Below are positions 1 through 64,000 of a stretch of DNA of 64,000 bases, one piece after another. A program made the position numbers and the translations under genes. The stretch lies in the NCBI GenBank assembly GCA_039815185.1, contig JBCBZT010000004.1, positions 182,022 through 246,021 of the forward strand, read 5' to 3'. Source of the DNA: Cyanobacteria bacterium P01_A01_bin.123. Its GTDB lineage: Bacteria > Cyanobacteriota > Cyanobacteriia > Phormidesmidales > Phormidesmidaceae. The stretch's first letter is position 1; the number at the start of each line of letters is the position of its first letter. The notes beneath the pieces were generated by a model. That model was not told the DNA's origin and did not search any database. It saw only the letters and a program-made list of their open reading frames with translations.

Positions 1-150
1 TTGGCGATCGCAGCAGCCCTTTGGATTCGGCAAGTGTGGCGACTCACTCGCCGCAATCCGCCAGGGACGCTCTATGGAAGCATTTTTCGCGAAAATGTTT
101 ATCTTGGCTTTGGCTTACTCGCTGGCATGATTGTTGGCAGCTTAGGTTAA
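1..150 (+). CDS. ubiA: 3' end of 4-hydroxybenzoate solanesyl/polyprenyltransferase (UbiA family), partial
   Basis: Frame 1 reads LAIAAALWIRQVWRLTRRNPPGTLYGSIFRENVYLGFGLLAGMIVGSLG*. This matches the YG.hF..NV.hGF.LLAGM C-terminus of cyanobacterial UbiA. Confidence 0.7.
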   Translation: MAIAAALWIRQVWRLTRRNPPGTLYGSIFRENVYLGFGLLAGMIVGSLG

Positions 151-197
151 ATCACAAAATCCCAAGCTGGACTTGTTGACATCCTAGTTTTCAATTA

Positions 198-1049
198 ATG
201 AGCGCTAAAAGCAGCAAAGACAAGGCGCACTTTTGGCGTGATTCGCTGTTAGGCGATTTGGAATTTCTCCATGCTAACTATGTCACCCATTCTTTTGTTC
301 GGCACGCCCACGATGAGTTTGCGATTGGTGTTATTTACGCAGGGGTGCAGGCTGTTGGCTATCGGCGCGCGGATCAGCTATTGATGCCCGCTGGCAGTAT
401 TGCGGCAATTAACCCAGGCGAAATGCATACAGGCTATGCGGCAAATCCGGAAGAGGGTTGGCGATATCGCATGTTTTACCCAAAACCTGATTTGTTGAAG
501 CGGGTTTTCGTCGAAATCACAGGCCGAGAACACGATGTTCCCTTTTTGACTCAGCCCGTTATTTTTGATGACCGATTGGCGCGTAAAATTTATCGGATGC
601 ACTGTGTCCTCGAATCACCGGAAACATCAGCGATAGAGCGCGAAACCTACTTGCTTGACGTGCTGGCGCAGCTTGTCATTGGCTACGCAGATAGCCGGCC
701 TGTCATCCTACCGCTTCAACCAGAAGATAGTATCGTGCAACGCATCCGCAATTATTTGATGGTCAACTATCGTCACAATGTTTCGTTAACGGAGTTGTCT
801 GGTCTAACCAATCTGAGCAAGTTCTACGTCTGTCGAGTCTTCAAGGAAGCAATGGGTCTACCGCCCCATGCTTATCTCAATCTCATCCGGGTTCATCAGG
901 CAAAGCAACTTCTGAAACTCGGTATCCCAATTGCAGAAGTTGCCTTGAATGTTGGTTTCTTCGACCAAACCCATTTAAACAAACGATTTAAGGGTGTTTT
1001 GGGAGTTACGCCCAGACAATATGCCAAAGGCGCCACAAGAACTTACTAG
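198..1049 (+). CDS. AraC family transcriptional regulator (cupin ligand-binding domain + HTH)
   Basis: N-terminal FVRHAHDEFAIG / INPGEMHTG; C-terminal AraC signature IAEVALNVGFFDQTHLNKRFKGVLGVTPRQY. Confidence 0.95.
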   Translation: MSAKSSKDKAHFWRDSLLGDLEFLHANYVTHSFVRHAHDEFAIGVIYAGVQAVGYRRADQLLMPAGSIAAINPGEMHTGYAANPEEGWRYRMFYPKPDLLKRVFVEITGREHDVPFLTQPVIFDDRLARKIYRMHCVLESPETSAIERETYLLDVLAQLVIGYADSRPVILPLQPEDSIVQRIRNYLMVNYRHNVSLTELSGLTNLSKFYVCRVFKEAMGLPPHAYLNLIRVHQAKQLLKLGIPIAEVALNVGFFDQTHLNKRFKGVLGVTPRQYAKGATRTY

Positions 1050-1086
1050 AGCTTTACCGAGCTTTCTCCTAAACTCAGCCTAATCT

Positions 1087-2040
1087 TTGATTCATGTCGG
1101 CAGATCTATCGACTTAGGAAATATGGGGCGCTTACGCATTTTTTACGCTGCTTATCTAGCACTGGGTATCATCTGGGGAACTAACTTCCTTTATATGAAA
1201 TGGGCCGCCCAGATCATTACGCCATCACAGATTGTTTTTTTAAGAGTCATGTCTGGCTTTTTACCTGTGCTTGCCGTTGCCATAGTCCAACGCCAAATTC
1301 GACTGTCGCACCTAAAACTAGCGCATCACTTTTTTGTGATGTCCCTCTTGGCAACAACGATTTATTTTTATTGCTTTGTTAAGGGAACGGCGCTCTTGAA
1401 TTCTGGCATCGCAGGTGCATTAAGTGGTTCCATCCCGATCTTTTCCGCGATCGCAGCACTTTTGTTTTTGAAAGGGGAAAAGATCAATATTCTGAAATCT
1501 ATTGGGATTCTGATTGGCTTTGTAGGGGTCTTACTAATTGCCAAGCCTTGGGATGCAGGTGCAACAGAGCTTAATATCAGTGGTGTGGTGTACATGGTGC
1601 TAGGCTCACTAAGCGTTGGTGCGTCATTTGTTTATGCGAAGAAATTCTTAGCAGGGCAAGACATACCCGCAGCAGCATTAACGTCGTACCAGATGCTATT
1701 TGCTTTGGTGAGCATGGCCTTAATCAATGATTTTCAAGGCATTACTTTAATCCGAAGCGATATTCAAGCACTACTGGGTGTGATTCTAGGGTTAGGTATT
1801 CTCGGTACGGGTTTAGCTTATGTGTTGTATTACTTAATTGTTGAAAATCTTGGCGCAATCATGGCATCATCGGTCACTTATATTCCGCCTGTGATTGCAT
1901 TATTCATAGGATTCTTCATCGCTGGAGAAATGATCGTCATTACTGACTGGATCGGGATGTTGATCATTCTATTTGGCGTTTACATATTGAGATTAGGCTC
2001 AAAGCAAAAAAAAGAGCCTTCAACAAGTCAGGATTTTTGA
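1087..2040 (+). CDS. DMT/EamA family transporter
   Basis: About 10 hydrophobic segments; IWGTNF, LGTGLAY..Y and VTYIPPV motifs; directly downstream of AraC. The real start may be the ATG of MGRL. Confidence 0.92.
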   Translation: MIHVGRSIDLGNMGRLRIFYAAYLALGIIWGTNFLYMKWAAQIITPSQIVFLRVMSGFLPVLAVAIVQRQIRLSHLKLAHHFFVMSLLATTIYFYCFVKGTALLNSGIAGALSGSIPIFSAIAALLFLKGEKINILKSIGILIGFVGVLLIAKPWDAGATELNISGVVYMVLGSLSVGASFVYAKKFLAGQDIPAAALTSYQMLFALVSMALINDFQGITLIRSDIQALLGVILGLGILGTGLAYVLYYLIVENLGAIMASSVTYIPPVIALFIGFFIAGEMIVITDWIGMLIILFGVYILRLGSKQKKEPSTSQDF

Positions 2041-2099
2041 GGCGATCGCCACACCATACAGTATCGTTCAGATGATAGGGTTCAACGTTATTTTGTGTT

Positions 2100-2435
2100 A
2101 TGTCTGATAACTCTGATTTATTCTGCCAGCATTGGTGCCATTCTCAAGCAGAATCCTCGCGTGAAGTCATGGTTTATTACACGGCGAGCTATCCACTGCC
2201 CGCGTCTAGGGGACGAACCGGACTGATCTTCAAACCAAGTGGTGAATTTATAAAACAGGTGATTGCCCCCACTTGTGGATTAGAAGATATACCTGGAACT
2301 TGGCAGTGGCAGCCTAACGGCAATGTGTTCATTCAAGTTCCTGACGAGCAAATTAGCACTGAGTTGATTATCGTCTCATTAACCGAGCAACAGCTTTGTA
2401 TTCAGGCGGCGGCATGGTTGCTCTATCGTTTATAG
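2100..2435 (+). CDS. Conserved hypothetical protein
   Basis: W.HS..E...Y....PLPASRGR.G..F...G pattern recalled from small uncharacterised bacterial proteins. Confidence 0.6.
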   Translation: MSDNSDLFCQHWCHSQAESSREVMVYYTASYPLPASRGRTGLIFKPSGEFIKQVIAPTCGLEDIPGTWQWQPNGNVFIQVPDEQISTELIIVSLTEQQLCIQAAAWLLYRL

Positions 2436-2616
2436 ATTTTCTGAACTGTGCAGCGTTCATTCTGTTTTTACCCTGGTATTTTGGCTGGGAGGTTGGGAGA
2501 CTATTTTGCTATCTCTACTCCTCGCTACTTAAGCCAAATCTCAAGAGAGCGGACGTGATTTATCGTCTTCTGCGCGCTTTGTTTGCTAAAAACGCAAACT
2601 CCCAATCGGATGTGGT

Positions 2617-3170
2617 TTATAACATTCTGAGTTTTGCAATGACCGGACGATGGTCAGACACGCCGGGAGGCGGTGTAATCACTTGATCAACGCTAATACT
2701 TTGACTGGTAAAGATGTGATCGATCGGCAATTTAAAGGGTAGCTTTAACCGATCAAGTCGAGACAACGGACGTGCCGAACTGCTATAAGACCAAGTCGGA
2801 TTTAGACCGTGGCCCAAATTCACACTGCGTAGTTTTGACCGACGCATAAAGTCCCGGAAATAAGGAGACCAAGAGGTGAGGTTAAAGTTGCCCATCATGA
2901 TTGTGGTGAGCTGCTGTTGCGCTGCATATGCTGCTAACGAAGCCATGGCCTGGTTTCGACTTATAAAGTTGTATTTAGAGACAGGTGCCAAGGGATGAGC
3001 AACCACAACTCGAACGCTTTTCCCTTGAACATCTACGATGGCAAAGCTGAGAACCAGAGGTAGCCTGCGCCTAAAAGTTCAAACAATCAAAATCGATACC
3101 ATTGACCTGAAGAAAAGCTGAGCCCCAATAAGATAATTGCAATTGGCCAAAGCAAAATACTCAGGAGCAT
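2617..3170 (-). pseudogene. Endonuclease/exonuclease/phosphatase (EEP) family pseudogene
   Basis: The C-terminal EEP motifs GNFNLTSWS, LPIDHIF and GVSDHRPV lie in 2617-3006. A membrane-type N-terminus from ATG 3170 (MLLSILLWPIAIILLGLSFSSGQWYRF*LFELLG) has an in-frame TGA at 3087-3089, is in a different frame, and the middle of the gene is missing. Confidence 0.75.
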
Positions 3171-3265
3171 GGAATCTTCTTCCGTTGTCTGGTTATCCAA
3201 AACTAGAAACCAAAAATGGCAGCTGCAATGGTGTTAGACAATCTTGAAGCAACACTTGTGCGCAA

Positions 3266-4120
3266 TCATGGGCTCTTGTGAATTTGCTGTTCTAATCGAT
3301 GAGCTAACCACAGATCCATAAACGGTCTAGGAGACTTTAAGCGCTTCCACAAAAATGCTGCATAGGCTTGCCGTCTCCGTTCAAGCTTCTGGGCAGACGC
3401 TGCTGGAGGTAGCAGCGGTTGGAGAAAACAATCTGGAATTTGTGCAATCACATCCTGCAGAACTTCAGTAGATAGCCTTGCGGTCAATTCCCTATCCCAG
3501 ATATCCAAGTTACGAACCTTGTCCCAAAAGAGGTGACGATCCATCGCATACTTCATGCTGCGGGGAGACGATTCTCGAACAGCAGACCAGTTATATTGGA
3601 AAGGAAGAGAGGCTCCGTGGTCGATCACCCAAAGTTTGTCTCGCCAACGCAGCAGATTTGGATTCCAAGCGGTGCGATCGACATTCATTACCAAGCTATC
3701 GAGCCAAAGCACCTGACAGGCAAGGTTCTCATCAATGGCCTCAATCTCGTTGGCATGGATATCTTTTGCCCCTTTCAGGTACTGAAAGCCCAAGTTGATG
3801 CCGTGGCTGGCCACGAGGAGATCTCTCAATTCATCTTCGCGGTCTTCGATTTTCAGCGAAGTATCGATTGAGATCAGCACTCGACTTGGCATCCATAGCC
3901 CCAAAGCTTCAGCCAGCGCGGCAACAATGACCTCCGCTACCAGTGCCGATGTGCCTTGAGCTGCACCACGCAGCTTCGTCAAAAAATATCCGGCATCCGT
4001 TTCAATTAAGATGGGCCGTGAACTGCCAAGCTTCTGAGCTGAGACAACCCGGAGCGCAGAGTAGATTGGAATGGCATTACCCATACTTAAAATAGGATGC
4101 AGGGCTGGTTTGTGGGGCAC
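3266..4120 (-). CDS. HipA-like (HipA_2-type) kinase
   Basis: GSSRP...KLRGAAQG...LVAEVI, NVDRT..NPNLL and WVIDHGASL kinase motifs. Confidence 0.85.
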   Translation of the reverse strand: MPHKPALHPILSMGNAIPIYSALRVVSAQKLGSSRPILIETDAGYFLTKLRGAAQGTSALVAEVIVAALAEALGLWMPSRVLISIDTSLKIEDREDELRDLLVASHGINLGFQYLKGAKDIHANEIEAIDENLACQVLWLDSLVMNVDRTAWNPNLLRWRDKLWVIDHGASLPFQYNWSAVRESSPRSMKYAMDRHLFWDKVRNLDIWDRELTARLSTEVLQDVIAQIPDCFLQPLLPPAASAQKLERRRQAYAAFLWKRLKSPRPFMDLWLAHRLEQQIHKSP

Positions 4121-4286
4121 ACATCAAGGAAAAGTAAACTTGCCCGGCACCCCTACAGGTAAAATTATGGATCTCGGGTACAGGCAAGATTGAGGGATTT
4201 AGTCTCATTTTTAGTAACCAGAGACAAGGGGAGAAATCTGGTTGCTAGGGTAATAATTGAGTTTCCCTGAGGAGGAGTTGTTCATA

Positions 4287-5408
4287 ATGCGCGTTCGTTA
4301 CTTAGGCTTGAGTCTCGTCAGTGTAGTAGCAGTGGCAGGTATCAATCTGCCCATCGTTCAAAGGGCGATCGCAGATATCGGCCCCATCCCCCCAATGGCC
4401 CAGCAATTACCCAATGATCCACCTGGAGATGAATCGTCCTCCAGCCCCTCTAATCTCCCTACCTTAGTACGCAACAGCTTGCGATTGCACATTGCTCAAA
4501 ATACTGGTGTCCCTTACTCGTTAGTGCAGGTTGTTAGCGCTACTGCCGAAATCTGGACAGATTCGTGTCTGGGGTTAGGTGGCCCAGCAGAATCTTGTTT
4601 GGCTGCACGCTATCCCGGTTGGCGAGTTGAACTCACTGATGGCAACCAAACCTGGATTTATCGCAGCGATCGCACCGGCAATATCCTCCGTCGAGAATCG
4701 CCACAAAATGAAGCGTCAGGCTTGCCGCCGGAAACCGCTCAACGGATTGTTGATACTGTAGCCAACGATCGAGGCCTGCTGCCGTCCCAAGTTGAGATTA
4801 TTGCTGCCGAATCCCGTACCTGGGATGGTTGCTTAGGCATTTATCCCGAAGCCAATACCATTTGCACCCAAATTGCGATCTCCGGTTGGCGCGTGATCGT
4901 AGCTACCCCAGATCAGGTGCAGGTTTATCACACCAACCAAGATGGCAGCAATAGTCGGCTCAACCCATTGCTGACCCAAGTGGGGGATGCTAGCATTGCG
5001 CCTCGATTTCTCACAGGCCCTTTGCCAACCACCTATGAAGCCCCACCCCAATCCGTGTTGACCATTATCACCAGTGGCGGAATTGCTGGGCGTATCTATA
5101 AGACAGTACTCTACAGCGATCGCTCAATAGTCGGCTTCGACATAATCGGCAATCAAATTAACACACCTGCGGATTTAGGCCGTTTATCATCCCAAGACTA
5201 CAACACCTTTTTACGTTTGCTTGAGACCCAACAGCTAAGAACCTTTAATGGCCTCCACTATCCTTCCCCCGAAGGTGCCGCCGATGATATTACGGTCACT
5301 CTAATCTCCGGCACCAATCAAGTCATTCAATATTCCGATATTGCGGTCAATCAACTCCCGTCTAGCCTGCAGCTCATACATCAAGGCTGGTTTGAACTGA
5401 TTAATTAG
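4287..5408 (+). CDS. Secreted hypothetical protein with two Cys-containing ~70-aa repeats
   Basis: GGAGGAG SD before ATG 4287; signal peptide; repeats WTDSCLGL...C....PGWRV and WDGCLGI...C....SGWRV. Confidence 0.85.
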   Translation: MRVRYLGLSLVSVVAVAGINLPIVQRAIADIGPIPPMAQQLPNDPPGDESSSSPSNLPTLVRNSLRLHIAQNTGVPYSLVQVVSATAEIWTDSCLGLGGPAESCLAARYPGWRVELTDGNQTWIYRSDRTGNILRRESPQNEASGLPPETAQRIVDTVANDRGLLPSQVEIIAAESRTWDGCLGIYPEANTICTQIAISGWRVIVATPDQVQVYHTNQDGSNSRLNPLLTQVGDASIAPRFLTGPLPTTYEAPPQSVLTIITSGGIAGRIYKTVLYSDRSIVGFDIIGNQINTPADLGRLSSQDYNTFLRLLETQQLRTFNGLHYPSPEGAADDITVTLISGTNQVIQYSDIAVNQLPSSLQLIHQGWFELIN

Positions 5409-7989
5409 GGTGATGATCTGCCCGGCTAACCAGATCCGCCAGCGATTCTTGCCGCCATAATAGGGCTGTTGCATCCTCAACAGGCAGAGGTTTGGCCCAA
5501 TAGTAACCTTGGCCAAACTCGCAATCCATCGACCGCAGCGCCTCGGCTTGCGCTGGCGTTTCGACCCCTTCTGCAATCAAATCCATACCCAATGTATGTC
5601 CGAGGGAAATAATGGTGCGGATGATTTCGTGGTCCTCTCGACTTTCGTCCATCCTTTGCACAAAAGATAGATCGATCTTGAGGATATCCACTGGAAATCG
5701 ACGCAGATGGTTAAGGGACGAATAGCCTGTCCCAAAATCATCCAGCCCCAACGTGCAGCCCAGGGATTTGAGTCGTAACATCAGATCGATCGCCACTTCA
5801 ACATTACCCATCACCATACTTTCGGTAATTTCGAGTTTGAGCTCTGCCCCTTCGATGCCAGAATCACGAATGCTTTGAGCCAAGTGACCAATCAATTCGG
5901 GTTGTTCAAACTGGCGTCCAGAAATGTTGATGCCCATCATTAAGAGCTGGCTTGGAAATTGAGTTTTCCATTGGCGGACTTGATGGCAAGCGGATTGGCA
6001 AATCCATTCGCCTAGGGGAATGATCAACCCAGTTTCTTCAGCCAAGGGAATAAACTGTTGAGGTGAAAGCAAACCCCGTTTAGGGTGATGCCATCGCACC
6101 AGTGCTTCAAACCCAACCACATTGCCACCATTGAGGGACATGATTGGCTGATAGTGCAACACAAATTCCTGGTTGTTGATACCCTGGCGCAGATCTTTTT
6201 CTAGGGTGAATCGATCCACAGACTCTTCTAACATGCCTGCGGCAAATACTTGATAATGGGTCTCACCCAGAGATTTAGCGCGATACATCGCCGTATGGGC
6301 ATCTCGCAGCAAATCTTCGGGCGTGTGTCGATATTCATGCTGGGTCAGCGCAATGCCGATGCTAGTGGTGATCACAATAGGCTGTTGATTAAGCCAGAAA
6401 GGATCTGCCAGCACCGTTTGCAGTTGGTCGGCGAGGGTCGTGAGGGTACCGTTATGACGTTGCTTACAGGCAAGCGCAAATTCGTCACCACTCACCCTAG
6501 CTAAACGAACGGAACCGGGTAAGAGGGTATGCAACCGATCGACGATCAGCAGTAGCAGGCGATCACCCATTTGCCGTCCAAGACTTTGATTGATCAGTTG
6601 AAACCGATTCAGCCCTAGAAACATAACCCCCAAAGCGGATGACGGCTTGTCATGGGGTCGATGGGCTAATGATCGTGTCAGAGAACGGACAAAAGCACTA
6701 CGATTGAGCAACCCTGTGAGGGTATCTCGAGTGGTGGCGTATCGCAGTCGGTGGGCCATGACAAAACCCAATCCCGCCACAAAGCCCAAGGCAGGCTCCG
6801 CCATAGGAATCCAAATCAGCTGGCTAAATGAAATCCATCCGATGCCGCCAATCAGGCCCAGACAGACTGTCCCGGCCACGCCAAAGGCTAAAGGATGGCG
6901 CAAACTCCACCCCAAACAACCGGCCACCGTTGCCCAACCCCAAAACCAGAGCCACTCTCCCCAACGCGGCCAAAATCGAAACAATCTCGGATTGTCAGAA
7001 GGAATATCGAGCAGTTGGCTGACCATCTGGGCATGGATGATTACCCCTGGCATCTGGAAGATATCTGATTGGGCAGAGCTATAGGGGGTATAGATCATGT
7101 CCTTTAAGCTGGGGGCAAAGGTGCCCACCAGCACGACTTTGTCGCGGATCCACTGAGGATTGACAGTGCCATTCAATAGTTGACTAAACGTGACGGTGTG
7201 GGCCACGTCCCGCCGAGTGCGATAGGGCAACATTACTTGATAGCCCCGAGTATCAGCCGTTTGATACCCCCCATCGGTGGCCTTTAGGGGAATCACGGGG
7301 CGATCGCCCATGAATAACGCATCTGGCGTTACGTCAAAGGTAATCCCCTCTGCTGCCAGATAGGCCAAACTCACCCGCAGTGCAAAGGAATAGTAATCTT
7401 GCTCTGCACCAGCGACAAACAGCAAATTGCGACGCAACACGCCATCTGCATCCAGTGTCAGGTTGTTAAAGCCCACTCGATCAGCCTCAACCCCGGACGG
7501 CGGCGAAATGTCATGGGCCACATTCGTAATGACAATCAGGTTGTCAGCATGAAGCTGGGTTGCAAAGGCGGTTTGACCTGGAGGGACGACCATATCCCGG
7601 TAAAGATCTAGCCCGATTACTCGCGGTTGGTGCATTTGCAACTGGCTTAACCCCTGGGCCAACTCTTGATCAGATAGCGGCCAACCATAACGTTGTAAAT
7701 CGTCTTCATTGATGGTGACAATCAACAACCGGGGATCTAAATCTGCATCGGGTTGCAGTTGAACAAATCGGTCAAAGATCTGAAGCTCTAGGGATTCCAA
7801 CACGCTGAACCGCTGCAGCCCCAAAAACAATCCAGTCAGAAGCGTACTTGAAACCAGCACTGAACGGCCTGCCACCCAAATGATGCGAGGTAGGGGGCTT
7901 TTGTAAACGCTCAACTGTTGGATTTGCCGCAAACGCGATCGCAGTTGAGTCACTAGAGCAGCGATTGGCAAAGACACTCCAGACTTCAT
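5401..7989 (-). CDS. CHASE2-GGDEF-EAL membrane protein (probable c-di-GMP phosphodiesterase)
   Basis: CHASE2 motifs (DPRLLIVTI.E.DL, PRVIGLDLYRD, D.DGVLRR, KVVLVG, MPGVIIHAQ), TM helices, GGDEF with SGDEF, intact EAL (GFEALVRW, LDDFGTGYSSL, AEGVET). Confidence 0.95.
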   Translation of the reverse strand: MKSGVSLPIAALVTQLRSRLRQIQQLSVYKSPLPRIIWVAGRSVLVSSTLLTGLFLGLQRFSVLESLELQIFDRFVQLQPDADLDPRLLIVTINEDDLQRYGWPLSDQELAQGLSQLQMHQPRVIGLDLYRDMVVPPGQTAFATQLHADNLIVITNVAHDISPPSGVEADRVGFNNLTLDADGVLRRNLLFVAGAEQDYYSFALRVSLAYLAAEGITFDVTPDALFMGDRPVIPLKATDGGYQTADTRGYQVMLPYRTRRDVAHTVTFSQLLNGTVNPQWIRDKVVLVGTFAPSLKDMIYTPYSSAQSDIFQMPGVIIHAQMVSQLLDIPSDNPRLFRFWPRWGEWLWFWGWATVAGCLGWSLRHPLAFGVAGTVCLGLIGGIGWISFSQLIWIPMAEPALGFVAGLGFVMAHRLRYATTRDTLTGLLNRSAFVRSLTRSLAHRPHDKPSSALGVMFLGLNRFQLINQSLGRQMGDRLLLLIVDRLHTLLPGSVRLARVSGDEFALACKQRHNGTLTTLADQLQTVLADPFWLNQQPIVITTSIGIALTQHEYRHTPEDLLRDAHTAMYRAKSLGETHYQVFAAGMLEESVDRFTLEKDLRQGINNQEFVLHYQPIMSLNGGNVVGFEALVRWHHPKRGLLSPQQFIPLAEETGLIIPLGEWICQSACHQVRQWKTQFPSQLLMMGINISGRQFEQPELIGHLAQSIRDSGIEGAELKLEITESMVMGNVEVAIDLMLRLKSLGCTLGLDDFGTGYSSLNHLRRFPVDILKIDLSFVQRMDESREDHEIIRTIISLGHTLGMDLIAEGVETPAQAEALRSMDCEFGQGYYWAKPLPVEDATALLWRQESLADLVSRADHHPN

Positions 7990-8032
7990 TCAAACAATAG
8001 TAATTATGACGTTCTCCCAGAATCTCATCTTT

Positions 8033-8179
8033 CTATCGGGTGCCGCCCCCAACCTGCCGCCCAGGGAAATTACCGCGATCTGAACTGCCACCCTCAGCCC
8101 AGGCAGGCATAGCCATTGCCCCCAAAACGACAAAGGTCAGTAGGCCTATGGATACCGTTGCTCGTTTTAGGGAAATCAT
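8033..8179 (-). CDS. Small secreted peptide precursor (48 aa) ending in a DUF928-like PGRxVGGGTR motif
   Basis: Manual translation gives MISLKRATVSIGLLTFVVLGAMAMPAWA-EGGSSDRGNFPGRQVGGGTR*. Purine-rich AAGAAGAGAG just upstream of the ATG; n/h/c signal-peptide regions with an A-W-A cleavage site; 43 bp upstream of the CHASE2 gene on the same strand. Confidence 0.8.
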   Translation of the reverse strand: MISLKRATVSIGLLTFVVLGAMAMPAWAEGGSSDRGNFPGRQVGGGTR

Positions 8180-8789
8180 GAATAGCTCTCTTCTTTACTT
8201 ATAAGCTCAGCAACAACGCTCAAAACATTTTGTTTGAAGATGGAGGTGTGTCTTCAGCTCAAGATCCCAAACTAACCTCTGACCCAGTGATGATTGAGGT
8301 TTGTTTCTTTAGGGATTTTTATTCCGTCATGTCTAGACTAGAGGGTATTCAACTGAAGAATAACCGTGATGACACCAGTATTGAGTTATACCTAATTTAA
8401 AGACTGCTAAGTTTATATATAGTTTTAGACAACACCACGACTTTGAAAGGATTAGCGCTGTGCTTACACAATCGAACCCGGGTTGTTAGGGATTTAACTG
8501 ATTCAGTATTTTGAGAGAGATTGGTATCATCTAACACATCTTAATGTGATAAAAATATAGGCTGAAATTACTTGGTTATTGGGCTGATAACAGCGCTCGA
8601 TTGAGTCATGAAGGGTGAGTGTTGCATGCTCGGGTCTGATCGACGGACAATTCTGAGAACCAGCAACAGACTCTGCTAATAGCTGCTGACCCTCTGCGCA
8701 AAAATTCTATCAATCAGCGTTCCTTCTGCGAAGTCTGGGACAACCGTATTATGATGACGAATGAGCAGATTTAAGTTTTGTAAATTATT

Positions 8790-9413
8790 TTGACTTCAGT
8801 CTTTAAGCACACTCAATCTTTTGAGGCGGTTGCCGATTGGTATGCGCTTAATCCGATTTGGCAAGGCGCGGGAGAAGTTGTTCAGCAAGGCATGCCCCAC
8901 GATCAGCTTTCCCCAACTTGGCAGATGCTGATGCTGGGGGACGGTTCGCCAACCCGTCACCTACAGTTATTGACACGTGAGCGTACCGAGGTCGATGTGA
9001 TTGATATGTCCTTAATCGGCATGGACTTAGACAATGCGCCCAATTCAATTTGTATGGTGCCGGGCCCTAGGCTGAGGCGGCAAGTGTGGTTGCGCACGGC
9101 TTCCGGGCAGCGGCTTGCCTATGCTGCCTCTTGGTGGGAAGCCAGTCATGTAGATGAGTATTTGCAAAATCGATCGCTACCCATTTGGGCCAGCTTGGCC
9201 CAGTTGCGGACGGAGCTTTATCGGGATATTCAAGGGATTTGCTACGGCTATTCTGCCGAGCTAGAAACTGAATTTGGTCAGGTGGGGCCTTTTTGGGGTC
9301 GTCATTACTTGTTTTGGCATGATGGTAAGCCCTTAACGCTGATCTATGAAGTCTTCTCCCCCTACTTGACCCGATATTTGGGGCCAACTCGCTTAGAGGT
9401 AACCCCTTCATAA
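8790..9413 (+). CDS. ubiC: Chorismate pyruvate-lyase (cyanobacterial UbiC/DUF98 type)
   Basis: LGDGSPTRHL, RRQVWLRTASGQRLAYA.SWW, WGRHY.FWH...PLTLIYEVFSP; TTG start. Confidence 0.85.
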   Translation: MTSVFKHTQSFEAVADWYALNPIWQGAGEVVQQGMPHDQLSPTWQMLMLGDGSPTRHLQLLTRERTEVDVIDMSLIGMDLDNAPNSICMVPGPRLRRQVWLRTASGQRLAYAASWWEASHVDEYLQNRSLPIWASLAQLRTELYRDIQGICYGYSAELETEFGQVGPFWGRHYLFWHDGKPLTLIYEVFSPYLTRYLGPTRLEVTPS

Positions 9414-9538
9414 AGCCAGCCTAGGCCGGGATTGGGCGTTTCTTTGTAGCCAAAACTTGGGGTCTTGTTAATAATCACAACTCATCCGGTAACGCTGGGT
9501 AAGACGGTGTTTTCTTGAATAGAGAGCAGGTTGTAACC

Positions 9539-12451
9539 ATGACACATCGTTTCATCCAAAGATTCGGGACTCGATTTGGGGCATTGCTGCTATTAGGACT
9601 GGCGATACCTACTGTGGGGCTGCTCCCAACATCGACAGCGATCGCCCAGGTAAGCACCGACCCCCATCAGCTGCTCCACGACGGCATTAACGCCCTCAAC
9701 CAAGGCAACTATCCCCTTGCGCTACAGCGGTTACAACTGTCTTTGAGTTTGTATCGGCGAGCAGGCGATCGCCTCTATGAAGGTGTTGTCTACAGTTGGC
9801 TGGGTTCGGTCTATGACGAGATGGGGCGCTATGACGACGCGATCGCGGCCCTAGAGCAAGCCTTAGCCATCAGCCAAGCAGTTGAAGATCGAGTCGGCGA
9901 GGGGGTAGCCCTTAATCAAATTGGATTAATTCATCAGCGACGGGGCAATGACGCCGAAGCGCTGGATGCCTACGAACAAGCGCTAGCCATTTTTCAAGAA
10001 ACCGCTGAGACAGAAGGCGAAGCTGCGACTTTGAATAACATCGCCAGCATTTATGATCGCCGTGGAGACTATGCTGACGCCCTTAATACGTACGAACAAG
10101 CCCTAGTGCGCTATCGCCAGTTGGGCAGACGTAGTAGCGAAGCAAATACGCTAAAAGGCATGGGCGTGGTGCACTACAACCAAGCTAACTATGGCCAAGC
10201 CCTAGATCTTTACCAACAGGCTTTGACAATTCAAACGGCGATCGGCGATCGGCGAGAAATAGCCAGCACCCTCAATAACATCGGTGCTGTCCACGCTGAT
10301 TTAGGCGATTATGCTGCCGCCTTCGAGGCTTACACCCACGCCCTAGAAGTGCGACAAGCCTTGGGCGATCGCGCCGGAACAGCGACTACTCTCAACAATA
10401 TTGCGCTACTACAAGCAGCTCAAGGTAACTATGCTGCCGCCCAGGAGGGCTATAACCAAAGTTTAGCCATTGCCCAAGACATGGGCGATCGCCATAGCGA
10501 AAGCATAGTCCTGACAAATTTAGGCAATTTGAGCACGACTCTCGGGCAGTTCGACCGTGCCCTGACCTATCATCAGCAAGCCTTGACCCTACGCCAGACC
10601 CTCGACGATCGCGTTGGTATTGGCAGCACCCTCAACAACATGGGGCGGGTCTACTACCAGCAAGGTCATTATGACGAGGCCCTCAGTGCCTATCGACAAA
10701 GTTTAGCGATTTCCCAAACGATTAACACGCCAGATCGAGAGGCGTCTACCCTGGTTAACATCGGGGCTGTTTACGACAACCTGGGCGACTTTGAGACGTC
10801 TTTGCAACACTATCAGGATGCCTTAGAGATCTTTCAAAATCTAGGTATGCCTGGGTTAGAGAGTGCAACATTAAACAATATTGGCTATGTCTACAGGTTG
10901 CAGGGGAATTATGACCAGGCTATTTCAACCTACGAGGCAGCCCTAGCAATTGCCCAAACCATCGGTGATCGCAGTGGCGCAGCGACGACCCTCAGCAATC
11001 TGGGCATTGTCCAACTATGGAGCCAAAACTTTGAGGCAGCTGAGGAGAATTTATTAGCCGCGATCGCAATCTTGACCAGTTTGCGTAGCCAGGATTTGAG
11101 CGATGACGCCAAAATTAGCCTGTTCGATACTCAAGCTGCTACCTATAAGGCGCTCCAGCAGCTCTATGTCGCCCAAAACCAACCCCAACGGGCACTGGAA
11201 ATTTCTGAACAGGGTCGGACTCGTGCTTTTGTAGATCTGTTGACAACCCGGTTAGACAGTGACTCAGAACAGACTGCCCCCACGATCGCTGCCTCAACTG
11301 CCCCTGACATTGAGTCTATCCGCCGCATCGCGGCCCAACATCAAGCCACCCTAGTGGAATACTCCTGGGTTGATCGCTGCACGCTCTACATTTGGGTAGT
11401 GCAACCTGACGGCACCGTCGATTTTCGCCAGGCAGGAGAGTTAGATGAAACGGTGCCCGTAAGTCAGGCAGTGGCCACTGCCTCGTCTCAAGCGCGCTCA
11501 GCCTGCGTGCGTCGAGGCGTTGGTGTAATTGCGGCTGAGGAACTTGAAAATGCTGACGACAGTGCCTTGCAGACCTTACATCAAATCTTGATCGACCCGA
11601 TCGCCGATTTGCTCCCGACCGATCCAGACGATCACGTCATCTTTATTCCCCATGAGGAACTGTTTTTGGTGCCGTTTCCTGCGCTTCAAAGTCCCTCGGG
11701 GCGTTACTTGATTGAGGACCACACCCTACTGACCGCCCCGTCGATTCAGGTACTCGATCTGACTGCTCAGCGCCAAGCGGCGATCGCCCAAGCCAGTTCT
11801 GTTCAACCCGCTGGAGCTAGGCCTTTAATTGTGGGTAATCCCACCATGCCTAGCCTTGAGTCACCCTTATCGTCTCGCGCAGAACCGCTAGCACCCCTGC
11901 CTGGAGCCGAAGCCGAAGCCAACGCGATCGCAGCCCTGCTGGATACCACCGCCATTACAGGCCAACAAGCTACGGAATCCTTCATCAAAGCACAGCTCGA
12001 AACAGCCCCGATTATCCATTTGGCTACCCATGGTCTCTTGGATTACGGGGTGACAGCAACCTCAGATGGGGTAACCATACCGGGCGCGATCGCCCTTGCC
12101 CCCAGTACCACTGAAGACGGTCTGCTCACCGCCCGCGAAATTCTGGGATTGTCTACCCAGGCAGATTTAGTCGTGCTGAGCGCTTGTGACACTGGCTTGG
12201 GGACGATTACGGGAGACGGTGTCGTGGGGCTAGCCCGCGCTTGGATTGCAGCCGGTACCCCCAGCCTTGTGGTGTCTCTGTGGTTAGTCCCCGATGCCCC
12301 TACCGCCATCCTGATGACCGAGTTTTATCGCCAGCAACAATCAGGCCTTGATAAGGCTCAAGCCTTACGTCAAGCCATGCTGCACACGATGGCTAGCAAT
12401 CCTGAACCCCGCGACTGGGCTGCGTTTACCCTCATTGGCGAGGCCCAATGA
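9539..12451 (+). CDS. Secreted TPR-repeat CHAT-domain (caspase/HetF-like) protease
   Basis: Signal peptide, about 12 TPRs (TLNNIG..Y...G.Y..AL..Y.QAL), CHAT dyad IIHLATHG / VVLSACDTG, C-terminal WAAFTLIG. Confidence 0.95.
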   Translation: MTHRFIQRFGTRFGALLLLGLAIPTVGLLPTSTAIAQVSTDPHQLLHDGINALNQGNYPLALQRLQLSLSLYRRAGDRLYEGVVYSWLGSVYDEMGRYDDAIAALEQALAISQAVEDRVGEGVALNQIGLIHQRRGNDAEALDAYEQALAIFQETAETEGEAATLNNIASIYDRRGDYADALNTYEQALVRYRQLGRRSSEANTLKGMGVVHYNQANYGQALDLYQQALTIQTAIGDRREIASTLNNIGAVHADLGDYAAAFEAYTHALEVRQALGDRAGTATTLNNIALLQAAQGNYAAAQEGYNQSLAIAQDMGDRHSESIVLTNLGNLSTTLGQFDRALTYHQQALTLRQTLDDRVGIGSTLNNMGRVYYQQGHYDEALSAYRQSLAISQTINTPDREASTLVNIGAVYDNLGDFETSLQHYQDALEIFQNLGMPGLESATLNNIGYVYRLQGNYDQAISTYEAALAIAQTIGDRSGAATTLSNLGIVQLWSQNFEAAEENLLAAIAILTSLRSQDLSDDAKISLFDTQAATYKALQQLYVAQNQPQRALEISEQGRTRAFVDLLTTRLDSDSEQTAPTIAASTAPDIESIRRIAAQHQATLVEYSWVDRCTLYIWVVQPDGTVDFRQAGELDETVPVSQAVATASSQARSACVRRGVGVIAAEELENADDSALQTLHQILIDPIADLLPTDPDDHVIFIPHEELFLVPFPALQSPSGRYLIEDHTLLTAPSIQVLDLTAQRQAAIAQASSVQPAGARPLIVGNPTMPSLESPLSSRAEPLAPLPGAEAEANAIAALLDTTAITGQQATESFIKAQLETAPIIHLATHGLLDYGVTATSDGVTIPGAIALAPSTTEDGLLTAREILGLSTQADLVVLSACDTGLGTITGDGVVGLARAWIAAGTPSLVVSLWLVPDAPTAILMTEFYRQQQSGLDKAQALRQAMLHTMASNPEPRDWAAFTLIGEAQ

Positions 12452-12618
12452 GGAACTCAACTTAAGGTGAGATACTGTGTGCTGGCACTAATCAAACCTT
12501 GGCATTGGCAGGCATGGTCGTTATCGTATCTCCGTTTCTGGTTTTCGAGACATCACTTGAGTCAAGGTGATCCGGTGTCCATTACACTGGAAACGGTATA
12601 CCTCAATGGATTGGACAC

Positions 12619-13047
12619 ATGATGGGGCATCGGCTAGGACGCACTGCGATTGGCATTTTGCTTGTCGTTACCTTGAGTGCCTGTAGTTTGTTGGGGCAAA
12701 ATCCACCCAAAGAGATCATTGAAAATGCGATCGCGCTCCAGCTAAGCCAAACCCAGCAAGCTTTATCCCAGCAGCTGACCCCCAGTGCCAAAGCCACCCC
12801 CAGGGTTGAGGTGAGTCGGGTTAAGGTGCGCCAACGGCAAGCTACTCAGCTCAATACCTACACCGTATATCGGGTTACAGGCACCTGCGATCTGCAACTC
12901 ACTTTCCCAAATCGCCGCGTGACCGAAACCGCCACGCCTTTTGAAGTGTATGTCCAACCTGGCTCTGCTAAGGCCACCTGGCTATTGGCCCATCCTGAAG
13001 CTGGTGCTGAGTCAGACACAACGACTTGGAAAACTTATCCTATTTGA
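12619..13047 (+). CDS. Conserved cyanobacterial lipoprotein
   Basis: Lipobox LSAC after a hydrophobic stretch; AIALQL..TQ..L.QQL and Y.V.G..DL...PFEVY motifs. Confidence 0.8.
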   Translation: MMGHRLGRTAIGILLVVTLSACSLLGQNPPKEIIENAIALQLSQTQQALSQQLTPSAKATPRVEVSRVKVRQRQATQLNTYTVYRVTGTCDLQLTFPNRRVTETATPFEVYVQPGSAKATWLLAHPEAGAESDTTTWKTYPI

Positions 13048-13292
13048 TAACCCAAATTCGGTGGAGGCTTATGCTCCTCTCAGTTTTACTGGGACTTTAC
13101 AAGAGATTGACTCAAACTTGATGCGCTAGTCTATGAGGTCAGCTTTTATAGAAGAGAGAATGCTGATGTTTCTAGGGCATGCTAGTAAAGATATTACGGA
13201 AGTTAGACTTCTGCCATTGATGTCACTGTCTAGTCCTACCCCATAACACTGTCTAATTTAGATCTTATCCTTCTATCAGCGAATAGAATCCT

Positions 13293-14225
13293 ATGTCAAT
13301 GCCCCGAATTTCTGCCATTATTTGTACGCACAATCGGGATGCTTATTTAGGTGCAGCCATTGATAGCCTGCTGAATCAAGATTGTGCTGACTATGAAGTC
13401 ATTGTGATTGACAATGCCTCCACTGATAAAACTCGTGCAGTGGTTGAAACCCGATTATCTGATCCACGGTTGACCTACATCTACGAGGCAACTTTGGGCC
13501 TGTCGGTGGCCCGCAATACGGGGGCAAACGCTGCAAAAGCAGATATTTTGGCCTATCTTGATGATGATGCTGAAGCCAGTCAGGGCTGGTTGTCAGCATT
13601 GCTGCAGGCTTATGATGAGAACGAAAAGCTCGCGATCGCTGGGGGAAAAGTTACCCTAATCTGGCCCCCTGGGACAACCTCTCCTTCCTGGCTATCGGTA
13701 GAGTTATCTGGAAGTTTAGGGGCCTATGATTTGGGTGATGAGGTAGTGTATATCCAAAAGCCAGGGTTAACCCCACGTGGGCTCAACTACTCCCTCCGAA
13801 GCAGCTTTTTGGAATCCGTTGGGGGATTTGATGCGAACTTGGGTCGAGTGGGCAAAAATCTATTGTCCAACGAAGAATTACATATGACCCAGTTAGCCTT
13901 AGAACAAGGTTGGCAAGTGGCCTATCTACCCAACGCCCTTGCTGCTCATAATGTCTCCCCTGCTCGCATGAAACGGTCTTGGCACTTAAGTCGCAGTTGG
14001 TGGCAAGGCATTAGTGAGTGCTACCGTGAACAACTTGCCGGACGCACTGGTGTAGGGCAACTGCGTCGGGGTGGAGAAAGAATGGTGCGGGGTCTCTATA
14101 AAACTGTCAAATATTTGAGAGACCCTGCTGAGTGCTTTGCTAACTTCGCCTATGCTTATGGTCAAGTTGGGTATCTGATTAGCGCTATTCGGGGCATGGT
14201 AATGCCTCCTGCCGCCACCGAGTAG
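13293..14225 (+). CDS. Glycosyltransferase family 2
   Basis: ISAIICTHNR, VIDNASTD, GLSVARN.G, YLDDD, GFD..LGR. Confidence 0.95.
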   Translation: MSMPRISAIICTHNRDAYLGAAIDSLLNQDCADYEVIVIDNASTDKTRAVVETRLSDPRLTYIYEATLGLSVARNTGANAAKADILAYLDDDAEASQGWLSALLQAYDENEKLAIAGGKVTLIWPPGTTSPSWLSVELSGSLGAYDLGDEVVYIQKPGLTPRGLNYSLRSSFLESVGGFDANLGRVGKNLLSNEELHMTQLALEQGWQVAYLPNALAAHNVSPARMKRSWHLSRSWWQGISECYREQLAGRTGVGQLRRGGERMVRGLYKTVKYLRDPAECFANFAYAYGQVGYLISAIRGMVMPPAATE

Positions 14226-14516
14226 TTTACAGGTGTCATCTGCTGGGTGGGTTCCAAAAACCTCAGAGTGGGCCAATTTAACTCATTGCGGTCTGTTATG
14301 CCCTGATCTTAGCGTCAACTGCATGTGAAATGGATCAACATGGTAATCAAAGTCCTGAAAAATCGAGATGACGAGATGACTTGTTCATGATTGCTTGAAT
14401 TTTTAGCTTATTTTTTGTCGAAACAAGCTTACTGACAGTGAAATTGGGCATGCTTAGGCCAGTCCTGATTTATGTGACCGCTGTTCGCCAGTCCATTGCC
14501 ATTTACCCTAACTGCT

Positions 14517-15479
14517 ATGACTGTGGTATCCAAAGTCCCCGTTTCCGTTCTAATCCCCGCCAAGAACGAGGAAGAAAATCTCCCCGCTTGCTTGGAGAGT
14601 GTCGCTAAAGCCGATGAGATTTTTGTCGTAGATTCCCAAAGTGACGATCGCTCGGTAGAAATCTCCGAAAACTTTGGGGCAAACGTAGAACAGTTTCATT
14701 TCAACGGACGCTGGCCTAAGAAAAAGAACTGGTCTCTAGAAAATTTGCCTTTCCGTAACGACTGGGTTTTGATCGTCGACTGTGACGAGCGGATTACACC
14801 TGAGCTTTGGGATGAAATTGAAGTTGCCATTCAAGATCCTGAGCACAGTGGCTATTATCTCAACCGACGCGTCTTTTTCCTCGGCAAATGGATTCGCTAC
14901 GGGGGCAAATATCCCGACTGGAATCTACGGCTGTTCCGCCACCGTCAGGGTCGCTACGAAAATCTCAACACTGAAGAAATTCGCAACACGGGCGATAACG
15001 AAGTCCATGAACACGTGGTAGTCGAGTCTGGTAAAGTAGGCTACCTCAAAGCAGACATGCTGCACATTGATTTCCGCGACATGTACCATTGGTTGGCCCG
15101 CCACAATCGCTATTCCAACTGGGAGGCTCGGGTTTACTACAACCTACTGACGGGCATGGCCGATGATGGGACTATCGGAGCCAACTTGTTTGGTGATTCG
15201 GTGCAGCGAAAGCGCTTTTTGAAAAAGATTTGGGTGCGGTTGCCGTTCAAACCGCTTTTGCGATTTATCTTGTTCTACTTTATTCGGTTGGGCTTTTTGG
15301 ACGGCCGGGCTGGGTATATTTATGGCCGATTAATCAGCCAGTATGAATATCAAATTGGCGTCAAGCTCTACGAACTGAAACAGTTTGGCGGTCATCTTAA
15401 TGTCAAAGCTGCAGCTGCTGCTCAGTCTGAAACGCCTGTGACACAAAAACCCCTGGCCCAAGCTCAACCAGACGCCTAG
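14517..15479 (+). CDS. Glycosyltransferase family 2
   Basis: VSVLIPAKNEE, VVDSQS.D, WVLIVDCDE, YPDWNLRLF, VHEH. Confidence 0.95.
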   Translation: MTVVSKVPVSVLIPAKNEEENLPACLESVAKADEIFVVDSQSDDRSVEISENFGANVEQFHFNGRWPKKKNWSLENLPFRNDWVLIVDCDERITPELWDEIEVAIQDPEHSGYYLNRRVFFLGKWIRYGGKYPDWNLRLFRHRQGRYENLNTEEIRNTGDNEVHEHVVVESGKVGYLKADMLHIDFRDMYHWLARHNRYSNWEARVYYNLLTGMADDGTIGANLFGDSVQRKRFLKKIWVRLPFKPLLRFILFYFIRLGFLDGRAGYIYGRLISQYEYQIGVKLYELKQFGGHLNVKAAAAAQSETPVTQKPLAQAQPDA

Positions 15480-15496
15480 GCACCCCATTAGCATAT

Positions 15497-16147
15497 ATGG
15501 AATCTCCCTTGTCCCAATCTGACACCGATCGGGCCGTTTCGACCACGGCAGAATCCGATTGGGGAGCTCCTCCTCTGGTGGATCTGAGACAATACGATCA
15601 GTCTTGGTATAATCCAGGGCGTCCCCGCTGGGTAATTTTGCTGTGGTGGTTGGTTCAAGCAATCGCATTTCCGTTGACCCTCCATGCCCACCATGCTCCT
15701 CGCCGTGCCTTACTTAAGCTGTTTGGGGCGAAAGTTGGCAAGGGGGTGATTATCCGTCCTACAGCGCGATTTACCTACCCGTGGAATGTGGAAATTGGCG
15801 ACTACAGTTGGGTGGGGGATGATGTAGTGTTCTACAGCTTAGATAAGATCCGGATAGGTTGTCACTGTGTTATTTCCCAAGAGACCTACCTGTGCACAGG
15901 GAGTCATGATGCTAGTGACCCCGCTTTTGGCCTCGTGACCGGCCCCATCACGATTGAAAATGGCGTGTGGATCGCCACTGATTGCTTCATCGGCCTCGAT
16001 GTACGCATTGGTGCTAATGCCCTAGTGGGGGCCCGCAGCAGTGTGTTTAATGATTTACCACCGCTGCAAATTTGTCTGGGCTCACCCTGTCGCCCGAAGC
16101 GGCTACGCACGGTTGAAACCTCTAGGGTGCTCAAAGATCAGGTTTAA
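15497..16147 (+). CDS. hpsU: WcaF/HpsU-like polysaccharide acetyltransferase (hexapeptide repeat)
   Basis: VDLRQYDQSWY..GRP.W.ILLWWLVQAIAFPLT N-terminus and LCTGSHD, as recalled for cyanobacterial HpsU/WcaF proteins. Confidence 0.75.
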   Translation: MESPLSQSDTDRAVSTTAESDWGAPPLVDLRQYDQSWYNPGRPRWVILLWWLVQAIAFPLTLHAHHAPRRALLKLFGAKVGKGVIIRPTARFTYPWNVEIGDYSWVGDDVVFYSLDKIRIGCHCVISQETYLCTGSHDASDPAFGLVTGPITIENGVWIATDCFIGLDVRIGANALVGARSSVFNDLPPLQICLGSPCRPKRLRTVETSRVLKDQV

Positions 16148-16240
16148 TAGAGCTCCAAATGGCCCTGTTACTCAATGAATCGATTGAATTCGGGCAAGCC
16201 CTCTAGGGGCGTAAGCACGGCGTGTATTTCGAGCACCATA

Positions 16241-16345
16241 TATAGCGCTGGCCAGATTGCTTAATGCACCGAGTATCGCCAGGATGCTGAGTCCACAAGC
16301 AATCTGGCTCGCGGTAGCGCACAAAACTTTGTGGCTACCGCTATA
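16241..16345 (+). mobile_element. 105-bp MITE-like dispersed repeat, copy 1
   Basis: TATAGCG...CGCTATA termini; internal inverted repeat GCCAGATTGCTT...AAGCAATCTGGC; near-identical to the reverse complement of 59643-59747. Confidence 0.8.
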
Positions 16346-16377
16346 CTTCGAGCGCTATAGCTGTAGATTCTGTTTTC

Positions 16378-19086
16378 CTACTCCACATTTCTTCTAAATT
16401 GATTGCTGGTTTCCAGATCGGGCAAATTGGCCGCGATCGCATCAATTAGGCTCTGCCCGTCAAGATGACTATCGGTCAACAGCACATCTTTCACGATAAT
16501 GTCTGCCATCGGACCAATTAGGTTAGCCAGTTCTTGACGACAGCGGTTGATCAGCATCGTCTGGTCATTCACCATCGTGGCATCAGCCGATACTGTGGGG
16601 TTATTCAACACGGTGTCGTCATTAGTGTCGTCATTTAAAGCCGGATTAATTGCTGTTGGCGGCATCACCGGATTAATTGCCGTTGGCGGCATCGCTTGGG
16701 CGTGACTTTTGAATGGCGAATTGATCAAATTGATCAGCCCACCGAATAGTTCATCGTCTAAGGTGTCGTCATAGTTGGAAAAATCGATGAATCCTGACAA
16801 AGTGATAGATAGATCGGCTAAGGCAGTCTCATCAACAACATGGGGTTGCTCTCCCCTAGGCTGCATCAGCAGCATTGAGGGATCTTGCTTAACATGGGTC
16901 AATCGAGCCGATAGGGCGCGAATTACAAACGTATGGAGAACATTCGCTAAAGCCGGTTCATCCGCTTCCATCTGCATCAAGGCAGCTTGATCAAGCTTAT
17001 AGAGGCAGCTAGACCGTTCAGCCAAAATCGATGCTGAACGAGGGGCTTGGGTATAGAGCCCCATTTCACCCAGCACAGCCCCTGGTCCAAAGGAGCGTAA
17101 TCGACGCGTTGACCCATCTGGCATCTCCAGCAAAACATTGAGTTGCCCGGACGCCACAAAATAAAGGCTGTCGGAGTAATCGCCCTGATTAAATAAATAC
17201 TGCCTGGCTTCGAGGTTGACTTTTTGGAGATATTCCAAAAACAAGGCAATTTGACTGTCGTTATTAAACAAACCACTCAACCGCAGGACTGATGACTCAG
17301 CAGGCAGTAGATTTTGACTGGCGGTTTCAAGCAGCCTGTTTTCGCACCACTCTATTCCCCGATCTAGGTCGGGGAAGCGTTCAACTTGCCTTGACGCTTG
17401 AAAAGCACTGCCCTGCTCTAGGAGATGCCAGATGTCATCTGATGGAGCCGTAAACAGCAGGGTCAATTCGTTATGTTCAGCTAACTGGCGCAGTTTGCTG
17501 AAGATCACCACTGCTGAGGCATCTAGCCCAGTGACTAATCGAAAATCAAAGACGATGAACTCGAGGGGGGCGTGATCGATAAGCTGCAACCGCGATCGCA
17601 CCAGTTGTAGCAAATTATTGACAGTGCCAAAAAAGAGAAAGCCTTGCAGTTCAAGGATGTGGATTTGTTCACCGTGTTGCCTCAACCACCGCTCTTGATG
17701 TGAGGTCCGCTCTACGTTGCTTCTATAATCACGCCCGGTCAACACGCGACGGGTGGTCGCAACCTGGCTATAGCGCAGTACAAAGACCAAGGCTGCTACC
17801 ACCAAGCCGCCGCTAATACCACGCAGTAAACCCGCTGTGGCAATAATGCCCAAAATCAGCAGCACCGTAAAATAATCGGCCCTGGGCATTTTGGTGCGAG
17901 ACTCAATCCCCCATTCAAACAGGAGGCCCAGCCCTAGATATACCAGCACCCCACCCACAATGGCACGCGGAATCATCCCTAATACAGAAATGCCAAATAG
18001 TAGGGTGAGTGCAAACACCCCCGCTGCAGTGAGCCCGACCAGTCGACTTCTGCCGCCCATGCGCCACGCCAGAATAGAGCTTTTGAGGGAAAAACTGCCT
18101 GCTACCCCGCCAGTGAAACCACTCAGGCAATTCGCAACTCCGACGGTAAAGAGTTCTCGCTTGAGGTTACCTTCCCGATCGGTAATCACTTCTAACCCAA
18201 CTGCATTGAGCAACAGGGATAGGGCCGAGAGCGTCATCAAGGTCAGTAGGCTGCCTGCCTGTTGACGCAGCGCAGACCACTGAATTTGCCCGACAGAGAC
18301 ACCCTCTAGGGTTTGCCAAAATCCCCCCTGATTAAACGGGCCGAGCAGCAGCCCCTGGCTCTCGGCGGTGCCCACAGAGACATTGAGTAGCAACAAGGTC
18401 AGATAAAACAGTGCGATCGCGCCTAGTACACTCACGGGGATCAAGATAGGTCGATTAAGGCGTCTTACCATGAGCATCAGCCACCCGGCCAGCAATGCTC
18501 CGGGCAGCCAGCGTAATAAGGTATCCGGGTTGAGCATTAGAATTACCATTGCTTTCCCCAAGGGCTCCCGCAGCATAAACTTGAACCCCCCCTCGACTAG
18601 CAAAAACCCTATCCCAGCCAGGAAACCACCAACGATCGGAAAAGGGATATACCGAATTACCTTATCGAGTTTGAAAGGACTCAAAATCAGCAAAAAGATG
18701 CCGGTTAGCAGAGAACCCAAAGCAATGGCAGCCAAAATTGTGGGGAGTATCGCTTCTGGCATTGCTACCGCCGTCAGCTGAGTCCCAATTGCAGCCGCCA
18801 TTACCGCCAGAATCGTGACTTGCTCAGGCTGAGGGTTGCCAATCGCAATAGGAAAAGAACTCCCGAGTGCAGTAATAATCCGAATCAGAAAGTTGCTGAG
18901 CAGCATAATGCCGATGCCAACCGGAAGATAGGCATCGAGCTCAGCCGAGAAAATCAGACCTGCCAGAGAAATAGCACTCAAGACAGAAATAGTCCCGGTC
19001 AGTAGACCCGCTAAAATATCGTTCAGCGTTTGCCGAACTGGGGATGCCATTACTTGAGCAGCATTGCTGGAGGTGGAGGGTGCCAT
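16378..19086 (-). CDS. SulP/SLC26 anion transporter with STAS and cyclic-nucleotide-binding domains plus a C-terminal extension
   Basis: RYIPFPIVGGFLAGIG, LQGFLFFGT, DFRLVTGLDASA, DLDRGIEWCEN, LGEMGLY..APRSA. Confidence 0.93.
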   Translation of the reverse strand: MAPSTSSNAAQVMASPVRQTLNDILAGLLTGTISVLSAISLAGLIFSAELDAYLPVGIGIMLLSNFLIRIITALGSSFPIAIGNPQPEQVTILAVMAAAIGTQLTAVAMPEAILPTILAAIALGSLLTGIFLLILSPFKLDKVIRYIPFPIVGGFLAGIGFLLVEGGFKFMLREPLGKAMVILMLNPDTLLRWLPGALLAGWLMLMVRRLNRPILIPVSVLGAIALFYLTLLLLNVSVGTAESQGLLLGPFNQGGFWQTLEGVSVGQIQWSALRQQAGSLLTLMTLSALSLLLNAVGLEVITDREGNLKRELFTVGVANCLSGFTGGVAGSFSLKSSILAWRMGGRSRLVGLTAAGVFALTLLFGISVLGMIPRAIVGGVLVYLGLGLLFEWGIESRTKMPRADYFTVLLILGIIATAGLLRGISGGLVVAALVFVLRYSQVATTRRVLTGRDYRSNVERTSHQERWLRQHGEQIHILELQGFLFFGTVNNLLQLVRSRLQLIDHAPLEFIVFDFRLVTGLDASAVVIFSKLRQLAEHNELTLLFTAPSDDIWHLLEQGSAFQASRQVERFPDLDRGIEWCENRLLETASQNLLPAESSVLRLSGLFNNDSQIALFLEYLQKVNLEARQYLFNQGDYSDSLYFVASGQLNVLLEMPDGSTRRLRSFGPGAVLGEMGLYTQAPRSASILAERSSCLYKLDQAALMQMEADEPALANVLHTFVIRALSARLTHVKQDPSMLLMQPRGEQPHVVDETALADLSITLSGFIDFSNYDDTLDDELFGGLINLINSPFKSHAQAMPPTAINPVMPPTAINPALNDDTNDDTVLNNPTVSADATMVNDQTMLINRCRQELANLIGPMADIIVKDVLLTDSHLDGQSLIDAIAANLPDLETSNQFRRNVE

Positions 19087-19262
19087 AGCCTGCCAGAATT
19101 CGGGGACAGTATCGACTAGCCTTATTTAGGCATTTTAGGCATTAAACCTTACTAGAATAGGATAGATTCATGGTCACTCCTATTCCAGATCAAACTGGAT
19201 TGACACCATTCCATTAGATAGTGAAACCTTGGCCACATCCAGCTTGAGCCAAAAGCTCGTGC

Positions 19263-19766
19263 TTAACGCCCGTTCCCGCATGGGAAGACTTCCCAGCTGA
19301 CTTCCGCGAGACTTTTCAAGCCTTTCGTACCCCTGAGGTTGGTTGGGAGATGATTGTCAATCAAAATATTTTTGTCGAAAAAATCTTGCCCGGTGGGATC
19401 ATGCGGCCTTTAACTGACGCCGAGATGGATTTCTACCGTGCCCCTTATCAGCAAATCGCTAGCCGTAAACCCGTTTGGCGCTGGCCCAATGAGATTCCAA
19501 TTGCAGGGGAACCGGCGGATGTGGTTGGCATTGTCAATGACTACAATGCCAAGCTACAGCAGTCTGATCTTCCTAAACTGCTGTTCACTGTAAATCCTGG
19601 CGTGTTGTTACCAGCTCCAATAGTTGCCTGGTGTCAGCAACATCTCAAAAATCTTACCATCGTTGATTTAGGTGCTGGACTGCACTTTGTACAAGAAGAT
19701 CTTGTACAAGAAGATCATCCCCACGAGATTGGGACAGCCCTAGCCAAGTGGTATCAGGCTCTTTAG
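19263..19766 (+). pseudogene. Haloalkane dehalogenase, C-terminal remnant
   Basis: PVPAWEDFPADFRETFQAFRTPEVG...QNIFVEKILP...WRWPNEIPIAGEPADV...LPKLLF...GLHFVQED resembles DhaA. The N-terminal part with the nucleophile Asp is absent (in-frame TGA at 19245), and there is a 15-bp tandem duplication at 19687-19716. Confidence 0.85.
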
Positions 19767-19835
19767 ATGACGAGATGACGTTCTGGATTCTGAATTTTCA
19801 TTTCAGGATAATGTCCCGTTTCAAGTTGCTAGCGC

Positions 19836-20882
19836 CTATTCATCGCACATCGCAGCCTCAACCAGACTTGGGACTTGCTCAATCTGCTCTCGATTAACCA
19901 TCAAATTTGTGACGGCTCTCAGAGAGTTGGGGCCAGTTGCTAAAACAGCCACACCCTTTTCTGAGAGCCGTTCTACCAGCATCTGCGCAGGCATCGTTGT
20001 CGTGTGAAACATGACGATGTTTGTTTGAACTGCATCGGGATTGATCTCAATCCCCTCTACTTGATGCAGTCCTTCGGCCAAAAGTTTGGCGTTGAGGTGA
20101 TCGTCTTTCAATCGCTCTCGATGATGTTTCAAGGCATACAATGCGCCTGCCGCCATCAGGCCGACTTGACGCATGGACCCCCCAAAGAGTTTGCGGAACC
20201 GGCGCGATCGCTCAATCAACGCTTTCGACCCGACTAACGCCGACCCAATCGGTGCCCCTAAGCCCTTAGAAAAACAAACACTGACTGAATCAAAAGCTTG
20301 GGCATAGTCTGCCTCAGCAATCCCTGTGGCAACACAGGCGTTCCAAAACCGCGCGCCATCGAGATGTAGTTGCAGACCTTGATTTTGACAAACTTCAGCG
20401 ATCGCCTGGATTTCAGCCAAGGGATAAATCTGGCCGCCGCCGCGATTATGGGTATTTTCTAGGCACACTAATTTAGTTCTAGGAAAGTGCACATCCATAG
20501 GACGCAACACCTTCATCAGGTCTGCTGCTGTGAAAATGCCATGGTTGCCTTGAACCAGTCGACACATGACCCCAGACAAAGCGGCAGGAGCACCGCCTTC
20601 GTAGTAGTAGATGTGAGCTTGTGATTCTAAAACAACTTCGTCTCCTGGCTCCGTATGAGTACGGAGAGCGACTTGATTCGTCATCGTGCCAGATGGCATA
20701 AAAACAGCCGCTTCCTTGCCAAGTAGCTCAGCCACATAGGCTTCCAGTGCATTAACGGTTGGGTCATCGCCAAACACATCATCGCCGACTTGAGCGTGGG
20801 CGATCGCCTCTCGCATTGCCGGTGTCGGTTGGGTCACTGTATCGCTTCTAAGGTCGATAAGCATGGTATTTGATGGGGACAC
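19836..20882 (-). CDS. ltaE: Low-specificity L-threonine aldolase
   Basis: IDLRSDTVTQPT, GDDVFGDDPT, PSGTMTN, LENTHN, HLDGAR, CFSKGLGAP. Confidence 0.95.
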   Translation of the reverse strand: MSPSNTMLIDLRSDTVTQPTPAMREAIAHAQVGDDVFGDDPTVNALEAYVAELLGKEAAVFMPSGTMTNQVALRTHTEPGDEVVLESQAHIYYYEGGAPAALSGVMCRLVQGNHGIFTAADLMKVLRPMDVHFPRTKLVCLENTHNRGGGQIYPLAEIQAIAEVCQNQGLQLHLDGARFWNACVATGIAEADYAQAFDSVSVCFSKGLGAPIGSALVGSKALIERSRRFRKLFGGSMRQVGLMAAGALYALKHHRERLKDDHLNAKLLAEGLHQVEGIEINPDAVQTNIVMFHTTTMPAQMLVERLSEKGVAVLATGPNSLRAVTNLMVNREQIEQVPSLVEAAMCDE

Positions 20883-21127
20883 TATTGCGCTTCCATTAAA
20901 ACAATCAAAGGCTACTACGCTTCAGACTAGATTTGTACAAAATATATCTTTCATGCGGTTGAGCATACTTAAATAACCAGAAATTTCTCTTCAAATCAAC
21001 ACAGATTCAACTCACAAATTATCACTTTTTATCACACCTCGTTAAACCCCAACATTTGGAAGAACTTAATTTTCAGTGATATGTTGTATATCTCGCATTT
21101 GATAAATTCTGAGTGAAGAGAGGCGAT

Positions 21128-21805
21128 ATGTTAGCTGAAACAGTATCCTCCAATATTAAATCTCAGTCTGATGCATTATTGAGAATTGTGATAGTAGAAG
21201 ATGATCCGGTAATGCAGTTGGGGTTAGAACAGTTTTTAGAAGATTACGAAAATTTCCAGGTGGTTGGCCGAGCAGAAGATGGCTACTCAGGAATTACGTT
21301 GGCGCTGGATTTAAGGCCTGATTTAGTGGTTATGGACATCGGCCTCCCCAAACTTGATGGGATTGCGGCTACCCAGCAAATTAAACAAAGAAGACCGGAC
21401 GTTCGAGTCGTCATGCTCACGTCTCATACCGCAGATGCTGAAATGATTGCGGCGCTGGCCAGCGGTGCTGATGCCTACTGCATCAAGGGCACCAGCCTTG
21501 AACAGTTGGCGGTTGCGATTAATTGTGCCCACAACGGCGCTACCTATTTGGATCCACAAATTGCCCGTCGTGTCATTGGACATCTGCAATACACTCATCC
21601 CACAACTCCTGCTATTGACCTGTCTAGTCGAGAGTTAGATGTGCTCAAACTGATTGTTGAAGGCAAAAGCAATCCTGAAATTTCTTCTGAACTTTTTCTG
21701 AGTATTAGTACGGTCAAGACCCATCTCCGCAGCATCATGAACAAGTTATCGGTCGATGATCGGGTTCAAGCCGCGGTTGCAGCGCTGCGCTCTGGTCTTG
21801 TCTAA
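21128..21805 (+). CDS. NarL/LuxR family response regulator
   Basis: REC domain (IVEDD, VMDIGLP.LDG, MLTSH, ADAYCIK) plus LuxR HTH (LSSRELDVLKL..EGKSNPEI...TVKTH). Confidence 0.95.
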   Translation: MLAETVSSNIKSQSDALLRIVIVEDDPVMQLGLEQFLEDYENFQVVGRAEDGYSGITLALDLRPDLVVMDIGLPKLDGIAATQQIKQRRPDVRVVMLTSHTADAEMIAALASGADAYCIKGTSLEQLAVAINCAHNGATYLDPQIARRVIGHLQYTHPTTPAIDLSSRELDVLKLIVEGKSNPEISSELFLSISTVKTHLRSIMNKLSVDDRVQAAVAALRSGLV

Positions 21806-22268
21806 TCAGACAGGCTAAAAAGCAGAAGCACTGGCAGTATTTGATACTCAGCTCCCCTCTGGGCGACGGCAACTTAGATCCCTTTTTCAGCAAGTGTTTG
21901 CATTTAAAGATCATTTTTTAGCCTAGTATAAAAACTATCGCTTGAGTCAACTACTCGATGCTGAACCTTGACTTCAACGCTACTGCATTAAACGGTTAGA
22001 TCGACTAATCTACCTCGATCAGAAAATATATAGCCTGTTAAAGAAGATTAAATCATCTGTAGTGTAGCCATTAACCTTAGCCATATTCAAATCCCTACTT
22101 TTCTCTTGTAGAGAGGTTAAAGTAGTTAGTCCCCCAGCGGACTATAGAACCCGATATCTCTACACTTTAAGGATTGATGAAGGTAACCGTGATAGGTTAA
22201 TAACTTGGAACTTCTAACCTATAAAGGAATTCGATGCCACCAGTAAAGTACTGGGGGAAACAAGAATC

Positions 22269-23333
22269 ATGCGTCGGACGGTATTATTTCTGTCAAGGTT
22301 TGTCCTCAGCCTTTGGGGTGTTCTGATAACTGGTTTACTAATTTTGCTGCTATCAAATGCACCGAACGTACCCGTAAGTGCGCCGTTTGCTGGTATATCG
22401 ATTAATGCTGAAGATGGCGCTAGTGTTTATTTACCCAATCGTATCTTTGCCTGTGCAGAAATAGGACAAGATTTTCAGTGTCAAACAAACCTTCAAGGTC
22501 AGTCGCTAGATCTCATTTTGAGAAAAGGAAGTCGCTATCCCTATGATCTCAGAAATTGCCGTGCTCAGTACAATGGCCGCCCAGTAGGCTGTCAAGAGAT
22601 AGGGATGACGTATGCCCCCAGCAGGTCAGACCTCTATGAAATTACAGATTTGCAGTTAAACCCTCAAGACTTGCAAGCCGTCCAACAACAATATAGGGGC
22701 CTTAATACCCTCAAACAGTTGGGAGAACGTCGCCTATTTCAGATCAGTGCTGGACTATCTCTAGCTGCAGGTATCAGCGCTGTTTTCTTCACATGGCTAC
22801 ATCCTGGCTTGCTTAGCAGAGCTTTTGTCAGCTTTGCTTCTGGTTTTGGCATTTATCACTTAGTTTGGCAGTTTTTGGGTCGAGTGCAATATGACGTAGT
22901 TACCCCCTATGGACTGACACCCGATGCCTGGGGTTGGGTTGTGAATGGTGGCGCGATCGCGGCGGGTATCGGCACAGCCATTGCGACGGCTATGTTACTG
23001 TGGCACAACTTGCGTGGCATCACTAAAGTTTTGTTCAGCCTAATCAGCAGCGTGGGTATTCTCAGTCTTTGTTGGTTTTCTTTCGACATACTTATTGGAT
23101 TTGGTCTCAGCCCAGTCAAAATCTTTTTGTCCCAATATATTGGGGCGTCAGGGTGGTTGTTCATCACCCTTGGAATTTCCATTGTCTGTGCCATCGCTGC
23201 TGCAGTTTGGCTGCGGTTACACACAGGTCAATCGATCCAACGATTCCTGAGTCTCGGCAGTGGGTGGGGTACGATCGCGATTGCGATGTATTCCTTTGTA
23301 TACCTACTTTTAGGGCTAGGCTATGCTGATTAA
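22269..23333 (+). CDS. Hypothetical multi-pass membrane protein
   Basis: 354-aa ORF with an N-terminal TM, a Cys-containing soluble segment and about 7 C-terminal TMs. Confidence 0.75.
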   Translation: MRRTVLFLSRFVLSLWGVLITGLLILLLSNAPNVPVSAPFAGISINAEDGASVYLPNRIFACAEIGQDFQCQTNLQGQSLDLILRKGSRYPYDLRNCRAQYNGRPVGCQEIGMTYAPSRSDLYEITDLQLNPQDLQAVQQQYRGLNTLKQLGERRLFQISAGLSLAAGISAVFFTWLHPGLLSRAFVSFASGFGIYHLVWQFLGRVQYDVVTPYGLTPDAWGWVVNGGAIAAGIGTAIATAMLLWHNLRGITKVLFSLISSVGILSLCWFSFDILIGFGLSPVKIFLSQYIGASGWLFITLGISIVCAIAAAVWLRLHTGQSIQRFLSLGSGWGTIAIAMYSFVYLLLGLGYAD

Positions 23334-23373
23334 ACAGAGGTCATTAGTCAGCAAATAGAGCTTTTCGACGCTG

Positions 23374-24678
23374 GTGACACAGCTCTTTGTCACGCATACA
23401 AATCTAATGTCTAGACGATCTAAAATTGGCCCAAAAAGCCTGATTATCACTGGATTAATCAGTCTCTCTTTGTGGATACTGCCTAGATTAGTCGTGCCTG
23501 CAACCTCAGCACAGTCTGCTCTATTTGATACGGTTTGGGAAACCGTCAACGACAACTTTTATGACACCAATTTCAACAGCGTAGACTGGGCAGCGCTAGG
23601 TGAGCAATATCAACCCCAAGTCGCACAAGCTCCGTCCAGTGAAGAAAAAGCCGCACTCATTAATGAGATGCTGGCCAAGCTACAAACCTCCCATACCCAC
23701 CTCTACACTGCCGATGAGCCTGCCTACTATCAGCTGCTCGGTATTTTCTATCCGCGTTTACCTGATCTTCAAGCTCAACTTCAAGCCACATTTCCAGACG
23801 GTAAGGTGGACTATGTGGGCATTGGTCTAGTTACCCACCATACAGAAGGCAAAACATTTGTCAAAGCTATCTTTGATGGTGGCCCGGCAGCGGCAGCGGG
23901 TCTGCAAGTGGGTGATCAAATTCTTAGTGTGGCAGGCCAGCCGTTGCAGCCGATTCAATCATTTTTGGACAAAGCCGACCAACCCATTACGATGCAGGTG
24001 CAACGGTCGGCGGATCCTGATAGTCAGCAAGAGATTACGGTCACACCCAAACAATATGACGGCATCACCATGTTTCTCGATGCGATGTCAGACAGCGTAG
24101 ACGTGATTGAAAGATCGGGTCGGCAGATTGGCTACATTCATATTTGGTCTTATGCAGGCGACCAGTATCAACAAAAGCTAGAAGAGGAGCTGATTTATGG
24201 TCGTTTGAAAGATGCCGACGCGTTAGTACTTGATCTGAGAGACGGTTGGGGTGGTGCCCCGCTGACAGCGCTTAATTTGTATACAGCGAGAGGCCCCAGT
24301 TTGACCCATATTAGGCGGGATGGGAGGGCTTCAACCTACCAGCCTCATTGGGACAAACCTGTAGTTATGCTGGTGAATGAAGGCAGCCGCAGCGCTAAAG
24401 AAATTTTGGCCTATGGCTTTCAACAGTACGATATTGGGCCAGTTGTAGGCAGTCCAACCCCTGGTGCGGTTGTTGCTGGGCGGGCTTTTCTGATGCCAGA
24501 TAATAGTCTGTTATATGTTGCCGTAGGGGATGTTTACTTGGATGAAACGGTTCGCTTGGAGGGGATGGGTGTGACACCCGATATCGTTGTACCTTTCCCG
24601 ATTGAGTATGCCCAAGGTGCAGATCCGCAAAAAGACCAGGCGATCGCGACAGCTTTAGACGCGATTAATGCGCAATGA
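23374..24678 (+). CDS. S41 family peptidase with PDZ domain
   Basis: SHTHLY, PDZ (GGPAAAAGLQVGD), VLDLRDGWGG, SRSAKE, LEGMGVTPD. Confidence 0.93.
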   Translation: MTQLFVTHTNLMSRRSKIGPKSLIITGLISLSLWILPRLVVPATSAQSALFDTVWETVNDNFYDTNFNSVDWAALGEQYQPQVAQAPSSEEKAALINEMLAKLQTSHTHLYTADEPAYYQLLGIFYPRLPDLQAQLQATFPDGKVDYVGIGLVTHHTEGKTFVKAIFDGGPAAAAGLQVGDQILSVAGQPLQPIQSFLDKADQPITMQVQRSADPDSQQEITVTPKQYDGITMFLDAMSDSVDVIERSGRQIGYIHIWSYAGDQYQQKLEEELIYGRLKDADALVLDLRDGWGGAPLTALNLYTARGPSLTHIRRDGRASTYQPHWDKPVVMLVNEGSRSAKEILAYGFQQYDIGPVVGSPTPGAVVAGRAFLMPDNSLLYVAVGDVYLDETVRLEGMGVTPDIVVPFPIEYAQGADPQKDQAIATALDAINAQ

Positions 24679-24715
24679 CGAGGTATCAGATCAACGCCCT
24701 GCCTTCGCCGACATT

Positions 24716-24820
24716 TATAGCGCTGGCCAGATTGCTTAATGCACCGAGTATCGCTGGAATACCTAGTCCACAAGCAATCTGGCTAGCAGCCGTGTCCTAA
24801 TCGGACTGGCGACTGCTATA
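24716..24820 (+). mobile_element. 105-bp MITE-like dispersed repeat, copy 2 (divergent 3' third)
   Basis: TATAGCGCTGGCCAGATTGCTTAATGCACCGAGTATCGC...AGTCCACAAGCAATCTGGCT shared with copy 1; ends GCTATA at the same length. Confidence 0.75.
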
Positions 24821-24891
24821 AGTCAGCGCTTACTTTTTACCCATCTGCTTTTGCAAGCCAAGCTGATCAAAGATCATGAACAATCAGCCGC

Positions 24892-26538
24892 CTAGATCAG
24901 AGAAGTTTCTTTGGGTTGCGAAGATCCTGCCAAAACCTCAGGTGATATGTCAAAGTCCTCAGCAACTAGCCGTGCTGTCATCTTGGCTGACATCATCACA
25001 CTGGGCGTTCCGGCCCCTGGCTGCGCCCCTGCACCCACCATATAGAGTCCGTTAATATCTTCGCTACGGTTGTGGGGACGGAAAAAGGCAGACTGCACCA
25101 ATCGGGGTTCGGGGCCGAAGGCATTACCCATGTGTGCATTGAGCGTATGTTCAAAGTAGTCAGGGGTAATGTAGCTCTGGTGAACGATGCGATCTTTAAG
25201 CCCCGGCAAATAGCCACGCTCATCCAGGAAGGTCAATACCGTATCAACTAACTTATCCCCAACTTGATCCCAGTCAATGCCAGAACCGTTATGGGGCACC
25301 GGCACTAGCGTATAGGCCGCGTGATGACCTTCCGGTGCCAGCGATGGGTCGGTAAGGGTGGGAATGTGCAGGTACTGAGAGAAGTCCTTTGCTAAGACTT
25401 TGCGACCAAAGATATCTTTAAGCAGCTCTTCGTAGCGTGGCCCCAGAATGATGGTGTGATGGCGCAGTTTGGCGTCTTCTTGGCCATCGGCTTTAAAGCC
25501 AAAGTAGATGACCAACAGTGACATCGACTGCCGCGTCACTTTGATCCGCAGATTGCTATTCCAGAAGCGGTATTTGGGTTCGATCAGCTTGCCATAGGTC
25601 GTTGCCCAATCACCGTTGGAGATCACTGCATCTGCTGTCATCACGGTGCCATCCGCCAGGGTAATGCCTTTAGCAACCTTCCTACCGTCTTCGCGCGCCA
25701 CGTTAATCTGACTGACTTCGGCGTCATAGCGCATCTGGCCACCCAGTTCCTCAAACTTTTTCACAAAGCCTGCCACCAGTGCCCCAGTGCCCCCCATGGC
25801 AAAGTGAATGCCCCAGGTTTTTTCAACAAAGTGAATCATGGCGTAGATGGCTGGTACCGATAGTGGGTTACCCCCAACCAACAGGGTTTCAAAGCTAAAT
25901 ACCTGCCGCAGCTTGTCGCTCTTGAAGTATTTACTGCTAAAGCTAAACAGAGTCCGCACGGCATCTAGGCTCATGAGGTCAGGGACAACCTTCAACATGG
26001 AACCCACATTGCCAAAATGGGTATAGCCTAACTCCAGAAAACCCCGCTCAAAGATATCTTTAGCATCTTGGTGAAAGCGCTCGTAGCCTTCTAAATCACC
26101 GGGTTCACCCAGTGCTTCAACCTGGTCGCGGGTGTGCACCGGATCACCGTCGTAATCAAAGAAAGTGCCGTCATCAAAATAGATGCGGTAAAAGGGCAAA
26201 ATCGGCACAATCTTGACATAGCGGCTGGTGTTGGGGCCACCTGAGACGCCGGATTTAATCCGCTTACTTTCGTCGACAATCTCTGATGGAAAGTCGGGTT
26301 CGGTCAGCGCGGCTTGGTCACGCTCTAAGGAAAAGAGTTCCTCAATAAAGTGGGGCACTGTAATCACGGTGGGGCCCATATCAAAAGTAAAGCCATCAAC
26401 CCTACGCACGTAGGCCCGCCCACCGGGAGCATCAAGCTTTTCGACAATGGTGGTATCAAAGCCCAAGCTCTGGAGACGGATGCCCATCGCCAACCCACCG
26501 ATGCCAGCTCCAATAACGATGACCTGCTTGCGCCCCAT
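24892..26538 (-). CDS. crtI: Bacterial-type phytoene desaturase (CrtI family)
   Basis: [17 protein letters not shown]...[47 protein letters not shown]...[19 protein letters not shown]. Confidence 0.85.
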
Positions 26539-26679
26539 AGCCTACTCCCGTCGAGATTGTAACGAACACTTAATGTCTGAGTATTGTAACGCTGTGCGGG
26601 CTGTGTTTCAGCCAGTGCTTCAGGATTAGGGGTCGCTAAAATAGTCGATATGGCGTTGCTGTAAACCTTTGGGTCAACC

Positions 26680-27834
26680 ATGGGCGATACGTCTACGACT
26701 CGATTAATCTTTATGGACAACTTGCGAGTTTTTTTGACAATCCTCGTCGTTGCCCACCATGCTGCCCAGCCCTATGGCCCCACTGGTGGTGAATGGCCCA
26801 TCTTTAATCCAGAACGTGCGGCTATCCTGGGACCATTTTTTGCCGTCAATGCCGCCTTCTTTATGGGGCTGTTCTTTTTTATCTCAGGCTATTTTTTACC
26901 GGCTGCCTGCGATCGCCAAGGTGGCATGCGTTTGCTTCAAGAGCGGCTCCGGCGATTGGGGATTCCAGTGCTATTTTTTGCGCTGGTTATCTTTCCCCCG
27001 GTTCTATACCTATTGGCTAGTCCCCCGACCTCTTTCTTGACCTTCTTTATCCAGCGCTATGTCAAACAGCTTGAGATTGAAGTGGCCCATCTGTGGTTTT
27101 TGATGCATTTGTTGTGCTATATCGGGGTTTATGTCCTGTGGAGGTACTTCTTTCAGCGGCGGCGATGGTTAAAGATCGGTTCTGAGGGGCGATCGCATCT
27201 TTTTCAACCCCCCGGGCATGGCTTAATTTTTGCCTATCTGCTTGGTCTTGGGGGCATCACCTTTGGGGTGCGTATTCAGTATCCGATTGATCGCTGGGTT
27301 AATATGCTGGGCTTTTTACCAGCCGAAATTGCCCATTTTCCCCAATACGTGAGTCTTTTCATGCTCGGCATTATGACTTACCGTCAAAGCTGGCTGCGAC
27401 AAATGCCAACAAATCGAGGGATGGTTTGGTTAGGGATTGGCTGTAGTGCTGGACTATTGCGCTACCTCTACAGCTTAACGAGCACTAGACTTTCGCTGCC
27501 TGATATAATTGCAGCGGGTGGATTAGATTGGCGCGCTTTGATCTGGAGCTATTGGGAAGCCGCCATTTGTATTGGGCTTTGTATTGGGCTATTAACCCTA
27601 TTTCGCGAGCGAATTAATTTTCAAGGAAAACTGCTGCGGCTCTTGTCTGCCAATGCTTATGGGGTTTATCTGATTCACCTTCTAATGATTCTCTACATTC
27701 AATTCGTGATTGCTGATTTATCGATGGGCCCCTTAGTCAAATTTGGGTTGGCCATGGTCATGGGAACACCGCTTTGCTTTGCCCTAAGCGCTCTTCTGCG
27801 GAGGTTACCCTGTGTCAAATTTGTGATTTCGTAG
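26680..27834 (+). CDS. Acyltransferase family 3 (OpgC/MdoC-like)
   Basis: FMDNLRVFLTILVVAHH, FFMGLFFFISGYF, RLRRLGIP, HLWFL, YGVYLIH. Confidence 0.92.
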   Translation: MGDTSTTRLIFMDNLRVFLTILVVAHHAAQPYGPTGGEWPIFNPERAAILGPFFAVNAAFFMGLFFFISGYFLPAACDRQGGMRLLQERLRRLGIPVLFFALVIFPPVLYLLASPPTSFLTFFIQRYVKQLEIEVAHLWFLMHLLCYIGVYVLWRYFFQRRRWLKIGSEGRSHLFQPPGHGLIFAYLLGLGGITFGVRIQYPIDRWVNMLGFLPAEIAHFPQYVSLFMLGIMTYRQSWLRQMPTNRGMVWLGIGCSAGLLRYLYSLTSTRLSLPDIIAAGGLDWRALIWSYWEAAICIGLCIGLLTLFRERINFQGKLLRLLSANAYGVYLIHLLMILYIQFVIADLSMGPLVKFGLAMVMGTPLCFALSALLRRLPCVKFVIS

Positions 27835-27910
27835 GTGTTCTTCAAGAAGAATTGGGTTGGGTCAGTAGAATAGAACCGAGATCAGCAGCACTGAGTTGAC
27901 AGGGATAGCG

Positions 27911-28156
27911 ATGAGTCCAACAGTTGAGCGTGTTCGATGGACAGTTCGTGACCTTGAGATGTTGCCTTAAAGTGAAGGAACTCGCTATGAACTGATTGGT
28001 GGAGAGCTATTTGTGACCCGATCACCCCATCGGAAGCATCAGCAGGTAGCGGACAGCATTTATAGCGCTGTGGATGTCTGGTCAGAAGCGTCTGGCTTCG
28101 GAGAGGCAACTCCGGCTCCAGAAATGATTCCGTCGGAAGCAAACAATGCCAAGTGA
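27911..28156 (+). pseudogene. Uma2-family (PDDEXK) endonuclease pseudogene
   Basis: MSPTVERVRWTVRDLEMLP*SEGTRYELIGGELFVTRSPHRKHQQV...; in-frame TAA at 27968-27970; ends before the PD catalytic motif. Confidence 0.8.
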
Positions 28157-28168
28157 AGGCTTATTGGG

Positions 28169-28543
28169 ATGAGTAAATGTGTGCTGATCGTGGATGACGA
28201 AGCCGATGTGCGAGAGATTACTCAGCTCGGTTTAGAGATGGCAACCGATTGGCGGCTATTAACGGCTAGCTCTGGGGCCGAAGCGTTATCGATGGCGGCG
28301 GAGCACCAACCGGATATCATTTTGCTCGACATGATGATGCCTGATATGGATGGGCGAGATACGCTGAAAAAGCTTAAGGCGAATGACCGGACGCGATCGC
28401 TGCCGGTTATCTTAGTCACAGCCAAAGCCCAACCTTCGACGATGGAGAGCTTTGGGGACTTAGCTGTGGTGGCGATTTTGGCCAAACCTTTTCGTCCGTT
28501 GAAGCTAGCCGGAGAAATCAGCCGAATTATGGGTTGGATGTGA
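28169..28543 (+). CDS. Single-domain (CheY-like) response regulator
   Basis: LIVDDE, LLDMMMPDMDG, ILVTAK, KPF. Confidence 0.95.
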   Translation: MSKCVLIVDDEADVREITQLGLEMATDWRLLTASSGAEALSMAAEHQPDIILLDMMMPDMDGRDTLKKLKANDRTRSLPVILVTAKAQPSTMESFGDLAVVAILAKPFRPLKLAGEISRIMGWM

Positions 28544-28574
28544 CTCACCCAAAGCCTGATAAATGACCCGAGTA

Positions 28575-29750
28575 TCAGAAGAAAATGCCCAAAATGCTAA
28601 GGATACGACCTATGGGGCCAAGGGTGAGGTCGGCATTGTCTGAAAAAGTAGCGACTCCAGAACGCCGCACGAGCAGCACGTCGCCATCTTGCAAAATCGG
28701 ATTGCTCGTATCATCAATTCCTTGGGCTAAATCGATAGGAATGGTTTGCTTGTTGACTGTCCCATCAGGATTGAGGCGCACTAGTTCAATCGTATCAGTG
28801 GCAGCTCTCCGGTTAAACCCCCCTGCTGCCAGTAACCCTTGGTTAAGCGGGGTGTTGGGGGGGACTTGAATTGCGCCAGGAGCTTCTACTTCTCCGGACA
28901 CATAAATCTGGATGGTATCAGGTGCAAAGCTCACGGAACTGAGGCGGGTCAATTCTTCAGGGGTGAGGGCTTGGGCTGTGGGCACATGAACGGAATCGCC
29001 TCCCTGCAAAATCAAATCACTTTCAAGGGATCCGCTATCAACGAGATCCCATAGGTCAACTTCGATCACTTCTTCACGCCCGTTAGCCTGAGGCCGCCGA
29101 ATTTCAATCTGGCGCAAATCTGCTCGATCCGTAATGCCCCCCGCCAATTCGATGGCTTCGGTCAGGGTCAAGAAATTCAACGAATTGCGCTGATTACCCT
29201 GATCATTTTGATTATTTTGTGTGGTGAGGGCGTAAGCGCCAGGACGGTTAACTTCTCCGGCAATGCCGATGTTAACAGAGCGCAAGGCAACGGGCGACAC
29301 GGTAACGGCTGCCCGCCTTAAGTAGGGCGCGTAGGCAGCCGCGATCGCGCTTGCCGCTTGTTCAAAGGTCAACCCTTGCAAATCAACTCGCCCGGCTCGG
29401 GGTAGGTTAACGGCTCCATCAGAGAGCACTAAGGCTTCACCGCTATAGTCTTCGGCACCAAAGATATCGATCGCAATGCGATCGCCCGGCCCCAGCAAAT
29501 AACTGGCATCCCAAGATTGTTCTCCCAGAAAATTCGGGGCTTCAGCGTCATTTGTGTCGAGGGGAGACAATTGAGCGATCGCGGCTTCACCCATGCCAAG
29601 GCTCACCCATCCAAGCAGCACACTGCTCCCAAAGGCCCAGAGCCATCGACGGGATTGAAAAATTAGGATGAGGGGCATAGCTCGCGATCGCCTTGTGGAC
29701 TGAGTTGCACAGCCTACTTGCGTAGCTCTAGCCTTGTCAAATCTATGCAT
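28575..29750 (-). CDS. Polysaccharide export outer-membrane protein (Wza/KpsD-like, SLBB domains)
   Basis: YLLGPGD.I.I, DG.V.LP..G, GEVNRPG.Y, AGGI...AD, two SLBB repeats. Confidence 0.93.
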   Translation of the reverse strand: MHRFDKARATQVGCATQSTRRSRAMPLILIFQSRRWLWAFGSSVLLGWVSLGMGEAAIAQLSPLDTNDAEAPNFLGEQSWDASYLLGPGDRIAIDIFGAEDYSGEALVLSDGAVNLPRAGRVDLQGLTFEQAASAIAAAYAPYLRRAAVTVSPVALRSVNIGIAGEVNRPGAYALTTQNNQNDQGNQRNSLNFLTLTEAIELAGGITDRADLRQIEIRRPQANGREEVIEVDLWDLVDSGSLESDLILQGGDSVHVPTAQALTPEELTRLSSVSFAPDTIQIYVSGEVEAPGAIQVPPNTPLNQGLLAAGGFNRRAATDTIELVRLNPDGTVNKQTIPIDLAQGIDDTSNPILQDGDVLLVRRSGVATFSDNADLTLGPIGRILSILGIFF

Positions 29751-30697
29751 CGGCTCTCAAGGTTTAGCGGAAACTAAACAGTTATTTTTAATACAGTCTG
29801 CAATTTAAATGCTGGCTAACTGGACGTCATTCAAAACCTTGGGTTCCCATCCTATTAACCGGACACTCAACACCCCCAAAAAACTGGCAAGGTGTTCATT
29901 TACACTACTTTTTCTCACTGGGTTGGGACTTACTTAAAGTGGGAAATCATCTTTAGAATAGAAGGCGCTTAGAACAATATCTTTAGACCTCTAGAGGGGG
30001 CTTGGGAGTTTGACGCTCACCCTAGCTCAAAGCGATCTTGCTTGAATATAGGTATCTGTCACACCGTGGAAGGTATTACTTTAGGCCCAGTATTCAAAGG
30101 GTACTTATCCAAATCTTTAAGTTCCCCCACCCCAGAAAAGGCACATTGAGAATCTGTGGAACCCTGTTCAGCAACATATGTGAGGTAATTTGTGTGATCC
30201 ACAGATAAATGCCACTTTTAGATGATTTTACGGGAACTTTACAATTCTACTCACTTCATTAGGGTTAACCAGACGCGCTTAACGGGTGAATAATGACTAA
30301 TTTGTTCATTTGGACATATTAAGTGTATTAGGCGGCTGGGTTGATTGAACTGAGCTGAACCCTGTTTCTGGGTTCGAATGTCAGCGACAACATGTTGTTT
30401 TCTAGGTAGTCAAAAGTATTGTTTAAACCGCATCCGATTTGAAAACTTGAGTTTTAGCTGAGGAAAAAATCTATGAATTTGGATGGGAAGGGGGTTTGAA
30501 CAAACCGAACTTTGAATATCTACTGGCTGAAGAGAGTTATCTTAGGATGCAAGGGATACATGACTAAGTTCACGATATTGGTTAGTAGTAGACCGATGTG
30601 CAATTGGAAGACCGATGTTACGGGGCGACTTCGCAAGGCAGTTCTGCAGTCGCGGTTCGTTGTTCGATCTCTCACCCATTGATTGGCGCTAAACGCT

Positions 30698-31813
30698 ATG
30701 AAAATTGCTCTAGTTCACGACTATTTAACCCAACGTGGGGGTGCTGAACGAGTCTTTGAGCTGCTCTGCCGACGTTTTCCAGAGGCTGACGTCTATACCT
30801 CGGTTTACGATCCGGAAGGCACAATTGACTTGCAAAATCGCATCGTCAATACGACAGGGTTGCAGCAAATTCCTGGGGCCGCGCGATATTTTCGGTTGTT
30901 TGCACCGCTTTATTTCCCAGCCTTTCGAGCTTTGGATTTGATGCAGTACGACTTAATTATTAGCAGTTCTTCCAGCTTTGCCAAGGCCGTCCGTAAGCGC
31001 CCTGGGGCCCAACACATCTGCTTTTGCCACAATGTCACCCGATTCCTTTGGGATACACAAACCTATCTGCGAGGATACCGGGAATACCAGTTACTCTCTC
31101 CGCTGATCGAACCCATTTTTAGACGGATGCGTCAAGTAGATCGTGAATATGCTGCTGAACCTGACTTATATGTGGCCAACTCCTCAGTCGTAGCGGAGCG
31201 GATTCGTCGGGTTTATCGTAAACCTGCCATCGTCATTAATTACCCCATTGACGACAGTCGATTTCTCTACTCGGCAGATAAGGCAGACTATTACCTAGTG
31301 TCCTCCCGTTTGCTGAGCTATAAGCGCATTGACATTGTGGTAGAAGCCTTCAACTGGCTAGGGTGGCCACTCTTGATTACAGGCAGTGGGCCCGAGCGCG
31401 ATCGACTACAGGAGATGGCCCTAGACAATGTCCAATTTTTAGGTCATGTTGATGACGCCCAACGAGCTTCCCTAATGGCCGGAGCCAAAGCTGTTATTGT
31501 CGCTGCACTTGAAGATTATGGCTTAGTGCCGATTGAGTCTAATTTTAGCGGCACGCCAGTGGTTTCCTTTGGCGAAGGCGGCGTGCTCGATACCCAAGTA
31601 CCCGGTAAAACCGGGGTGTTTTTTAATCGGCAAACACCAGATGCACTACAGTCAGCCCTAATGCAGTCTAGTCAAATAGCTTGGGATGCAGCCGCGATTC
31701 GCGACCATGCGATGACGCGGTTTACCGAAGCTGCCTTTTTCCACCAAATTGAACCCTTGGTGGCTAAGGCCTCTGGGCAACTGTCCCAGTCTCTTGCTCA
31801 ACATTACGCATAA
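30698..31813 (+). CDS. Glycosyltransferase family 4
   Basis: MKIALVHDYL.Q.GGAERV, SRLLSYKRID, EDYGLVPIE. Confidence 0.95.
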   Translation: MKIALVHDYLTQRGGAERVFELLCRRFPEADVYTSVYDPEGTIDLQNRIVNTTGLQQIPGAARYFRLFAPLYFPAFRALDLMQYDLIISSSSSFAKAVRKRPGAQHICFCHNVTRFLWDTQTYLRGYREYQLLSPLIEPIFRRMRQVDREYAAEPDLYVANSSVVAERIRRVYRKPAIVINYPIDDSRFLYSADKADYYLVSSRLLSYKRIDIVVEAFNWLGWPLLITGSGPERDRLQEMALDNVQFLGHVDDAQRASLMAGAKAVIVAALEDYGLVPIESNFSGTPVVSFGEGGVLDTQVPGKTGVFFNRQTPDALQSALMQSSQIAWDAAAIRDHAMTRFTEAAFFHQIEPLVAKASGQLSQSLAQHYA

Positions 31814-31820
31814 CGGACGG

Positions 31821-34025
31821 ATGATCGATATGGGTGTCACTCACAGCGAGTCTAATCCAAATTCGGGTACAGAACTGGGCTATAGCCAGCTATTCTCAAT
31901 TCTGCTGCGGCGAGGATTATGGCTAGTGGGCGGGGTTGGCATCGGGGTGGCAGCAGCAACGCTGTTAACCCTAAGGACAAAACCAACCTATGAGAGTTCT
32001 ATGCAGCTAATTGTAGAACCCAACTATCAAGAAGATCTGCGGCAGACTGAAGAGGGGGGCGGGTCTGATCGCCAACGGGAAACAGATTATGCGACCCAGA
32101 TCAACCTGATGCGCAGCGATCAGTTCTTGAGTCAGGCTGTGGAGGCTGTGCAAGACACCTACCCCGATTTGGAGTTGGGGACGGTGAAAGGTTCCTTTTT
32201 TCTGACCCAAGTTGAAGAAGGCAATGTCGATACTCGCATCTTTGAAGCGGTCTATCTGGGTGAGGATCCTGAAAATACCCAGGCCTTTTTAGATGCCCTC
32301 AAAAATATCTATTTGGCTTACAACCTAGAGCAGCAAGAGCAGCGACTCTCACGCGGTTTATCTTCTATTAATGAACAGCTAAAGGTGGCTCGAAATAACT
32401 TGACTGATACGCAGGGAGCCTTGGAAACCTTTCGGCGTAACCAAAGCTTAATCAACCCTGAGGAACAAGCCACGGCTGTTGTTGATGCCCTCAATCGAGT
32501 AGAGCAGCAGCGGCAAGAACTCCAGGTACAGTTTGCTGATGCCCAAGCTCAATATCAGGCGCTCGAGCGGCAGCTTGCGCTTTCTCCTGAAAGTGCGCTG
32601 GTGGCAGCACGGCTGACCCAATCTTCGCGATTTCAAGGGTTGCTAAATGAGTTGCAACAGACTGAATTGGCGATCGCTGAGACACGGGTTATCTATACCG
32701 ATCTCGACCCTAACCTGCAAGTGCTGCTCGAAGAACGGGACAACCAAGTTGCCTTATTACGGCAAGAAGTCCAGCAAATTTTAGGGTCTCTCCCGGCTGA
32801 ATTGGACGGAGAAGAGACGGTGGTGCGGGCTGGACGATTGAGTGAAATCGATTTGTCCTTAGCGGCCGCGTTGGTGGAAGCCCAGGCCGCCCTGCGACAG
32901 CTTGAAGCCCAGCGTCAAAGTTTGATCGATGTCGCTCAAACCTTGGAAACAGACCTGCAGCGCTACCCTGAGTTGATCGCTGAATATGATCGACTACAAC
33001 CGGAGGTAGAAATCGAACGCACCGTGCTCGAGCGGTTGCTGGAAGAGCGAGAATTGTTGCAAGCAGAGCTCGCCCAGGGGGGCTATAACTGGCAAGTTGT
33101 AGAATCGCCGCAAGTGGGCAAAAAAGTAGCCCCTAACCCCAAGAGCAATCTCATGTTGGGGGCGATCGCGGGGTTGTTTATTGGCGGCATTGCAGCCTTT
33201 GCTCGTGAATCGATGGATCGGGTGGTTCACACCTCTGATGAACTGCAAAAGCAAACAGCCCTGCCCTTGTTGGGCATTTTGCCTGCTTATACTCCGGGTT
33301 GGATAAACGGGCGCAACGGCGATCGCAACTTGACCCCAGTCGACCTAAATCAATCGGATTTGGTCAAAACAGTTCAGGCAGCCCCAGTCCGCGAATCCCT
33401 CGATTTAATTGCTAAAAATATTGAGCTGCTTGCCACCGAGCACAAACTCAAAGCGATTATGGTGAGTTCGGCCTTGCCCAACGAGGGCAAAACAACCTTG
33501 ACGCTGGGGTTAGCGTTGAGTGCCGCCCGCCTCAATCAACGGGTACTGGTAGTGGATGCCGATTTGCGCCAACCCACTCTGCACCGCGAGCTAGCCTTGC
33601 CCAATAATGCTGGTCTGACGGTGCTAGCCGGGGGACTGATTCATCGAGTCAATCCAGCCGCCGTATCCTTTGGTCCCATTGCTATCGATGTGCTGACCGC
33701 TGGGCCGGAACCCAGCGATCCGCTCAGGGTGTTGAGTTCTCATCGGGTGAAACAGTTGGTCGCGCTTTTACGCCGCAACTATGACCTGATTTTGATTGAT
33801 ACACCGCCCGTGTTGGGCATGGCTGATACCCTGCAGGTGGGATCCTTTTGTGACGGTGCGGTGTTGGTGGCCCGAATCGATCGCATTACTCAACCCGATT
33901 TGAATCAGGCCATGCATTCGCTGTCTCAGTTAAGACTGCTTGGCGTGGTTGCCAACGGGGTCAAACAATCCGCGACGCGCTATGCCGACTACGGCATCGC
34001 TAAACGAACCTCACATTCTTCCTAG
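31821..34025 (+). CDS. Wzc/GumC polysaccharide co-polymerase with tyrosine-kinase domain
   Basis: Two TMs flanking a coiled coil; SALPNEGKT Walker A, VVDADLRQP, IDTPP. Confidence 0.93.
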   Translation: MIDMGVTHSESNPNSGTELGYSQLFSILLRRGLWLVGGVGIGVAAATLLTLRTKPTYESSMQLIVEPNYQEDLRQTEEGGGSDRQRETDYATQINLMRSDQFLSQAVEAVQDTYPDLELGTVKGSFFLTQVEEGNVDTRIFEAVYLGEDPENTQAFLDALKNIYLAYNLEQQEQRLSRGLSSINEQLKVARNNLTDTQGALETFRRNQSLINPEEQATAVVDALNRVEQQRQELQVQFADAQAQYQALERQLALSPESALVAARLTQSSRFQGLLNELQQTELAIAETRVIYTDLDPNLQVLLEERDNQVALLRQEVQQILGSLPAELDGEETVVRAGRLSEIDLSLAAALVEAQAALRQLEAQRQSLIDVAQTLETDLQRYPELIAEYDRLQPEVEIERTVLERLLEERELLQAELAQGGYNWQVVESPQVGKKVAPNPKSNLMLGAIAGLFIGGIAAFARESMDRVVHTSDELQKQTALPLLGILPAYTPGWINGRNGDRNLTPVDLNQSDLVKTVQAAPVRESLDLIAKNIELLATEHKLKAIMVSSALPNEGKTTLTLGLALSAARLNQRVLVVDADLRQPTLHRELALPNNAGLTVLAGGLIHRVNPAAVSFGPIAIDVLTAGPEPSDPLRVLSSHRVKQLVALLRRNYDLILIDTPPVLGMADTLQVGSFCDGAVLVARIDRITQPDLNQAMHSLSQLRLLGVVANGVKQSATRYADYGIAKRTSHSS

Positions 34026-34159
34026 GATGTGGCAGACTACGCCGTCGATTACGTGTTTCGATAGGGGTTTGCAAGGCCCTCCTGGTGCCAAACATATCTC
34101 CTGGTAAGACCTTCAACATTCAAGACACGAACCTTACACCCACAAAGGAGTCTTTAGCT

Positions 34160-35107
34160 ATGGCCGCTTCCACTGTGCTCAAAACTTCAAAGCTTTCCAT
34201 CCTTGAATCCCCGACTCGGCAGTCCGTTACTTCAACGGAGACGGCTCAGCTTACCCGCTGCCAAGTGAAATGGCGGCAGGGCAAACTTGTTGTGGAGCTC
34301 GCCAATGACAGAGCTGGCGAAAGCCTCCCCGCCTTACACAATTTAGACTGGTTCAAGCACTGCCTGGCCCGGTCGCGGGCTACGGCTGTCTACATCGACC
34401 CCAATCTAGATGCCCAAACCCTAAAGCTGTGGGCTGATGCCAGTGAAGCAGCCCATCTGCCCGTCTTTCTCCGCCTACCTGCCCGCAACGAGCTACCGCA
34501 AAATCCCTGCACGTTGCCCTGGCAACTCAAGTGTTTGCTCGATCGCGTTGCCGCGGCTGTATTGCTGTTCGCCTTTACCCCACTCATGCTGATTATCATC
34601 AGCTTAATGCAGCTCACAATGCCTGGGCCAATTATCTTTAGCCAGTGGCGTGTCGGTGAACGAGGCCGCCTATTTCGCGTATTCAAATTCCGCTCAATGG
34701 TCGTGGATGCCGAAAAGCACCACAATCGCGTCATGGGGCAGCAAACCGGCTTACATAAACTTCAAAATGACCCCCGCGTCACCCCTCTGGGCTACTGGAT
34801 GCGTAAGTTGAGTTTGGATGAACTGCCCCAACTGGTCAACGTTGTCCGGGGCGAAATGAGTTTGGTGGGCCCTCGCCCTTGGGCACTGTATGATGCTGTG
34901 CGCATTAAGCCCGAGCTGCGCCATCGTCTCAATGCCCTACCGGGTATTACAGGGGCTTGGCAGGTGGAAGCTCGCTCTACTCAGTTAGATCTCGATGCCG
35001 TCAATCAGCGCGATGTAGAGTACCTCAAAGATTGGTCACTTAAGGAAGATTTGCGCATTTTGCTAATGACTGTGCCCAAGGTGATTGCAGGTTCAGGTGC
35101 GTGTTAG
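34160..35107 (+). CDS. hepC: HepC-like priming sugar (phosphoglycosyl) transferase
   Basis: AAAGGAG SD; N-terminal L..WADA...A..PVFLRLP domain; FKFRSM, DPRVT..G..MRK.SLDELPQL.NV.RGEMSLVGPRP. Confidence 0.8.
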   Translation: MAASTVLKTSKLSILESPTRQSVTSTETAQLTRCQVKWRQGKLVVELANDRAGESLPALHNLDWFKHCLARSRATAVYIDPNLDAQTLKLWADASEAAHLPVFLRLPARNELPQNPCTLPWQLKCLLDRVAAAVLLFAFTPLMLIIISLMQLTMPGPIIFSQWRVGERGRLFRVFKFRSMVVDAEKHHNRVMGQQTGLHKLQNDPRVTPLGYWMRKLSLDELPQLVNVVRGEMSLVGPRPWALYDAVRIKPELRHRLNALPGITGAWQVEARSTQLDLDAVNQRDVEYLKDWSLKEDLRILLMTVPKVIAGSGAC

Positions 35108-35255
35108 TCGGCGACCGTGATCTGACCGGTCATGCAAAACACCGACTCGAAGAGCTAGGGATAAAGGGGTGAGGCGTAGTGTTTGATCAATCTCCCCATC
35201 CCGTTATCCCCTGATCTCCCTATCCTCTCTTTTCCTTTTCCAGCCTTCTTCAACT

Positions 35256-37106
35256 ATGAAATCGACCCCCTCGACCTTGCTACGACGGCTGCTTCAAACA
35301 ACCCAGTTTTGGCAAGATAATGGTCTCATCTTTCGGGAAGCCCGATACTTTCCGGGAATTGCGACGATCGCGATCGCAGCGCCGATCTTAGCGGCTGTCT
35401 TTGAAGGATTTGGCATTGGCTTTTTGCTGGGCTTTCTGCAAAACCTGGTTGACCCCAATGGGGAACCTTTCCAAACCGGGTTGCAGTGGTTTGATGTGTG
35501 GATCTTGGGTATTGATCAGCCTGAACTGAATCGCCTGTATCGGGTATCAGCACTGATTTTGTGCTCGACCTGGATGCGGGCATTGTTTAACTATCTCACC
35601 TTCTTGTATACCGATTTAGCTAAGGCCCGCTTGGTTGATCGACTCTATACTCGGGTTTTTGAACAACTCCAGGCCGTGAGTTTGAGCTTTTTTAACCAGG
35701 TGCGATCGGGAGATATCATCAATACCCTAACCACAGAGATTAATCAGCTCCAGCAAATGATGCGGATGTTGGGATTCATTGTCTCTAAAGGATTAGTTGT
35801 CCTGGTGTATGCAGTGGTGGCGCTGCTGATTTCTTGGCAGTTGTCGCTGTTGACTGTGCTGCTGTTTGGCCTAGCGATCGCAGGGTTGTCTAACCTCCAC
35901 CGCCGAGTCCGGGAAGCCAGCTTCCCAGTGTCCCGGACACGCAGCAAGTTTACGTCATTAGCCTCTGAGTTAGTGAGCGGCATTCGCACGGTCAAGGCTT
36001 TTGCTACCCAAGACTACGAACAGCGGCGCTACAGCGCCGCTAGTCAAGACATTGTGAAAGCTGCTAAAGTTGCAGCCCAACGCCTGTCCTTAGTACGCCC
36101 GATGTCTGAGGGCCTAGCCACTACGATTTTGGTGATGATTTTACTGGTGGGCATGACATTGTTAGTGGGCAATGGCTTGCTCGAGGTACCGGCGCTACTC
36201 ACCTTTGTGTTTATTTTGTTTCGCATGGTGCCTGCCCTGCATGAACTCAATGGTGATATTGCTACCATTCAAAGTTTGCAGGGGGCAATGCACAGCATTC
36301 AAAATCTGCTGCGCACCGACGATAAACCTTATCAGCAAAATGGTCATTTGCCCTTTACCCAGATTCAGCGAGCTATCCAGTTGGTGTCGGTGGATTTTGG
36401 TTATGCGCCTGACAGTCCTGTGCTCAAGAATCTCACGTTGACTATTGAAAAAGGTCAAACGATTGCCTTAGTGGGTGCATCCGGAGCAGGCAAAAGTACC
36501 CTAGTGGATTTATTGCCGCGCTTCTATGACCCGACTGAAGGGGCAGTTTTAATCGACGGCATTGACCTGCGCCAATTTGATATCAATACAGTCCGCCGCA
36601 ACATGGCAATCGTTAGCCAAGATACGTTTATCTTTAATGCCTCTGTAAGAGACAACATTGTCTACGGGAGTGAAGGGGCAAGTCATGATGAGGTTTTAGA
36701 AGCGGCACGGTTGGCTAATGCCGTGGACTTTGTTGATGACCTACCCGATGGGTTTGACACTGTGCTTGGCGATCGCGGGGTACGCCTTTCTGGCGGGCAA
36801 CGACAACGGATTGCGATCGCCCGAGCCTTACTCCGCAACCCAGAGATTTTGATTTTAGACGAGGCCACTAGCGCCCTTGATTCAATGTCAGAAAAGCTGA
36901 TTCAAGCCTCTGTAGAAAAACTATCCGTGGGTAGAACTGTGATCGCGATCGCCCACCGCCTTTCCACCATTGTCAACGCCGATAAAGTGGTTGTGCTCGA
37001 TCAGGGCCGCATTGTCGAACAGGGTTCCTATCAAGATCTCCTCAATCATCGCGGTTATCTGTGGAAATTCCACCAGATGCAATACGAAGTTGGACAAACT
37101 CGCTAG
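35256..37106 (+). CDS. hepA: HepA-like ABC transporter (fused permease/ATPase)
   Basis: FW.DN.LI.RE...F and QTGL.WFD.WILG N-terminal motifs of cyanobacterial HepA; GASGAGKST, LSGGQRQR, ILDEATSALD. Confidence 0.8.
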   Translation: MKSTPSTLLRRLLQTTQFWQDNGLIFREARYFPGIATIAIAAPILAAVFEGFGIGFLLGFLQNLVDPNGEPFQTGLQWFDVWILGIDQPELNRLYRVSALILCSTWMRALFNYLTFLYTDLAKARLVDRLYTRVFEQLQAVSLSFFNQVRSGDIINTLTTEINQLQQMMRMLGFIVSKGLVVLVYAVVALLISWQLSLLTVLLFGLAIAGLSNLHRRVREASFPVSRTRSKFTSLASELVSGIRTVKAFATQDYEQRRYSAASQDIVKAAKVAAQRLSLVRPMSEGLATTILVMILLVGMTLLVGNGLLEVPALLTFVFILFRMVPALHELNGDIATIQSLQGAMHSIQNLLRTDDKPYQQNGHLPFTQIQRAIQLVSVDFGYAPDSPVLKNLTLTIEKGQTIALVGASGAGKSTLVDLLPRFYDPTEGAVLIDGIDLRQFDINTVRRNMAIVSQDTFIFNASVRDNIVYGSEGASHDEVLEAARLANAVDFVDDLPDGFDTVLGDRGVRLSGGQRQRIAIARALLRNPEILILDEATSALDSMSEKLIQASVEKLSVGRTVIAIAHRLSTIVNADKVVVLDQGRIVEQGSYQDLLNHRGYLWKFHQMQYEVGQTR

Positions 37107-37183
37107 ATCAGGTTAAAAACCGCGCTTTTCTGATACTGCCCAGTTACTAGAACGTTCAGGTTTAGGTTGATACATCAAACATT

Positions 37184-37867
37184 ATGGCTATTATTTGTCA
37201 CGACATTCAACTGCTGTTTATCATGACCCCAAGAACAGCTTGCACAGCAATTGGTAAACTACTATTTGAACGGTTTGGTGGTGAGTACATCCCAGCTCAA
37301 AGTTTAATTGACAATCAAGGCAATTTTATAGTGCGGAAGAAACATTCGACCCTGACAGATTTGATCCAACATAATCTCATCAATCAATCAATCATTGATG
37401 ACTACTTTAAGGTAGCCACAGTGCGTAATCCCTTTGATAGTCTAGTCTCGCTCTATGTCAAGAAACGAGAAAGCTACGCGTCACAGTTGGACGATCCAAA
37501 ATCATGGGTACATTCGGTGCCAGGATATGTTGAAGACATGAAATTTTGCCAAACGCACTCGTTTGATGACTGGATTGCGAAAACCTTTGCCCCTCCAACA
37601 TTCAAGCGATTTTTGAATCGCGGTAAGCAATCTTTGTTTGATGGATTTACCAGTGGTGTCAACCAGGTTATGCGCTTTGAGCAAGTTCAATCAAATCTTC
37701 AGTCTGTACTACAGGAAATTGGGGTTAAGGAGGAGTTTGAAATTCCTAAAATCAATCAAACTCAAGAGAAGATAAAGGCATATCGGGACTATTATACACC
37801 CAGATCTAGGGCTACAATTGAATACGTATTTTCAAAAGATATAGCCACCTATGGATACCAATTCTAA
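37184..37867 (+). CDS. Sulfotransferase family 2-like protein
   Basis: LLFIMTPRTACTAI (PAPS 5'-PSB-like), VRNPFDSLVSLY, YRDYY...D...YGYQF. Confidence 0.85.
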   Translation: MAIICHDIQLLFIMTPRTACTAIGKLLFERFGGEYIPAQSLIDNQGNFIVRKKHSTLTDLIQHNLINQSIIDDYFKVATVRNPFDSLVSLYVKKRESYASQLDDPKSWVHSVPGYVEDMKFCQTHSFDDWIAKTFAPPTFKRFLNRGKQSLFDGFTSGVNQVMRFEQVQSNLQSVLQEIGVKEEFEIPKINQTQEKIKAYRDYYTPRSRATIEYVFSKDIATYGYQF

Positions 37868-37890
37868 CTCTACTGATTAGGAGATCTAGT

Positions 37891-38310
37891 ATGACCATGT
37901 GGGTTCGCATTGTGGCGAAGTTTTAGATCGCCACTGTACCAAAACATTTGGTCTATTATCGTATTTATTCTGGCAGCAGTTCTCACAACTTAAAACTCCA
38001 TCTTGATGGTCGCATCACTGTAATTGAAAGAACATTTAGCAATGCACCAGAGTCAGTCATAGATCTCAAACCAGTGGCTTTGGGGGAAGATTATCTAATG
38101 GTAGCCTGGAGGACTCTAATGACTGAAGACTATGCTTTGGGCTTGGCATTGCGACGTCAGGCCATACTCCATGAGCCAACCTTGCGTTCAAATCGAGTTT
38201 ACCAGCACCTGGGCTTTATTATTACCATGCGACGATTGCTAGGACGGAATACATATAGTGCGCTCTCAAAGTTAAAACGAGGCTTTAGTGATTTAGTTCG
38301 GCTTAAGTGA
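37891..38310 (+). pseudogene. C-terminal remnant of a GT2 paralogous to 44124-45074
   Basis: MWVRIVAKF*IATVPKHLVYYRI...RRLLGR.TY aligns with MWIRIAANFQIATLAEHLVYYRI...RRLLGRSTY; TAG at 37924-37926 replaces Gln; the catalytic N-terminal half is absent. Confidence 0.85.
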
Positions 38311-38414
38311 ACAGGTTTGCGTGTAGTCTTGGCACAGAATGATATCTAGCCACTCCAGATAAAGAATACTCTAAAGGCAAAGCTCTTGGTACATATCTCA
38401 ATTCAAAGCAAAAG

Positions 38415-39215
38415 ATGAAACATTTCAAGCAGATAGTCAAGAATATATTGCTTAGGGGAAAACCCAATCTATTCTTTATGCATATCCCTAAAACAGGCGG
38501 AACATCTATAGACTTTGCAATTAGTCGGCATTATCCTATTAGTAAGTATTATGTAGATCCTGTTGTAACGATCAATGTAGCTAGGATAGTGGCTGACCAA
38601 AATCTTGATGCTGTTGATTTTGAGGCGTGTTTTAGCCTAAGGGAAAACATATTGGCCTATAAAATGGGAAAGGGCATAAAGTATGTGACTGGTCATGTTC
38701 CATTCCGAACAGATATTTGGGAAGCTTTTCATCATCAATATCTTTTCACGGCGATTCTCAGAGATCCGATACGACGATTTATCTCTCAGTACTTTTACAA
38801 CAAACATAAGCAAGCCGAATACTCCAAGATAGATCTTGATTTTTCAGACTATATTGCTTCTGAGGCAGGAGCAAGATGTGGTGCGACATACGTCAGGTAT
38901 TTTATGGGTTCTTCAAAGCCCACAAATCTTTTCTCAGCCGAAGCGATTCAAGCTGCCAAAAATAATCTGTCTAAATTCAGTATGATAGGGTTTCTTGAAA
39001 AATTAGATTTAGCGGTAGAAAGCTTTGCGAAAATTAGTGAACTGAAACTAAACGTACCTCACCAGAATAAGAATCCCAAGAAAAACTATCAGTTGTCAGA
39101 ACAAGATATGGCAAAAGTAAGGCAAATATGTGCACCAGATATTGAAATTTATGACTATGCAAAGCATATATTCCTAGAGGGTAAAAAAGAATCATCATCT
39201 CTTGTGAAAATTTAG
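38415..39215 (+). CDS. Sulfotransferase family 2 protein
   Basis: FFMHIPKTGGTSI, ILRDPIRRFISQYFY. Confidence 0.9.
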   Translation: MKHFKQIVKNILLRGKPNLFFMHIPKTGGTSIDFAISRHYPISKYYVDPVVTINVARIVADQNLDAVDFEACFSLRENILAYKMGKGIKYVTGHVPFRTDIWEAFHHQYLFTAILRDPIRRFISQYFYNKHKQAEYSKIDLDFSDYIASEAGARCGATYVRYFMGSSKPTNLFSAEAIQAAKNNLSKFSMIGFLEKLDLAVESFAKISELKLNVPHQNKNPKKNYQLSEQDMAKVRQICAPDIEIYDYAKHIFLEGKKESSSLVKI

Positions 39216-39300
39216 GGTTGAGGTCTGCTTCCCAAATTTCTAAAATTTAAGCTGGAAATGCATCTAAGCGATCCTTAAATATCTAACAAGTGAGTAAAGC

Positions 39301-40239
39301 ATGGATAGTCAAAATAAACCTGACTTCTTTATCGTTGGCGCTCCAAAATGTGGCACAACTTCCTTGTGTTACTATCTTTCGCAACATCCAGAAATATTTA
39401 TGCCGGAAGAAAAAGAACCCAACTTCTTTAATACTGATATTGTTCACTATAAGAGAGACCTAGAGGAATATCTAAATCTTTTCTCTGACCATAGACATGA
39501 ACTGTGTGGAGAGGGATCGGCTTGGTATCTTTACTCAAATACAGCGGCTCAGGCGATCAAGCAATTCAATCCACAGGCCAAGATTATTATTGCTTTACGG
39601 GATCCGGTAGCATTGATTGAATCGCTCCATAGTGAGAACATGGTTTGCGGTTATGAGACCATCAAGGACTTGCCTAGAGCTATCGAAGCCGAAGCGCTTA
39701 GGAAAAATGGCCAGCTAGCTGTTAAAAGCGCAACTCTAAAACAGCGATGGTACTGTCATGATTGGTACCTTTATCGAAATGTTGCAGCTTTCTCAAACCA
39801 AGTCAAGCGATATCTAGAGCATTTTGATCATGAAAATATTCACTTTGTTATCTTTGACGATCTCTGCAAAGATACCCGAGGTGAATATAAGCGACTACTG
39901 CAATTCTTAGGCGCTGAAAACACTGACTTTGAACCAGAATTTGACATTCAACGTTCTAATCGTCAAGTTAAGTATTCTCGATTTTATAGCTTTTTTGCAG
40001 CGCCGCCTGATTCATTAATTCGATTCATCAGAAGAATAACTCCAAATGTTTTGAAACCTGTTATTAGTAAGCTGGGTTGGCAGATCATTAGTGGTGCTAA
40101 GCGAGTCCTTACCATACCTAAGGCTCGGCAGTCCAATGATTTAACATTCCGAACACAACTTAAGCAGCAATTTGAATCTGAAGTAATGCAGTTGAGTAAG
40201 TTGCTCAACCGAGATCTTACTCATTGGGTCTCGCGTTAG
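39301..40239 (+). CDS. Sulfotransferase (heparan-sulfotransferase-like fold)
   Basis: PDFFIVGAPKCGTTSL..YLSQHP, KEPNFF, KIIIALRDPV. Confidence 0.93.
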   Translation: MDSQNKPDFFIVGAPKCGTTSLCYYLSQHPEIFMPEEKEPNFFNTDIVHYKRDLEEYLNLFSDHRHELCGEGSAWYLYSNTAAQAIKQFNPQAKIIIALRDPVALIESLHSENMVCGYETIKDLPRAIEAEALRKNGQLAVKSATLKQRWYCHDWYLYRNVAAFSNQVKRYLEHFDHENIHFVIFDDLCKDTRGEYKRLLQFLGAENTDFEPEFDIQRSNRQVKYSRFYSFFAAPPDSLIRFIRRITPNVLKPVISKLGWQIISGAKRVLTIPKARQSNDLTFRTQLKQQFESEVMQLSKLLNRDLTHWVSR

Positions 40240-40466
40240 ATTAAGTCATGATTGAGAGAAGGTTCTGTTCATCGCTAGGATGACTTTTGGGGAAATGGGC
40301 TGCCATGTTGTTGTAGAAGTCTTGAAACTTTCTAATTTGTCCCTAGCAATAATTATAGCCTTACTTGATCTCGATCTAAAAAGGAAGTCTCAACGAATAT
40401 CCCACATAAAACTATCGATCTGACAATCTGTCTTTTTATTCTCTCAACAAATTTCTCACGAAGATC

Positions 40467-41540
40467 ATGACAACTACTCGTTCCTCACCCACCTTGACCA
40501 CTGCCAAAGTAACTTTAGTCGTGGTTCCTCGCGAACGATTTAGCCATACCCAAACTTCTCTAGAAAGTCTCTATTGTCATACCCAAGTTCCCTTTGATTT
40601 GGTGTATATCGACGGTAATTCGCCCCCTGCAGTTCAGCATTATCTTGAAACACAGGCTGAGCTAAAAGGGTTTCAACTGATCAGAGTGAATCATTATCTT
40701 TCGCCGAATTTCAGCCGTAACCTAGGATTGAAGCAGGTCAAAACCCCCTACGTTGTGTTTGTTGATAATGACGTGATCGTTTCTCCTGGTTGGTTGAAAA
40801 CCCTGATAGCTTGTGCTGAAAATCATCAAGCTGCTGTTGTCGGACCGCTCGTGTGTGAGCAAGAGCCTGTACATCAACATATCCACTGTGCTGGCGGTGA
40901 ATCTCATATTCTTGAGGATGCTAAAGGGCGGCGAATTTTGCGCGAAAAAATGTATCGTCAAGGGCAACAACTAGCAGATGTTCAGCTCCAACTCCAGGCA
41001 ACAGAAACTGAACTCATCGAATTTCACTGCATGCTAGTACGAACCAATATTTTTAATACTATTCCTGAGTTTGATGAACAAATGCTCAATACCAAAGAAC
41101 ATTTAGATTTTTGCATGGCTGTCATGGCCTTAGGGGAAACCGTCTACTTTGAACCCCGCTCTGTTGTTACTTATGTACCAGGTAAGCCTTCTACCTGGAG
41201 TGACTTGCACTTTTATATGCTGCGTTGGAGTGACCATTGGACTCAGGCTAGCCTGAGGCGACTACAGCAAAAGTGGCAGATAGAGCCCAACTCCGCCTAT
41301 TTTAGTAACCGCTACAAACGACTCAATTGGCGTCGTCGATTCTACCTGATTACACCATTAGTTCGACGGTTAAGTTTAGGATTTGAGAATCGCATTCTAA
41401 TTAAATTTTTAAGTTTAGCAGAGCGTCCTTTTAATGCTTACTTAGTACATCAAAACTCCAATGCCCATCAAGCTTATTTATCCATCCAGAATAAGCCTGC
41501 TCCCATTTCGAAAATCCGACTACTTGAAACAAACCCATAG
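40467..41540 (+). CDS. Glycosyltransferase family 2
   Basis: VVVPRERFS, YIDGNSP, VFVDNDV, EFHCMLVR, EHLDFC. Confidence 0.9.
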   Translation: MTTTRSSPTLTTAKVTLVVVPRERFSHTQTSLESLYCHTQVPFDLVYIDGNSPPAVQHYLETQAELKGFQLIRVNHYLSPNFSRNLGLKQVKTPYVVFVDNDVIVSPGWLKTLIACAENHQAAVVGPLVCEQEPVHQHIHCAGGESHILEDAKGRRILREKMYRQGQQLADVQLQLQATETELIEFHCMLVRTNIFNTIPEFDEQMLNTKEHLDFCMAVMALGETVYFEPRSVVTYVPGKPSTWSDLHFYMLRWSDHWTQASLRRLQQKWQIEPNSAYFSNRYKRLNWRRRFYLITPLVRRLSLGFENRILIKFLSLAERPFNAYLVHQNSNAHQAYLSIQNKPAPISKIRLLETNP

Positions 41541-41600
41541 AAGCTACGTCAACGGCTGAAAAGGCCTTATTTGATCTCACAGATCATTCACTGTGTTACC

Positions 41601-42896
41601 ATGAAAATTGCGATTGTAGTCTTCCAGTTCCCTGTTATTTCCCACTCATTTATCCTTAACCTAATTGCAGGTTTAATTGATCTAGGACATGACGTGCATA
41701 TACATGCCATAGAGTCGAAATCGCCCTCAGATGCTGCTATGCATGCTATTGTCAGTAATTATCAGCTAATTGCAAAAACCCGCTACCCATCTTCAGCTAG
41801 TGGCGGAAAACTGAGTCGAACTTTAAACTTGATCCGTCAGATTTTGGGTAATCTCAATCGTGGATCATTAGCTTGCCTGGCGGTATTAGATATACGGCAA
41901 CCTAAGTATTCTTTGGTGCTTCTGAGAAAGGCGCTTTCATTATTGCATCGCCCCCAATATGACATCATTCATGCTCAATTTGGGTATGAGGGAATTGCCA
42001 GCCTTAAGTTTTGGCAGCTAGGTTTGCTCCAAGGAAAGTTAATCACAACGTTTAGAGGGCACGATATTACAGGTTTTTTACAGCATGGAGCGCGGCTAAA
42101 TCCTTATCAGTCTTTATTCAAATATGGAAACTACTTCCTTACAAATTCTCACTTTTTCAGACAGCGAGTGATTGAGTTGGGATGTCCTGCTGACAAAGTT
42201 CAGGTGTTGTATTCTGGTGTTGATTGCCAAAAATTTAAATACCGGGTTCCAGTATTTAAACCTGGGCAGTCGATTCAAGTGGTGACAATCGGGAGATTGG
42301 TAGAAAAGAAGGGCATAGCGTATTGTATCCAGGCAGTGGCCAAGCTCATCCAACAGGGGCGTAAGTTGCGCTACCTGATTATTGGAGATGGTCCGCTCAA
42401 GGCCGATTTAACCGAGTTGATTCAGACGTTGGGCATGGAAGATGTGATTTTGCTCATGGGAGCTAAACCCCAGTGTGAAATCCTAGAAATTTTGAAGTCG
42501 TCTCATTTATTTGTTGCTGCTAGTACTACAGCCGCTGATGGTGACCAAGATGGTCCAGTCAATACGCTGAAGGAAGCGATGGCTGTGGGCTTGCCTGTGA
42601 TTGGTACTGATCACGGCGGTATTCCAGAACTCATCGAATCCGAGGTATCGGGTTTCTTAGTACCGGAGAAAGATGTAGATGCGATCGCAGCCCAACTCGA
42701 TTACTTAATGGCCCAGCCTGAACGTTGGCCCATCCTGAGTCAGCAGGCCCGGCAAAAAGTTGAACACAACTTTGCCATGGAGCAGGTAAATCGGCAGCTT
42801 GCTGATATTTATCGCCTCAGGCTTACTGCAAGTCCTCTGTCTATGGCAAAGACCATGGATGGTTCATATTCTAACTTGGCGTCTATGCTCAAATAG
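41601..42896 (+). CDS. Glycosyltransferase family 4 (WcaL-like)
   Basis: HAQFG, TFRGHD, IGRLVEKKG, DG.V..LKEAMAVGLPVIGTDHGGIPEL. Confidence 0.93.
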   Translation: MKIAIVVFQFPVISHSFILNLIAGLIDLGHDVHIHAIESKSPSDAAMHAIVSNYQLIAKTRYPSSASGGKLSRTLNLIRQILGNLNRGSLACLAVLDIRQPKYSLVLLRKALSLLHRPQYDIIHAQFGYEGIASLKFWQLGLLQGKLITTFRGHDITGFLQHGARLNPYQSLFKYGNYFLTNSHFFRQRVIELGCPADKVQVLYSGVDCQKFKYRVPVFKPGQSIQVVTIGRLVEKKGIAYCIQAVAKLIQQGRKLRYLIIGDGPLKADLTELIQTLGMEDVILLMGAKPQCEILEILKSSHLFVAASTTAADGDQDGPVNTLKEAMAVGLPVIGTDHGGIPELIESEVSGFLVPEKDVDAIAAQLDYLMAQPERWPILSQQARQKVEHNFAMEQVNRQLADIYRLRLTASPLSMAKTMDGSYSNLASMLK

Positions 42897-42970
42897 TATA
42901 GGCAGTCGGCTTCGCACATGTTCCAGTAGACTTTCAAGCTGTGCCGCAAGAAATAAGGATTTAGCCACCT

Positions 42971-44131
42971 ATGACTACCAGTTCTGAGCTTAAGAACCGA
43001 AGGAACTTGCTAAAGTTTGGAAGCGATCGTTCCCTTGAACAATTCCATCGAACTAACCTCAAGATTGCGGCTTGGCCCGCCTATAGTTACCGCGAGAAGA
43101 ACCCTTACACTAGCTTGCTTTACGAAGCAATTGAGGAGGGAGGTGAGGTGCAAATTTCAGAATTCAAGGTGCGACAAGCATTAGCACAACCGTATGATCT
43201 GCTGCATGTTCACTGGCCTGACATCGTGCTCAAAGGAGTACCGATTTGGAAAGCCTATGTTTATGTGATTAAACTTTTTCTTGTGTTTTCTTGGCTTAAG
43301 TTGCGTGGTACAAAGCTAATCTGGACGATTCATAATCTTAAGTCTCACGAACAAAATTTTCCTCTATTAGAGCACTGGTTTATGAGTTGGTTCATTGATT
43401 GTGTAGATGGCGTAATTGCGCTGAGCCGCCCAGCTTTGATGGCAGCTGTGGAGTGCCATCCTAAACTACATTGTAAACCGTCAGTAGTTACCCCCCACGG
43501 CCATTACAAAACTATTTATCCCAATCATATTAATCAAGTTGAATCGAGGAAAACTTTTAACTTACAAGAAACTGGTGACTTCGTCTGTTTATTTTTAGGA
43601 CAGATTAGAACCTATAAAAATGTGCCCCATCTAATTCACTGTTTTAGATCTCTGAATCAAGAGAATATTCGCTTAATTGTGGCAGGCAAACCGGATTCTG
43701 AAACGCTGAAGCAATGTTTGATTGAAGCTGCGGGGGGCGATCGCAGAATTCAGCTTAACCTCGAGTTCATCCCCGACCAAGATGTGCAGCGATTTATGAA
43801 TGCGGCAGATCTGGTTGTGTTACCTTACCAGGAAATTTTGAATTCTGGCAGTGCCGTCTTGGCTTTGTCGTTTAATAAGCCTTTATTAGTGCCCGATCGG
43901 GGGTCGTTTATCGATCTAAAAGCAAGTGTAGGTCAAGATTGGCTCTTAACTTATACTGGAGAACTCACCGCCACTGATTTAGAGCAAGCCGTTCAGTGGG
44001 CAACTGGCAAAAACCGCTCAACAGCTCCCCTATCAAATTTAGAATGGGACACCATTGCCCAGCAAACAATTCAGTTCTATCGTCAGGTTTTGATGCCCAC
44101 CCCTATGGTTCAGGAGTCATGCAATGGCTAA
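42971..44131 (+). CDS. Glycosyltransferase family 4
   Basis: NPYT.LLY, HVHWP, WTIHN..SHE, PHGHY, LGQIRTYKN, VVLPY..ILNSG. Confidence 0.9.
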   Translation: MTTSSELKNRRNLLKFGSDRSLEQFHRTNLKIAAWPAYSYREKNPYTSLLYEAIEEGGEVQISEFKVRQALAQPYDLLHVHWPDIVLKGVPIWKAYVYVIKLFLVFSWLKLRGTKLIWTIHNLKSHEQNFPLLEHWFMSWFIDCVDGVIALSRPALMAAVECHPKLHCKPSVVTPHGHYKTIYPNHINQVESRKTFNLQETGDFVCLFLGQIRTYKNVPHLIHCFRSLNQENIRLIVAGKPDSETLKQCLIEAAGGDRRIQLNLEFIPDQDVQRFMNAADLVVLPYQEILNSGSAVLALSFNKPLLVPDRGSFIDLKASVGQDWLLTYTGELTATDLEQAVQWATGKNRSTAPLSNLEWDTIAQQTIQFYRQVLMPTPMVQESCNG

Positions 44132-45074
44132 GGTTTCGATTGTGGTTCCCTGCTACAATGCGCGGGCATTTTTGCCAACAACCCTAGAAAGTATCCGGCA
44201 GCAAACCTTTGACGGCTATGAAATTATCGTGGTCGATGATGGCAGCACAGATGGCACCGCAGAATGGCTAGCCCAACACAATGATCCTAAACTGCGGGTC
44301 TTGAGCCAGCCCAACCAGGGATGTTCAACGGCACGAAACCTGGGTATTGCCCAAGCCACGGGGGACTACATCGCCTTTTTAGACGCCGATGATCTGTGGC
44401 ATCCCACGAAGTTGGAAAAGCAAGTCCGCTGCCTTGATGGGAATCCCCAAGTGGCGCTGGTCAACACGGGTATTACCAACATTGATCAGCAGGGTAACCC
44501 GCTCAAGGGCGACTATTTGCCCAATGAGGCTGATAGTAACTGGCCCAACATCCTCCTGGAGAATCCGATTCACTGCGGCAGTGTTCCCCTGGTCAGGCGA
44601 TCTTGCTTTGAACAATTAGGGGACTTTGATACCCATCTAAAATCGGCAGAAGACTGGGACATGTGGATTCGGATTGCGGCAAATTTTCAGATTGCCACCC
44701 TGGCGGAACATTTAGTCTACTATCGGATTCATCCTGGAAGTAAGTCCCATCGCTTGCAGTTTCACCTCGATAGCCGTATTGCCGTGATTGAAAAGGCGTT
44801 TAGTACCGTCCCTGACGCTTTGCTTCCGCTGAAGTCAGTGGCACTAGGGCGGGCCTATTTGTCAGTCGCGTGGAAACCTTTGATTAACGATGACTACGAT
44901 ACGGCTATGGCGTTGCGGCATCAGGCAGTTCAACATGATCTGACATTGCGATCAACGCAAAATTATCGGCGGCTGGGGTGGATTGTTACCCTGCGCCGAT
45001 TACTGGGACGGAGTACCTACGATGCGTTCTTAAAGTTAGGCCGAAGTTTGAAACAGCGATTGAGTCTGGCCTAA
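44124..45074 (+). CDS. Glycosyltransferase family 2
   Basis: VSIVVPCYN, VDDGSTD, FLDADD, EDWDMW. Confidence 0.95.
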   Translation: MAKVSIVVPCYNARAFLPTTLESIRQQTFDGYEIIVVDDGSTDGTAEWLAQHNDPKLRVLSQPNQGCSTARNLGIAQATGDYIAFLDADDLWHPTKLEKQVRCLDGNPQVALVNTGITNIDQQGNPLKGDYLPNEADSNWPNILLENPIHCGSVPLVRRSCFEQLGDFDTHLKSAEDWDMWIRIAANFQIATLAEHLVYYRIHPGSKSHRLQFHLDSRIAVIEKAFSTVPDALLPLKSVALGRAYLSVAWKPLINDDYDTAMALRHQAVQHDLTLRSTQNYRRLGWIVTLRRLLGRSTYDAFLKLGRSLKQRLSLA

Positions 45075-45132
45075 GTTAATTATCCTTGATGGATTGGTAC
45101 GTGTGACTTGAAGACACTTTATTCAATGACCT

Positions 45133-46137
45133 ATGACTGTTACTGAACCACTCGTTAGTGTAATTATTCCCACCTATAATCGACCGTCGTTTCTCAAAGC
45201 GGCGATCGCGGGTGCCTTGGCCCAAACTTACACCAATATCGAAGTGTTTGTCTCAGACGATTGCAGTCCAGAAAGCCCAGAAGACCTGATTCGTAGCTTT
45301 GGCGATCCTCGAATTCGATTTCAACGAAATCCTAAAAACTTGGGGATGTATTTGAATACTGTGAACACGTTCAAGGCAGCTCGTGGCAAGTATGTGGCCA
45401 GTTTGAACGATGATGACGTTTGGCAACCGGACTTCTTAGCTAAATTGATCCCGGCCCTAGAGGCCGACTCGACTCTCGCCCTCGCGTTTTGTGACCAGTA
45501 CATTATTGACCAAGCGGGTGAGGTAGACGAGGCTGCTACAGCCCATTTTTCTCGCCGTTGGAAACGATTACGGCTAAAACAGGGCGTATATCGCCCCTTT
45601 TATCGTGAAGGTTTGGTGGATCTGGCCGTGGCGACAGCCTCTGCCGCCGTGTTGCGAAAAGACGCAATTAATTGGGCTGAGCATTCCCCAAACGCTGGTG
45701 TGTTTTGGGATCTCTACACGACTTTTCTCGCTTGCCGCAATGGCGCCGGAGCCTACTATTGCCCTGAGAAGTTGACCTGTTACCGTATTCATCCTCAGTC
45801 AGAAAATGTGGTCAGTGGTCACCGCGATGTTCAAGCTAAATTGCGCAAGGGGGAAGCGGGAAGATTTTGCTATGGCCAGTTTATGGCTGAACCCGCTTTT
45901 AAGACGTATCAAGGCTTTTTTAAGCGGGAGTGGGCCCATGCCACAACCACCCTGGGCATTGCCCACTTGCGCTCAGGCGATCGCGTCCAGGCTAGAGCCT
46001 ATCTGTGGGAATCCTGGCGTCATCAGCCCTTGAATTTGCGCACCGCGATCGCCTTAACCCTCAGCTTAATGCCGTCTTCCCTCGGCAGTGCTGCCGCTGC
46101 TCTGCGTAATCCTAATCTATTTTCTAAAGCCCGCTAG
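45133..46137 (+). CDS. Glycosyltransferase family 2
   Basis: VSVIIPTYNR, SDDCS, LNDDD. Confidence 0.95.
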   Translation: MTVTEPLVSVIIPTYNRPSFLKAAIAGALAQTYTNIEVFVSDDCSPESPEDLIRSFGDPRIRFQRNPKNLGMYLNTVNTFKAARGKYVASLNDDDVWQPDFLAKLIPALEADSTLALAFCDQYIIDQAGEVDEAATAHFSRRWKRLRLKQGVYRPFYREGLVDLAVATASAAVLRKDAINWAEHSPNAGVFWDLYTTFLACRNGAGAYYCPEKLTCYRIHPQSENVVSGHRDVQAKLRKGEAGRFCYGQFMAEPAFKTYQGFFKREWAHATTTLGIAHLRSGDRVQARAYLWESWRHQPLNLRTAIALTLSLMPSSLGSAAAALRNPNLFSKAR

Positions 46138-46783
46138 CCGATAAAAAATCTGACACCAGAAGCCCGTGTTGCCAATCTTCCCTTCTATGATACTGAGACT
46201 TCAAAGATCACATTCACTATTATCATCTCACACTGGTTTAGCAACCCTGAATTTTCCCTAGGCAGACTCTATTAAAGACTTGGTCTTGAACTTTAGATCA
46301 GTTTTCTGACACTAATGAGCCCCCTGTGTTCTCGACAGAACACGGGGGGCTTCAAACCTATGAGCATATATTTGAAGCGTTAAAACATCAATATTCGGAT
46401 TTTTCAAACATCCTATCAGTATTCCTCAAGCGGAATTTTGAGCTGCCAATTGACTTAATTCTGCCTATTAGGTTTAGGATGCCCAACAGGATTGCCAAAC
46501 TTAGAAGCCATTCGTCTCATTATTAAGTGGATAAGCTCATAATATCGATATCGATCAACACATTATTTACCATCAATACACACAGGCTTTTAATCAAGTA
46601 ACAGATAAACTAGGTTCTAGCGTTGTTCAGGTTTTACTGATGAGAATAAACCTCATCATATTTGGAGTATTTTAAGAACACCAAAGGGGTGCACTAAATT
46701 CGATACATTATTGTTCGAAGATACTGTAGCTACTGTTACCGCTACTCCCAAAGCACGATTAATTTTGAGTTTGGTTAGATCCC

Positions 46784-47809
46784 ATGAAGATGTCAGTATT
46801 ATCGCCCACCACTTTGGATACCTATCCTGCTACAGATCGATGGGGAATAGAAGATGCTGTGATGGGGTTTACCCAGCAGACTACGAATCGATTCACACAA
46901 GTTGCAATGCCACTTGTGTCAGTTGTGATTCCAGTTTTTAATGATGGCGATGCGCTTACTTTTTGCCTAGCTGCGCTAATGGCCCAAACATACCCAAAAG
47001 ATCGCTACGAAATCATCGTAGTGGATAATGGATCCCAGGAGGATATTCAAAGTATCCTCAGGGATTTTGGGAATGTTGTGTTGGCTCATGAAACTTGCCC
47101 AAGCTCTCACGCGGCACGCAATCGAGGCATTGCATTAGCCAAGGGTGAAATTATTGCTTTTGTAGATGCTGACTGCATTCCTGCACTTGATTGGCTCGCT
47201 AATGGGGTAAAGCGCCTGACTCAAACGCCTAACTGCGGTTTGGTAGCAGGCAAGGTTGAGTTTTTCTTTGAATGTGCACAGCAGCCAACCGTAGCTGAAC
47301 TGTACGACAGCATGACGTTTCTTCAGCAGGAAAAACATATTGAAGAAGCTGGCTGGGGCGCGACCGCAAACCTCATGACTTTTAAGCACATTATCGAGTC
47401 AGTCGGTCATTTTGACCCCACTTTGACATCTATCGGGGATGTTGAATGGGGACGGCGGGTGACTACCCAGGGATATCAAGCAGCCTATGCTGAGAGTAGC
47501 TGTGTGTACTATCCGGCGAGGCCTACCTTAAAGGCGGTTTATGAAAAAATCCGTCGCATTGAAGGGAGTCGCTTTCAAGCTCAAATTGGCAGTCGGCTAA
47601 GTCTTTACGCTTTCGCAATTGGGATATTCAAGATTTGGATGCGATTGAGACCCCCTTTACGCTCAGCTACCTACAAGTCTTTCTTAGAGCCCCGATTCGA
47701 GAAACCTCAGCACAAAATCCAAGTCTTTTTGTTTATCACTGGGGTTCACTATGCCGTGGTAGTTGAACTATGTCGGATTTTGCTGGGAGGGGAGCCACGA
47801 AGCGCGTAA
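46784..47809 (+). CDS. Glycosyltransferase family 2 (start may be the downstream ATG of MPLVSVV)
   Basis: VSVVIPVFN, VDNGS, ARNRG, FVDADC, GDVEW. Confidence 0.9.
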   Translation: MKMSVLSPTTLDTYPATDRWGIEDAVMGFTQQTTNRFTQVAMPLVSVVIPVFNDGDALTFCLAALMAQTYPKDRYEIIVVDNGSQEDIQSILRDFGNVVLAHETCPSSHAARNRGIALAKGEIIAFVDADCIPALDWLANGVKRLTQTPNCGLVAGKVEFFFECAQQPTVAELYDSMTFLQQEKHIEEAGWGATANLMTFKHIIESVGHFDPTLTSIGDVEWGRRVTTQGYQAAYAESSCVYYPARPTLKAVYEKIRRIEGSRFQAQIGSRLSLYAFAIGIFKIWMRLRPPLRSATYKSFLEPRFEKPQHKIQVFLFITGVHYAVVVELCRILLGGEPRSA

Positions 47810-49275
47810 TGGCTTTGAGAAATGATGACTTACCGCGATTGTTTCAACCCGCGATCCCCTGGATAGCAATTTCTGTGCTGTTCTTGGTGACTGTGTTGGC
47901 GGTGATTGCGCGGGCTGGAGCGCCTTTGCGACTCCTATATCCGCTCTTGGCCGTTGCGGTGGGTCTGTTACTACATCTCCGCTATCCACTGTTGTATTTG
48001 AGCTACAACTGGTGGATTTGGTTGATGACGCCCCTGGTGCGGCGGCTGGCTGATTATTATGGTGGCGGCTACCAAGAACCCAGCATCGTGCTGTTGACGC
48101 CACCTGTGGTGTCGATGATTGCGGTGATTACTGTGACGCGATCGCTACCTCAATTGTTAACTCAGTCAGCAGCAGTTCCGTTTGTGCTTTGTACTGCCAG
48201 CGTGGGCTATGCCACCCTGATTGGTCTGCTGCAAAACGATGCGACTGGCACCATCGTGACTTTTTTGGGATGGTTACCGCCGCTGGTGTCGGGGACTTAT
48301 CTCTACATGTTGTGGCCCCACTATCCTCAGATTGCTCGCAATTTGCAACGCACTATGGTTTGGGGAGTGTTGGTGTTGGGGATTTATGGCGTTGTGCAAT
48401 ATTGGTTGGCGCCAGCGTGGGATACCTTCTGGCTGAGGAATTCTGAAAGCTTTGCCTTTGGTACCCCCGAACCTTTGGGTATTCGAGTGTGGAGCACGCT
48501 CAACTCGCCCCAGCCCTTTGGAGTTGTGATGATGGCCGGGTTACTGCTGTTGTTTAGTCGTCGTAGTGCCCTTAGTTTTGGAGCCGCTAGCGTCGGCTAT
48601 TTGTCTTTTTTACTCTGCTCAGCCCGAGCAGCCTGGTTGGGGTGGATGGGCGGCATGGTGTTTTTTTTGCCCTCCCTACGGAGCAGTTTGCAAATTCGCC
48701 TAATCGCCAGCTTGATGATGATGGTGCTGGCGGTAGTTCCCTTGACGGTAATCGAACCTTTCTCTAGCGCCATTTTGCCCAGGTTAGAAAGTCTCTCTAG
48801 CCCTAACGAAGATATTAGTTTCAACGCCCGCATGGATGCCTATGATCAGCTGTTTGGGGAAGCCTTGAGTGAAGGTGTGGGCAATGGGTTGGGCTTTGTC
48901 ATCGCAAAGGAAGGCTTTGGCAGTAACGATAGTGGGATGCTGTCACTCCTGTTTTCGTTTGGTTGGATTGGTACGCTGCCTTACGTTAGCGGCATTGCTC
49001 TCATCCTAATCAACGCGCTGAAAAATCCCCACGCTAAAAGCGACCCTTTTTTAAGTGCTAGTCGGGCCATTGTGATTGGCACCTTAGTACAGGTCGGTTT
49101 AAACGTGGTGTTTACTCGCATGATGGGCATGGTGCTATGGTCGTTTCTCGGCAGTTTGGCGGCGGCCAACCAGTATTACCGCCACCAGCATGTCCCGGAT
49201 CTAGATGCTAACCACTCCGGTACAACTGAACCCTTTACCTTCCATGACAGTGCATCAACCCTTCGAATTCGATGA
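47809..49275 (+). CDS. O-antigen ligase / Wzy-like polymerase membrane protein
   Basis: About 11 TMs; TPLVRRL.DY, RVWSTLNSP.PF, SARAAW, G.GLG...DSG; TAATG translational coupling with the upstream GT. Confidence 0.8.
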   Translation: MALRNDDLPRLFQPAIPWIAISVLFLVTVLAVIARAGAPLRLLYPLLAVAVGLLLHLRYPLLYLSYNWWIWLMTPLVRRLADYYGGGYQEPSIVLLTPPVVSMIAVITVTRSLPQLLTQSAAVPFVLCTASVGYATLIGLLQNDATGTIVTFLGWLPPLVSGTYLYMLWPHYPQIARNLQRTMVWGVLVLGIYGVVQYWLAPAWDTFWLRNSESFAFGTPEPLGIRVWSTLNSPQPFGVVMMAGLLLLFSRRSALSFGAASVGYLSFLLCSARAAWLGWMGGMVFFLPSLRSSLQIRLIASLMMMVLAVVPLTVIEPFSSAILPRLESLSSPNEDISFNARMDAYDQLFGEALSEGVGNGLGFVIAKEGFGSNDSGMLSLLFSFGWIGTLPYVSGIALILINALKNPHAKSDPFLSASRAIVIGTLVQVGLNVVFTRMMGMVLWSFLGSLAAANQYYRHQHVPDLDANHSGTTEPFTFHDSASTLRIR

Positions 49276-49293
49276 TTTTTCGAGGCGTTTACT

Positions 49294-50382
49294 ATGTCCC
49301 TTACCGCTAATGATTCAAAAACGCGATTATCCTCGATCAAACCTCGCCCTAAACTACTGCGCCTCCAGTGGATTCGGGGCACCGCAGCTATCTTGATCGT
49401 GTTGTTTCATGCGACTGAAATTAGCAACCGAAAGTTTGATCAACCCTTTTATGGCAATATTTTTTCCTGGGGAGACGGCGGCGTTGATCTCTTTTTTGTC
49501 CTGAGCGGTTTCATTGTCTGGTATGTCCATAGCCGAGACTTTCATCAACCTCAAAAGTTAGGGCCCTTTCTCCTCAAGCGGGGCATTCGAATCTATCCGC
49601 TATATTGGCTGCTAACCTTGATGATGGTAGCAGTGTATTTGGCAATTCCAGGGTTTGGTGCAGGTCACGAAACTCAACCGCTGACGATTTTAAAGTCTTT
49701 ACTGTTAATTCCAGTTGAACCTTTTCCGGTCTTAACCGTGGGCTGGTATTTGTGCCACGAAATTTTCTTCTACGGCTTTATTGCCTTATTAATTGGGCTA
49801 CGCCCCAAAATGGTTTGGCCCATTATTGGGCTTTGGTTGGGAGCGACACTGGCATTGGGGATGAGTAGCGCCTTTGGACTCCTGTCTGTGGCTCCTTCAT
49901 TTACGGTGAGTTTCTTGTTGAGCTTGCACAATCTTGAGTTTGCTTTGGGCATGGGTGTGGGTTGGTTAGTGTTGCACCGTTCGAATCAATGTCCGGGACA
50001 ACTGCTTTTGGGGGTAGGGCTCGTTGGATTTGTGTTGGCAGGTTTGATGCAGGCTTTTGGGGAAATGGCTTGGCCTACGCTGATCGCCTACGGACTACCC
50101 TCAGTGCTGATCATTTTGGGGGCAGCGGTGCTTGATTTGCAGCGGCCTTTGTTGGTACCTGGGGTGGGGGCAGCTTTAGGTGATGTTTCTTATGCCCTTT
50201 ATCTGAGTCACTATGCAGTGCTATCAGCAGTCGGAATGGTATTGACCCAAATGCCGCTTGGGGCAGGGGGCATCTTGTTAGGATTGAGTATTGGTATTGC
50301 GATCGCGATCGCAGTTGGATTTTGGCTGCATTACTATCTAGAAAAACCGATGATGAAGTGGTTAAAAAAACAGCTAATTTAG
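49294..50382 (+). CDS. Acyltransferase family 3 (ExoZ-like)
   Basis: LQWIRG.AA.LIVLFH, GVDLFFVLSGFI, RIYPLYW, W.L.HEIFFY, LGDVSYALYL.H, EKP. Confidence 0.93.
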   Translation: MSLTANDSKTRLSSIKPRPKLLRLQWIRGTAAILIVLFHATEISNRKFDQPFYGNIFSWGDGGVDLFFVLSGFIVWYVHSRDFHQPQKLGPFLLKRGIRIYPLYWLLTLMMVAVYLAIPGFGAGHETQPLTILKSLLLIPVEPFPVLTVGWYLCHEIFFYGFIALLIGLRPKMVWPIIGLWLGATLALGMSSAFGLLSVAPSFTVSFLLSLHNLEFALGMGVGWLVLHRSNQCPGQLLLGVGLVGFVLAGLMQAFGEMAWPTLIAYGLPSVLIILGAAVLDLQRPLLVPGVGAALGDVSYALYLSHYAVLSAVGMVLTQMPLGAGGILLGLSIGIAIAIAVGFWLHYYLEKPMMKWLKKQLI

Positions 50383-50434
50383 ATCTTTTGAGAGTCTGTT
50401 ACTCACCCGATTGATTGTTGCTAAATAATCTAAT

Positions 50435-51736
50435 GTGATGTTGTTTCCAACCCTCAACTCCAAAAGTCAACGCTATCGCTATTTGATTTTAGGGGCGATC
50501 GCAGCCTTAATCTTGTTGTTAACGACAACTACGAGCAGCTCTGGGCAACGCAGTGAACAAGCGCACGCGGCGGATAACTTTATCGACATGATTGGTGTTG
50601 TAACTCACCTGAGATATTTAGACACAGCCTATAAAAACTACGACGATATTATTAAACCCCGACTGCAAGAACTGGGCCTCCGCCATATTCGCGACGGGCT
50701 TTCCCTAGAAGATGAAACCAGCCGCAATAAAGTGCTCGACCTAGGCGAAAGCGGCATTCACGCTACCTTGGTGATGGATCCGCGTTGGATCAAAACGCCT
50801 GAAAATGCGGTTGCCCTGGTCAAGGCGGCAGCACCTGCTGTTGAGGCCGTAGAAGGGCCCAATGAGTGGGACGTTTGGCCTGATTTAACCTACAAGGGGA
50901 ATTCTTTCCCGGCTGGGCTCAAACAGTTTCAGGCAGAACTATACGAAGCCCTCAAGCAAGACCCCGATACGGCTGAGGTAGCTGTCCTGAGTCCTGCAAT
51001 CGCCCACTGGTGGAACGCCCCTAAGGTGGGGCGTGTTTCCTGTGACTTTGGCACCATGCATAGCTACGCTGGGGGCAAGTTGCCCAGTACTCGTAAGCTA
51101 GACACGAACTGGATTCCCTCCGCTAGGTTGCTGTGTCCTGATCAACCGATTGTGGCGACCGAGACCGGATGGCACAACGCCGTTGACCACACTAACGCGC
51201 CCCAGCCCGGAATTTCAGAAGCGGCCAGTGGCAAATATATCCCCCGACTTTATTTGGAGTATTTCAACCGCCAAATTAAGCGTGCCTTCACGTACGAATT
51301 GATCAACGAGTGGACTAGAGATAACCAAGAGAGCAACTTTGGTCTGCTGCGCTATGATGGCTCCCGCAAACCCGCTTTTGTGGCCCTGCGTAACTTAATT
51401 GACTTGCTCGCAGATCCGGGCGATGCATTCACCCCCGACGCGTTGAACTATACCCTCAGTGGCAACCTCGATCGGGTGCACCACACTTTGCTGCAAAAGC
51501 GCGATCGCCGTTTCTATCTTGTCCTTTGGCAAGAGGTGTCTAGCTTCAACTTAGAAACCAAGCGCGATACCGCTGTGGGCGATCGCCCCCTGACGCTTAC
51601 CCTGGATACGCCAGCGGCCGAGGTCAAGACGTATCGTCCGGTCACCGCTGCTACACCCCTAACTCAAGAAACCAACCTTGATCGGCTGGAACTCAACGTC
51701 CCTGATCACCCTCTAGTAATTGAGATGTCCTTTTAG
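50435..51736 (+). CDS. Exported glycoside-hydrolase-like protein (clan GH-A TIM barrel)
   Basis: Signal/anchor sequence; VEGPNEWD (acid/base-like) and IVATETGW (nucleophile-like); FGLLR.DGS.KPA. Confidence 0.7.
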   Translation: MMLFPTLNSKSQRYRYLILGAIAALILLLTTTTSSSGQRSEQAHAADNFIDMIGVVTHLRYLDTAYKNYDDIIKPRLQELGLRHIRDGLSLEDETSRNKVLDLGESGIHATLVMDPRWIKTPENAVALVKAAAPAVEAVEGPNEWDVWPDLTYKGNSFPAGLKQFQAELYEALKQDPDTAEVAVLSPAIAHWWNAPKVGRVSCDFGTMHSYAGGKLPSTRKLDTNWIPSARLLCPDQPIVATETGWHNAVDHTNAPQPGISEAASGKYIPRLYLEYFNRQIKRAFTYELINEWTRDNQESNFGLLRYDGSRKPAFVALRNLIDLLADPGDAFTPDALNYTLSGNLDRVHHTLLQKRDRRFYLVLWQEVSSFNLETKRDTAVGDRPLTLTLDTPAAEVKTYRPVTAATPLTQETNLDRLELNVPDHPLVIEMSF

Positions 51737-51785
51737 CCGTGCTGGTCATTGAGTCATGTCCTTGCCCCCTTACCCTTGAAGACCT

Positions 51786-52412
51786 ATGACTGTTGCAGAG
51801 AAATCCGGTTCCTATGACATAGCCTCGAAAACGGTTGCCCCTTCAAACAACCGGCACCGTCCTAGTGCTGGCCTATCTTGGCAGCGTCGGATAAAAACAC
51901 AAATTGACATCTTCAACGCCCATAGCATCAACTTACTCTCTAACTTATTGGGCAACGACTGGCTGAGCTGCTGGCTACGCAAACACCTGCTAAGTCTGCT
52001 GGGTAACCAATGGGGATCCGCCACAGTCATCAAAACCGGGGGATATTTCTGCGGTGGGCGACTCAAAACCGGCCATCAGTGCCATATCAATCACGGCTGT
52101 TACTTCGACTTCACTGGCCCCATCACTTTTGGCAGCCATGTTGTCGTCGGCCACGGCGTTACTTTTGTCACGGCTCACCACGCCTTACAGTCCAGCTCTC
52201 GTCGTGCTGGCCCCGTCGAAGCAAAAGGCATTACCGTTGGTGACGGCGTCTGGATTGGTGCCAATGCGACCCTCCTGCCCGATGTCACGATCGGCTCTGG
52301 GGCAGTTATTGGTGCGGGGGCCGTCGTTACCCGCTCAATTCCGGCGAATGTGGTAGTCGCAGGCGTGCCAGCTAAGGTAATTCGGATTTTGGAAGCAGCT
52401 GGGGAGTATTAA
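51786..52412 (+). CDS. Hexapeptide-repeat O-acetyltransferase
   Basis: VGDGVWIGANATLLP.VTIG.GAVIGAGAVV...VAGVPA. Confidence 0.93.
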   Translation: MTVAEKSGSYDIASKTVAPSNNRHRPSAGLSWQRRIKTQIDIFNAHSINLLSNLLGNDWLSCWLRKHLLSLLGNQWGSATVIKTGGYFCGGRLKTGHQCHINHGCYFDFTGPITFGSHVVVGHGVTFVTAHHALQSSSRRAGPVEAKGITVGDGVWIGANATLLPDVTIGSGAVIGAGAVVTRSIPANVVVAGVPAKVIRILEAAGEY

Positions 52413-52564
52413 TCAGGCGGCAACGGAGAGATACAGGTGTGTTCAACCTGACACATTTCGTTTAAATCGAAACCTCAACGGATTACCTTTCGACTGTTTC
52501 AGATTCAGACCCACAGAACACTCGGTTAATTTATCGTCTAGTTCATCAACGAGTTGTACACATC

Positions 52565-53767
52565 ATGGTTCTACAAGCATTTACTCCCGTTCAATCAGCC
52601 CCCCCTACCCTGCCGCCACGGGGGACCAAAATCAGCTTTTTCTTGCCTAACCTTGACGGCGGCGGTGCTGAACGGGTCTTCGTCCATCTGGCTGAAGGGT
52701 TTGTCGAAAGGGGCTATGCTGTTGATTTGGTGCTGGCGGAAGCCGAAGGCCCCTATTTGGCCAAAGTTCCTGGAACGATCAATGTGGTGGATTTACAAGC
52801 GCGATCGCCCGTGCTTTTGTCTAAAACCATCGCTCTCAAACGATACCTCCAGCAGGAAACCCCAGCGGCCCTGCTGACCACCCTAGACATCTTTAACTCG
52901 GCAGCTTGGGCTAGGCGCATGGCTAAGGTGCTCACCCGTGTGATCATGGTGGTGCAAACTAACTTGACCCAACAGTTTCGCGATCGCCATTCACCCCCTG
53001 TCCACTGGATGCGCGCTCAGGCTGTTCGTCAGTTTTATCCCTGGGCGCAAGAAATTGTAGCGGCCTCCAAAGGCGTCGCTGAAGATGTTGCTCAAATGAG
53101 CGGCGTTAGCTTGGATAAGATTGATGTCATTTACAATCCTGTGGTCAAACCTGAACTGCACCAAAGGGTTACTGAACCGGTCGATCATCCTTGGTTTACA
53201 CCCGAGCAACCGCCAGTGATCTTAGGGGTAGGACGTTTGGTTAAGCAAAAAGACTTTGCTACCCTAGTCAAGGCCTTTGCCTTAGTGCGTGCTCAACGCC
53301 CCTGTCGGTTGATGATTTTGGGTAAAGAAGACCCCCGTGAGCCTGAAATTAAACCCGAACTCGATCGCCTCGGTAATCATTTTGGCATCACCGAAGATAT
53401 GGCTTTTCCAGGCTTTGTAGAAAACCCCTACGCTTATATGGCGCGGGCCGATGTGTTTGCCCTATCCTCGATTTATGAAGGGTTTGGCAATGTGGTTGCC
53501 GAAGCGATCGCGACTGGAACAGCTGTGGTTTCCACCGACTGTGAAAGTGGGCCTGCTGAAATTCTCGATGATGGTCGCTATGGCAAACTAGCCCCCGTAG
53601 GCGATGTCACAGCCCTAGCCGCCGCCATCAGCGAAACCTTAGATCACCCGACCGCAGCCGCAGTTTTGAAAGATCGGGCGATCGCCTTTAGCGTCGAAAC
53701 CATCGTCAATCAGTATCTGACCGTAATCCAGCGTGCCCTCCACTCTCCGAGCCTTGCCGCTATCTAG
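52565..53767 (+). CDS. Glycosyltransferase family 4
   Basis: GGGAERV, GVGRL..QKDF, SS.YEGFGNV.AEA. Confidence 0.95.
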   Translation: MVLQAFTPVQSAPPTLPPRGTKISFFLPNLDGGGAERVFVHLAEGFVERGYAVDLVLAEAEGPYLAKVPGTINVVDLQARSPVLLSKTIALKRYLQQETPAALLTTLDIFNSAAWARRMAKVLTRVIMVVQTNLTQQFRDRHSPPVHWMRAQAVRQFYPWAQEIVAASKGVAEDVAQMSGVSLDKIDVIYNPVVKPELHQRVTEPVDHPWFTPEQPPVILGVGRLVKQKDFATLVKAFALVRAQRPCRLMILGKEDPREPEIKPELDRLGNHFGITEDMAFPGFVENPYAYMARADVFALSSIYEGFGNVVAEAIATGTAVVSTDCESGPAEILDDGRYGKLAPVGDVTALAAAISETLDHPTAAAVLKDRAIAFSVETIVNQYLTVIQRALHSPSLAAI

Positions 53768-53809
53768 AATCCGCAGTTTAGGCCCTTGCCCATCCCAGGA
53801 GCACTATCC

Positions 53810-54958
53810 ATGACCAGCATTTTATTTCTCGATCAAAGCGGCAATATGGGTGGTGCAGAGCTGTGCTTACTCGATGTTGCCTATCCCCATCGCCAGAGTA
53901 GTTTGGTGGGGCTCTTCAAAGACGGGCCGTTCAAAGCCGCATTGGAAGATAAAACCATTCCGGTTCAAATTCTCTCCGGTGCCGGCATTCAGATGCGTAA
54001 AGATGGTGGTTTAGCCCAAGGATTGAAAAGTATTTTTCAACTGGGACCTTGTGTCACCCAAGCTGCCAAAATTGCAGCAGATTACCAACTGATTTATGCC
54101 AATACTCAAAAAGCCTTGGTGGTGGGAGCCTTAGCCAGTGCGTTGAGCGGTCGGCCGTTGGTTTATCACCTACACGACATTATTTCTGCCGATCATTTCA
54201 GTCCGATCAACTGTTGGTTAATTGTGATGCTGGCGAATCGCTTTGCCCGGCAGATTATTGCCACTTCAGAAGCAGCCCGGAAGGCCTTTGTTGAGGCAGG
54301 GGGGCAAGGGGAGAAAGTGACTGTGGTTTATAACGGGTTCAATCCCGGCAAATATCAGGGGGTAGCTGCCAATCGCGATCGCATCCGGGCAGAACTCAAC
54401 TTACAAGACAAATTTGTCGTGGGCCACTTTAGCCGTCTTTCTGCCTGGAAGGGGCAAGATGTGCTGATTGATGCGCTGCAGCAGTGTGCAGAATCGGTGC
54501 ATGCGGTATTCGTCGGGGCAGCCCTCTATGGTGAAGATGACTATGCTGATCAGCTCCGGCATCAAGTAGAGCGCTTGGGGCTGGGCGATCGCGTCCAGTT
54601 TTTAGGATTTCGCAACGACGTGCCTGAGTTGATGGCAGCTTGTGACCTTGTAGCCCACACCTCCACAGCACCGGAACCGTTTGGCAGAGTGGTCGCAGAG
54701 GCAATGTTGAGCCAACGGCCCGTGATTGCGGCTGCCGGGGGTGGCGTTGTTGAGTTGGTGGATTCGGGTAAGAACGGCTGGCTAGTCACGCCCAATCAAC
54801 CGGCAGAATTAGCCCGAGCGATTCAACATTGCCATGACCACCCTGAGATGGCGCTTGAGGTAGCGCGTACCGCTTACAGCCAAGCGATTGAGCGGTTTCA
54901 TGTGACGAAGACACAGCAACAGATCGTTGATGTTTTGGAGACGACGGTAAGCGGCTGA
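53810..54958 (+). CDS. Glycosyltransferase family 4
   Basis: LDQSG..GGAEL, FSRLS.WKGQ, PEPFGRVVAEAM. Confidence 0.93.
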   Translation: MTSILFLDQSGNMGGAELCLLDVAYPHRQSSLVGLFKDGPFKAALEDKTIPVQILSGAGIQMRKDGGLAQGLKSIFQLGPCVTQAAKIAADYQLIYANTQKALVVGALASALSGRPLVYHLHDIISADHFSPINCWLIVMLANRFARQIIATSEAARKAFVEAGGQGEKVTVVYNGFNPGKYQGVAANRDRIRAELNLQDKFVVGHFSRLSAWKGQDVLIDALQQCAESVHAVFVGAALYGEDDYADQLRHQVERLGLGDRVQFLGFRNDVPELMAACDLVAHTSTAPEPFGRVVAEAMLSQRPVIAAAGGGVVELVDSGKNGWLVTPNQPAELARAIQHCHDHPEMALEVARTAYSQAIERFHVTKTQQQIVDVLETTVSG

Positions 54959-55075
54959 GCGGATGGCGTAAGCGTTATGAGTCCAAACCATTAATGCTCA
55001 GTGGACTTTTCCCTAAAGCTTCTTTATCTCGTTGATCTATTTGATTTAAGCACTACCAATTTATGGGTCTCTACT

Positions 55076-56035
55076 ATGGTTAGTCCCAACGATCAGCGCA
55101 CCAATCGAAGGATGATACTGGTGACGGGTGCTCCTAGGACCGGCACATCCCCTGTTGGGTATGTTTTGTCCCAGAGCCCTTGTGCTGTCTCTCTATATGA
55201 GCCCATGGGGCCCACAGGTGATGAGCGGTTCAATGAAGAGTTCCCTATGCCTGAAGTTGGCTTACTCAAGGAGAAGGATTTTCTTGCTTTTCTGAGTGAT
55301 CTGACCCATCTTCAGTTCAGTCCCAAAAAACAAAACCGACCTAGCCATCTGTCTTTACCCCTGTGGAAAAAACTAGTTTTGAAATTCACGGGCACGCGAT
55401 CGCTCCACTCTCTGCGTATTGCCCGTCTAAAGTTTTGGTCACAAACCATTATTTGGAAAGACCCCCATGCCGTATTTGCTGTGCCAGATATTCTTAAAGC
55501 TGGTATTCCAATCGTCGTAACCATGAGGCCACCCTTAGCCCATGCAGCGAGTTATAAAAGGCTGGGATGGCAGACATGTTTGCAACCTATTTATGAGCGT
55601 TACGCGAAAAAGTATGGCCCTGATCAATATATAGAACGCGTATTAACTTTAAACGGAAATGAAAGCTTTTCCGCTGTTCAATCAGCCGCAATTGTATGGC
55701 GTATGGTCTATAGCATTATTGCAAAACATCAACATGACGAAGACTTACACCTGATTCAGTCTGATGATCTTGAGCGTGATGAAATTGAGACTTACTCTAG
55801 AATTTTCGATGGTTTGAGTCTCCCCTTTCAGAATGCATCTCACTATCTTGAAGCCAGATCTCGGAGAAGCACAGGGCAATATCGAGCTCCAAAAGCGACT
55901 CATGATTGGAACCGATCTGTACATCATACGAATACATACTGGAAGTCGATGTTGTCCCCTGATGAAATTGATGAAGTTAATCAAGCAACCCATGATGTTA
56001 AGAGGCTTTTTAATGAAAGCAGCACAAGAGACTGA
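55076..56035 (+). CDS. Sulfotransferase
   Basis: ILVTGAPRTGTS, LYEP, WKDP, MRPP...AAS..RL.W. Confidence 0.85.
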   Translation: MVSPNDQRTNRRMILVTGAPRTGTSPVGYVLSQSPCAVSLYEPMGPTGDERFNEEFPMPEVGLLKEKDFLAFLSDLTHLQFSPKKQNRPSHLSLPLWKKLVLKFTGTRSLHSLRIARLKFWSQTIIWKDPHAVFAVPDILKAGIPIVVTMRPPLAHAASYKRLGWQTCLQPIYERYAKKYGPDQYIERVLTLNGNESFSAVQSAAIVWRMVYSIIAKHQHDEDLHLIQSDDLERDEIETYSRIFDGLSLPFQNASHYLEARSRRSTGQYRAPKATHDWNRSVHHTNTYWKSMLSPDEIDEVNQATHDVKRLFNESSTRD

Positions 56036-56201
56036 ATTACATCAGCTAGGGCAATAAACCCATTCTAGTTTCAGCATCGGAGTTACTCAGTACCGGAGAA
56101 TCTCACTGCCTGCAGCACTTTTTCTGCATTAAGAGAGGTTTGCAACACAGTGATCAAAATGACAAGTCTCAAAATGGATATGGGTTGATGTTGGGATAGA
56201 C

Positions 56202-57209
56202 TTATTTTTTCAATTTCTTAGCAACACGTTTAAGCAGGAGTCGCAACCGTCGCGTACGCGTTAAGCCAGAGATGTCACCGGGTTGCGATCGCGTGTGGTC
56301 AAAAAAGTCATTGATTTCGGCCAAAATCACTCGCAATCGTTTGACGATGTTAACTTCGCGATAGTCATCAAAAAAGCTCTCGGGCAAAAATTCTAGATGG
56401 GTTGACTGCACCACTTTGAGGATGCGCTGCACATCAAAGGCAGTGGAATAGGCGGCGATTTTATGGCAGTTAAATCCGGGATCTAGATAATCGGCTAGGG
56501 CACCGTTAACACTGGCAAACACCTGGCAACCGCAGGCCATAGCTTCTAAGGGCGGCAAGCCAAACCCCTCGCTGATGCCGTATTGACCCCAATATTCGGC
56601 GGAGTCGTAAAGATAAACTTTGCTGCGGTTAAAAACACCTGCTAAGTCTTCGACGAAGCTGTCTAATACAGTGACTTTGCAGTGAGATTTGAGGCCAGGC
56701 ACAAGCTGGTTTAGCAGATAGCCTGAGGACTTGCGAGACTGTACGAGGACGTCTATATCTCGGGGCTGATGGCGGTTCCGAAATTCCTTAGAGATATGGT
56801 TAGGTAGGTAATACAGCAGGCTATTGATTGAGCGCTGGCCCCAATAACCCAGGCTGTTGCGGCTAACGGTCAGGATAGGAATATCTGACGGTAGAGTAAA
56901 TCCATAGCCTGCACTGTGGGCGTGATAAATGATGTTGTAGCCCTTGAGCCGTTTGACCAGTTTGGGCACATGGAAGCCCCAACTGACGACAAAAATAGCG
57001 TCTTGTTGCAGATTAATGGAGAGGCTTGTATTAGGCGATCGCGTCAGTAAGTCATCCAAAAACAACGTGTCTTTTTCCGGCTGGGCATAGGTCACCACAT
57101 CAGCACGACAAATTTGCTGAGCCAGCTTGAAGATCTTCAGCTCGGCGAACAGCCCCCCCACGCGGTATTGGCCGCTGGTGCCGGGGACGAGGAAGTAGAG
57201 GTGACGCAT
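56202..57209 (-). CDS. Glycosyltransferase (GT4-like, conserved cyanobacterial)
   Basis: LYFLVPGT...GGL.AELK, EGFGLPPLEAMACGC. Confidence 0.9.
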   Translation of the reverse strand: MRHLYFLVPGTSGQYRVGGLFAELKIFKLAQQICRADVVTYAQPEKDTLFLDDLLTRSPNTSLSINLQQDAIFVVSWGFHVPKLVKRLKGYNIIYHAHSAGYGFTLPSDIPILTVSRNSLGYWGQRSINSLLYYLPNHISKEFRNRHQPRDIDVLVQSRKSSGYLLNQLVPGLKSHCKVTVLDSFVEDLAGVFNRSKVYLYDSAEYWGQYGISEGFGLPPLEAMACGCQVFASVNGALADYLDPGFNCHKIAAYSTAFDVQRILKVVQSTHLEFLPESFFDDYREVNIVKRLRVILAEINDFFDHTRSQPGDISGLTRTRRLRLLLKRVAKKLKK

Positions 57210-57314
57210 TGGGAGTGGGGGAATGGGGGGAGTAGGGGAATGGCGGCGGCGGCGGGTAAGGGAGCGAGGGGAGCAGGGGGAGCGGGGGAGGTCTAAAATC
57301 CAAAATCTAAAATT
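57210..57314. repeat. STRR-like short tandem repeats (G-rich units, then TC(C/T)AAAA heptamers)
   Basis: gggagcgaggggagcagggggagcggggg followed by tctaaaa-tccaaaa-tctaaaa. Confidence 0.6.
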
Positions 57315-57387
57315 CGTTTCCTCCCTAACGCTCTCATGTTTGATAGAGAGCTAGCTCCGCGCTCGAATCAGAGTTGCCAACGTCTTG

Positions 57388-57783
57388 TCATCTATCTGTA
57401 GCCGACTTATCCCTAGGATAAGAGCACTCTACTGTGATTTTGAGATTACATTCGGCGGTGCCTTGGGTAACGTAAGGGACGCCTGCTTCTCCGGCGACTT
57501 TGACCCCAAATTCTAGGGTGACTTTATCGACGTTGACGTCGCTTATATCTTTGAAGGCGTTGAGCGTGTTGCGTGTATAGGTGCGAATGGTACCCTGGAC
57601 AGCTCGAAAGTTGTCGTTGACGCTTTTGCGCATTCGATCGCCCAATCCCTTATCAGTGCGGGTTTGGCCTTCGGGTTCTGCTTCATCTGGGGCAAGGAGT
57701 GGGGTGGGAGCGGTGAGGTCTTCAGTGGCTTCCATGTAGATGACGGTGCCATCTTCTAAGGTGATTGGGGCAAGTTGGGTCAT
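57388..57783 (-). CDS. CU044_2847 / Trypco1 (trypsin-co-occurring) family protein
   Basis: PITLEDGTVIYME...VTLEFGVKVAGEAGVPYVTQGTAECNLKITVEC. Confidence 0.8.
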   Translation of the reverse strand: MTQLAPITLEDGTVIYMEATEDLTAPTPLLAPDEAEPEGQTRTDKGLGDRMRKSVNDNFRAVQGTIRTYTRNTLNAFKDISDVNVDKVTLEFGVKVAGEAGVPYVTQGTAECNLKITVECSYPRDKSATDR

Positions 57784-57817
57784 GGATGTCGGATCCCTGA
57801 TGTAAGTCAATAGCTTT

Positions 57818-59647
57818 ATGTTAAAAGCTGTAAGTTCGCGCGCTTCTTTAATTTCTATGGTTCCTGCTGCTGATCTCGTTTCCCATTCAGTTGGGCTTGG
57901 ATTTCAATATCGCAGCGATGCTCCCTTGCGAACGCTGTTCTTGCTCTATCGCCAGGACTGGCAGAAGCTAGCCCAATCGTTTTCTTTTTTTGTGATTAAG
58001 CACAGCCCTGAGTGGATTCGTCCGCTGATTATTGCCAATATCATCGATATTCTGACCCAGCCAGAGGAGTATCAACTTTCAGCCCTTTGGCTCAACGGGA
58101 CGGTTTTGGTCATCAGCGTGATTCAAAATTTGCCCATGCATTATCTGCATATTGGGGCGATGAGTGCTGCGGTGCGGCAGATGGAGCTGAACCTGCGCTC
58201 AGCCATTACCTTGCGGTTGCAGCAGCTTTCCATCAACTACCACAACCGCCGGAGCACAGGGACGATCCAAGCAAAACTGCTACAAGACGTGGACAGAATT
58301 CAGCAGCTCACCCGAGATGTGTTTCAGTTTATTCCGGCGGCGCTGTTGACGATTGCGATCGCGATTGGGGTGACAGCTCGACGGGCTCCTTGGTTCTTGC
58401 TGTTTTTTGTGGCGACGGTGCCTGCGGCGGTGTTGATTGTGCGCCTGTTGCGAGGGCCGATGCGCGATCGCAACTATGCCTTTCGCAGGCAGGTGGAAAC
58501 GATGTCGGCTCACCTGTCAGAAATGATCAAGCTGATTCCCGTTACCCGTGCCCACGGGGCTGAGTCCACTGCGATTCAGCGCACCCAAACCACGCTAGAT
58601 TCAGTTAAGCAGGCGGGCCTGCGCCTAGACAGCATCAACGCGATCACCAACGCCTCTACCTGGATCACGCTGCGTTTATTCAATGCCACCTGTCTAATCA
58701 TGGCGGCCTATCTGGCCTACACCGGGCAGTTAAACATCTCGCCGGGCGATGTGGTGTTGCTCACAGGCTATTTCGACACCTTGACTCAATCCACAGCACA
58801 GATTCTGGCCGTCTTGCCCCAGATGACAACGGGATTAGAAGCAATTCGTTCTGTGGGTGAAATTCTGGAGTGCCCCGATTTGGAATTTAACCAGGGCAAG
58901 CAACCCGTTGAGGAGGTGACGGGAAGCGTGCACTTTGAGGCAGTCAGCTTTACTTATCCAGATCAAATGCGTCCAGCCCTACACGGAATTGATCTGGCGG
59001 TGGAGGCGGGAGAAACGATTGCGTTAGTTGGCCCTTCGGGGGCGGGAAAATCGACCCTGGTTAGCCTGGTGATTGGCTTTCTGCGGCCCACCCACGGACA
59101 AATTCTGTTGGATGGCAAAGACATGAATCTGCTGGATTTACGCACATACCGGCAGTTTGTCTCGGTGGTAGCCCAGGAGACAATTTTGTTTGAGGGGACG
59201 GTACGCGACAATATTCTCTACGGCGTGGAGTCGGTGGACGAAGCCCGCTTGAGACAGGCAATCCGTGACGCCTACGCCGAAGAATTCATTACCCAACTAC
59301 CCGCTGGCCTCAACACACTTATCGGTGAAAATGGAGCCCGCCTTTCTGGAGGACAGCGGCAGCGATTAGCGATCGCCCGCGCCCTAATTCGCAACCCCCG
59401 CGTGCTGATTTTGGACGAGGCTACTGCTTCCCTCGATACGGCCTCTGAATCAATGATTCAAGCTGCTTTGACGACGCTGATGCAGGGACGTACCACGTTT
59501 GTGGTTGCCCACCGACTCTCTACGATTCGCCAAGCGGATCGGATTGTGGTGCTTGATCAAGGCCACATTGTAGAGGTCGGTAATCACCGCCAATTGCTGC
59601 GGCAACAAGGGCTCTATGCTGAGCTGCACACCCTCCAGGTTTTATAG
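57818..59647 (+). CDS. ABC transporter, fused permease/ATPase (MsbA-like)
   Basis: TM domain plus GPSGAGKST, LSGGQRQR, ILDEAT.SLD, AHRLST. Confidence 0.95.
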   Translation: MLKAVSSRASLISMVPAADLVSHSVGLGFQYRSDAPLRTLFLLYRQDWQKLAQSFSFFVIKHSPEWIRPLIIANIIDILTQPEEYQLSALWLNGTVLVISVIQNLPMHYLHIGAMSAAVRQMELNLRSAITLRLQQLSINYHNRRSTGTIQAKLLQDVDRIQQLTRDVFQFIPAALLTIAIAIGVTARRAPWFLLFFVATVPAAVLIVRLLRGPMRDRNYAFRRQVETMSAHLSEMIKLIPVTRAHGAESTAIQRTQTTLDSVKQAGLRLDSINAITNASTWITLRLFNATCLIMAAYLAYTGQLNISPGDVVLLTGYFDTLTQSTAQILAVLPQMTTGLEAIRSVGEILECPDLEFNQGKQPVEEVTGSVHFEAVSFTYPDQMRPALHGIDLAVEAGETIALVGPSGAGKSTLVSLVIGFLRPTHGQILLDGKDMNLLDLRTYRQFVSVVAQETILFEGTVRDNILYGVESVDEARLRQAIRDAYAEEFITQLPAGLNTLIGENGARLSGGQRQRLAIARALIRNPRVLILDEATASLDTASESMIQAALTTLMQGRTTFVVAHRLSTIRQADRIVVLDQGHIVEVGNHRQLLRQQGLYAELHTLQVL

Positions 59648-59747
59648 CGTTAGCCACAAAGCTTTGTGCGCTACCGCGAGCCAGATTGCTTGTGGACTCA
59701 GCATCCTGGTGATACTCGGTGCATTGAGCAATCTGGCCAGCGCTATA
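59643..59747 (-). mobile_element. 105-bp MITE-like dispersed repeat, copy 3 (inverted)
   Basis: The reverse complement differs from 16241-16345 at only a few positions; its terminus contains the TAG stop of the ABC gene. Confidence 0.8.
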
Positions 59748-60145
59748 TAAATTTCATGCCAATGCTGTCGTCATCGGCACGTTGCAGTGGGCCGGGTTCA
59801 TACAGGCACTTGGAGGAGTAATTCTAAGGCAGCAACGCGATCATGTGTTGACTCAGTAAACACACGCAATACGCTGACCGCAGTCGTTACTGCATATACC
59901 AATTACCTGACTAGAGCGTGACATTTGGCAGGGGCGATCGCGATCGCAGCAATTCACAGCGCTGTGGGATGGACTCAACCTGGGCAATCATATTGCCCAA
60001 AATCTTGCACTAACAAGGCTTGCAGAAATTCTTGGCGAGTTGTATTACCATGCAAGGTTAGACTAAAGCGTAATCCATAACAAATTTTTATTTTTCTGGG
60101 GAGTCATGTTAATTTGCTCTAAGCGGGGGGCTAATCCCTTAGCTG

Positions 60146-61960
60146 ATGTTGGATGTACGTCTTTTCCAGGAATTCGTGATGACAAAGACTATCTTGGCAG
60201 TTAAGGCTTTTATTGATACCTACGATAGGGAGCCTTTGGCATACCAGGACCTAGATCGCGCGGTTAGAGCCATTTGTAATAGTGAGCAGTTCAAATCCCT
60301 GCTGCTTGCGTTGATTAACAGTCCAGCCTTTTCTGAAGAATTTGGTAGAGAATTTGCCTCAGCAGGTGCGATTAAGGGTTTGTCGGCCTGCCGCCGACTT
60401 CGGAGTTGTCTTAACCTTTCACTGAGCAGTTTTTTTGGCTTATTAGCTGAGCTCATCTCAGCTTTTGATATGCCCGCAGACCTGGATTGGTCTGCCTTTG
60501 CACACAGAGTGCACCAGTCTGAGACAGCCCAAGAGAAACTCTTAGCCGTTCTCTTGCGCGGCCCAGATCAGGCGTTTTATCAGGAATTCGCGTCTCAATT
60601 GGTGGAAACTGATCCCCATGCGATATATCCGACATCAAGCTACCGCGAAAGTCGGGGTTATGTGGTGAGCACCGACGACGATCAGATCGTTGAGGCTGTG
60701 ATGACCTCCAGTACGTTCACTTCAATCAAAGTGCTAGAGAACGTGCTTGATCCCCAGCAGACTGTCTTGAGAGACACCTATGTTGCGCTAGGACGCTGTG
60801 TGTGTTTGGTGGATCAGAACGTAGAGCGCTATTACGGGGAGCAACTTGACCACTATTTTGACCACCATGGCATTCGCTTAGAAAAGCTAGTCTATCGAGC
60901 CATGGAAGTGGATAAGGGGATCCATACCGTTGAGCACATGCTGGGTGACTTCAAGCGGCTGGGTGTCTCCCGTAACGAACCCGTCCTAATTGTGGGGGGT
61001 GGGGTTTTAACGGATACTGGCGGACTCGCTTGTGCGCTTTACCATCGCAATACCCCCTATGTGATGCTGTCTACCTCGATTGTGGCCGGGATTGACGCCG
61101 GGCCTTCGCCGCGCACCTGCTGTGATGGGTTTGGCTACAAGAACCTCTTTGGTGCTTATCATGCGCCAGTGTTGTCACTCACCGATCGCTCTTTCTTTAA
61201 GACCCTGCATGAGGGGTGGTTGCGGCACGGCATTGCTGAGATTATCAAGATGGCGGTGGTGAAAAATGCAGAACTGTTTAGCTATCTCGAAGAAGCTGGG
61301 CCAGCGTTGATTACAACCCGGTTTGGCACTTTGGATTGTCAACCCGATGACGCCCTCAGTGCCCTTTCTCAAAAGATTTTAGGGGCAGCGATGCGCAGCT
61401 ATGTTGAGGCTGAATATGACAACCTCTATGAAACGCATCAGTGTCGTCCCCATGCCTATGGCCACACTTGGTCGCCGGGGTTTGAAATCGAAGCCGGGCT
61501 CTTGCACGGCCATGCGGTTGCCATTGGTATGGGCTTTGGGGCCTACATGAGCTATCGCAACAACTGGATTAGCGATCAGGATTGCCACCGAATTTTGCGG
61601 TTGATTAGCTCCTTTGGCTTGAGTTTGTGGCATGACGTGCTGCTCAATCAAGAAACCCTCTGGGCGGCGCAAGAAAAGATTGTCCAGAAGCGGGGTGGCA
61701 ATCTGGTTGCACCCTTGCCTAAAGGCAAAATTGGTAAATGCGGCTACCTGAACGCGCTGACCCGTGATCAGCTCAATGCAGCGGTCAAAGCCTACCAAAA
61801 GGTTTGTGCAGACTACCCCAGAAAGGGCTTGGGCATTGATCCCCTCTGTAGCGACGTGGGTTTGGAAGATCCGTCAACGGTTGCTCATCATGTCCTCGCT
61901 ACACCCATTGAAGTCTATGGAGACAGCGAAAGCTCGGTAGAAGTGTTATCTGGCGTATAA
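60146..61960 (+). CDS. Sedoheptulose-7-phosphate cyclase, long divergent demethyl-4-deoxygadusol synthase (MysA)-like
   Basis: DHQS-like fold: VGGGVLTDTGG.A..LYHR.TPY, IDAG, KNLFGAYH, AEIIKMA, NLYE....RPHAYGHTWSP, LLHGHAV; N-terminal extension of roughly 180 aa. Confidence 0.85.
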   Translation: MLDVRLFQEFVMTKTILAVKAFIDTYDREPLAYQDLDRAVRAICNSEQFKSLLLALINSPAFSEEFGREFASAGAIKGLSACRRLRSCLNLSLSSFFGLLAELISAFDMPADLDWSAFAHRVHQSETAQEKLLAVLLRGPDQAFYQEFASQLVETDPHAIYPTSSYRESRGYVVSTDDDQIVEAVMTSSTFTSIKVLENVLDPQQTVLRDTYVALGRCVCLVDQNVERYYGEQLDHYFDHHGIRLEKLVYRAMEVDKGIHTVEHMLGDFKRLGVSRNEPVLIVGGGVLTDTGGLACALYHRNTPYVMLSTSIVAGIDAGPSPRTCCDGFGYKNLFGAYHAPVLSLTDRSFFKTLHEGWLRHGIAEIIKMAVVKNAELFSYLEEAGPALITTRFGTLDCQPDDALSALSQKILGAAMRSYVEAEYDNLYETHQCRPHAYGHTWSPGFEIEAGLLHGHAVAIGMGFGAYMSYRNNWISDQDCHRILRLISSFGLSLWHDVLLNQETLWAAQEKIVQKRGGNLVAPLPKGKIGKCGYLNALTRDQLNAAVKAYQKVCADYPRKGLGIDPLCSDVGLEDPSTVAHHVLATPIEVYGDSESSVEVLSGV

Positions 61961-61984
61961 ACTCCATCCCGCTTGAAAACTTGA

Positions 61985-62012
61985 GTAGGGGTTCAGAACC
62001 CTGTGCCCCTAC
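61985..62012. repeat. GTAG-type REP-like palindrome
   Basis: GTAGGGG-ttcagaaccctgtg-CCCCTAC between the cyclase and the downstream gene. Confidence 0.55.
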
Positions 62013-62061
62013 CAACAAAGCGATGGCGTTGGTTGTAGAGGAGGTTTAGAGAAGCAGAATC

Positions 62062-63084
62062 ATGTCACCAGAAATATTCGACATCGTCATTCCGCTCTAC
62101 CGGATCCGCTGGAATACGCGAGCGGTACTTGAGGGGTTGACGACCCACTATGGGCCTCGATCGATTCACGTGATTGCACCAGCACCCGAGGCGCGATCGC
62201 TAGCAGAACAAGCTAAAGATTGGCAAACCGCACCACTTTATACCCACCCAGAAGAGTCCTTTTTTCACCTGACGAAGGACGAGATCTGTGCCGAACTTGA
62301 TCTGGGCAAGTCGCTCTACACCCCAGGTTGGTTTTACCAGCAGTTGCTAAAGCTTGGTGCCTCTGAAGGGATTGAAGATCTAAGTGAGTGGTACTTGGTT
62401 TGGGATAGTGACTTGCTGCCCGTGGCTACTTGGCCTGTCCTGCTGGAGGAGCAGGCGGGGACAAAGCACATGTTTGCGCTGATTCAACACAACCAATATG
62501 GCAATGCCAAAATTGTGTCGGCTTGGGCTACATGGATTCGGTCGGTGCTGGGGGTAGAGCCCGTCACCGATGCTGAAGGGACGTTTATTCCCCATCACAT
62601 GTGGTTCAAGCGAGAGTCCCTGGACTCGTTTAAGCGTCAGATTAACCGCTACTTCCAATCGGAAGATCACTGGCTGTTATTGATGATGCGATCGGCTAAT
62701 CAGTTTGACACCTTTGGGGAATATTGGTGCTATTCCTCTTGGGTGGCGGCGAAAGCTCCGGATGATCTGGCGTTTTATCCCTACGACCAATACGGGGCCA
62801 CCACTGAACGCTTCTTTGATGACGGCACGGGGTTGTTTTCGGCTGCCCTCAGACGTTATCAGCAGCAATCGACGGGAGTTGAGCCACCGGATGAAAACTT
62901 TGCTCCGCCCTATGGGTTGGTAGAAGCGTTTATTCAAGCCGAATATGGCCCAGAGGCGTTGCCGTCTTCGCTGTCCTTTGAAAGCAGTCCCCGCCATCTC
63001 AAGAAGGATGAGAAGAATATGCATATTGAAGAAAAGCGATCGCGTTGGAATCCTCGTATGGTCGAAGCCTCTGGTGTGAGCTAA
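62062..63084 (+). CDS. DUF6492-like protein (putative GT-A fold, DxD motif)
   Basis: FDIVIP, GWFYQQLLKL, YLVWDSDL, FIPHHMWF, FGEYW.Y. Confidence 0.7.
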   Translation: MSPEIFDIVIPLYRIRWNTRAVLEGLTTHYGPRSIHVIAPAPEARSLAEQAKDWQTAPLYTHPEESFFHLTKDEICAELDLGKSLYTPGWFYQQLLKLGASEGIEDLSEWYLVWDSDLLPVATWPVLLEEQAGTKHMFALIQHNQYGNAKIVSAWATWIRSVLGVEPVTDAEGTFIPHHMWFKRESLDSFKRQINRYFQSEDHWLLLMMRSANQFDTFGEYWCYSSWVAAKAPDDLAFYPYDQYGATTERFFDDGTGLFSAALRRYQQQSTGVEPPDENFAPPYGLVEAFIQAEYGPEALPSSLSFESSPRHLKKDEKNMHIEEKRSRWNPRMVEASGVS

Positions 63085-63087
63085 GGC

Positions 63088-63615
63088 TTGAGCGGTAGGA
63101 TGAGCCAAAGGCGATCGCGCTTTGCTCATCCTACGGTTGATTCTGCGATGTCATTGGAGCAGGTTACGTTACCGCCGAATTGTCAGTTGCGTCGGGCAGC
63201 GGCACGCGATCGCGCCGCCATCTTTAAATTGGTATTAGGCGCATTTCTCGACCCAACGCAGCTCCGCTGGCAGCAGTTTTGGCTGATTACCCACGAAGAC
63301 CGAGTGATTGCCTGCGGGCAACTGCGGCAGTTTGAAGGGGCGCAGGAGTTGGGCAGTGTGGTGGTGGCGTCGGATTGGCGCGGTAAGGGACTGGGGACTT
63401 TTTTGACGGGGCATTTGATTGGGCAGGCGGCGGCACCGCTGTATTTGGAATGTGTGGGGCGGGGGTTGGCTGGGTTTTATCGGCGGTTGGGGTTTGAGGC
63501 TGCAGATTGGGATGCGATGCCATCAGGGATTAAGGGCAAGTTTCGACTATCCCATTGGGCAGCGACAGTGTTGCGGGTGCCAGTTTTTATCTTGAGGTAC
63601 GGGGAGCGCGGTTAG
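63088..63615 (+). CDS. GNAT family N-acetyltransferase
   Basis: ACGQLR...ELGSVVV..DWRGKGLG, FYRRLGF. Confidence 0.9.
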   Translation: MSGRMSQRRSRFAHPTVDSAMSLEQVTLPPNCQLRRAAARDRAAIFKLVLGAFLDPTQLRWQQFWLITHEDRVIACGQLRQFEGAQELGSVVVASDWRGKGLGTFLTGHLIGQAAAPLYLECVGRGLAGFYRRLGFEAADWDAMPSGIKGKFRLSHWAATVLRVPVFILRYGERG

Positions 63616-63679
63616 AAACCGGGTTTCTAGAAGAAGCGTTTGAAAGCGGCTGCGATCGCGCCCAAGAACCCCGGTTTCT
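63614..63679. repeat. AGAAACCGGGTTTCT-type palindromic dispersed repeat pair
   Basis: AGAAACCGGGTTTCT (63614-63628) and AGAACCCCGGTTTCT (63665-63679) flank a HIP1 site between convergent genes. Confidence 0.65.
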
Positions 63680-63680
63680 G

Positions 63681-64000
63681 TCAGTATTTACGGTTCATGG
63701 CTGCTTTGAAGTTTTCCAGGCTCTTGCGGGTGCTTATGGTGTCTGGGTGTTGGGGGCCAAGTAAGCGATCGCGCATCTCTAAAGCCTTCATGAGTAAAGG
63801 CTCCGCTTCCTGAAAACGATCTTGATGGCAGTAGAGCACAGCTAAATTGTTGAGACTGGTGGCCACACCCGGATGCTCATCACCGAGGAGTTTCTGCCAC
63901 AGTTGCAGCGATTGCAGATAGAGCGGTTCGGCTTCGCTGTAGCGCCCCTGCGAGAAGTACAGTCCGCCTAAATTGTTGAGACTGTTGGCCACATCCGGAT
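63681..64000 (-). CDS. C-terminus of a 42-aa TPR (kinesin-light-chain-like) repeat protein, partial
   Basis: SLNNLG.LY..QGRY.EAEPLY..L......LG..HP.VA repeats; the gene runs off the window edge. Confidence 0.9.
   Translation of the reverse strand, partial: PDVANSLNNLGGLYFSQGRYSEAEPLYLQSLQLWQKLLGDEHPGVATSLNNLAVLYCHQDRFQEAEPLLMKALEMRDRLLGPQHPDTISTRKSLENFKAAMNRKY

Follow-up and report, generated by a model that had tools for sequence, protein, structure and literature searches.

Does the 48-codon open reading frame (ORF) that precedes a CHASE2-GGDEF-EAL receptor gene in Cyanobacteria bacterium P01_A01_bin.123 encode a peptide signal for that receptor? CHASE2 domains are widespread as extracellular sensors, their ligands are stated to be unknown (PMC10581220), and the peptide is a concrete candidate ligand. 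The locus was analysed within a 64,000-nucleotide stretch of contig JBCBZT010000004.1, referred to here as the window (Table 1).

Table 1. Features of the peptide-receptor locus, in window coordinates.
Feature	Position	Strand	Description
Membrane receptor, 862 aa	5401..7989	-	CHASE2 (53-357), GGDEF (420-576), EAL (598-834)
Spacer, 43 bp, peptide ORF to receptor gene	7990..8032	-	No terminator-like site
Peptide gene	8033..8179	-	48 codons: predicted signal peptide and 20-residue mature peptide, C-terminus GGGTR; orthologous to DUF928 N-terminus
Conserved motif F-P-G-R-x-x-G-G-G-T-R	8036..8068	-	Residues 38-48; from N-terminus alignment with orthologues
Predicted Sec signal peptide	8096..8179	-	Residues 1-28, cut after A-W-A; by inspection and conserved Ala
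Purine-rich tract, SD-like	8187..8197	-	5' of the start codon; by sequence inspection
Predicted exported TPR-CHAT protease	9515..12451	+	His and Cys motifs; divergent, 1.3 kb from the peptide ORF

The peptide ORF and the adjacent receptor

An earlier note had described a minus-strand ORF that stops (TAG) immediately after its GGGTR codons, 43 bp from the co-oriented receptor gene, and these coordinates were reproduced, with the ORF starting at an ATG at 8179 and the receptor at an ATG at 7989. The purine tract AAAGAAGAGAG ends 7 nt 5' of the ORF start codon. The export signal claimed in the same note also held up as a prediction: by inspection the N-terminus is Sec-signal-like (K5/R6, then a hydrophobic stretch at 7-24 and A-W-A at 26-28), and among 28 orthologous N-termini in the alignment at least 90% keep the Ala that precedes this cut site. 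A whole-genome scan, with a pattern composed after two of its three ORFs were already known, found three short, signal-like, motif-bearing ORFs compared with 0.16 expected in shuffled DNA. Assembly error was ruled out, since single contigs from two other studies (X5 and X8) cross the peptide-receptor junction without an indel in the ORF. On sequence grounds we conclude that the ORF is genuine, more than a chance occurrence and no assembly artefact. Public data contain it as a called protein (P0002, 98%), and this conspecific copy was the only one returned by a single-sequence search, so that profile searches were required. A sigma-70 scan gave three sites compared with 1.3 +/- 1.1 expected and was not used as evidence.

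Cyclase activity of the receptor was judged by a GG(D/E)EF site together with the first-strand metal Asp (alignment consensus LDRF...GGDEF), which we take to be the consensus of active diguanylate cyclases. The receptor GGDEF domain is degenerate, with SGDEF at the site and the first-strand Asp lost (LGLNRF), and the site pattern was likewise unmatched in 18 of 20 orthologous loci. The EAL, DDFGTG, EGVE and QGY motifs, presumably the consensus of EAL phosphodiesterases, are all intact (Pfam EAL, 268.6 bits). Because the GGDEF domain is degenerate and the EAL domain intact, phosphodiesterase activity is more likely for the receptor than cyclase activity, and it probably degrades c-di-GMP. Asn176 of the receptor replaces an Asp found in 114 of 114 homologues (D176N). 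The CHASE2 domain was modelled with a pLDDT of 88, and Foldseek returned nothing for the model at E<=0.001 (best Z of 5.1 in a wide search), so that no pocket could be transferred from a known structure; a PDB sequence search gave no match for CHASE2 or DUF928.

Descent from DUF928 and the wider peptide family

All of the nine best-scoring receptor relatives class-wide (56-64% identity) have a full, co-oriented DUF928 gene abutting the receptor gene, and in the receptor tree the window receptor is nested among these nine (SH-aLRT/UFboot 92.7/74), outside a sister clade (100/100). When the window was searched by tblastn with full DUF928 relatives, the first 46 residues alone were matched (43% identity, E 6e-7) with no trace of the DUF928 body, the window having 43 bp where the relatives have ~550 bp, and reading through the stop codon revealed no DUF928-like sequence. 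Alignment of the peptide with 27 DUF928 N-termini (31-42% identity) bore out the previously proposed link to the DUF928 motif, with six invariant motif columns and the P39 region; Gln42 of the peptide corresponds to Arg in 27 of 27 aligned orthologues (R42Q). The peptide gene thus resembles DUF928 (PF06051) in its predicted signal peptide, its PGRRxGGG[TS]R motif (PGRRxGGGTR) and its place directly upstream of this receptor clade, and differs in having neither the folded body of ~180 residues nor a Pfam match: no family was found at E<=0.1, so the peptide falls below the PF06051 cut-off, compared with 169-171 bits for the orthologous full-length proteins. Aligning the DNA around the deletion junction with that of relatives gave no usable information. 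Since full-length DUF928 occupies the same position in the relatives, these comparisons indicate that the peptide gene arose by truncation, as what is left of the N-terminal end of a DUF928 gene that lost its body, and is not an independent gene; the earlier note was right that the motif stands here without a DUF928 body, but the full-length gene in relatives is an outcome that it had itself named as counting against its reading. In a model of full-length DUF928, the body is predicted to be Ig-like and helical with the motif as an unfolded arm in front, the motif residues having a pLDDT of 42-45 though P, R, G and R are invariant in 37 rows. The PF06051 model itself begins at the GGGTR of the motif.

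Judging from sequence comparison, short, predicted exported proteins with this motif are a widespread family, and truncation of this kind seems to have given a functional form more than once, not junk. As the earlier note anticipated, homologous short ORFs stop right after G[GA]GTR: of the 38 members sharing <50% identity with any seed, 12 have the motif Arg as their last residue, every other tail length being represented by at most two. The test of codon-level conservation that it had called for was also positive, in that pairwise comparisons within three peptide-only families indicate purifying selection on the motif codons (462, 268 and 459 synonymous vs 113, 45 and 64 amino-acid changes) and gave the reverse proportions in the tails (60 vs 409, 46 vs 251 and 164 vs 224, respectively). 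The motif is also at the very end of two full DUF928 proteins and one COP23 protein. Many family members have a tail after the motif or His instead of the final Arg, indicating that a free C-terminal Arg is not universally required. The short motif ORFs tested had no Pfam or NCBIfam match, the best Atlas score was 0.77 (a lead at most), and no description of these motif peptides was found in a library of mostly open-access papers. Two broader scans were set aside. When all prokaryote genomes were scanned for the motif followed by a stop, GC-rich chance matches dominated among the matches listed (80), of which four cyanobacterial loci were examined; with looser patterns applied across the family, 61 and 10 matches were obtained vs ~24 and ~17 control matches by eye, and the loci examined were mostly off-frame chance matches, some inside CHASE2 genes.

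Candidate partners of the peptide

All three short motif ORFs found in this genome lie <0.5 kb from a CHASE2 gene (for a distance of 1 kb the background is 0.37%), and class-wide 18 of 53 short motif genes have CHASE2 within 5 kb (background 1.7%, from this genome), 11 of these 18 being one orthologous family. The expected enrichment beside CHASE2 genes was therefore present at both scales. Among related receptor loci, 12 of 39 have a short motif ORF within ~0.5 kb, ten of them upstream on the same strand; in another conserved peptide family 13 of 16 members have no system gene nearby, and the single locus obtained when metagenomes were scanned with the receptor lacked CHASE2. The co-orientation, the 43-bp gap and the lack of a terminator-like site suggest that peptide and receptor are probably made together. 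Complex prediction, which the earlier note had suggested, gave weak support for binding of the peptide to its cognate CHASE2 domain (0.46 vs 0.04 for the best control), with at least 62% of contacts in common between runs and a partner pLDDT of at least 52. In the reference sets, 116 of 157 solved pairs and 2 of 215 mismatched pairs attained the same mark, and the pairs reaching it at <=0.60 comprised 18 solved and both mismatched ones.

These results partly support the interpretation of the peptide as a CHASE2 ligand, and we propose, with the balance about even, that it represents the DUF928 arm in an already cut form and regulates the neighboring CHASE2 phosphodiesterase. Comparison with relatives shows that the ancestral operon encoded an exported DUF928 protein together with the CHASE2-GGDEF-EAL receptor, and in many cases an exported CHAT protease as well. 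The motif arm would be the part of DUF928 that binds CHASE2, and in the full-length protein it would be masked or released, probably through cleavage by the CHAT protease on the C-terminal side of the final Arg. The present lineage would have lost the body, with a stop placed exactly after that Arg, and, with the operon CHAT absent from the locus, the gene would encode the finished product directly; the operon CHAT is missing from 10 of 20 DUF928 operons examined, making its absence here weak evidence. Signal peptidase would then free the 20-residue peptide, with its C-terminal Arg, into the periplasm, where it may bind the receptor, presumably co-transcribed with it, at the acidic CHASE2 domain and set the receptor's EAL activity, and hence local c-di-GMP, in either direction. 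If a peptide controls a c-di-GMP enzyme in this way, the finding would be relevant to how filamentous cyanobacteria move and form biofilms and mats, and the natural minimal allele reduces the candidate ligand to a synthesizable 20-residue peptide for one purified domain. It also predicts the position of the CHAT-protease cut in DUF928 and would give DUF928 a first function.

More tentatively, G[GA]G[TS]R may be the ligand class of cyanobacterial CHASE2 sensors in general, comprising DUF928 pro-forms (some with several motif copies) freed by exported CHAT proteases and many repeatedly arisen pre-cut peptides, in which case this gene would be a naturally pre-cut allele pointing to the cleavage site, and R42Q/D176N would form a private ligand-receptor pair. 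If so, filamentous cyanobacteria would have a large unrecognized peptide-signal network feeding into c-di-GMP, cyclases and kinases. General covariation of Arg42 and Asp176 was unsupported over 57 aligned pairs (45 R/D, 11 non-R/D and 1 non-R/N), since the 11 other pairs without Arg keep Asp.

It is unlikely that the peptide is functional but regulates instead the exported TPR-CHAT protease, a TpsA/TpsB pair or a different CHASE2 protein in trans. Peptides elsewhere that stop at the Arg (n=8, five with full flanks) have TpsA/TpsB/CHAT genes nearby in four cases (background 4.3%) and CHASE2 within 5 kb in none, and further such cases stand at the ends of TpsA-TpsB or TpsA-CHAT operons (L221, L222 and L225). 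TPR arrays often bind free C-termini, a TPR-CHAT gene lies near the peptide ORF, and the genome has 15 CHASE2 matches. Nevertheless, the peptide gene keeps its ancestral place in the receptor operon, the peptides of this genome all adjoin CHASE2 genes, and the models of the complex with the cognate CHASE2 domain give that pairing weak support. The window TPR-CHAT is a distant paralogue of the CHAT from the relatives' operon, and its tie to the peptide-receptor system is that of a candidate.

Also improbable is an inert remnant, in which this lineage recently lost the DUF928 body and the remaining 48 codons have no function. The full-length gene in all nine closest relatives fits such a loss, as do codon usage indistinguishable from non-coding frames and the changes R42Q and D176N, which may represent decay at otherwise invariant positions. 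Moreover, a stop-at-Arg peptide directly upstream of this receptor was seen in this species only, at none of 39 further pattern loci in the family (one already known beforehand). Against it, start, purine tract, signal and motif are all intact while ~550 bp of body is gone without trace, the stop coincides with the end point of the 12 independent short members, and in other clades peptide-only genes are maintained under selection. In two other strains the ORF is free of indels, the two substitutions listed for X5 are synonymous, and P0002 has one conservative change (A26V); a 1-nt indel is found in the purine tract (8197) in two other strains. The peptide gene is thus probably not junk.

The least probable alternative is a fixed accessory subunit, a small-protein modulator that is membrane-retained or permanently bound and locks the co-expressed receptor in one state without signaling, for which the operon-like arrangement, the abolition by body loss of any regulated release step and family members with a poor or absent cleavage site (one conserved form lacking a hydrophobic signal) can be cited, whereas the clear A-x-A site is kept in orthologues and the 35 of 53 family genes without CHASE2 within 5 kb are compatible with a diffusible product.

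Relation to known systems

The proposed CHASE2 ligand can be set beside several described systems. The single paper retrieved that names DUF928 notes a CHASE2 neighbor in Nostoc and a link to acid stress (PMC5587647). PatX/PatP of Nostoc PCC 7120 derives likewise from a small precursor whose short Gly/Arg motif has a final Arg and which has a Sec signal and extracytosolic processing, both of them predictions for the window peptide, and PatX carries HRGTGR and inhibits cytoplasmic HetR (PMC12756182). In contrast, the window peptide lacks RG(S/T)GR, ends in GGGTR, would not have to be trimmed at its C-terminus and is linked to a membrane sensor; another ORF of the genome, with RGSGR repeats, agrees with the earlier distinction from PatX.

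Dgc2 of Leptolyngbya boryana, a CHASE2 c-di-GMP enzyme that suppresses motility and biofilm, is CHASE2-PAS-GGDEF with an active cyclase site, whereas the window receptor is CHASE2-degenerate GGDEF-EAL; no partner peptide for Dgc2 appears in the portion available (PMC10581220). In Sinorhizobium meliloti, the CHASE2 enzymes CyaK, CyaD1 and CyaD2 answer a basic unfolded protein, ribosomal uL2, which enters via the outer-membrane receptor NsrA (PMC7529298; PMC13001267). That signal is foreign and acts on CHASE2 perhaps indirectly, whereas the window candidate is self-encoded. The motif resembles a stretch of uL2, a likeness set aside as evidence because both uL2 halves are active in the Sinorhizobium assay (PMC7529298). 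Finally, MtxA of magnetotactic bacteria (PDB 4Z29) is a periplasmic Ig-like and TPR protein encoded before a CHASE2 cyclase, and its mutant had no phenotype (PMC4439547). The DUF928 body model resembles MtxA (Foldseek TMq 0.50, E 1.2e-3), a likeness limited to the portion now missing from the window gene.

The peptide ORF and its relation to DUF928

The short signal-like ORF reported in the earlier note was re-read in the sequence as claimed: a purine tract precedes its ATG, its N-terminus is signal-like, and a 43-bp spacer separates it from the 862-aa CHASE2-GGDEF-EAL gene in the same orientation. Contigs of two other studies cover this junction in one piece (X5, 81 differences from the window in 2,501 bases; X8, 27 in 1,384). 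Among the differences listed, the only two indels lie outside the peptide ORF and the two substitutions within it are third-position synonymous; a called conspecific protein differs from the peptide by the single change A26V. The peptide ORF is a real feature, with no match in Pfam or NCBIfam, and by family definition is not a DUF928 member.

Coordinates of the features discussed (G000, source genome; C, contig; L, locus read; otherwise window positions)
Feature	Coordinates	Strand	Description
Peptide ORF	8179-8033	(-)	48 codons, ATG start, TAG directly after GGGTR
Receptor	5401..7989	(-)	CHASE2-GGDEF-EAL gene
383-aa exported protein	4257-5408	(+)	Internal repeat; 8-bp overlap with receptor stop
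Endonuclease/exonuclease/phosphatase piece	2617-3006	(-)	129-codon C-terminal piece of the domain (Pfam positions 121-225)
Glycosyltransferase-like genes	13293-16147	(+)	With HpsU (NF038307)
Polysaccharide cluster	~30700-63600	(+)	Long; HepC-type and Wzc-like genes
45-aa exported motif ORF	L215:5028-5165 (G000:C29)		Ends GGSR-stop; a CHASE2 gene, itself behind a response regulator, is convergent with it
68-aa exported ORF	L216:3846-4052 (G000:C60)		GAGTR plus 9 residues; divergent from second CHASE2-GGDEF-EAL gene
PatX-like exported ORF	G000:C26:75507-75992	(-)	Five RGSGR copies; possible multi-core precursor
Presumed uL2-like frame	G000:C13:104556-105422		288 codons; R-x-x-G-G-G-H-x-R stretch, similar to the motif's His variant

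A full DUF928 gene lies directly upstream of the receptor in 14 of 29 related loci of the same family, the ten best included, and in all nine of the best class-wide receptor relatives (56-64% identity). The N-termini of these proteins are 31-42% identical to the entire peptide, with the motif nearly invariant, and 26 of 27 run on for 174-207 residues past the peptide-equivalent part, the remaining one ending at its locus edge. Searching the window by tblastn matched the first 46 residues only and found no DUF928 body; at other places the source genome has three intact DUF928 genes. In a tree of 51 sensor regions (one duplicate row excluded), the window receptor grouped with receptors linked to DUF928 (92.7/74) and fell outside a sister clade (100/100); two other runs gave the same sister clade, with support for the DUF928 clade varying between runs. 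Because DUF928-linked receptors occur in relatives and, in the tree, both around the window receptor and among earlier branches, these comparisons indicate that the peptide ORF is a cut-down DUF928 and the short form derived. The motif without a DUF928 body described in the earlier note holds for the window, but not for relatives with the full-length gene at the same place, an arrangement that the note had tied to truncation.

In an orthologous DUF928 model the motif is unfolded (pLDDT 42-45) despite four invariant residues. The body is predicted as an Ig-like sandwich plus helices and resembles MtxA. In aligned DUF928 rows, Gly directly follows the motif Arg in 31 of 37 and a Cys lies at most 9 residues past it in 31 of 37. 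These partly modelled features are what a short motif for binding or cleavage would show. Of 20 DUF928-bearing loci hand-picked for wider flanks, 10 also contain an exported CHAT protease, orthologous among them; its best matches in the source genome (35-38% identity) are located elsewhere.

The receptor and its modelled contact with the peptide

Judged by the GGDEF and EAL consensus motifs, the receptor has intact EAL motifs but a degenerate GGDEF site (LGLNRF, SGDEF), so its output is most likely c-di-GMP breakdown. The CHASE2 domain has 13 conserved acidic versus 7 conserved basic columns.

As the earlier note had proposed, the peptide (residues 19-48 of the ORF) was modelled with the CHASE2 domain, and the complex scored 0.46 against 0.04 for the best control, with at least 62% of contacts in common between runs and partner pLDDT of at least 52. 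Of the solved pairs, 116 of 157 came up to this mark, as did 2 of 215 mismatched ones; with a score of 0.60 or below, only 18 solved pairs did so, plus both mismatches. Since sequence and fold searches of the PDB gave no relative of CHASE2, a score that merely reproduces a known structure is less likely. The prediction weakly backs a peptide-CHASE2 contact.

Recurrence, linkage and proposed mechanism

Of 401 genomes searched with a motif-plus-stop-or-Trp pattern, 29 had matches, 34 in total against 3 control matches; several of the 34 are stand-alone signal-peptide ORFs. A profile from 16 such ORFs retrieved 75 cluster representatives and 62 short proteins, all 62 with the motif and 15 with it terminal; the motif was the C-terminal end in 21 of 59 short motif-bearing representatives. 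Homologous short ORFs stopping right at the motif Arg, which the earlier note had expected, do exist: the motif was the end in 12 of 38 short members less than 50% identical to any seed, every other tail length accounting for at most 2. Two or three copies of the motif occur in some DUF928 and short proteins (P0084, P0087, P0095, P0073, P0119), a number of them motif-terminal, which makes them look like polyprotein precursors. Two DUF928 proteins end on the motif, and so does a COP23-domain protein.

The most likely reading, to which we give about half our belief, is that the ORF encodes a finished DUF928 arm that would be exported, trimmed to 20 residues with Arg as the last, and act on the neighbouring CHASE2 phosphodiesterase. 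In relatives, the operon CHAT would cut full-length DUF928 after the motif Arg, as we infer from gene order, stop positions and the Arg specificity that certain related proteases of clan CD show.

A scan of the source genome found three short ORFs that are signal-like and bear the motif, where 0.16 were expected; its pattern was composed when two of them were already known, and position was not used. All three have a CHASE2 gene within 0.5 kb (stretches no more than 1 kb from such a gene make up 0.37% of the genome), and two stop at the Arg. The 68-aa ORF is conserved in a same-genus genome (L016 of G001). Among 39 related receptor loci scanned, 12 have a short ORF with the motif at a distance of up to about 0.5 kb; nine of these ORFs are of GGGTH type, upstream and on the receptor strand. 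In a census, 58 regions surrounding short hits of the profile were examined and 53 kept (three were DUF928 fragments, one lacked a short ORF and one was missed by the filter); this placed CHASE2 within 5 kb in 18, against a 1.7% background, 11 of the 18 belonging to one family. The eight stop-at-Arg peptides in the census have TpsA, TpsB or CHAT nearby in four cases and nothing nearby in four. A target among TPR-CHAT proteins, TpsA/TpsB or other CHASE2 proteins is an unlikely alternative.

That the ORF is an inert remnant is about as unlikely. In three peptide-only families, with the final five motif residues as anchor and pairs not independent, synonymous versus amino-acid pairwise differences were 462 vs 113, 268 vs 45 and 459 vs 64 in motif codons, and 60 vs 409, 46 vs 251 and 164 vs 224 in tails. 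Of 69 sensor columns with strong conservation, the receptor deviates in only 3, including D176N (unique among 115 rows), and the peptide carries R42Q (unique among 28); the two changes may match each other or may both be decay, and R42/D176 covariation was not seen in other peptide-receptor pairs. The peptide ORF is probably functional; a fixed accessory subunit is the least likely reading. The locus contributes a clean orthologous case of a DUF928 shortened precisely to where the motif ends. It also brings the tests on stop positions and on codons, and a contact with the cognate sensor that was modelled.

A conserved exported family of ~76 residues (L279-L284, L288, L291, L293, L332-L334) has a conserved tail of 38 residues after the motif, and CHASE2 adjoins in 2 of 16. 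An Arg-rich ORF of 41 residues, conserved within one genus of the family (L358, L359, L360, L361, L363, L055, L395), has the motif then stop and lacks a hydrophobic signal; six wider regions contain neither CHASE2 nor a CHAT or Tps gene. This ORF is either a form without leader or a peptide unrelated to the others.

Related systems and neighbouring genes

The frame on contig C13 presumably encodes ribosomal protein uL2. According to the consulted parts of PMC7529298 and PMC13001267, CHASE2 cyclases of Sinorhizobium react to a protein signal via NsrA, through which uL2 activates one of them. The consulted part of PMC10581220 terms CHASE2 ligands unknown, and that of PMC5587647 mentions DUF928. 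Comparison with the consulted part of PMC12756182 led us to reject PatX identity for the peptide despite its PatX-like build; our literature search, largely of main texts outside subscription papers, found no description of these peptides.

In the window, the 383-aa protein belongs to unnamed cyanobacterial clusters (Atlas 0.96), with no Pfam family above cut-off. The endonuclease/exonuclease/phosphatase piece is possibly a split or truncated gene, and the glycosyltransferase-like genes and polysaccharide cluster are plausible c-di-GMP outputs.
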